Part shown: piece after piece, positions 1 to 30,997 of the stretch
Layout of the letters: each line of letters begins with the position of its first letter
How positions within the stretch are numbered: position 1 is the stretch's first letter
Assembly: GCA_037128175.1 (NCBI GenBank)
Contig: JBAXWY010000032.1
Span: 1 to 30,997, forward strand
Length of the DNA: 30,997 nt
DNA from: Methanothrix sp.
GTDB taxonomy: Archaea; Halobacteriota; Methanosarcinia; Methanotrichales; Methanotrichaceae
Direction: 5' to 3'
The notes under the pieces: model-generated
Told to the model about the DNA's origin: nothing
Seen by the model: the letters and a program-made list of their open reading frames with translations, nothing else
Databases searched by the model: none
Made by a program: the position numbers and the translations under genes

Positions 1-19
1 ATCACCTTAAATCGTTGTG

Positions 20-573
20 ATTTCCACGGCTGAAAAGTCGTGGCCCCATTGAAGCCACGCGATAATGCCGTCTGTGTCCTGAAAGTTTTTTCGCCATTTC
101 CACGGCTGAAAAGTCGTGGCCCCATTGAAGCCGAGCCGGACATCATCACCACAAAAGCATCTCCAGATTTCCACGGCTGAAAAGTCGTGGCCCCATTGAA
201 GCAAGAGAGTTGGAGTTGGCGAAGCGATGAGACCAAATGAGTTTTCGATAGGCACGAAGCAGTTGGCGCTCAACCGCCAGAAATTGCGTTGTGCGAGTTG
301 CGGCGCGAGGATCACAGCGCTCGGCCTCGATGGCCGTTCGGCTCATAGTTACGGCGAAGGGGCTCAAGCCCACCATATCCGTCACGTGAAGTTCGGCGGG
401 ACGGCATCGGTCGATAACTGCGTGATCCTCTGCGAATCGTGCCACTACTCCGTGCACGAGGGTGGAAACTACCGCTTTGGCACGGTCATTGGGCGTCCGA
501 GCGACTACCCGCATTATCGAGGGTAGCCGCCCATGACATCTCCACGGCTGAAAAGTCGTGGCCCCATTGAAGC
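20..573 (+). CRISPR. CRISPR array (probably the trailer end, continuing left of the window), type I-G/I-U-like repeat
   Basis: Identical 36-bp repeats ATTTCCACGGCTGAAAAGTCGTGGCCCCATTGAAGC at 20-55, 96-131 and 167-202, plus a 1-mismatch copy (ATCT...) at 538-573. Spacers are 40 bp (56-95), 35 bp (132-166) and 335 bp (203-537). The repeat folds as CCACGGCT-GAAA-AGTCGTGG and ends in ATTGAAGC, which suggests + orientation. cas4-cas1 and cas2 lie nearby. Confidence 0.97.
227..526 (+). CDS. Small HNH endonuclease (Zn-binding) encoded between CRISPR repeats 3 and 4
   Basis: 99 aa: RCASCG ... AHHIRHVKFGG ... DNCVILCESCHYSVH, i.e. CxxC, HH, N, CxxCH of the HNH (ββα-Me) fold. GGAG at 212-215 upstream of the ATG. 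Confidence 0.88.
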   Translation: MRPNEFSIGTKQLALNRQKLRCASCGARITALGLDGRSAHSYGEGAQAHHIRHVKFGGTASVDNCVILCESCHYSVHEGGNYRFGTVIGRPSDYPHYRG

Positions 574-590
574 CGAAAACGCTTTATTCT
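574..590 (+). promoter_or_regulatory. Putative archaeal BRE/TATA promoter immediately after the last repeat
   Basis: CGAAAACGCTTTATTC: purine-rich BRE-like stretch followed by TTTATT about 25 nt before ATG 611, which fits a leaderless transcript. Confidence 0.45.
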
Positions 591-610
591 CGCGTGGTCT
601 ATTTATAGCG

Positions 611-814
611 ATGACTGCTAAAAAAACCCCTAAGCTAAAGCCAAAAGCTCATAAGGGTGAGGTCCCTCGTGGAGCCAGAACCGTGGCCGGAATAGCGGGG
701 GGTGCTGTATTTGGTTTTGCAGTCGGAGGCCCGGCAGGGGCTATGTTCGGCGGCATGGCAGGGCTGATAATTGGGGCCTCTTCTGATGTGGGGGCCTACA
801 TGGACGACTGGTGA
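611..814 (+). CDS. Small glycine-zipper membrane protein (67 aa)
   Basis: MTAKKTPKLKPKAHK basic N-terminus, then GIAGGAVFGFAVGGPAGAMFGGMAGLIIG (GxxxG repeats). ATG 611 preferred over 533, which would translate through the repeat. Confidence 0.7.
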   Translation: MTAKKTPKLKPKAHKGEVPRGARTVAGIAGGAVFGFAVGGPAGAMFGGMAGLIIGASSDVGAYMDDW

Positions 815-821
815 CCCACAG

Positions 822-1229
822 TTGGCTGATCCGATTCCGCTTTCGGAAAGCGTCTACGCCCTTATTTTAGGACTCGCTGCAGCGGCATCAATTCCTTTTG
901 TGCTTCTTATCAAACAGTGCAACTCCGAACTGAAGAGCGAAACGAAGAGGAGCATCGCCGCCCTTCGCAAACGAGAGCATGATAACGACTTTTACCTGGA
1001 AATGTTTCACCTATCTCGGCGGTATCATGAGGGAAATTCTCAGATAAAATATACCTGCGCATCTTTTCTGGGCATATTGGTATCTACCGCATTCGGATTT
1101 GCATATGACCGTCGTTGGGTTACATTCGACGAGTTTTATATCAAAGCGATCCTGATATTGTCAGGAGCTTTCTTTGTGGTGCTTGTTCTACCTCTTGCTT
1201 GGAGATATATTACCTGTCGCTGGCAATAG
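822..1229 (+). CDS. Hypothetical membrane protein, about 3 TM helices
   Basis: In the ORF 771-1229 frame. TTG at 822 is preceded by GGTGA (810-814), which overlaps the upstream stop. Three hydrophobic segments (VYALILGLAAAASIPFVLLI; ASFLGILVSTAFGFAY; AILILSGAFFVVLVLPLAW). Confidence 0.65.
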   Translation: MADPIPLSESVYALILGLAAAASIPFVLLIKQCNSELKSETKRSIAALRKREHDNDFYLEMFHLSRRYHEGNSQIKYTCASFLGILVSTAFGFAYDRRWVTFDEFYIKAILILSGAFFVVLVLPLAWRYITCRWQ

Positions 1230-1299
1230 CCGGGAATAAAACGGTCCTTTAAGATTATTTCGTCCTCTGTGCGCATCTCGTGCCTCTGTGGTTATATTC

Positions 1300-1400
1300 T
1301 AAAAATGCAAATAATATATATGACATGCCACGCACTCGCATTTTTAATGTCATAGATAATAAATATCTTTATTAATAATGACTATTATTACTACTACGGT
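1300..1400 (+). promoter_or_regulatory. AT-rich cas promoter region with two interleaved inverted repeats
   Basis: TAAAAATGC (1300-1308) / GCATTTTTA (1338-1346) and TATGACAT (1319-1326) / ATGTCATA (1347-1354). AT-rich tract and GGTGA RBS before GTG 1407. Confidence 0.5.
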
Positions 1401-1406
1401 GAGTAT

Positions 1407-3137
1407 GTGATTCCTAAAGCCGAAGAGCCCAACCAAGATTTGCCTGAGCTGATTCCCGCCCGTATGCTCAACGAGTTCGCCTACTGCCCTCGCCTCTGCT
1501 ATATCGAATGGGTGCAGGGAGAATTTTTGGACAGCGCCGATACGGTGGATGGCAGATTTCAGCACAGGCGCGTGGACGCCGGCTCTGACAAAGCCGCCGA
1601 GGAGTTCGAAACATTTCATGCTCGATCGGTCTACCTTTCCGGGGCGGGTATCACCTGCAGAATCGACCTTCTGGAAGGCGATGGCGGCCATGTCACTCCA
1701 GTGGACTACAAAAGGGGAGAAGCGCCTGATATCCCGGATGGTGCCTACGAACCGGAGAGAGTTCAGCTCTGTGCCCAGGGATTGGTGCTGAGAGAAAACG
1801 GCTTTGTCTGCGATGAGGGAATCGCCTACTTTGTCAAATCGAAGAAGAGAGTGCCCGTTCTGTTTGATGACGCCCTGATGGGCAGAACCAAGGAACTCAT
1901 CGCTGCGCTCCGGATCGCGGCGGATCTGGGAGAGATGCCGCCTCCCTTGCAGCACAGCCCCAAGTGCAACCGCTGCTCACTGGCTGGCATCTGCCTGCCC
2001 GATGAGATCACCCTACTCAAAGAGATGGAGGTAGATGATGCAGAAGCTGCAAAAAATGGCAGGGAAGCAGGAATCGAAGAGGGGGTAGCTCTGAAAGAGG
2101 CTCCGTCCGGCCAAATCAGAAGGCTGCTTCCCTCTCGGGACGACGCCATACCCGTTTACGTAGTCGGTCGTGGCAATACCGTTCGGAAGAAAGAAGAACG
2201 CCTGGAAATATGGTCGCGGGATGGCAAAGTCAGTGAGCCAAAGCTAAGAGAGATTTCTCAGCTCTCGCTCTACGGAGGCGTGGAGATAACCACCCCGGCT
2301 ATGGTCGAACTGATGCAAAGAGGAGTGCCCGTTATCCACTTCACACATGGTGGCTGGTTTCAGGGAATCTGCCTGGGAACGACTCACAAAAACGTTGAGC
2401 TGAGGATACATCAGTTTCAGTGTGCCATGGACCCGAAAAGATCGATACTGCTGGCTCGAAAGGCCGTATCCGGCAAGATCAAAAACTGCCGGACGCTCAT
2501 GCGCAGAAATGATCCCGAGCGAAGCACAAGCTCCCTTAACCTGATGGCAAAACTGGCCGCAGAGGCGGAAGAGGCATCAAGCAGCCAGAGCCTGCTGGGC
2601 ATTGAAGGAGCGGCAGCGGAATGCTATTTTTCCCGGTTTGCCAATCTGTTGAAAGAAGGCGGCAAGGACTTTTCTTTTACGGATCGAAACCGCAGACCAC
2701 CGAAAGATCCTGTGAATGCAGTCCTATCCTACCTCTACGGCATTCTGGTCAAAGACCTGTTTGTCACTCTCTATGCGGTGGGCTTTGATCCTTATCTTGG
2801 ATTTTATCACCGACCCAGATACGGCAGGCCTGCTCTGGCCCTGGATATGATGGAGGAATTCCGCCCCCTAATTGCTGATTCCGTGGCTATAAACCTGTTT
2901 AATAATGAGGAGCTTTCCAAAAAAGATTTCATCAAGACTCGTGCCGGTGTCTCCCTGACCTCCAACGGAAAGAAGGCCGTCGTGTCAGGCTACGAACGCC
3001 GCATGGAAACGGAGATCGTTCATCCCGTCTTCGGCTACGTAGTTAGCTACCGAAGAGTGCTGGAAGTACAGGCCCGCCTCCTGGCGCGAGCCATCTCCGG
3101 CGAAATCCGAGAGTATCCCCCCTTCTGCACCAGGTAA
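1407..3137 (+). CDS. cas4-cas1: CRISPR-associated Cas4-Cas1 fusion (GSU0057-like, type I-G/I-U)
   Basis: N-terminal Cas4 (YCPR, RIDLLE...PVDYKRG, QLCAQ, PKCNRCSLAGIC Fe-S cysteines). C-terminal Cas1 (LLGIEGAAA, RNRRPPKDPVNAVLSYLY, GFDPYLGFYH, LALDMMEEFRPLIAD). Confidence 0.96.
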   Translation: MIPKAEEPNQDLPELIPARMLNEFAYCPRLCYIEWVQGEFLDSADTVDGRFQHRRVDAGSDKAAEEFETFHARSVYLSGAGITCRIDLLEGDGGHVTPVDYKRGEAPDIPDGAYEPERVQLCAQGLVLRENGFVCDEGIAYFVKSKKRVPVLFDDALMGRTKELIAALRIAADLGEMPPPLQHSPKCNRCSLAGICLPDEITLLKEMEVDDAEAAKNGREAGIEEGVALKEAPSGQIRRLLPSRDDAIPVYVVGRGNTVRKKEERLEIWSRDGKVSEPKLREISQLSLYGGVEITTPAMVELMQRGVPVIHFTHGGWFQGICLGTTHKNVELRIHQFQCAMDPKRSILLARKAVSGKIKNCRTLMRRNDPERSTSSLNLMAKLAAEAEEASSSQSLLGIEGAAAECYFSRFANLLKEGGKDFSFTDRNRRPPKDPVNAVLSYLYGILVKDLFVTLYAVGFDPYLGFYHRPRYGRPALALDMMEEFRPLIADSVAINLFNNEELSKKDFIKTRAGVSLTSNGKKAVVSGYERRMETEIVHPVFGYVVSYRRVLEVQARLLARAISGEIREYPPFCTR

Positions 3138-3165
3138 CAAGATAACAAAGTAACGAGGTGACAAC

Positions 3166-3462
3166 ATGGGCGAACTGAAATGCTACGTAGTCAGCTACGA
3201 CATAATGGACCCAAAGCGCCTGCATCGTGTGCACAAAACCATGAAAGGTTTCGGAGATCCAATACATTACTCCGTCTTTCGGTGCCTTCTCACCGCCAAG
3301 GGAAAAGTGGAGCTTGTCGCGACACTTACAGAAATCATCAAACACAACCATGACCGCATAATGATAGTAGACCTGGGACCCCTGGACGGCAAAGCGGAAG
3401 AAAGGATAGAATTCCTGGGCGTGCACCCCTCTAACATAGAAAGCAAGGCAGTGGTAGTCTAA
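3166..3462 (+). CDS. cas2: CRISPR-associated endoribonuclease Cas2
   Basis: YVVSYDIMDPKRL...GDPIHYSVF motif; 98 aa; directly downstream of cas1. Confidence 0.96.
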   Translation: MGELKCYVVSYDIMDPKRLHRVHKTMKGFGDPIHYSVFRCLLTAKGKVELVATLTEIIKHNHDRIMIVDLGPLDGKAEERIEFLGVHPSNIESKAVVV

Positions 3463-3540
3463 CCCGAGCAATAACAAAAGTCCGGGTGACACGAAGCAAC
3501 TAAAGCTTTTTAATCCCACCCCATCATTCACCTGGATACT

Positions 3541-4416
3541 ATGTTCTATCTGGGAGAATACGACGAAGAGACGGCCAAAGAGATCAAGAGCTATCTGGAT
3601 AAAGCCGGCCTCAAGGTGGATACGAGATCCTGCCTGGTAATGGAGGAGGAGACAACTTACACCCTCAAGGACAAGCTGAGCGCCGTCAAAGAGTTTATCG
3701 AGGACCACAGCCAGTACGAGTACTATTTCTCGGCACTAAAGAGCGTCCTGCCCCAGGCCACGCCCGAGAATTTCGAGGACCTTTTCTTAAAAGAGCTGGA
3801 CCCGCTCATGATGGAGAAAAGAGACAAAATTCTGGCGCTCTCTGAAAATTCAGAAAGCCTTTCCCCGGAAGAAGGGGAGGCCCTGAAATTCGGTTCAGAG
3901 GAATGGATGAATAACGCCCTCTTCATCTCAAGAGCCCGCATCTTTGCCGGGATGGTCCTTTCTCTAAACGACATAAAGGTCGGTGAAGCCATAGAGAATA
4001 AGCTGGACGATCCAGTTATCGAAATAACCGTCGATCCGGATGACTATGAAGATATGCCGGAGCAGATGAAATGCGATATTGATTTTTATCTGGAGAAGGC
4101 CGTCAATATCTTTGTCGATGAGTTCACCACCCCTCTTGCCATCGATCTGAATGACGAGTTTTGGGATACCTATCCCTCAGAAGCCCAGCGCCTTAAGGTC
4201 CTGGGATTGCTGATCGAAAAGCTGGCTACATCGCCCGCTTCCCGCAAGATGGATTTTGCAGAGTTTGCCGAAGAATGCACCATGACTTTAGAGGATGATA
4301 GCAGCGTTCTGAACGTTTATGGCGATGATGTAGCCGAGGATCTGGCCAGGGTGCTGGAGAAGAGCGGAGTCGTAAAGTGGAAGGGAGACAAGCTCAAGTG
4401 GAAGAGCAAGGATTGA
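3541..4416 (+). CDS. Acidic hypothetical protein
   Basis: 291-aa ORF with host-like codon usage and a TATA-like element upstream; no family recognised. Confidence 0.8.
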   Translation: MFYLGEYDEETAKEIKSYLDKAGLKVDTRSCLVMEEETTYTLKDKLSAVKEFIEDHSQYEYYFSALKSVLPQATPENFEDLFLKELDPLMMEKRDKILALSENSESLSPEEGEALKFGSEEWMNNALFISRARIFAGMVLSLNDIKVGEAIENKLDDPVIEITVDPDDYEDMPEQMKCDIDFYLEKAVNIFVDEFTTPLAIDLNDEFWDTYPSEAQRLKVLGLLIEKLATSPASRKMDFAEFAEECTMTLEDDSSVLNVYGDDVAEDLARVLEKSGVVKWKGDKLKWKSKD

Positions 4417-4471
4417 TCGGGCTATCAGGATCATTTGTTCCATCTTTTTTTGAGAGAAATTTTTTAGGCTA

Positions 4472-4524
4472 TTTATAAAGTGTTTATAAGTAGTTTATAA
4501 ATCTTAAATACTCATGTTTATATA
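4472..4524 (+). promoter_or_regulatory. Cluster of tandem TATA-like boxes upstream of tbp
   Basis: TTTATAA at about 4472, 4483 and 4494 (about 11-bp period), then TTAAATA (4504) and TTTATATA (4517). Confidence 0.55.
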
Positions 4525-4562
4525 CCCCCAGTTTGTAAGGGATAATCCGGAGATACTTGAGT

Positions 4563-5114
4563 ATGGAGTCCACAATTAATATTGAGAACGTGGTGGCATC
4601 TACCAAGCTGGCGGAAGCGTTCGACCTGCACAAGATCGAGGCCGAGCTGGAGGGTGCGGAGTATAACAAGGAAAAGTTTCCCGGACTCGTCTACAGGGTC
4701 AAAGCCCCCAAAGCCGCTTTCCTTATATTCACTTCCGGCAAAGTGGTATGCACCGGAGCCAAGAACGTCGAGGACGTTCGCACGGTCATAACCAATATGG
4801 CCAAGACACTCAAGTCCATTGGCTTCGAGAACATCGATCTGGAACCTGAGATCCACGTCCAGAACATTGTGGCCTCCGCTGATCTGAAGACTGACTTGAA
4901 CTTAAACGCCATTGCTCTCGGTCTAGGCCTGGAGAACATCGAATATGAGCCGGAGCAGTTTCCCGGGCTGGTCTACAGGATCAAGGTGCCCAAAGTGGTA
5001 GTGCTCATATTCAGCTCCGGAAAACTGGTGGTAACCGGCGGCAAAACTCCGGAGGAGTGCGAAGAGGGCGTGCGCATCGTGCGAATGCAGCTGGAGAACA
5101 TGGGGCTGCTCTAG
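4563..5114 (+). CDS. tbp: TATA-box-binding protein
   Basis: Two TBP repeats: NIENVVAS...FPGLVYR...[14 protein letters not shown] and QNIVAS...[13 protein letters not shown]...[14 protein letters not shown]. Confidence 0.98.
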
Positions 5115-5220
5115 ATCACTTTTTATATAAAATCATCCTGAAATATATAAATCGCTAGCAAAAAAATATTTAAAGTCAGAACGCTATTTAAGCTTCACGA
5201 AAGATAATGAAGGTGGGGCT

Positions 5221-5361
5221 TTGTCTGACGTTGGCGAGCAGAAAGATACAACTGCATTTGTGGATGGACTGATGAAAAGCAAATACTCCGACCTGATCAT
5301 TCTCTCGACCGTGATTCTGGCCTTCTTGATTCTGATAATAATATTTGCTACATTAACATAA
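5221..5361 (+). CDS. Small single-TM protein (46 aa; not in the ORF track)
   Basis: TTG start after AGGTGGGG; MSDVGEQKDTTAFVDGLMKSKYSDLIILSTVILAFLILIIIFATLT; TATA-like motifs upstream. Confidence 0.6.
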   Translation: MSDVGEQKDTTAFVDGLMKSKYSDLIILSTVILAFLILIIIFATLT

Positions 5362-5403
5362 TCAAAAAATAAATAATAGAAGATGGCCTTAAGCCTTATG
5401 TGA

Positions 5404-6756
5404 TCATAATCCTCGAAAGTGCTCTTTTAGCCGTTCCTCAATCTCCGCCAGGCTCAGGCTCTCCTGTGCCCCTCCGGACATGTCACGAATCGTGAGCAAT
5501 CCGGCATCCAGCTCGTCCTTGCCCACGATTACCACAAACTTCGCCCCCGCGCTGGCTGCCGCTTTGAGCTGGGCGCTTAAGCTTCGGCCCATGACATCTA
5601 TTACCAGCGGCACGCTTTTGCGTAACTCCCTGGCAATCTTCGTTGCCTCTACCTTGACATCGGGCGTAAAGGCTAAAAATACCGGCAATGTGCGCGACCC
5701 TTCCAGCTGCACAATCTCCATGATGCGGTCAAAGCCCAGGCCAAAGCCCGTGGAAGAGGTCTCCTTGCCACCGAAGAGGCTGGCCAGCTCGTAAGTTCCT
5801 CCCCCGCAGATCTGCCGCTGTGCGCCGAGACCCTCGGCATAGATCTCAAAGACTGTTCCGGAGTAGTACTCGAGACCCCGCACGACCTCAAAGTCAATGG
5901 TGAAGTTGACTCCATAGGCCTCCAGAAGATCCACCGTCTCCTGGAATTCCTCCAGCCGTAGCTCGGAGCTTACCGCCCGCCCCTGGCGCGCTGAGCTGCG
6001 ACCGGATGCCTGCACACCCGCAGGCGCGTCCGCGGGCGCGCTCGCTCGCGCGGCCTCTCCGACTGGGGGTGGCCCCATATCCAGGACGATCTCGGCTGCC
6101 TTATCCAGGGCGCTCTGCCCCTTCAGGTCGATCAGCTCCAAGATACCGAGATGGCTCTGCCCGATATCCTCCAGGAGGGTGGCAAGAGCTCCCCGCTCTT
6201 TCTTGTCGATCATCCTCATGACCGAGGAACGGTGTTCCGCCTCGATCTTGCTGAGCAGAGTGCGGATCAATCCCAGGTAGCCGACGTGAATATCCCCTGC
6301 CACGCCCACGCTTTTGAGCATCTTGTCCGCGAGAGCGATGGCCTCTGCCTCAGAATCGGGCTTGGCGCCGCCAATGAGTTCGCAGCCCATCTGCCAGAAC
6401 TCTCTAAAGCGCCCTCTCTGCGGACGCTCGTAGCGAAAACAGTTGCCGAAATACCAGAGCCTCTGCGGCTTCGGGGAATTTTGCAGCTCGGAGACGTACA
6501 TGCGCATCACGGGTGCTGTCAGCTCCGGCCTTAGCGCGAGATCGCGCCCGCCCTTATCCGTGAAGCTGTAGATCTCTTCTACCACGGACGCGCCCGATTT
6601 TATGGTGAAAAGCTCGAGATGCTCAAAAGTGGGGGTAGCTACCTCCTGGTATCCCCAGCGCTCTAAAACACCTTGCATGGCCTTCTTGGCCCGGCCCCTT
6701 TTCTCTGTCTCCTCTGGGAGAAAATCCCTGGTGCCTCTCGGTCTCTGGATGGTCAT
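5404..6756 (-). CDS. hisS: Histidyl-tRNA synthetase
   Basis: RPRGTRDFLP, LALRPELTAP, FRYERPQRGRFREFWQ, VRGLEYYSG, GGGTY, GFGLGFDR and a C-terminal anticodon-binding domain. Confidence 0.98.
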   Translation of the reverse strand: MTIQRPRGTRDFLPEETEKRGRAKKAMQGVLERWGYQEVATPTFEHLELFTIKSGASVVEEIYSFTDKGGRDLALRPELTAPVMRMYVSELQNSPKPQRLWYFGNCFRYERPQRGRFREFWQMGCELIGGAKPDSEAEAIALADKMLKSVGVAGDIHVGYLGLIRTLLSKIEAEHRSSVMRMIDKKERGALATLLEDIGQSHLGILELIDLKGQSALDKAAEIVLDMGPPPVGEAARASAPADAPAGVQASGRSSARQGRAVSSELRLEEFQETVDLLEAYGVNFTIDFEVVRGLEYYSGTVFEIYAEGLGAQRQICGGGTYELASLFGGKETSSTGFGLGFDRIMEIVQLEGSRTLPVFLAFTPDVKVEATKIARELRKSVPLVIDVMGRSLSAQLKAAASAGAKFVVIVGKDELDAGLLTIRDMSGGAQESLSLAEIEERLKEHFRGL

Positions 6757-6804
6757 ATCGGCAGAAGGAATGAAACAAAATGCCCTTATAGTTTGTGATG
6801 GCTC

Positions 6805-7485
6805 TTATTTCAGCTTCTCCTCGACCTCAGGGGGGCAAATGATGATCTGCACCGGTTTTATAATTATATTGGATGTGGCCACGGCACTGCCTCCTTGCAC
6901 TGTATTTATTGCGCGAACGGATATTCCGCTCACATCAATATCCAGATTGTTGCCGAGCGGCTGTGACTGGGCACTTATTCTCGCCGGTTGGCCATTTTTG
7001 CCCTCATTTTTCGTGCTGGTGCTCAAAGCACTATCAACAATTTGATCTATATAACTATCATCCCAATTTTCGTTTGGAAAGATCTTCTTCGTATCCTCCT
7101 GCCCGGTTACAGCTATGTCCAGGGAATTGGCGAGACCCTGTGTATCTGCATCCCTATACTGCTTGCCGTCGTAAATGATATCTCTCTCTCTCGCAGCATT
7201 CATAGCGGTCAGATCCGATACCTGCTCACTTGAATCCGATTCATTCAGAGCAATCTCTTCTTTTGATGGTAGGATATCAGGTCCGAGGTCGGAAGGATGA
7301 AGCAGCCCTATCCCCCATTCGCGATGATCCTGATTGAATGGGCCGGATTGCGCTTCCTTCAGCTCTTTTCGCAGATCAGGTAAATTAGACGGCGACTGTG
7401 CCGCTGCTGCACTTAGCGAAATGAGAAGACAAATAAAAACGGCCCCCACCAGCAGACGGCCGATGGGTCCTTGTATTTTTTCCAT
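6805..7485 (-). CDS. Secreted hypothetical protein
   Basis: Signal peptide (LLVGAVFICLLISLSAAAA); beta-rich C-terminus NNLDIDVSGISVRAINTVQGGSAVATSNIIIKPVQ. Confidence 0.75.
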   Translation of the reverse strand: MEKIQGPIGRLLVGAVFICLLISLSAAAAQSPSNLPDLRKELKEAQSGPFNQDHREWGIGLLHPSDLGPDILPSKEEIALNESDSSEQVSDLTAMNAARERDIIYDGKQYRDADTQGLANSLDIAVTGQEDTKKIFPNENWDDSYIDQIVDSALSTSTKNEGKNGQPARISAQSQPLGNNLDIDVSGISVRAINTVQGGSAVATSNIIIKPVQIIICPPEVEEKLK

Positions 7486-7515
7486 ATTTCATCCCTCGGG
7501 CAGATTGCCCCGAAG

Positions 7516-7989
7516 TTACTGCTGGTTGGTCACAATCTCAATGTCGTTGGTCGCAGAGACACCGCCGGTATTGAAGGCACCACCAATGATGCTCCATCCA
7601 ACACCTGCACCAATAGCGGTAGCCTGTCTATTGCCGACATGGACCTGCTCGATATTGTACTTGGGACTGCAGGCAGAGCATGTCTGGCTGTCGCCGGTAT
7701 CCTGGTTCTTCTTGATCTTGAGATGGTTGGTTGCAGTTACGGATCCGGTATTGACGCCCAGAATTCCGATTCCCGGGCCCACTCCGGCACCTATTGCCAT
7801 AGCTCGATCATTTCCAACATCAATCGAGTCGTAGTTCGCATTAACTGCGGCAGGGAACTTGAAGGCACTCCCTCCAGTCTCAAATATGCCCTGACCGAGG
7901 ATGTCTACGCCGCCGCTTCCTATCATTGCCGACTGGGCCAAGGCAGGAGCTGCAAATGCAGCCAATGCCATAGCCAGCACAAAAAACAT
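7516..7989 (-). CDS. Secreted Gly/Asn-rich protein with two internal repeats
   Basis: Signal peptide ending APALA; repeats VGNDRAMAIGAGVG...NTGSVTATNHLKIKKNQ and VGNRQATAIGAGVG...NTGGVSATNDIEIVTNQQ separated by CSAC. Confidence 0.8.
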   Translation of the reverse strand: MFFVLAMALAAFAAPALAQSAMIGSGGVDILGQGIFETGGSAFKFPAAVNANYDSIDVGNDRAMAIGAGVGPGIGILGVNTGSVTATNHLKIKKNQDTGDSQTCSACSPKYNIEQVHVGNRQATAIGAGVGWSIIGGAFNTGGVSATNDIEIVTNQQ

Positions 7990-8419
7990 TGCTACTCTTT
8001 TAATAATCTCACCCCATTAATCCTTTTAGGTTGTACTCAACTAAGTTTCAATTATATATATACTTTTTGGTGTTTTTTACAAAGAAATCATAGATTTATG
8101 GTAATATTCTAGTGGAGAAATTTTGCACGCAATATGCGCGGCGGATAATATGATGGGGGCTCAAAAATACCGAAATACTGCAAACAGGAAGGACTGCTAA
8201 AATAATATTTGGTGAAAATATTTTAAAATATGGGGGAACATCGGCGAACTTATTCAGGATATAAATTAATCTCTGGACAGAAGACGATATTGTGTTAATC
8301 TGTCCGAAAATGATTTCAAGGAAACAGTTGTGGAATATAATCTACTAGCAGAAGGTGAAACGGCTGCGGCGTGCCCCTGCAGAAAGCTGAGTGGTATTAC
8401 ATTTAAAATAAAAATCTCA

Positions 8420-8638
8420 CTACTTCTTCCTCTTCCTCGCCGCCCTGTACTTGGGCCAGCTCTGCCTGGCCATCCCCTTGTCTATGTAGCTGGCCGCCAC
8501 GCTGTCTGAGACTGCCCGCTCAATCCGATCGTCGCGCCTCCTTCGCTCCGAAGCCGCCTTCTTGACGATGACGTAGTTGGCGATCAGAAAGAGGGGGAGC
8601 ATGAGAATACAGATCACGACTATCTGCCAGATTTCCAT
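8420..8638 (-). CDS. Small membrane protein
   Basis: 72 aa, N-terminal TM helix and basic tail; co-oriented downstream of the mutS-like gene. Confidence 0.65.
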   Translation of the reverse strand: MEIWQIVVICILMLPLFLIANYVIVKKAASERRRRDDRIERAVSDSVAASYIDKGMARQSWPKYRAARKRKK

Positions 8639-8674
8639 AATAAAAGTCTATTTCTGGAATATAAAAGGAGCACC

Positions 8675-10678
8675 TCATTTAAACTTCGCCAGCAGCCTGG
8701 CATAAAACTCCCGCTCCCGCCCCTTGGTGGAGCGCACCAGCCTGTCCAGTATAAGTTCGGGGGTGCTCTTGGCCAGATAATTGTAACGCGGGCTTCGGCA
8801 CACGCAGAGGTTGTTGTTCTCATCCAGCCCCTCCGCCTCAATTCCATCCACGCGCACCGGCGTCTCGACATAGCGGCGCACATCCTCGGCCAGGTGGCTC
8901 ACGAAGACGGCCACGCAGCCGCGCCGGTTCAGCTCATCCAGCATGCAGGCAATAATGCGCGCTGATGCGCCAGGCTCGGTGATGGCCTCCAGCTCGTCCG
9001 CCAGGACGATCTTTCGCTTCTCATTCTCCACTACGGCGAACTTTTTCATGGCCGTCTCGAAGGCCCCGGCAGAGAGCGTGCCGCGGCTTTTGCTGAAGTA
9101 GTAAAACTCCTCAAAGAGGGAGAGGCGGCAGGCAATAGCTGGCACGGGCAGGCCCATGTGCGCCAGGATGACGATCTGAGATACCAGGTCCAGGAGCGTG
9201 GTCTTGCCGCCCGAGTTGACGCCGCTGAGCAGCACCACCTTTTCTGGGTGCTGCGCGCCTCCTAAGGAGTAGCTCACCGCCTCGGGCCGGTCCAAAAAGA
9301 GATGATGGCCTTCCTCAAAGGAGAGGCACGGCTCCTCTGAGATCTCTGGGAAAGTGAGATTCTCTGCCAGGGCAAACCGCCCCAGGGCATAGGAATAGTC
9401 AAACTCCATCAGGGCGTGGACCAGGGCAGCAGCCTCGTCCCTTTTGTCCTGCAGGCCCCGCGCATTCTCCCTTCTTGTCTTCAAGCCCCGCCCTTCCCTG
9501 CGGCTTCGTAGCTCCTGCTCAAAGGAGCGCAGTGCCTGCCGGTCCAGCTCCAGAGGATAGCAGACCTCTGCCGAGAATATCTCATCCAGCCACACCGCTT
9601 CAGATCCCTGTAGCACAAGCTCGCCCGCAGCGCGCGCCTTTGCCTCCTTCAGTACCAGGGCAAAGACGCTCTTCATCTGCACCTCCAAAAGCTCTCGCAC
9701 GCCTTCTCCCCGGCTCATGACCAGGAGCAGGTCCGTGCCGCCCAGGGTTAGCGAGCTCTTCTCGATCTTACTCTTCAGCTCCTCATTGGCCCAGGCGGCC
9801 GCTTCCCCCACGCACCCGCCCAGGCGCGCGGCCAGCCTCTCCAGCCGTTCTCCTTCAGAGTCCCCGCTCTCGTTCAGCCTGGTGAGCAGCTTTTGCAGTT
9901 TCTCCCATCCCGCAAATCCGGCTACGCCTGCGCCCGTCAGCCTTCCTGCCGCCTGAGCTGCCGCCAGCAGGCACTCTAAATTATCCACATAAAATCCCAG
10001 TACCGCCTCTGGCACCAGATACCATTCTTCTAAAGACTCGGCCTGCTCTATTTCCGCCGCTGCCTGCATGTCCATCTCTTCGCCCACCAGGCAAACGTGG
10101 CTGTAGCTTTTGGCCAGATCCATCAGTTCCGCCGGGCTTTCTGCCAGATGCAGGTCGATCAGCCTGTCCAGCCCCCGCGTCTTCAGCCTCTGAAAGGCCT
10201 CCGTGGATGTGGCGGCCACCGCTCTCTCCCGGACCCTCGTGGCCGCCTTCTCTCGCAGCGGCCTGATCTTTTTCAGCAACTCTTCCAAGCCCTGCCCCTG
10301 CACTTTCTCTGCGGCCTTCGCCGCCGCCAGGGCATTCTTGCGGTTCTCTGCCAGAAGCTGTGCCGAGGAAGAGGCAAACAGAGTGCCAATCTTAAGCCGG
10401 GCATATTCGGTATGTGCATAGCCGGCCAGGTGGGAGATGAGCGTCTGTTGGACCCTGGCCGCTTCATCCGTGGCCAGAAACTGCTCTGGCGTGACTGCAT
10501 ACTTCAAACCCCTGGCATGCGCGACCATGGAAAGAGCCTGGCGTTCGCTAAGAGCCCTGCATAGTCCCGCCACATCGGCATTCAAGACCGCTTGCAGGGC
10601 TTTTTCCTCATCCCCATATTGCTCGATGAGGCGCTCTCTTATGCGAGAGCCAACGCCAGGCAGATCTACCAGTTTCAA
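8675..10678 (-). CDS. Archaeal MutS-like ATPase (MutS2/MutS5-type) with N-terminal helix-hairpin-helix
   Basis: LPGVG HhH motif; Walker A SGVNSGGKTT; QIVILAHMGLPVPA; LSAGAFE; Walker B LADELEAITEPGA; VFVSH. Start taken as TTG 10678. Confidence 0.9.
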   Translation of the reverse strand: MKLVDLPGVGSRIRERLIEQYGDEEKALQAVLNADVAGLCRALSERQALSMVAHARGLKYAVTPEQFLATDEAARVQQTLISHLAGYAHTEYARLKIGTLFASSSAQLLAENRKNALAAAKAAEKVQGQGLEELLKKIRPLREKAATRVRERAVAATSTEAFQRLKTRGLDRLIDLHLAESPAELMDLAKSYSHVCLVGEEMDMQAAAEIEQAESLEEWYLVPEAVLGFYVDNLECLLAAAQAAGRLTGAGVAGFAGWEKLQKLLTRLNESGDSEGERLERLAARLGGCVGEAAAWANEELKSKIEKSSLTLGGTDLLLVMSRGEGVRELLEVQMKSVFALVLKEAKARAAGELVLQGSEAVWLDEIFSAEVCYPLELDRQALRSFEQELRSRREGRGLKTRRENARGLQDKRDEAAALVHALMEFDYSYALGRFALAENLTFPEISEEPCLSFEEGHHLFLDRPEAVSYSLGGAQHPEKVVLLSGVNSGGKTTLLDLVSQIVILAHMGLPVPAIACRLSLFEEFYYFSKSRGTLSAGAFETAMKKFAVVENEKRKIVLADELEAITEPGASARIIACMLDELNRRGCVAVFVSHLAEDVRRYVETPVRVDGIEAEGLDENNNLCVCRSPRYNYLAKSTPELILDRLVRSTKGREREFYARLLAKFK

Positions 10679-10800
10679 ACAGCCCCATTTTACCAGGAAT
10701 ATAATATAATTGTTCCGGCGGCATTGCGGTGGCATAAAGTGGGTGGTGGGTTTCAATATAGCGAGAAGCTTGATATTCCGGGGGCAAAAGAAGGGGACAT

Positions 10801-11679
10801 GTGCTACTAAATCGTCTACTGGACCTGGGAGAGGAGGAGAGTATATTTCTCGCAGAAGAGTCCTGGCAAGATCTGCTGGAGCTGCCCGTCACTAGAGAGA
10901 TACTGCAGGAGGGGCTGGATACAGATGCCTGCATCGAGGTTAAAGATCTGGGATTTGCCCTGCACCTATCCGAGCCGGCAGAGCTATGGCTGCTTCTCAC
11001 TGATAAATATTCTGCCCAAAATATTTTGTCTGAGCATGTCGAAAAATGGCATTCGATGATCATCAAAACGGTGCAGGCAAATGAGGCAGAATTTTTCTCG
11101 GCTCTGACGGAATACTTTTCCCGCTCTCTTGCAGAGGAACTTTTCTGCGAGAGCTGCTCTCTGAACGGAGCGCCTCTTTACGTGGAAGAGAGAATCGAGA
11201 GGCTAATGCAGCTCTTACAACCGGTGCTGCCCAAAGATGAAAGCATCCTGGAGATCTGCTGCGGCGGCGGCATGGCCACACAGGCGCTTCTTCGCCTGGG
11301 GCAGCGTCCCCTCTCCATGGACTCCGATCGCTGCGATCTGTGCCAGGGCCTGAAGAGCGAACTTTTGGACCCCCAAAGATGCTTTGTCCTGGATGCCAGG
11401 CTTTTGCCTCGCATCTTTCCGGCCCGGTCTTTTCATACCGTTCTGGGATTCATGGTGGGGCTGATTGATGATTTCAACTGGCCTCTCTGGAGGGACATTA
11501 TTCTGAATGCTTCCAGCCTCGCGAAAAAGATGGTCCTATTTACCGTTTACACGCAAAAAGAAGCGGAACTCATCGCGAAGGCGCTTGGGGACGTCGGCTG
11601 GAACGGCAGGGTAATCGATAATCGTGACTCCAGGGGAATTTATGACCAGTGGGCCTATTTGGCAGTGATGGACGGATGA
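10801..11679 (+). CDS. Class I SAM-dependent methyltransferase-like protein
   Basis: ILEICCGGGMAT motif I; 292 aa. Confidence 0.8.
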   Translation: MLLNRLLDLGEEESIFLAEESWQDLLELPVTREILQEGLDTDACIEVKDLGFALHLSEPAELWLLLTDKYSAQNILSEHVEKWHSMIIKTVQANEAEFFSALTEYFSRSLAEELFCESCSLNGAPLYVEERIERLMQLLQPVLPKDESILEICCGGGMATQALLRLGQRPLSMDSDRCDLCQGLKSELLDPQRCFVLDARLLPRIFPARSFHTVLGFMVGLIDDFNWPLWRDIILNASSLAKKMVLFTVYTQKEAELIAKALGDVGWNGRVIDNRDSRGIYDQWAYLAVMDG

Positions 11680-11730
11680 ATGGAAAGGTTAATTACAGTT
11701 CCGGGTGTGGATGAAATATAGGTGAGATTC

Positions 11731-11853
11731 TTGGCTGATTTTAAGAAAAGAAATACCGAGAGAAAAGGTGGCAAAAAAGAAGAGATCAAAAGCAAGAAGC
11801 TCATGGAAGATAACCTCGATGACCTCCGGGGTAGGGGAGAAGAAGAGAAATAA
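11731..11853 (+). CDS. Small highly charged protein (40 aa; not in the ORF track)
   Basis: AGGTGA RBS (11720-11725) before TTG; MADFKKRNTERKGGKKEEIKSKKLMEDNLDDLRGRGEEEK; T-rich tracts follow. Confidence 0.55.
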   Translation: MADFKKRNTERKGGKKEEIKSKKLMEDNLDDLRGRGEEEK

Positions 11854-11933
11854 ATCCTTCTTGTGTTGGGATGCATTTTTGCCTATCTCATCTGGCAGCC
11901 CTTTTTTTCGGCTTAATTTTATCTGCTTTAGCA

Positions 11934-12329
11934 TTATGACGGCGTTACACTCAAGCCCCTACTTAGCTCCTTGAGCTTTTCGATGCTCTCCTGGGTCTTA
12001 GCCGACTCTTTTCGCTTCTCATCCTCAAAGTGCTTTATGATATCGTCTAAGGATATAGTAAGCCTGTAGACCTTCATGGGCCGGCCTTTTCCGTCCTTCT
12101 TGATCTCTCTTTCTTCTACCCAGTTGTTGCTACGCAGCGTGCGCATAGCAATGCTCACCTCTGGTTGACGCAGGTTCGAGCCGATCTCTATCTCCCGAGA
12201 GGTGGCCTCCTCCACATTGGCCAGATAAGTGATCATACTGGCCACATTTCTGGGAATGCTGAGTTCTCGCAGAACTTCTACAAACTCCCTGTCGGCATCA
12301 TCCAGAACTTTTACCGAGAATTGTCTCAT
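11934..12329 (-). CDS. Winged-HTH transcriptional regulator (methanogen ArsR/MarR-like family)
   Basis: TSREIEIGSNLRQPEVSIAMRTL HTH followed by the GKGRPMKVYRL wing. Confidence 0.88.
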   Translation of the reverse strand: MRQFSVKVLDDADREFVEVLRELSIPRNVASMITYLANVEEATSREIEIGSNLRQPEVSIAMRTLRSNNWVEEREIKKDGKGRPMKVYRLTISLDDIIKHFEDEKRKESAKTQESIEKLKELSRGLSVTPS

Positions 12330-12558
12330 AATAAGATATAAGAAATACTCTATGATATAAATAGTTTATTTCTCGAATACGTTTTGTTTTTGACCTAAGA
12401 TTATGCTACAAATATGCAACTGCGTAAAGATAATCCGTCCGCGTAATGATAATATCTCTTTCAATTCATAGATTCAAGAAAATGGAATTATGCCGCTTAT
12501 TCATAAGGGGGGCGAAACACACAAAATAGATATATCATCGTTTTCACTCCCTTGGGTC

Positions 12559-13902
12559 ATGGAATTGAAGCTTGATCCCTGGGGCGCAGTTCATGTAGAC
12601 GATTACACCAAGCTCTTTGAGGTATTTGGCATATCGAGCTTTGATGATATCCTTCCCAAGCTTAAAGAGCCTCATCCCTACATGGCGCGTAAGATCATCT
12701 TCGGCCACAGAAACTACGACTCAGTTCTTCGTGCCATGCAAAGGCATGAGCCCTTTGCCGTCATGAGCGGCTTCATGCCCTCTGGCAGAGCTCATTTCGG
12801 CCACATGATGGTCATGAACGAGATCATCTGGCACCAGCAACAGGGAGGGGACGCTTTTGCAGCTATCGCTAACATGGAAGCTCATGCCGTGCGGGGAATA
12901 AGCTGGGAGAAATGCAGAACCCTTGGCATCAACGAGTATATCCTCAGCCTCATTGCTCTCGGTTTTGAGCCGAAAGATGGCAGCCATATCTATTTCCAGT
13001 CAGAGAACTACAAGATGAGGAATCTGGCCTTTGAGCTGGGCAGAGAGGCCAACTTCTCCGAGGTCAGTGCTATCTATGGATTTTCCGGCGAGACCCATAT
13101 CTCTCACATGGAGAGCGTCATGGCTCAGAGTGCAGACATTCTTCATCCTCAATTAGAGGAATTCGGCGGACCAAAGCCCGTGGTCATTCCGGTAGGGGCT
13201 GATCAAGATCCACATATCAAGCTCACTCGCGATCTGGCCTACCGCATGAGAAAATTTCTGGTGGAGCTAAGGAAAGATTACATCAGCATTCGTGGCAAAG
13301 CGGCCAGCCTTGAACTGATGCAGGCGGCGGAATTGGCTTTGAAGGAAACGGGATTGGGACGGGTGAAGCGTTACGAGGAGCATATCGATGTCACAGAGAT
13401 CCAAGATCGGGATGGCCTTTTATCGGGTGCCATCCTGGAAGCCATCGACCGGCTCATAATAAAATTAGAAAATGAACACGGGCATTACGGCTTCATTCCT
13501 CCTGCCTCGATCTACCACCGGTTCATGACGGGCCTGGCGGGGGGTAAGATGTCCTCCTCCAAGCCGGAGAGTCACATTGCTCTCACGGAAGATCCCCAAG
13601 AGGCAGGCAAGAAGATCATGCGGGCCATCACGGGTGGCCGGCAGAGCCTGAATGAGCAAAAGAAGCTGGGAGGCGAGCCGGAAAAGTGCTCCATCTACGA
13701 GTTTCTGGTCTTCCATCTCTCCGATGACGACAAAGAACTGCTGGAGCTGGATGCAGAATGCCGTTCAGGCAGGCGCATGTGTGGAACATGCAAGAAAGAT
13801 GTGGCGGAGCGGATCGAAATATTCCTGCGTGAGCACCAGCAGGCCCGCGAGGCGGCAAGAGAGAGGCTGCCGGAGTTTGGGATAAATGAATTATCAACCT
13901 AA
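12559..13902 (+). CDS. trpS: Tryptophanyl-tRNA synthetase (archaeal)
   Basis: LDPWG start; GFMPSGRAHFGH (HIGH-like); PVGADQDPH; KMSSS; CGTCK. Confidence 0.97.
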   Translation: MELKLDPWGAVHVDDYTKLFEVFGISSFDDILPKLKEPHPYMARKIIFGHRNYDSVLRAMQRHEPFAVMSGFMPSGRAHFGHMMVMNEIIWHQQQGGDAFAAIANMEAHAVRGISWEKCRTLGINEYILSLIALGFEPKDGSHIYFQSENYKMRNLAFELGREANFSEVSAIYGFSGETHISHMESVMAQSADILHPQLEEFGGPKPVVIPVGADQDPHIKLTRDLAYRMRKFLVELRKDYISIRGKAASLELMQAAELALKETGLGRVKRYEEHIDVTEIQDRDGLLSGAILEAIDRLIIKLENEHGHYGFIPPASIYHRFMTGLAGGKMSSSKPESHIALTEDPQEAGKKIMRAITGGRQSLNEQKKLGGEPEKCSIYEFLVFHLSDDDKELLELDAECRSGRRMCGTCKKDVAERIEIFLREHQQAREAARERLPEFGINELST

Positions 13903-14058
13903 TATTTTTTAGATAAAATTATATAAAATATGCTTCAAACAAGATACGACCTTTTCTCTAAATTAAATAAACATTTTTAATATTCTCTGGTCTCTAATGG
14001 ATAAATTTAAATATGATATGGTGCAACGAATTATACAAATTAAAAAGAGGTACTGTTT

Positions 14059-15093
14059 ATGAGAGCTATTTTATTTGCTACTGTGGTTTTACTCTTTTTT
14101 ATGGTTAACGTTTTGGCGGTAGCGGGTGCATCTACCGACCAGGGTGTTGCGAATGTGACAACAGTCCAAGATGCGACAACGGTCCTAAAAGCAACAACCG
14201 TCCAAAATGCGACGACCGTCCAAAATGCGGAAAAAGTAACAACTAATGCCCCGCCTTATGCCACATGGATGCTAATTCTAGTTGTTCTGATTCTGGTTCT
14301 TTTTGCTGCTACGCCTCTAATGTATAATATGCGCAAAGCACACCAACATCTTGAAAGAACCGATAAGGCTCTGGACAATTATCTTTTATATCGCAGAGAT
14401 GAACTAGATGACGATAAAGCTTTACTGATCATAAAGGAATACCTCAACGTAGATCCGGGTGGCGCGCCGGGAACTGCTCGCGGCACAATGGCTCTAACCA
14501 TTATCTTGATTGTTGGCATATGTCTATTTTTCTTGTTGACATACCCACCCAACGGATCTGATCTGATAGTTAAAGATGTGATTCTGACTTTAACCGGAGC
14601 TTTGACATCAATAGTCGGATTTTATTTTGGCGGAAGTGGGTCCACACAGCCAAAACCCACAGAAACAAATCCCTCTGGTCCCAAAAAACCGGACGAGTCC
14701 GCCCAGCCCAAAAAAGAACACAAACCAGAACTATACATAATAAAGGAAGCCTTCTCCTATGAAGACAAGCAGTACCTCAAAGATACCAAAGTAGATCTGG
14801 CATACATCCCTGAGGAAATTCGCAAAGACTGGGTCAAGAATAACAAGGTAGTGTTTTATGTTGGAGAAACTGTGGAAAATATCGAAAAAGATCTTATGAC
14901 AAAAGATAAAAAACCCAAACCTGGATGGTACAAGATAAAATCCAATTTCCGCTACAATGATGATCGGTATCTCGCCGGCAACATCATTAATTTGATGGAC
15001 ATTTCTGCGAGAGTACTGGCAGGATGGGAAAAGAGTGGTTGGATAGAGCCCTACACTGGATCGTTGGCGGCGCCAGAGCCAAAAACGCCTTAG
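14059..15093 (+). CDS. Hypothetical membrane protein with signal peptide
   Basis: Signal peptide, TTVQ(D/N)A repeats, three TM segments ending IVGFYFG, and a duplicated C-terminal module; visibly more AT-rich than neighbours. Confidence 0.8.
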   Translation: MRAILFATVVLLFFMVNVLAVAGASTDQGVANVTTVQDATTVLKATTVQNATTVQNAEKVTTNAPPYATWMLILVVLILVLFAATPLMYNMRKAHQHLERTDKALDNYLLYRRDELDDDKALLIIKEYLNVDPGGAPGTARGTMALTIILIVGICLFFLLTYPPNGSDLIVKDVILTLTGALTSIVGFYFGGSGSTQPKPTETNPSGPKKPDESAQPKKEHKPELYIIKEAFSYEDKQYLKDTKVDLAYIPEEIRKDWVKNNKVVFYVGETVENIEKDLMTKDKKPKPGWYKIKSNFRYNDDRYLAGNIINLMDISARVLAGWEKSGWIEPYTGSLAAPEPKTP

Positions 15094-15122
15094 TGCAACA
15101 TTGGCAAGATCCAAATAAATGC

Positions 15123-15602
15123 CTATTGGGCTTCATCGGGCAGCTTCATCTTTCCTTTTTTTTTCTCGCACACTCTGATCCCCTCAATCTCCGTATCCGG
15201 ATAATTTCCTGTCTCGTCCTTCTCCAGGTACTTGACCATATCCCAGACATTGAGCAGCGCCGCGGCAACCCCGGTCAGTGCCTCCATCTCCACGCCCGTC
15301 TTTCCCTCTGATGTCACAGTGACGGTTGCCCTGACTCGCCTCTCTTCAATCTCAAAGTTCACCTCCAGTCCGGTGATGGGAATCTGGTGGCAGAGTGGGA
15401 TCAAACGGGGCGTGTCCTTGACTGCCAGGATGGCCGCCAGCCTGGCCGTGGTGAGTACGTCCCCCTTTTTCACCCGGCCATTTTTTATGGACTCAACGCT
15501 GACCTCTTGCAGTCGTATCGATCCCGTGGCGGTGGCCTTTCTGAAGACGGGCGGCTTTTCCGTGATATCTACCATTCCTGCCAGCTTTTCTTCTTCCTCC
15601 AA
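15123..15602 (-). CDS. moaC: Cyclic pyranopterin monophosphate synthase MoaC
   Basis: MVDITEK, KKGDVL, LIPLCHQI, KTGVEMEALTG, WDMVK. Confidence 0.97.
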   Translation of the reverse strand: MEEEEKLAGMVDITEKPPVFRKATATGSIRLQEVSVESIKNGRVKKGDVLTTARLAAILAVKDTPRLIPLCHQIPITGLEVNFEIEERRVRATVTVTSEGKTGVEMEALTGVAAALLNVWDMVKYLEKDETGNYPDTEIEGIRVCEKKKGKMKLPDEAQ

Positions 15603-15606
15603 GTTC

Positions 15607-17004
15607 TCACAGCCTCATAGCTTCTGGAATCTTCTCGATCACATCTGTGGCAACCATTCCGAATTCCTTCTCCGGATAGACCAGATCGCCTGCCCTGCCA
15701 TTAACAAAGGCTGCTGCCGTAGCTGCCCGCAGAGCGGAGCTTCGAGCGTAAAAAGCGGCTGTAATTCCCGCCAGGACGTCGCCCGTGCCGCCCACGGTCA
15801 TGCCCGGATTTCCTGTGGTATTGGCTCGCACCACCTCGCCATCTGAGATCAGATCGACCTTGCCTTTGAGCAGGACCACCAGGCCTTTTTCGCGAGCATA
15901 AACTTTTAGCGGCTCTACCCTCTCTCTGTAGTCCAGATCGACCAGAGCAATGCCGCTGATTCTCCGAAACTCGCCGGCATGAGGCGTGACAATGCCCCGC
16001 AAGGGAAGATCCGGTTGCAGGGCGTCGGCATCTATCACCGGCTTCTTGCAGAGAGGCATGATCTTTGCCAATGCCTCTATAGTTTCTGCATGTCTTCCCA
16101 GTCCCATGCCCATGACCACCACATCGTGCCTAGCAATCTGCTCCTCCAGAATTGTAAGGTCGTCAGGGCAGAGATGATCGGCGGAGAGCTGCTGAACAAT
16201 CAGGTTGGGAGAATAGCAGGAGATGGTTCTGGCAGCGGCCTTTGGTGCGGCTACGGTGACAATGTCCGCTCCCGCTCGGAGAGCCGCCATGGCAGAGAGT
16301 GCCGGCGCACCGGTGTATGGCCCGCCGCCGATTACCAGTATCCGTCCGGAGTCGCCCTTGTGGCTCTCCTGGGACCTTCTTCCCATCAGCCACAGGTCAC
16401 CTTTTCCCACGAAGAACTCTGCCGCTTGTGGTATGCCTATATCCGCTACGACGACATTGCCGGTCATGTCGGGCTTTTGCCGGTGAAAGGTTACCACGGC
16501 ATCGGCCCTCACCACCTGGTTGGTTCCGAGACCACTCGGAACATCGACCGAGATCACCAGCTTTCCCGAGGAATTGATGGCTTCTATTGCCTGGGCCTCC
16601 AGACCCAAGACGGGGCCATGTACGCCCGTGCCGAAGATTGCGTCTATTATCAGGTCGCATTCACCCAGGGACAGATCCGTGCTGTCCGTAATTGGGCGCA
16701 GGTCATAGCCCAGCCGCTCCAGAATTTCCCAATTCCTTCTCGCCTCCTCTGTAGCGATATCTCTGGAACGGCCCAAAAGATAAACGGTTACATCAAAGCC
16801 CATCAGGTGGCGAGCGGCAACAAAGGCATCGCCGCCGTTATTGCCGCGGCCTGCTACAATGGCGATCCTCTTTCCTTTGGCCCTGACCATGATCTCCCGA
16901 GCCAGAGCTGCACCAGCATTCTCCATGAGCTGCAAGGGCAGCAGCCCGAAATATCTGCAATTGGTGTCGAGAGCTGTCATCTCTTCTGCAGAAATAATTC
17001 TCAT
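15607..17004 (-). CDS. nnr: Bifunctional NAD(P)H-hydrate epimerase/dehydratase
   Basis: LMENAG, GRGNNGGD, DAIFGTG, VDVPSG; HKGDSG, IDADAL, TPHAGEF, GGTGDVLAG. Confidence 0.96.
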   Translation of the reverse strand: MRIISAEEMTALDTNCRYFGLLPLQLMENAGAALAREIMVRAKGKRIAIVAGRGNNGGDAFVAARHLMGFDVTVYLLGRSRDIATEEARRNWEILERLGYDLRPITDSTDLSLGECDLIIDAIFGTGVHGPVLGLEAQAIEAINSSGKLVISVDVPSGLGTNQVVRADAVVTFHRQKPDMTGNVVVADIGIPQAAEFFVGKGDLWLMGRRSQESHKGDSGRILVIGGGPYTGAPALSAMAALRAGADIVTVAAPKAAARTISCYSPNLIVQQLSADHLCPDDLTILEEQIARHDVVVMGMGLGRHAETIEALAKIMPLCKKPVIDADALQPDLPLRGIVTPHAGEFRRISGIALVDLDYRERVEPLKVYAREKGLVVLLKGKVDLISDGEVVRANTTGNPGMTVGGTGDVLAGITAAFYARSSALRAATAAAFVNGRAGDLVYPEKEFGMVATDVIEKIPEAMRL

Positions 17005-17168
17005 AGTAATTGGATAGTGGATGATAACATAAAGCTCCTATCCTTTGGGTGGAGGGGAAGTCGCCCCCCTACAAGTTCATTGGCCCGGTGCAAATCATTG
17101 ACATACAAGGATTAATGAGGTTAGACCGTTAGTAATTTAGTACGGATTTTCAAGCCAATCCGGGGTCG

Positions 17169-17411
17169 ATGAAGATGAAGAAGCTAAATCTAACTGCTAC
17201 GCTGTGGGAAGAGGAGTGTGTATGGGTAGCAAAGTCTCCTGAAACAGGGGTCGCAAGCTGTGGAGACACACCGCAGGAGGCCCTGAGCAATCTCAAGGAA
17301 GCCCTGGAGCTTTTTCTGGAAAATGCAAGAGAGCTAGGGATGCGAGATGATTTGGATGCTGCCTTGACCTCGGCGCACAAGTTCACCGCCTTGATCGAGG
17401 TATCAGCCTAA
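17169..17411 (+). CDS. hicB: HicB-family antitoxin
   Basis: VASCGDTPQEALSNLKEALELFLE motif; stop overlaps the hicA start. Confidence 0.9.
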   Translation: MKMKKLNLTATLWEEECVWVAKSPETGVASCGDTPQEALSNLKEALELFLENARELGMRDDLDAALTSAHKFTALIEVSA

Positions 17412-17647
17412 TGAAGCTTCCATTTCTTTCCTCACAGGAGGTCATTAAAACCTTAAGGAAAGCGGGATTCGATTATGCGCCAAAGAGGGGAAAAGGTAGC
17501 CATACTGCTCTTTTTAAAATTGACGAGCAAGGACGAAAACTGCTCGTGATAATTCCAAGAAGAAAAGACATGCCTAAGGGTGTTTTATTATCAATTCTAC
17601 AGCAGGCGAATCTATCAAAGGATGAATTTGTTGAACTCCTGATGTGA
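17411..17647 (+). CDS. hicA: HicA-family toxin (mRNA interferase)
   Basis: EVIKTLRKAGF...GKGSH...IIP...KGVLLSILQQANL. Confidence 0.9.
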   Translation: MKLPFLSSQEVIKTLRKAGFDYAPKRGKGSHTALFKIDEQGRKLLVIIPRRKDMPKGVLLSILQQANLSKDEFVELLM

Positions 17648-17696
17648 GGTTCACCCATCAAATATGTAGATCGTTTTCGTCTTGTCCTTCTCACAT

Positions 17697-18098
17697 GCCC
17701 TTGCTGACGATACGGTTTTTGTGTTGGAGGCCAATCCCTGGGCATCGCGCACAGTCCCTCTGGTCTCGAAGGTATGCAACATCTTCACCACAAAAGGGAC
17801 CCATGATTTCCTGGCTGTCAATGGTGTGAACGCGGATCTGATCCAGAAGCTTCAGGAAGGCCGGCCCAATATCGATGATGCCATCAAGAACGGGCAGATT
17901 CAGCTCGTCATCAACACGCACCTCGGCAGAGCCAGCCAGTATGACGATTCCTATATCAGAAAGGCGGTCATCAAGTACAAGGTGCTGTATAATACTACTA
18001 TTGCCGCCGCTTGTGCTGCCGCCAAAGGGATTGTCGCCTTCCGGAAGGGCAAATCGGGGGTAAAATCGCTTCAGGAATATCACGCGGATATAAGGTAA
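17697..18098 (+). pseudogene. carB: carB (carbamoyl-phosphate synthase large chain) C-terminal remnant with internal deletion
   Basis: VFVLEANPWASRTVPLVSKV (ATP-grasp end; normally NPRASRT) joined directly to MGS-domain TKGTHDFL...EGRPNIDDAIKNGQIQLVINT...DDSYIRK...VKSLQEYH. Only about 130 aa of a >1000-aa protein. Confidence 0.88.
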
Positions 18099-18432
18099 GA
18101 TGAATTGAGGGGATAGATACTTAATATGTTCTCTCCTCACACTTTTTCTATTCAAATTAGTACCCTGCGGTTAGCAAGGCGAGAGATTCATCGATGGATG
18201 CCAACTCGGTCCGACCAAGGAACTCTTCGAGCCCTAAATCGCATCTTATTGGCTCGACTTAATCTAAGTCCACCTAGGAAATGTGCAATCATGTCGTCCC
18301 TCTTCAAGCCTTAATTGGACTTGGGTACTATGTCGTGAGGAAGAGAGCCGCCTGAAATCGTCGTCAGGCTTGTGGACAAGTTCGATCGATATCATGGGAC
18401 CCAAGAGCCTAGCGAGTAAATGAGCGGATGAT

Positions 18433-19433
18433 ATGTTAACCTATCAGGTACGACCCAGAGTATTTTGGCACGATCCAGCAGAACCTCTCGTTTTCCCCAA
18501 CGATGCAGAGGTTCGGTTCCATCTGAAACCGCTTCAACCATTCGGTATGGAGGCAGGTGGTGGACATACCGCTGTACAAGCAGTAGAGGCGACGGCATTT
18601 TTCAATGCGAATACCGGTGAACACTCAATTGAGTCGAAAGTTCCACTTGAACCACTGGATGTCACAATCGAAGAACCAATTAGAACCGTATTACTTAAAG
18701 GAAATGTTCTTAGCTTCAAGGAGCATTTCGATGATATCCACAATCTAAATGATATGATCGAGAGCCTTTACTTTGTACTCCCCGGACTATTGAATATCGA
18801 ATTTGCGGATCCTCCGGTGATTGAGAGGGTAGATGGCATCGTAGGGGATTCTCATTTTAGGTGGCAATTGTCTAGCTGGGGCGGGCAATTCCGAATAACG
18901 ACACAGGAGAACCAGGAAATGGCTATGGGGCGTTCATGGGACCGCATAAGTATTTTGGCACATCCAAATCGGCGTCTTTTTGCAGCACTCTCGGGGAGTT
19001 CCTTCCAGAGGTTATACTAAACCTCGCTAAGACTTTGGAGGTCCTGTTTCCACCATCGGGGGAAGGTAAAACACGAGATGCAATACGGAATAAGCTTAAG
19101 GAACTTGGTTATAGCGAAGATGAAATTGAGGGGCATTTCATTCCGGCTATTGCCTTGAGAAATGAAATTGACGTGGGGCATGTGGGACTATGTAATTTCA
19201 AGACCGAACAACTCAAGATTATACATTCTTATTCAGAAAACGCTGAAGAATCCTTTAGAAAACTCCTCGTTAAAGTCTTAGATAAGGTTTCATCCGGTGA
19301 GTTCCAGATAGCTCCGTATGAAGTGGAGGGGGCTGGATCAGATGCCGCTAGAATCATCGATCGGATGCAGCAACATATGTGCCTTATTGCGTCCACAAAT
19401 TCCCATGTGCCGAAGAATTCAAACACTATGTAG
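18433..19433 (+). pseudogene. Split gene, possible HEPN-superfamily protein
   Basis: Overlapping ORFs 18433-19020 and 18936-19433 change frame near 18990 (RRLFAAL / GEFLPEVILNLAKTLEVLF). RNEIDVGH (Rx6H) at 19158-19181. Confidence 0.55.
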
Positions 19434-19600
19434 TGACGCACGAGATATACAGAGGAGAATCTCGTACTTGGTCCGTGATAGATATTGATGTCCGGTGTAA
19501 GAGTAAACGGCGAATTTCAGTCTCGAATTATCAGAACTTCAAGCTCCCTGCGATGGATACAGGTAATAAGTCCCAAGTTGCCTGCTTGGGGGTATTACGC

Positions 19601-22357
19601 TTAAAAATCAAACAGCGATTTCTGCTTTTGTTCTTTGGGCGCCTCGCAAAAGCTGAAAAGATTGCTCTGCCCCTTTCCTGCGCAGAGCCGGTCCCTGGTG
19701 ATCCCAAAGCTTTCGAAGATGCGCAGCACGGGCGGCAAGATCTGCTTTTCCACGTAGTATTCTGTGTCCAGGGGCAGGTTCTTCTCCAAAACATAGGCCG
19801 GGTCCTCTGCCCGGTTCACGAACAGCTCTTTGTTCTTTTTGCCCCTCTTTCCCTGGACGATGACAAAGGGCACCCTGTCGCCCACGCCCGGCACAGTTCC
19901 GCCCCGCTCTCTGATCTTCTCCACCAGTTGAATATGCGGCTGCTTGTTCTTGTAGGAGTCGGAGCTCTTGGTGTAGCGGCGCGTCAGAGTGAGGTCCTCC
20001 AGTAGGGACGGGTCCAAAGAGAGATCCAGATTCTGCAGCCGGAGCACCACGGCGCGGACGTGCTCTACCGCTTCCTCCACCTTGCCTTCTTTTAGCACCA
20101 GCTCCAGGCAGGTCTTGAGCGTCTTCGAGGTCAGACCGCACCAGTCGCGGCGCACCGTCTCCATGCCTCTCACCTTGATCTTATCCTTCCAGCCGTCACC
20201 CATCGGCTCGAAGACCCAGAGAGCGTAGCGCTTCTTGGCCAGGAATATGCCGCGCCGGGCGAAGGCCTCGAAGACCAGCTCCATGGGCTCGGGTAGAGAT
20301 GAGGTGACTGTTTTTGCAATCTTTCTGCCGATAAGCTCGGCATCTTCGAGCGTGAGGGCAGCAGGCCCGGCGGGCCGCAGCCGCACAAAAACGCTGTCCG
20401 TATCGCCGTAGACCACGGAAAGGTCAAAGCATTTCTCTGCCGCCTTCCCGAAAGGCAGCGCATCCTTGAAGACCACCTCTCCGTCTATCACATAGGCCGA
20501 GCCGATCTCATCGATGATCTTCTGGGTGCGCAGAATGTTCTCCCTGCCAAATGAGGTAACGGCATTGGCCAGCGCCAGGCTGTAGAGCCGGGCGCGAGCA
20601 TAACCGGAGTAGCCGTAAAAGCTGTTGAGCAGAATCTTCATGGCGTTTTGCTTGGCATCTAAAAAGCTACGTTCCTCTTCATGGATTTTTTTTATCGGTT
20701 GGTTGATTTGGGTCTCTTTTTCGATCTCCTCACAGCGGCGCAACTCCTCGCTGGCCTTTTTCATCAGCTTCTTTGTCTTGGTCCTCTCATCAAGCAACTC
20801 CCGCAAGACGGCAGGCATGATGCCCGGTGAGACCTGGGGGGAGACGAACCTGCCGCCCGAGGGGGCAGTTATGATGCTTTCGCTCCCGTTCATCTTTGCC
20901 ACATTGTCATCGGCCGTTGAACCGGAAAGAACGGTTGTGTAGCAAAGGTTATGGGCCATCATAATGGTGGGATAAAGGGACTTGTAGTCCAAAATGACCA
21001 CATCCTCCACCAGCCCTTTCACCGGCACCAGGACGGCTCCCCCTTTCAGGCCCTCGTTCTCCACATAGCGCTCATCCGAGACCTCTGCATCGGGCTTGGG
21101 CGGCACCACCCGGCCGCGCTCGCGAAAGCGGCGCATGAGCAGGTTTTCAACCATGCCTGACTGCCCGCCGTTCACAACGTCCTGCAGCAATGAGCCGCTG
21201 GCCCGGGAGAGGGCGATGTACTTGTCCATGAGCCGCAGGTCGAGGAGCATGTGCATCGCCAGTACGGCATCTCTTCGCGAGTAGCTGATGAAGCGGCGGA
21301 GACCCTCGCCGCTTTCGCCCCAGAGGCCCTCGATCTCTTTGGGGTCCACATCGTACTTCTCCATTCTAAGAAGCTCGGCAGCCGCGTTTCGGAGGGTGTA
21401 CTGCTTGAGGCTGTAGGAGGTGCGGATGATGGGCAAGAGGTCCACCACCACCCGGCCGGTAATGGAGACGTCGGTTCTGCTTACGATCTTTCGTATGTAC
21501 CAGGAGTTGTTGTCCCGGCCCACTCGCGCCTCCACGTGATTTTGCCTGCACCTCTCTTGCAGGTAGGGAAAATCGAACTCATTGGAGTTGTAGCCGGCCA
21601 GGATATCCGGATTGTAATCCCGGACGATTGCTACAAATTGGGCTAAGAGGTCGTACTCATCCTGGCAGGCTCTGGTGTCCGGGCGAGGGCAGTCGATATT
21701 CTTTCCCACCAGCACCAGGTCCTTATTGCCCTGATATTTTGGCTCAAAGGCCATGCTGATCAAAATGACTGGCGACTTTTCTGCCTTGGGCATCTCTCCA
21801 TGATCAGGCAGGCACTCGATATCAAAGCTCATAAAGCGCAGCGGTGCATTGGTCTCATGCGAAACCGGATGCATTGACTCAACGTGTATCGGTGGTAAGG
21901 CCGGGGCGGCTCCCGTCGCGCCGCCGCCCGCGGTCCATTCCGGAATGGGGGCCTCCACCCATCCCATACCGCCTAAAGAGCGGTCGATAAGAAACCTGTT
22001 TTTGAAGAGAATGTCCGTCTCGTAGACGGCCTTGATGCCTGCCACCTCTTTGGCCCTTTCCCTGAGACTTCTCACCTCTTTGGGGTCGTGGGTGGTGATC
22101 TTGAGCATCTTCTGGGGGGTGGTCTGAAAGCCGATGGGCAAAAAGCGCTCCACCTCCTCGACCTCCAATCCCTGTGCTAAAAGATCCTCTAGGGCGCTCC
22201 TTCTAAGGTTTTCCTCCACGCCTGCATAAAAGTAGGGGCGAAAGCCTGCTACTCGGCAGGTAACGCTTTTTCCCTGTGGGGTGGTGCCGAAGAGCTGCAC
22301 CAGTGGATTTCTATCAGAATCATAGGTGTAGTTGGCGTCCAGGATCTGGAAGATCAT
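19601..22357 (-). CDS. polB: Family B DNA polymerase
   Basis: Exo motifs SFDIEC and GYNSNEFDFPYL; DYKSLYPTIM; KILLNSFYGY; YGDTDS; KKRY; C-terminal PIP box QKSLFDF. Confidence 0.98.
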   Translation of the reverse strand: MIFQILDANYTYDSDRNPLVQLFGTTPQGKSVTCRVAGFRPYFYAGVEENLRRSALEDLLAQGLEVEEVERFLPIGFQTTPQKMLKITTHDPKEVRSLRERAKEVAGIKAVYETDILFKNRFLIDRSLGGMGWVEAPIPEWTAGGGATGAAPALPPIHVESMHPVSHETNAPLRFMSFDIECLPDHGEMPKAEKSPVILISMAFEPKYQGNKDLVLVGKNIDCPRPDTRACQDEYDLLAQFVAIVRDYNPDILAGYNSNEFDFPYLQERCRQNHVEARVGRDNNSWYIRKIVSRTDVSITGRVVVDLLPIIRTSYSLKQYTLRNAAAELLRMEKYDVDPKEIEGLWGESGEGLRRFISYSRRDAVLAMHMLLDLRLMDKYIALSRASGSLLQDVVNGGQSGMVENLLMRRFRERGRVVPPKPDAEVSDERYVENEGLKGGAVLVPVKGLVEDVVILDYKSLYPTIMMAHNLCYTTVLSGSTADDNVAKMNGSESIITAPSGGRFVSPQVSPGIMPAVLRELLDERTKTKKLMKKASEELRRCEEIEKETQINQPIKKIHEEERSFLDAKQNAMKILLNSFYGYSGYARARLYSLALANAVTSFGRENILRTQKIIDEIGSAYVIDGEVVFKDALPFGKAAEKCFDLSVVYGDTDSVFVRLRPAGPAALTLEDAELIGRKIAKTVTSSLPEPMELVFEAFARRGIFLAKKRYALWVFEPMGDGWKDKIKVRGMETVRRDWCGLTSKTLKTCLELVLKEGKVEEAVEHVRAVVLRLQNLDLSLDPSLLEDLTLTRRYTKSSDSYKNKQPHIQLVEKIRERGGTVPGVGDRVPFVIVQGKRGKKNKELFVNRAEDPAYVLEKNLPLDTEYYVEKQILPPVLRIFESFGITRDRLCAGKGQSNLFSFCEAPKEQKQKSLFDF

Positions 22358-22465
22358 TGTTTATAAATGGAAATTTCGGCTTAAATAGCTAATTGTGCCG
22401 GGAGCATCACAACTATATATGTACATGAAAGACAATAATGTTAGATAGTTGTCTGGAGAAAAACG

Positions 22466-22774
22466 ATGATAAGAAAGACCTGCTTTTATAATAATCTGTA
22501 TATTATGATACTAATTTTCATCATTCTCACATCCCCGTCCTTTATTGCTTTGTCATCCGCTGCAACTGATAATTCGGCACTCACGAATTTTATATCTCAG
22601 AATGAGGACCCACGAATGGGCGTGAAGGATCTAGCATTCTTTTTGGTCACACACGATTTTGATGCCGTTCCTAAGAAAGACCACGTTGAAGTCCAAATAG
22701 ATGGTACCGTTTACAAGTTGGTGCCCAATGGTCAATATCCCGGACTGGCCAATGTAACCGTAGCGTCTCTATAA
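22466..22774 (+). CDS. Small exported hypothetical protein
   Basis: 102 aa with a hydrophobic N-terminal signal-like segment. Confidence 0.7.
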   Translation: MIRKTCFYNNLYIMILIFIILTSPSFIALSSAATDNSALTNFISQNEDPRMGVKDLAFFLVTHDFDAVPKKDHVEVQIDGTVYKLVPNGQYPGLANVTVASL

Positions 22775-22848
22775 ATGAACAAGTTTAAAAAATGAAGATA
22801 AGTAATAAGTATTACGAGTAATAACTAATTGGTGAGGAGATTAAAATT

Positions 22849-25707
22849 ATGCAAGCCTTGGTAAAATTCATTTTCGGATTTCTTCTGATCGCTTTTCTGG
22901 TTACGGGTTCTCTGGCCGCGGAAGAAAAGACCTCTAAGCAAATTCTAATTCTTGCCTCCTATAATCTTGGGATGAAATGGGAGGATAGTATCATCTCCGA
23001 GATAAAGCATGAATTTGCCATTTATATGCCTTCGGCAATTATTAATGTCGAATTCATGGACACAAAGAGAATCGATCCAAATGTTGCCCGTCTGGCTGAC
23101 CTGAAGGCATTGTATCTTAAAAAGTTTAATGATCGCCACTTCGATGCAATTATTTCTACCGATACCGACGCATTCAAATTCCTGCTTAATAACAGCGAGG
23201 CGATTTTTCCGGGAACGCCGATCGTCTTCTGCGGCGTCATCAGCTTCGAAGATGAGATGCTGCGAGGAAAACGAAATTTCACAGGCGTAATGGAAGTATT
23301 CGATATCAAGGATACCATTTTATTGATGCTCAAATTGCATCCTCATACAAAGCTTATTGCTGTTGTAAATGATAATACAACAACCGGTCAGTCCAATCGA
23401 AAGATTATGGATGCAGCAATTCCAGAATTCGAGGGCAAGGTATCCTTTGAGTACCTTGATAACCTCACGGCAAAGGAGCTCGCGCAGCGTGTCTCTACCC
23501 TACCTAATGATAGCCTCATCTTGGAGATGACCTTCAATCGGGACCGGGCGGGAAAGATATTGACTTATGAAGATGCAACCAGCCTAATCAAAGGGGCCTG
23601 CTCCGTTCCAGTTTATGCATTGTGGGAGTTCCTGATGGGATATGGTGTTGTAGGAGGAAAGATGCTCACGGTCTCATCTCAAGGAAGCGAGGCGGCGAAG
23701 CTTGCCTTCCGCATCTTAGGAGGTGAATCGGCAGAGAATATTCCTGTGATAAGAGTGAACACCAACCGTTACATGTTTGATAATTTTGAGCTGATTCGTC
23801 TTGGCATTCCCATCTCCAGCTTGCCTCCAGATAGCGTAATAATTAACCAGCCATTCCAATCACGCGTTGATCTCAGCGACAAGAACCTGAGCGGCCTTGA
23901 TCTATCCGGGGCCAACCTGGGCCGCTCGCAGCTACAAAATTGCAATCTGGAAATGACGAACTTAAGCGGATCAGTGCTGGAAGGATCCGAATTAGGCGAA
24001 GCCCGGCTGGTCAGAACCAACTTCCGGGGGGCAACCATGGATGAGACAGACATAGATGGATCTGATCTGTCTTTTGCCGATCTAGCTGGCGCTATTCTGG
24101 TCGGATCTGACATCACCGGCTCGAATCTGACGGGAGCGAACCTTCGCGGAGCTGATCTGGGCCAGGCTCGTTTGCCAAATGTCATTCTGGTGGGTGCAAA
24201 TCTGGATAAGGCAAACTTGACCGCTGTCGATCTTCAAAGTGCCGATCTTACCGGAGCCTCATTATTTGGGGCATACTTAAGGCGGGCTAACTTACGTAAT
24301 TCGCGACTAATGCAAGCTAACCTCTCCGAGGCAGATCTTGTCGGAACCAATCTGATGGCTTCGGATATGACAGGGGTAACTCTTTTTAAAGCCAACCTGG
24401 AAGAGGCCAGAATATCCGGTGCGATATTCGTAGATGCAAACCTGAGCGCTGTCGACCTTATGGCATCTAACCTCAGCACCTCAAACCTGACGGGAGCAAA
24501 TCTAGCCAATGCCTACATGAGGCGGGTCATGCTGAAGGATGCGATCCTGAAAGGTGTAGATCTTTCCGGAGCAGACCTGGTTGGGGCTAATATGATTGAT
24601 GCGGATCTGTCGAATGCAGATCTTAGCGGTGCGGATATCTCGGAGAGCCGCTGTCATGGCGCAAACTTCGTCGGCTCTCGACTAATCAATTCCCGCATTG
24701 GGTTTGCCAATATGACTTACACCAATCTCAGCATGGCGAACCTCTCCGGATCGGATCTTGCGGCTTCTGGTATGGATGGTTCCGATCTCACCAACGCAAA
24801 TCTCTCTGGCGCAAATCTCGAAGTTGCCTATATGCACAAAACGAGACTTGTCGGAGCCGATCTATCAAGTGCCAGTTTGCCCGGAGCGCATCTCGAAGAT
24901 TCCGATCTATCGAACTCGAATCTGGAAAACGCCGATCTTACCGGTGCAATGCTAAGCGGGTGCAATCTGACCGGTTCAAATCTGAATGGAGCCCGGCTTC
25001 TTGGTGCGGATCTTAGCCAGGCTATCCTGGAAGGTGCATATATGACCCGCACCAACATGATGGGCGCCAAAATGAGCTGGGTGGATATGGGCGACAGCAG
25101 TCTCACAGATTGCCAGTTCACCAGATCGGAACTATTTGGAGCCAACCTCAGTAATTGCGACCTGACCGGTTCGGACTTTACCCGAGCATATTTGGTGAGA
25201 ACCAATCTATCAGGTTGCACTCTGAAGGGCGCTACCTTGGATTACGCAGACCTTACCGGGGCAAATCTGAGAAATGCCCAAATGAGCCGGGCGCGACTCG
25301 TGAACGTATTTCTGAATGATGCCGACTTATCCGGCGCGGACCTCACGGAATCTTATCTTTATGGCATGACTCTCAAGGAAACTGTTTGGAGCAAGGCGAA
25401 ATTGAGATCGTCCAGCATAATATTGCTGAACTTCTTGGATGCAGATTTCAGTGGCGCCGACCTAAAGAAGGTCCGTTTTGCCCAGACCTACATGAATAAC
25501 ACCAACTTTTCCGGCGCGGATCTGAGTGGTGCCGTCTTTGACACATCGGCCTTCGAAAACGCTGATTTTACTGGTGCAAATCTGCAGGGAATCAAGTACG
25601 ATTCCATAGCGCTTGGTTTTTTCGCCGTATCCAAGCTCGATGGGGCCATGATGAGCGCGGATTTGCAAACGGATCTGGAAAAATTGCGGTCAGGGAATAC
25701 GACCTGA
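22849..25707 (+). CDS. Exported protein: periplasmic-binding/sensor-like domain fused to about 600 aa of pentapeptide repeats
   Basis: Signal peptide; ILILASY...EFMDTKR...PIVFCGV...YGVVGG...LPPDSVIINQP (ABC substrate-binding-like sensor domain); then A(N/D)LxG repeats to the C-terminus. Confidence 0.88.
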   Translation: MQALVKFIFGFLLIAFLVTGSLAAEEKTSKQILILASYNLGMKWEDSIISEIKHEFAIYMPSAIINVEFMDTKRIDPNVARLADLKALYLKKFNDRHFDAIISTDTDAFKFLLNNSEAIFPGTPIVFCGVISFEDEMLRGKRNFTGVMEVFDIKDTILLMLKLHPHTKLIAVVNDNTTTGQSNRKIMDAAIPEFEGKVSFEYLDNLTAKELAQRVSTLPNDSLILEMTFNRDRAGKILTYEDATSLIKGACSVPVYALWEFLMGYGVVGGKMLTVSSQGSEAAKLAFRILGGESAENIPVIRVNTNRYMFDNFELIRLGIPISSLPPDSVIINQPFQSRVDLSDKNLSGLDLSGANLGRSQLQNCNLEMTNLSGSVLEGSELGEARLVRTNFRGATMDETDIDGSDLSFADLAGAILVGSDITGSNLTGANLRGADLGQARLPNVILVGANLDKANLTAVDLQSADLTGASLFGAYLRRANLRNSRLMQANLSEADLVGTNLMASDMTGVTLFKANLEEARISGAIFVDANLSAVDLMASNLSTSNLTGANLANAYMRRVMLKDAILKGVDLSGADLVGANMIDADLSNADLSGADISESRCHGANFVGSRLINSRIGFANMTYTNLSMANLSGSDLAASGMDGSDLTNANLSGANLEVAYMHKTRLVGADLSSASLPGAHLEDSDLSNSNLENADLTGAMLSGCNLTGSNLNGARLLGADLSQAILEGAYMTRTNMMGAKMSWVDMGDSSLTDCQFTRSELFGANLSNCDLTGSDFTRAYLVRTNLSGCTLKGATLDYADLTGANLRNAQMSRARLVNVFLNDADLSGADLTESYLYGMTLKETVWSKAKLRSSSIILLNFLDADFSGADLKKVRFAQTYMNNTNFSGADLSGAVFDTSAFENADFTGANLQGIKYDSIALGFFAVSKLDGAMMSADLQTDLEKLRSGNTT

Positions 25708-25725
25708 CCAAACTTTGCTCAGGGG

Positions 25726-26784
25726 ATGATGATAATGCATAAGAAAATTTATGCGTGGAATGTGATTCTGTGTGCGCTTCTCTTAGCTGGCTTTACCGGA
25801 GATTGCAGTGCGGCAATTGATAACTCATTAAATGTGACTCTGATCGTAACTGGTCCTATTGGAACCTACGGCTGGGCTTACGATGGCCATGTGGGCGCAT
25901 CCAAAATGGCCCAGGAACTTCCTTACGTGAAACTTTCCGAGATAGAGAATGCTGACGCCCAGGATGCACCCCGAATATTGAGAGAATGCGCCGAAAATGG
26001 ATCTAAACTTATATTCTGTCACAGCTACGACCTCATAAATGCAATCAAGGAAGTAGCTCCTGAATATCCGGATGTCACTTTCATGTTGGGCGGAGGGACA
26101 GAAAAACTGGCCCCCAATGCCGGAGTTTATTACGAAAAGATGTATGAGGCTATGTATCTTGCTGGAATCGTGGCAGGTAATATGACCAAGACAGACAAGA
26201 TCGCTCTTGCCGCAGCCCTTCCCACATCCCTGGTAATAAATTACCTCAATGCCTTTGCCAGGGGAGTCGCATCTTCCAACCCCAATGCTAAGGTTTATGT
26301 GGAGTGGATCGGAAACTGGTACGACCCGGGAAAAGAGCGGGCTGTAGCCCTATCACTTATCCATAAGGGGTGCGATATCATAACCCATGCGTCCAATTCT
26401 GATACGACGGGTCAAACGGCTGATGAGATGGGCACTTACTTCATATCTTCCGGTTCAGATGTAGGCCGTTTCTCTCCTCGCGTATGCCTCACGGGCGCAA
26501 TCTGGGACATGGGACCCATTATGACCGATATTGTAGAATCTGTGCATAACGGGACATGGAATTCTCAACCCGGACAGGAATGGGGGTACGGCCTGGCGGA
26601 AGGCGGAGTGAAGCTGGCACCTTTTGGCAAAATGGTTCCAGGCAATGTCAGATCTTTTGTAGACGAGAAGCAAAAGGAGATTATGCAGAAAAAACTGGCA
26701 ATATTCCCGGGCATGAGTGATAAAGAGCTGAATAATATGTATTATCTCGAATCAAATGTTGTGGGCGAGCTGCCAAAATCATAG
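25726..26784 (+). CDS. BMP-family ABC transporter substrate-binding protein
   Basis: GPIGTYGWAYDGHVG, YLAGIVAGNMTKT, NAFARG, WIGNWYDPGKE, GLAEGGVKLAP. Confidence 0.9.
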   Translation: MMIMHKKIYAWNVILCALLLAGFTGDCSAAIDNSLNVTLIVTGPIGTYGWAYDGHVGASKMAQELPYVKLSEIENADAQDAPRILRECAENGSKLIFCHSYDLINAIKEVAPEYPDVTFMLGGGTEKLAPNAGVYYEKMYEAMYLAGIVAGNMTKTDKIALAAALPTSLVINYLNAFARGVASSNPNAKVYVEWIGNWYDPGKERAVALSLIHKGCDIITHASNSDTTGQTADEMGTYFISSGSDVGRFSPRVCLTGAIWDMGPIMTDIVESVHNGTWNSQPGQEWGYGLAEGGVKLAPFGKMVPGNVRSFVDEKQKEIMQKKLAIFPGMSDKELNNMYYLESNVVGELPKS

Positions 26785-26886
26785 GCGCTTTCTTTTTTTC
26801 TGAATTGGTGTGGTTTATCTTATTGCCTACTCGGCGAAGTTCACTCCTGATTAAAAATTAATAGTAGTAGTGCAGATAGTATTGTC

Positions 26887-28587
26887 ATGGCTATTTCTGT
26901 GATAAGGTTGGTTTTATGGGTGTGTTTGCTTTTCGTTCTTTTATCTACAATTTCATCAGCAATCGAAGAAAATCCTTTCAAAGATCATGCCCTGCTCATG
27001 GGCATGAACCTGAGCGGCCTGAACCTGTCAGGGGCAAACTTGAATCATTCTGAGTTGCAGGGATCTGATCTTCGCGGAGCGAACCTCTATCGATCCTTTT
27101 TAGTACAGGCCGTCATCTCCAACGCCCGGATTATCGGAGCCAATCTCAGCGGCGTATTCATGCCAGCCGTTGATCTTCATGGATCAGATCTCTCTCATGC
27201 CGATCTCAGAGGTGCCTACCTGCCTGTCAGCTACTTGATCGACTCAAATCTAACCGGAGCTGATCTATCCGGTTCTTTTATGGATCAGGCCATGCTGGAT
27301 AATTCGACTCTAGTCGGTGCCAGGCTGAATGAGGCCAGCTTGTCGGCTGTGAAAATTAGCTATGCAAATCTGGATAGAGCAAGTTTCGTAAAAGCATTCA
27401 TGAACCGGGCCACTTTCCAGCAATCTCAAATGATTGGAGCCAATCTGAGCGGGGCAAGCCTGGTCGGGTCGAACCTGATTAATGCCACATTCTCCCATGC
27501 AGACCTCTCCGGGGCGGATATATCCGAGTCGCGTTGTTCGAGAGCGAATTTCTTTGATTCCCGGCTGGTCAAATCAAAATTGGGTTTTGCCAATCTGACC
27601 GGTACAAACCTGAGTCATGCGGACCTATCCGGATCTTATCTTATGGCTTCCTGTCTGGACGGCTCCGATCTTTTCCAGGCGAATCTAACCGGTGCGAACC
27701 TGGAAAATGCCTTAATGCATAGAGTTAGACTTGTTGAAGCAAGACTAATCGGCGCAATTTTAGCCAGAGTGCATTTGGAGGATTCTGATCTCTCTAACTC
27801 CTATCTTGAACAGGCTGATCTTACCGGTGCCTTGCTTAGTGGGGCCAATCTGACGGGTGCCCGTCTGACGGGCGCCAGGCTTCTTGGTGCTGATGCAAGT
27901 CTTGCTGTCCTGAAAGGCGTGGATCTGGGTGGAGCAAATCTGGTAGGTGCCAGACTAAATTGGGCGAATCTTGGTGGCAGCGCACTTATGCGTTGCCAAT
28001 TCTCCAGAGCAGAGCTATTTGGAGCCGACCTGAGCCAATGTGATCTCAGCAACTCGGACTTCACCAGGGCATACTTGCCAAGGGCCAAATTGCATGAGTC
28101 TAACCTCCGAAACACAAAATTAGACAATGCAGATCTTAGCGGTGCAGATATGTCTGAGGCAGATCTTGGGAGTGTCCAGATCATTAAAGCAGATATGGAT
28201 GAGGCTAACTTATCCGGGGCTGACCTATCCGGGTGTAAAATGGAATCCATGAACTTAAGAGGAACTATCATGCGGGGTGCCGTGTTGAGATCGGCAAGCT
28301 TGAATTGGATGATACTTAATGAGGTTGATCTTCAGGATGCAGACCTCCGAAATGCTGAATTTAATGCGGTTTTCCTGGAAAATGTAAATCTTTCCGGGGC
28401 GGATCTGGGGAATGCCTATTTAAACAGGACCGCACTGGTGAATGTTGATCTACGTGGTGCGAATCTCGTGGGGATAAAGTATGATGACCCAATACTTCCC
28501 ATGATTGCGGCTTCAAAACTCGATAACGCCAAAATGAGTGTCGATATGCAAAAGGATATTGAAAAATTGAGGTCGGGACAAACCTGA
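26887..28587 (+). CDS. Exported pentapeptide-repeat protein
   Basis: Signal peptide followed by about 100 pentapeptide repeats; colinear paralog of the repeat part of 22849-25707. Confidence 0.9.
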   Translation: MAISVIRLVLWVCLLFVLLSTISSAIEENPFKDHALLMGMNLSGLNLSGANLNHSELQGSDLRGANLYRSFLVQAVISNARIIGANLSGVFMPAVDLHGSDLSHADLRGAYLPVSYLIDSNLTGADLSGSFMDQAMLDNSTLVGARLNEASLSAVKISYANLDRASFVKAFMNRATFQQSQMIGANLSGASLVGSNLINATFSHADLSGADISESRCSRANFFDSRLVKSKLGFANLTGTNLSHADLSGSYLMASCLDGSDLFQANLTGANLENALMHRVRLVEARLIGAILARVHLEDSDLSNSYLEQADLTGALLSGANLTGARLTGARLLGADASLAVLKGVDLGGANLVGARLNWANLGGSALMRCQFSRAELFGADLSQCDLSNSDFTRAYLPRAKLHESNLRNTKLDNADLSGADMSEADLGSVQIIKADMDEANLSGADLSGCKMESMNLRGTIMRGAVLRSASLNWMILNEVDLQDADLRNAEFNAVFLENVNLSGADLGNAYLNRTALVNVDLRGANLVGIKYDDPILPMIAASKLDNAKMSVDMQKDIEKLRSGQT

Positions 28588-28622
28588 CCACCTGACCTCA
28601 ATTCATTCATAGATACTGCTTA

Positions 28623-28913
28623 TCACTTTCTTTTGGCGCTCTGTTCGGCTTTGGCGAGGCGAACGCTGCCTGCTTCTTGCAGATGTTTTTCCAGATCCGG
28701 GGGCGGGCTTTTACTGAGGGGGATTTTGCTGGAGAAAAAGGCTCCATCCTTTTGGAGGGCATAACAGAATAAGCCCAGCTCCTTGTCGTAAACTACGGAG
28801 TAGCCTTCTTGTGTCTCGTATTGAGCATAAAACTCATCACCGTTGACCACCAATTTGACTTCCTGTCCCTTCTCTTGCTGGAAGGTCAGCAACTCACCAA
28901 ATATCGCGCTCAT
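28623..28913 (-). CDS. Small protein resembling the N-terminal domain of M6-family metalloproteases
   Basis: TFQQ..G.EVKLVVNGDEFYAQYETQEGYSVVYD...CYA pattern; no HExxH domain follows. Confidence 0.6.
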   Translation of the reverse strand: MSAIFGELLTFQQEKGQEVKLVVNGDEFYAQYETQEGYSVVYDKELGLFCYALQKDGAFFSSKIPLSKSPPPDLEKHLQEAGSVRLAKAEQSAKRK

Positions 28914-29038
28914 AAAAGCCTTTCCTGATTTTTTCCATCCGCTTCTTTAATATAATTTCTAAAATTTATGCTTTTCGAAGGCTTTACATGCAAAGGCCTT
29001 TCGAAACCCTCTTAAGTGGCCAAACCCTTCCCCTGTTT

Positions 29039-30028
29039 ATGAAACCAGGCATCAGCCCGGACTATCTCATCTACGGTGCAGGAGCCATAGGCAGCGTTCT
29101 TGGCGCATTTCTGCACAAAATCGGTCGCAGTGTGACCTACGCAGGCAGAGGCGAGCATTTTCGTATCTTTTCGGAGAAGGGATTGAGGATCACAGGCATC
29201 TGGGGAGAACACATTGTTCCGGCGCATGAGACCGAGATTCTTTCCTCCCTGCTTTCGAAAAAGCAATTTTCCATCATCCTGCTCTGTGTAAAATCAAAGG
29301 ACACAGATGCAGCAGCTCTCGATGCGGCATCCCGGCTCAAAGAGGACGGCATCATGGTCTCCATGCAAAACGGCCTGAACAACTGGGAGGCCATCGCCCG
29401 TCAGGTGGGAGAAGATCGCACGGTGGGTGGGCGCGTCATCTTTGGCGCCGAGATCATTGATCCGGGCCACGCTAAGGTCACTGTCAACGCCGACGATGTC
29501 TTGCTAGGCGAGCCATTCCTGCCTGTGAACCAGCCGCTCTTGCAGGCACTTTCGGAGGATCTCTCCCTCTCCGGTATTCCCTGCAAAATTGTGAGCAAGG
29601 ATGACATCTGGGCGGCCATCTGGGGAAAGGTGCTCTACAACTGCTCCTTGAACCCGCTCGGCGCATTGCTCGAAGTGGCTTATGGAAAGCTGGGGGAAAA
29701 TGCAGAGACGACTGGCATCATCAAGGTCATAATTGAGGAGATCTTTCTCGTGATGAAGGCCAAAGGGGTAGCGGCTCCTTATCAGGATGCAGATGAGTAT
29801 TACCATTATCTGCTGGAAAGGCAGCTTCCCCCCACGGTAGGCCACCGGGCCAGCATGCTGCAGGACATTTTGCTGGGACGGCAAACGGAGATTGATGCTT
29901 TGAACGGGGCCATCTCCCAGTATGCCAGGGATTATGGTATCTCCACTCCCTACAATGATCTTCTCACCGCCCTGATAAAGTTCAAGGAGAAGAAGAAAGC
30001 TTTTTCACCCATCACTGACTATTATTAA
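29039..30028 (+). CDS. panE: 2-dehydropantoate 2-reductase (ketopantoate reductase)
   Basis: IYGAGAIG, LCVKS, MQNG, WGKVLYNCSLNPL, SMLQD..GRQTEIDALNG. Confidence 0.93.
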   Translation: MKPGISPDYLIYGAGAIGSVLGAFLHKIGRSVTYAGRGEHFRIFSEKGLRITGIWGEHIVPAHETEILSSLLSKKQFSIILLCVKSKDTDAAALDAASRLKEDGIMVSMQNGLNNWEAIARQVGEDRTVGGRVIFGAEIIDPGHAKVTVNADDVLLGEPFLPVNQPLLQALSEDLSLSGIPCKIVSKDDIWAAIWGKVLYNCSLNPLGALLEVAYGKLGENAETTGIIKVIIEEIFLVMKAKGVAAPYQDADEYYHYLLERQLPPTVGHRASMLQDILLGRQTEIDALNGAISQYARDYGISTPYNDLLTALIKFKEKKKAFSPITDYY

Positions 30029-30062
30029 CAGGAGTGTGAAACCATTGGCAGGTAGTGAGAAG

Positions 30063-30443
30063 ATGCAAGAGCTGACCGAAATACTGAAAACAATAACCGG
30101 GGAGATGCAAAATGCCCTCACCGCAAAGGCTGTCGTGGGCGATCCGGTCACAGTGGAGGGCAAGACCGTCATCCCTCTGATGAGCGTAGGCATGGGCTTT
30201 GGAGCAGGTTCCGGCGCGGGAAAAGCGGACAATCCGGGCGGAAGCGGAGGAGGTGGGGGCCTGGGGATGAAGCCTGTTGCCGTGATAATAATCGACCAGG
30301 ATGGTGTGCGGGTAGAGCGGCTGAAGGAAACCCAACATACGTTAATAGAGCACATGGCCGAGGCTGTGCCCAAGCTTCTGGAGGGGCTGACCCACAAAAA
30401 AGAAACGCATGTGCAGATTAAGGGCGATGACGAGCACTCCTGA
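30063..30443 (+). CDS. GerW/YtfJ-family protein
   Basis: VVGDPVTVEGKTVIPLMSVGMGFGAGSG...GGGGGLGMKPVAVIII. Confidence 0.88.
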   Translation: MQELTEILKTITGEMQNALTAKAVVGDPVTVEGKTVIPLMSVGMGFGAGSGAGKADNPGGSGGGGGLGMKPVAVIIIDQDGVRVERLKETQHTLIEHMAEAVPKLLEGLTHKKETHVQIKGDDEHS

Positions 30444-30444
30444 A

Positions 30445-30975
30445 ATGCACAAATGGGACCCAGCCGATTACCAGAAGAGCTCCTCGGCCCAGTACAATTG
30501 GGCCATGGCTCTAATTGCCGATCTGTTGCTGGACGGCGATGAACGAATCCTGGATATTGGGTGCGGTGATGGTCGGATCACCGCCCACCTGGCCGGCCTG
30601 GTGCCGGTTGGCAGTGTTCTGGGAATAGACCTCTCCCCGGAGATGATCAGCTTTGCTGCCGGCCAGCATAGAGATCATTCTAATCTCTCTTTTCGGGTGG
30701 GCAATGCCTCAGAGCTGCACTTTATTGAGGAATTCGATCTGGTGGTGTCCTTTGCTTGCCTGCACTGGATTAAAGATCATCTGTCCGTCCTGAAAGCCGT
30801 CCGGCAGAGCCTGGTGCCTGGCGGTCGCCTTCTCATGCAGTGCGGGGGAAGGGGAAACGCCGCCCGGATCCTGGACCTTACCGGCGAACTTACCACAAGC
30901 CCGCCATGGAATAAGTACTTCTCCGGCTTTTCCTTCCCCTATCGTACGTGTTTAGCTGGCCAGCTTCAAGGTTAG
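30445..30975 (+). CDS. Trans-aconitate-methyltransferase-like SAM methyltransferase, apparently C-terminally truncated
   Basis: WDPADYQKSSSAQ, ILDIGCGDG, GIDLSPEMI, FDLVVSFACLHW, LVPGGRL; stops shortly after FSFPY. Confidence 0.8.
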   Translation: MHKWDPADYQKSSSAQYNWAMALIADLLLDGDERILDIGCGDGRITAHLAGLVPVGSVLGIDLSPEMISFAAGQHRDHSNLSFRVGNASELHFIEEFDLVVSFACLHWIKDHLSVLKAVRQSLVPGGRLLMQCGGRGNAARILDLTGELTTSPPWNKYFSGFSFPYRTCLAGQLQG

Positions 30976-30997
30976 CATTTGGAGACAATTCAACCCT

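Follow-up and report, generated by a model that had tools for sequence, protein, structure and literature searches.

In a freshwater methanogen, the final spacer slot of a type I-G CRISPR array is taken by a complete gene for a small HNH endonuclease, with repeats on both sides. Arrays are usually viewed as archives of short memories, each 30-40 nt long; in this one a full gene under selection stands in a spacer's place, and the history of this block across related genomes points to the repeats as portable recombination arms for gene-sized cargo. The reading we favor, to which we give a probability of about one half, is that the unit is a stand-alone nuclease gene, acquired horizontally as cargo, exchanged by recombination between repeats, and probably expressed from the array transcript.

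A gene-sized unit in the last spacer position

The window (the whole stretch of DNA analyzed, 30,997 nt) carries the following features; L033 is a related locus discussed below.

20-55, + strand: CRISPR repeat, 36 nt, identical to the array consensus
96-131, + strand: CRISPR repeat, 36 nt, identical to the consensus
167-202, + strand: penultimate repeat, 36 nt, perfect; 7-bp stem (171-177 with 184-190), CCCC, ATTGAAGC
before 195: predicted Csb2 cut, leaving an 8-nt handle at 195-202, as expected from the type I-G rule (PMC9638904)
203-226, + strand: leader of the HNH gene, 24 nt, with GGAG at 212-215; homology to L033 starts at 212
227-526, + strand: HNH endonuclease gene, 99 aa plus stop, Pfam PF01844
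527-537, + strand: gap between stop and repeat, 11 nt, with one difference in L033
538-573, + strand: terminal repeat, 36 nt, with one mismatch at 540, outside the hairpin
611-814, + strand: small ORF, 67 aa, with a glycine-zipper-like stretch (weak Pfam match, E 0.018, below cut-off)
771-1229, + strand: ORF, at most 152 aa, containing hydrophobic stretches and matching no family, in the same variable stretch as the preceding ORF
1407-3137, + strand: fused cas4g/cas1g (NCBIfam NF049935, 736.6 bits, cut-off 560; Pfam Cas1 and Cas4)
3166-3462, + strand: cas2 (Pfam PF09827, E 2.2e-14)

Positions 203 to 537 make up an interval of 335 nt; the array's 21 ordinary spacers measure 34-39 nt. Full, in-register repeats stand on both sides of the interval, and its length lies outside the ordinary-spacer range. 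The terminal repeat departs from the three identical copies upstream by a T-to-C change at repeat position 3, and the genome contains 26 copies of the 33-nt repeat core, a reversed control none. A sequence-only reading of this DNA had described a repeat-gene-repeat cassette, and that description holds in every coordinate: 335 nt, an intact 99-aa HNH ORF, a GGAG motif, and flanks of 24 and 11 nt. Its remark that transposase and terminal inverted repeats are absent is likewise confirmed at the unit, where we found no bounding inverted repeats around the 335 nt and no target duplication other than the repeat itself. The two flanks add up to 35 nt, a normal spacer length, which may be coincidence; by eye they bear no likeness to the 42-nt last spacer of G102, the nearest genome found.

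The array begins on another contig, C7, with the leader and 22 repeats, and the window (contig C32) starts inside it, the final spacer of C7 ending with the window's first 19 bases. Because the two contigs join within a spacer, the HNH unit takes the final spacer position, at the trailer end, of an array with about 25 repeats. The locus as a whole reads cas3g-cas8g/csx17-cas7g-csb2, leader, about 25 repeats, HNH gene, terminal repeat, small variable genes, and cas4/cas1-cas2, with the array between csb2 and cas4/cas1; cas3g, cas8g/csx17, cas7g/csb1, csb2, and cas4/cas1 exceed their NCBIfam cut-offs (642, 319, 63, 129, and 737 bits, respectively). The ORF at 611-814, in the variable stretch between the array and cas4/cas1, is also present in G102, and L054, a second related locus, keeps its 3' end only. 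A search of eight loci against Rfam returned neither attC nor any other family, the match to CRISPR-DR16 being weak and below the cut-off.

The arrangement is not an artifact of assembly. One metagenome contig (L031) equals window positions 149-2910 at 100% identity and another (L032) equals 1-1367 at 99.93%, while an independent DNA run (X2) yields a 398-nt contig that covers 173-570 with zero differences and so takes in 30 nt of the repeat upstream and 33 nt of the terminal one. Each of the three crosses both junctions, which rules out misassembly or a chimera and supplies the junction support sought in a check set beforehand. No second or source copy of the HNH gene exists elsewhere in the genome.

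The HNH protein, its family, and a link to integrons

The protein matches Pfam PF01844 with an E value of 6.6e-8 (33 bits, cut-off 21.4). Aligning 40 family members shows C22, C25, H49, N64, C69, and C72 among the invariant columns and H50, H73, and H77 as nearly invariant, and the window protein has every one of these residues. An AlphaFold model (mean pLDDT 89.1) places strands at 46-50 and 65-69 and a helix at 70-76; as modeled, the protein is a minimal beta-beta-alpha-metal core with two CxxC pairs and a predicted nuclease. No extra DNA-binding domain was found in its 99 aa, which amount to the catalytic core, and ten longer relatives offered no informative domain fusions, holding only HNH or DUF222 with HNH. 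Between the window and L033, dN/dS is 0.144, and by this substitution pattern the gene is kept by purifying selection.

Matches in PHROGs and PADLOC reach generic HNH and type IV restriction cores only (PADLOC mREase_IV, E 5.4e-6); the best sequence match among structures is 6ghc (E 6.4e-5), and the best solved fold match is the nuclease domain of EcoKMcrA (E 1.9e-4). The type IV restriction nucleases EcoKMcrA, ScoMcrA, and TagI are thus the best sequence and fold match for the catalytic core, but they are proteins of about 280-530 aa with modification-reading domains, whereas the HNH protein consists of the nuclease core alone. Type I-E and I-F HNH-Cascade systems are not known to carry Cas3. 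They too tie an HNH domain genetically to a type I system (PDB 8yb6, 8ydb, 8zp7), and the fold likeness of our core to these structures is weak (E 0.06-0.14); in them HNH is fused to a Cascade subunit, whereas here it is a separate 99-aa gene in the array of a locus with cas3g present.

Homologues number 223 proteins at E<=1e-3; the best 120 of the 223 are 63-87% identical and about 100 aa long, and the source names among them are mainly bacterial (Thermodesulfobacteriota, Gammaproteobacteria, Bryobacteraceae, Blastocatellia). Within the host class, the protein is found at E<=1e-10 in one of 392 genomes, the window's own. GC content is 0.587 against 0.508 for the genome. An all-against-all comparison of the neighbors of 41 homologue loci gave no conserved partner gene, and only the three archaeal loci share neighbors. 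The gene belongs to a family of HNH proteins of about 100 aa spread across bacterial phyla, and the best reading of these comparisons is that it was acquired by horizontal transfer.

Part of this family touches integrons. A bacterial homologue 72% identical to the window protein (L034) has three tandem attC sites with a fold z-score of -4, none of 200 shuffles being as stable, and by these marks is a true integron cassette; L059 (fold z -3.3) is probably another, and we would class no further member as such. The proposition that the whole family consists of integron cassettes was rejected, since a strict attC detector is convincing for L034 only. Its other match, L043, folds weakly (-36.8 kcal/mol for 126 nt vs -80.9) and lies about 80 nt after the stop, and a lenient detector picked out 4 of 37 loci against 2 of 37 reversed controls. 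In L054, a 25-of-27-nt match to the 3' half of an L034-type attC lies 29-55 nt past the stop; this relic does not fold as an attC (z about -1). The 24-nt attC motif occurs in two of 103 loci, L034 and L054, and no attC site was found in the window or in L033. A search for an integron integrase in the window's genome gave a best score of 40.7 bits against a cut-off of 265.

The unit resembles an integron cassette in being a small, apparently promoterless ORF between structured repeats, in a tandem array with an upstream promoter, and in having relatives with attC sites (L034) or an attC relic (L054). It differs in that neither an attC in the window unit nor an integron integrase in the genome was found, and in that the bounding repeats are those of a type I-G CRISPR array. 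Archaeal integrons have been published, and the passages of that report (PMC9668308) matched by a term search mention neither CRISPR nor HNH. The L054 relic hints at traffic between integrons and CRISPR arrays.

A block with its own history

The type I-G repeat flanks an HNH gene in L031, L032, L033, and L054, always in sense orientation. A check set beforehand had asked for repeat-flanked homologues elsewhere, and L033 and L054 supply them at the same site. The L033 allele is 87% identical in DNA. Around the unit, the window aligns to L033 over 212-571 only (86.9%, no gaps); the match stops within the terminal repeat and resumes no earlier than 1357; the start of cas4/cas1 is 80.9% identical, and the sequence between it and the HNH unit is unrelated. 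L033 is also looser in arrangement, with decayed repeats and an additional 400-nt unit. Homology to G102, which has no HNH gene, starts at 574 and runs at 95.8% identity over 574-1994; in place of the HNH unit, G102 shows a spacer of 42 nt and a degenerate terminal repeat of its own. The unit-confined homology to L033 and the ordinary spacer in G102 together indicate that the repeat-HNH-repeat block has a history distinct from that of the DNA around it: some close relatives have it, and the closest does not. The filled and empty sites of the window and G102 would fit equally a gain in the window lineage or a loss in G102 by repeat-repeat deletion, the two being indistinguishable.

In L054, a decayed copy of this locus, a deeply diverged HNH allele occupies the same site. 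The L054 cas4 fragment has 92% protein identity and the next gene 82%; cas1, cas2, and most of cas4 are gone, and no cas gene lies within 5 kb. The HNH gene is intact there, with all catalytic and zinc residues kept. Synonymous sites of the window and L054 HNH genes are saturated (56 of 66 differ), against a dS of 0.62 for the adjacent cas4 fragment. Because one clade uniting all archaeal HNH alleles is not rejected by an AU test (p 0.78), separate acquisition of the L054 allele rests on this saturation over 66 sites and on the attC relic. The HNH tree (100 columns) leaves most forks open and supports only the clade of the window, P0001 (87% identical), and L033/P0002. The repeat itself is carried by 39 of 105 genomes of the host family, and a single, isolated repeat of this repeat family is found on each of two viral contigs.

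Gene-sized units are not confined to the HNH locus. Six loci of this repeat family hold inter-repeat units of 704-3963 nt, which answers a further check set beforehand, on other gene-sized spacers in related arrays. Related arrays hold MNT/HEPN, PIN/UPF0175-like, and MazF-like pairs between repeats, and in L097 an acylphosphatase-like gene lies in sense orientation between a one-mismatch repeat and a perfect repeat. The embedded genes of L070 and L101 are antisense to the repeats, and the acylphosphatase-like family is multi-copy in its genome (11 stretches on seven contigs). Toxin-antitoxin and other cargo genes are known from other CRISPR loci. The HNH unit is like such cargo and insertion sequences in placing a foreign gene inside or beside an array, and differs in being one gene trimmed to 24 and 11 nt of flank, with no transposase. 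With junction-spanning contigs, repeat-flanked homologues, and other gene-sized units all found, the outcomes that the sequence-only reading had named as speaking against it, a misassembly or a one-off accident, are not what the data show.

Expression, mechanism, and competing explanations

The HNH gene runs in the sense direction of the array. The archaeal TATA consensus is TTTAWATA, and no match to it with at most one mismatch occurs in positions 1-599; the earlier description of an intact gene, sense to the array and with no recognizable promoter, is borne out. The distance from the gene to the upstream repeat or repeat-like copy is 24 nt in the window, 243 nt in L033, and 148 nt in L054, the two larger gaps leaving room for a promoter of the gene's own. 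Three metatranscriptome libraries from three studies, among runs chosen for holding this stretch, gave assembled contigs, with no strand, ends, or DNA-free control, that cover 212-458, 304-558, and 285-497; none extends upstream of 212, and X11 and X17 give no cover beyond 571. The gene is probably expressed from the array transcript.

When Csb2 cleaves a type I-G repeat, an 8-nt handle remains, as measured in Thioalkalivibrio (PMC9638904). The window repeat, with its 7-bp stem, CCCC, and ATTGAAGC, fits this rule as a sequence match only. An RNA of about 370 nt beginning with the handle, as proposed earlier, is consistent with the repeat layout, from which a product of 371 nt (195-565) would be predicted. 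Precise release by repeat processing has fared less well: the distal hairpin is damaged in L033 (two of seven stem pairs broken) and in L054 (one broken and one wobble), and these lesions, together with the gene-to-repeat distances of 243 and 148 nt, indicate that such release is not a conserved feature.

In the reading we favor, the block would enter arrays and move between them by recombination within conserved repeats, which would serve as portable homology arms; the virus contigs with single repeats are evidence that partners for this are available. Sections of a preprint on CRISPR mini-arrays (bioRxiv 10.1101/2023.03.03.530964) describe repeats as recombining readily and repeat remnants as possible recapture targets. 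The promoterless window copy would be read from the leader within the pre-crRNA, and Csb2 cuts in the flanking repeats would yield an RNA of about 371 nt (195-565), handle first and followed by the GGAG-led ORF. With low confidence, we suggest that the HNH protein may act alone as a defense-type or selfish nuclease and, with the same reserve, that the gene could be cargo using the array as a safe, transcribed landing place rather than a part of Cascade or of spacer uptake.

A different account would have a single old insertion at the trailer end, by illegitimate recombination or an integron-type event in an ancestor, followed by vertical inheritance and later repeat-repeat losses in some lineages; the gene would ride along as a passenger, neutral or mildly useful, and deletions would have produced the compact form seen in the window. 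We judge this unlikely, though it deserves serious weight: the AU test leaves one archaeal clade unrejected, the same site is occupied in three lineages, L033 with its decayed repeats and further 400-nt unit has the looser form, and spacer loss through recombination between repeats is common. It sits poorly with a window-L054 HNH divergence that is saturated at synonymous sites while the cas4 fragment stands at dS 0.62, with HNH identity to L033 of 86.9% against 80.9% at the start of cas4/cas1 and unrelated sequence between, and with the absence of the unit from the closest relative, G102; the dN/dS of 0.14 argues against a neutral passenger. Distinctly more doubtful is an extended form of the sequence-only proposal, in which the array works like an integron, taking in promoterless genes between repeats, expressing them from the leader, and releasing them as single mRNAs through Csb2, with uptake by Cas4/Cas1-Cas2 integrating over-long DNA or by repeat-specific exchange. 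Perfect or near-perfect full repeats do bound the unit, with neither inverted ends nor transposase, and HNH is in sense in every repeat-flanked locus (the window, L031, L032, L033, L054); no TATA-like motif lies upstream, the repeat has a type I-G cleavage layout, RNA-library contigs cover the gene, and six further gene-sized units exist, including the sense gene of L097. The integron side of the proposal gained ground from the L034 cassette and the L054 attC relic, while nothing shows insertion by Cas1-Cas2 or an expression platform. This unit occupies the trailer end, whereas insertion by Cas1-Cas2 takes place next to the leader; in L033 and L054 the distal repeats decay like ordinary terminal repeats; gene-repeat distances vary (24, 243, and 148 nt); L070 and L101 carry their embedded genes antisense; toxin-antitoxin pairs, which can land anywhere, account for many of the embedded units; and the acylphosphatase-like family is multi-copy across its genome. 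We would give the same slim chance to the broader notion that type I-G arrays of this methanogen family double as cassette platforms, with HNH, acylphosphatase-like, and toxin-antitoxin genes swapped via repeats among arrays and mobile elements, read from the leader, and freed from the pre-crRNA by Csb2 as translatable RNAs with crRNA ends. Were that so, CRISPR repeats could import bacterial integron cassettes across domains; and if arrays do express their cargo and the crRNA machinery trims it, they would form a second cassette platform beside integrons. Word searches of open-access text found no account of an array as a gene platform or of a complete gene in a spacer position, a result that leaves absence unproven.

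Two further ideas treat the nuclease as an active agent at the array. A homing-type selfish enzyme would cut the repeat or the terminal repeat junction and be copied by repair via the flanking repeats. Presence and absence at one precise site with flanks 95.8% identical (window vs G102), two deeply diverged alleles at that site, and exact bounding by repeats would all suit it. It is nonetheless improbable, weakened by the bare 99-aa catalytic core with no extra DNA-binding domain and by the 38 of 42 homologue loci tested that lack the type I-G repeat, two of the four carriers (L031, L032) being copies of the window's unit; moreover, an array with about 25 identical repeats holds one gene copy, always in the last position, and the gene is in one of 392 class genomes though 39 of 105 family genomes carry the repeat. 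Least probable of all is an addiction or safeguard toxin like CreTA, in which a crRNA-like RNA from the degenerate repeat would let Cascade silence HNH. A nuclease could plausibly be toxic, and the gene's place inside the cas locus beside a degenerate distal repeat recalls a layout that bioRxiv 10.1101/2023.03.03.530964 gives, in the sections available, as typical of regulatory mini-arrays. Mini-arrays and CreTA, however, hold spacer-sized pseudo-spacers partly matching promoters, whereas here there is a 335-nt protein gene with no target match. A candidate crRNA-like regulator beside HNH was looked for and rejected: the 5' flank, the last ordinary spacer, and the stretch that follows the terminal repeat all match the cas promoters or locus no better than shuffles. 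The idea is weakened chiefly by L054, which keeps HNH intact after losing cas1, cas2, and most of cas4, with no cas gene within 5 kb, and bacterial homologues stand alone with no conserved partner.

Because assemblies break at repeats, array finders and MAG binning usually miss gene-sized units. Although the HNH gene is in one of 392 class genomes, the stretch is wholly or partly present in 20 sequencing runs from 15 studies, eight of which runs hold at least half of its sampled words.

An HNH gene in spacer position

The first bases of the window, which is a whole contig (C32 of the Methanothrix genome G000), fall inside a CRISPR array whose end carries the following features.

Features of the array end in the window
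20-55: CRISPR repeat, 36 nt, identical to the copies at 96-131 and 167-202
96-131: CRISPR repeat, 36 nt, identical to the copies at 20-55 and 167-202
167-202: CRISPR repeat, 36 nt, identical to the copies at 20-55 and 96-131
203-537: inter-repeat interval, 335 nt (the HNH unit)
24 nt before the ATG: 5' stretch of the HNH unit, with GGAG at 212-215
227-526: HNH ORF, ATG to stop, 99 codons
11 nt from stop codon to terminal repeat: 3' stretch of the HNH unit
538-573: fourth, terminal repeat copy, with one change, at 540

The sequence-only reading had placed a complete HNH gene between a perfect and a near-perfect repeat, and its coordinates, the 335-nt interval, the GGAG and the 24 and 11 flanking nucleotides were all confirmed. 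Genome-wide, the 33-nt core of the repeat occurs in 26 copies, 22 at the end of another contig (C7) and four in the window, with none in a reversed control. The ordinary spacers on C7 (n = 21) measure 34-39 nt; the final full one ends in the window's first 19 bases (1-19), and therefore C7 and C32 form one array. On C7, 5' of the array, stand cas3g, cas8g/csx17, cas7g/csb1 and csb2, all above NCBIfam cut-offs, with a leader of about 415 nt between the csb2 side and the array; 3' of it, the window holds two small ORFs, an AT-rich stretch, a fused cas4g/cas1g gene and cas2. The array lies between effector and adaptation genes, and the HNH unit is the last, trailer-end "spacer" of this array, which is of type I-G and has about 25 repeats. 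The host, an archaeal methanogen, encodes a TATA-binding protein (4557-5114) and an McrA that scores above its cut-off. On C7 (89574-91156), the final spacer is followed by one more repeat and the first 18 bases of the same spacer, which probably reflects a loop in the assembly or a duplicated unit.

Both junctions are spanned by a 398-nt contig from an independent DNA sequencing run (X2), which covers 173-570 with zero differences, starting within the upstream repeat and ending in the terminal one. They are also spanned by two metagenome contigs, L031 (window 149-2910, 100%) and L032 (window 1-1367, 99.93%), the latter extending the array further upstream; the campaign that yielded the window's genome may also have yielded these two. 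Twenty listed sequencing runs, drawn from 15 studies, contain the stretch in whole or in part, and 8 of the 20 hold at least half of its sampled words. Neither a transposase nor bounding inverted repeats were found at the HNH unit, as had been reported from the sequence alone.

Protein and predicted transcript of the HNH unit

TTTAWATA is the TATA consensus used for the motif scan. Such motifs are commoner in the whole window than in shuffled sequence (62 against a shuffle mean of 35), and none, at up to one mismatch, lies within 1-599, in keeping with the earlier remark that the HNH gene has no evident promoter. In the studied type I-G system, as one paper describes it (PMC9638904), the repeat-cutting protein Csb2 cleaves the 36-nt repeat at a point 4 nt past a 7-bp stem, leaves an 8-nt 5' handle and remains on the 3' hairpin. 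The window's repeat is laid out as a 7-bp stem (one pair G-U as RNA), CCCC and then ATTGAAGC, and the change at 540 falls outside the stem; cutting of both flanking repeats would yield a predicted RNA of 371 nt, 195-565. Metatranscriptome contigs from three libraries in three studies cover 212-458, 304-558 and 285-497, which attests presence in RNA libraries, strand, ends and freedom from DNA not being given.

The 99-aa protein matches Pfam HNH, and the claim that its catalytic residues are intact held against a 40-sequence family alignment, every invariant or near-invariant residue being present (two CxxC pairs, H49/H50, N64, H73 and H77). AlphaFold models the protein with high confidence (mean pLDDT 89.1). 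Among solved structures the nuclease domain of EcoKMcrA matches best, and Cap5, TagI and ScoMcrA come next; HNH parts of Cas9, IscB and HNH-Cascades match less well. The protein consists of the catalytic core alone. From PHROGs and PADLOC came generic HNH or type IV restriction matches only. Compared with the homologue in locus L033, the gene has a dN/dS of 0.144 (dS 0.48) and has therefore been kept as a protein. A 10-bp hairpin formed by the last HNH codons and the stop (498-532), just 5' of the terminal repeat, is seen in the minus-strand DNA fold (z -1.9).

Relatives of the gene and of its repeat-bounded block

The window's repeat, at up to 8 mismatches, is present in four of loci L023-L069 (L031, L032, L033 and L054), in the gene's orientation in all four. 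The question whether homologues too would be repeat-flanked, raised from the sequence alone, was answered positively for L033 and L054. None of eight genome loci showed a CRISPR-like array or flanking repeats.

The HNH protein of L033 is 86% identical to the window's. The 15 repeats of its array are a one-base variant, and just upstream of its HNH unit is another over-long unit (400 nt, 4322-4721), running from the last perfect repeat to a decayed one and holding a 63-aa ORF without annotated family. After the decayed repeat come 243 nt, the HNH gene, the window's same 11 nt with one difference, a terminal repeat showing 6 mismatches, a small gene other than the window's and cas4/cas1. Homology with the window covers only 212-571 (86.9%, gapless) and resumes from 1357 (80.9%); no spacers are common to the two arrays. 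G102, the nearest relative genome found, is 95.8% identical to window 574-1994 and has, at the site of the HNH unit, a normal 42-nt spacer and then a degenerate terminal repeat of its own, with one substitution and one added base; no HNH was found in it.

L054 (HNH 63% identical) is, over its positions 4400-6700, a decayed copy of the window's whole CRISPR-Cas locus. A leader-like remnant and one repeat (1 mismatch) precede 148 nt and the HNH gene, which is intact with all key residues; 106 nt later come a repeat with 5 mismatches, an opposite-strand acylphosphatase-like gene and what is left of the window's 67-aa ORF, its tail, at 96.6% identity. A cas4 fragment (92% protein identity, with an in-frame stop, cut off near residue 139) abuts a homologue (82% identical, L054 6690-7568) of the window gene after cas2. 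cas1 and cas2 are deleted, the array is down to one repeat, and no effector genes were found within 5 kb. Flanks match the window at 86-97% DNA identity and the cas4 fragment has a dS of 0.62; between the HNH genes only 110 nt can be aligned (70%), and synonymous sites are saturated (56 of 66 differ). Together, the comparisons with L033, G102 and L054 show that the repeat-bounded HNH block has a history of its own. The HNH tree is weak, at 100 columns; its sole supported clade unites the window, the homologous protein P0001 (87% identical) and L033 (P0002), and adding L054 is not rejected by the AU test (p 0.78).

In a large protein collection, 223 homologues were found at E<=1e-3, and an exhaustive search gave 175 matching cluster representatives. 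The best 120 of the 223 are 63-87% identical and nearly all about 100 aa; their source names include Thermodesulfobacteriota, Gammaproteobacteria, Bryobacteraceae, Blastocatellia and one Halobacteriales. No neighbour gene common to the homologue loci was found. The gene has a GC of 0.587 against 0.508 for the genome, in which no second copy was found. At E<=1e-10 it occurs in one of 392 genomes of the class, the window's own, and a separate search of 60 other relatives gave no HNH match better than E 4.8e-6; this rarity among binned genomes carries little weight, since assemblies break at repeats.

The homologue L034 (72% identical) is an integron cassette of textbook form, with an imperfect palindrome of 126 nt after the stop codon (GCCTAAC to GTTAGGC, bulged bases, fold z-score -4) and the same attC 3' end in three tandem copies. 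The 3' flank of the L054 gene matches this attC 3' half at 25 of 27 nt, and the 24-nt attC motif occurs in only these two of 103 loci; at least the L054 allele thus traces back to a cassette of the integron type. L059 is probably another such cassette (fold z -3.3). Most HNH homologues are not evidently so, a lenient attC detector marking 4 of 37 against 2 of 37 reversed controls. In the window's own genome no integron integrase was found.

Readings of the unit and other genes between repeats

The simplest account fitting all of this, to which we give a probability of about 0.5, has four parts. The unit would be cargo of foreign origin, namely a stand-alone HNH nuclease gene; it would have lodged at the array's old end; it would move or be replaced as a repeat-bounded block via recombination in the repeats; and its compact form in the window would rely on the array's transcript. 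The cargo part is suggested by bacterial homologues without a partner gene, by the bare core and by the survival of the L054 gene without nearby cas genes. A single old insertion with later losses is unlikely, set beside the HNH-less site in G102 on one hand and the separate history of the block on the other. Literature word searches found no description of a full gene in spacer position, which is not proof of absence.

The gene-sized inter-repeat units sought in related arrays do exist. Of 105 genomes in the taxonomic family, 39 carry the repeat family, and the loci retrieved contain six gene-holding gaps of 704-3963 nt.

Genes between repeats in related loci
L070, L097, L101: acylphosphatase-like genes
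L100 115-1004; L101 within 2120-6082: nucleotidyltransferase/HEPN pairs
L090 1537-2845: PIN/UPF0175-like and MazF-like pairs
L092: secreted-looking protein

The L097 gene is sense, between a one-mismatch and a perfect repeat, with 25 nt behind its stop; those of L070 and L101 are antisense. The pairs in L090, L100 and L101 are toxin-antitoxin pairs. An array serving as a true integron-like platform is a still weaker candidate than the single old insertion. Homing of the nuclease at repeats seems improbable, and least probable of all is a safeguard toxin, the HNH gene of L054 having outlived cas1 and cas2.

Acylphosphatase-like proteins lie between or beside repeats in four loci (L097 503-1162, L070 767-1279, L101 3168-3584 and L054 5481-5987), with mutual identity of 32-41% and, in some, a KEMKGDV-type repeat tail. 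The window's genome has several copies of the family (11 stretches on 7 contigs, including C29, C15, C2, C45 and C1); three full-length ones on C29 lie close to a fragment of a broken tyrosine recombinase, and the family may therefore be part of a mobile element. The product of the window gene after cas2 (3541-4416) is 291 aa long and matches nothing in Pfam, NCBIfam or PADLOC. A 39%-identical homologue in another genus (L101 3644-4513) lies inside the 3963-nt gap separating two array parts; the gene may be linked to CRISPR and so far undescribed. Finally, two related viral contigs from IMG/VR each carry a solitary intergenic repeat of the same family (L111 3455-3490 and L112 2045-2080), with 4 mismatches to the window's repeat, which could serve as a decoy RNA or as a handle for recombination.
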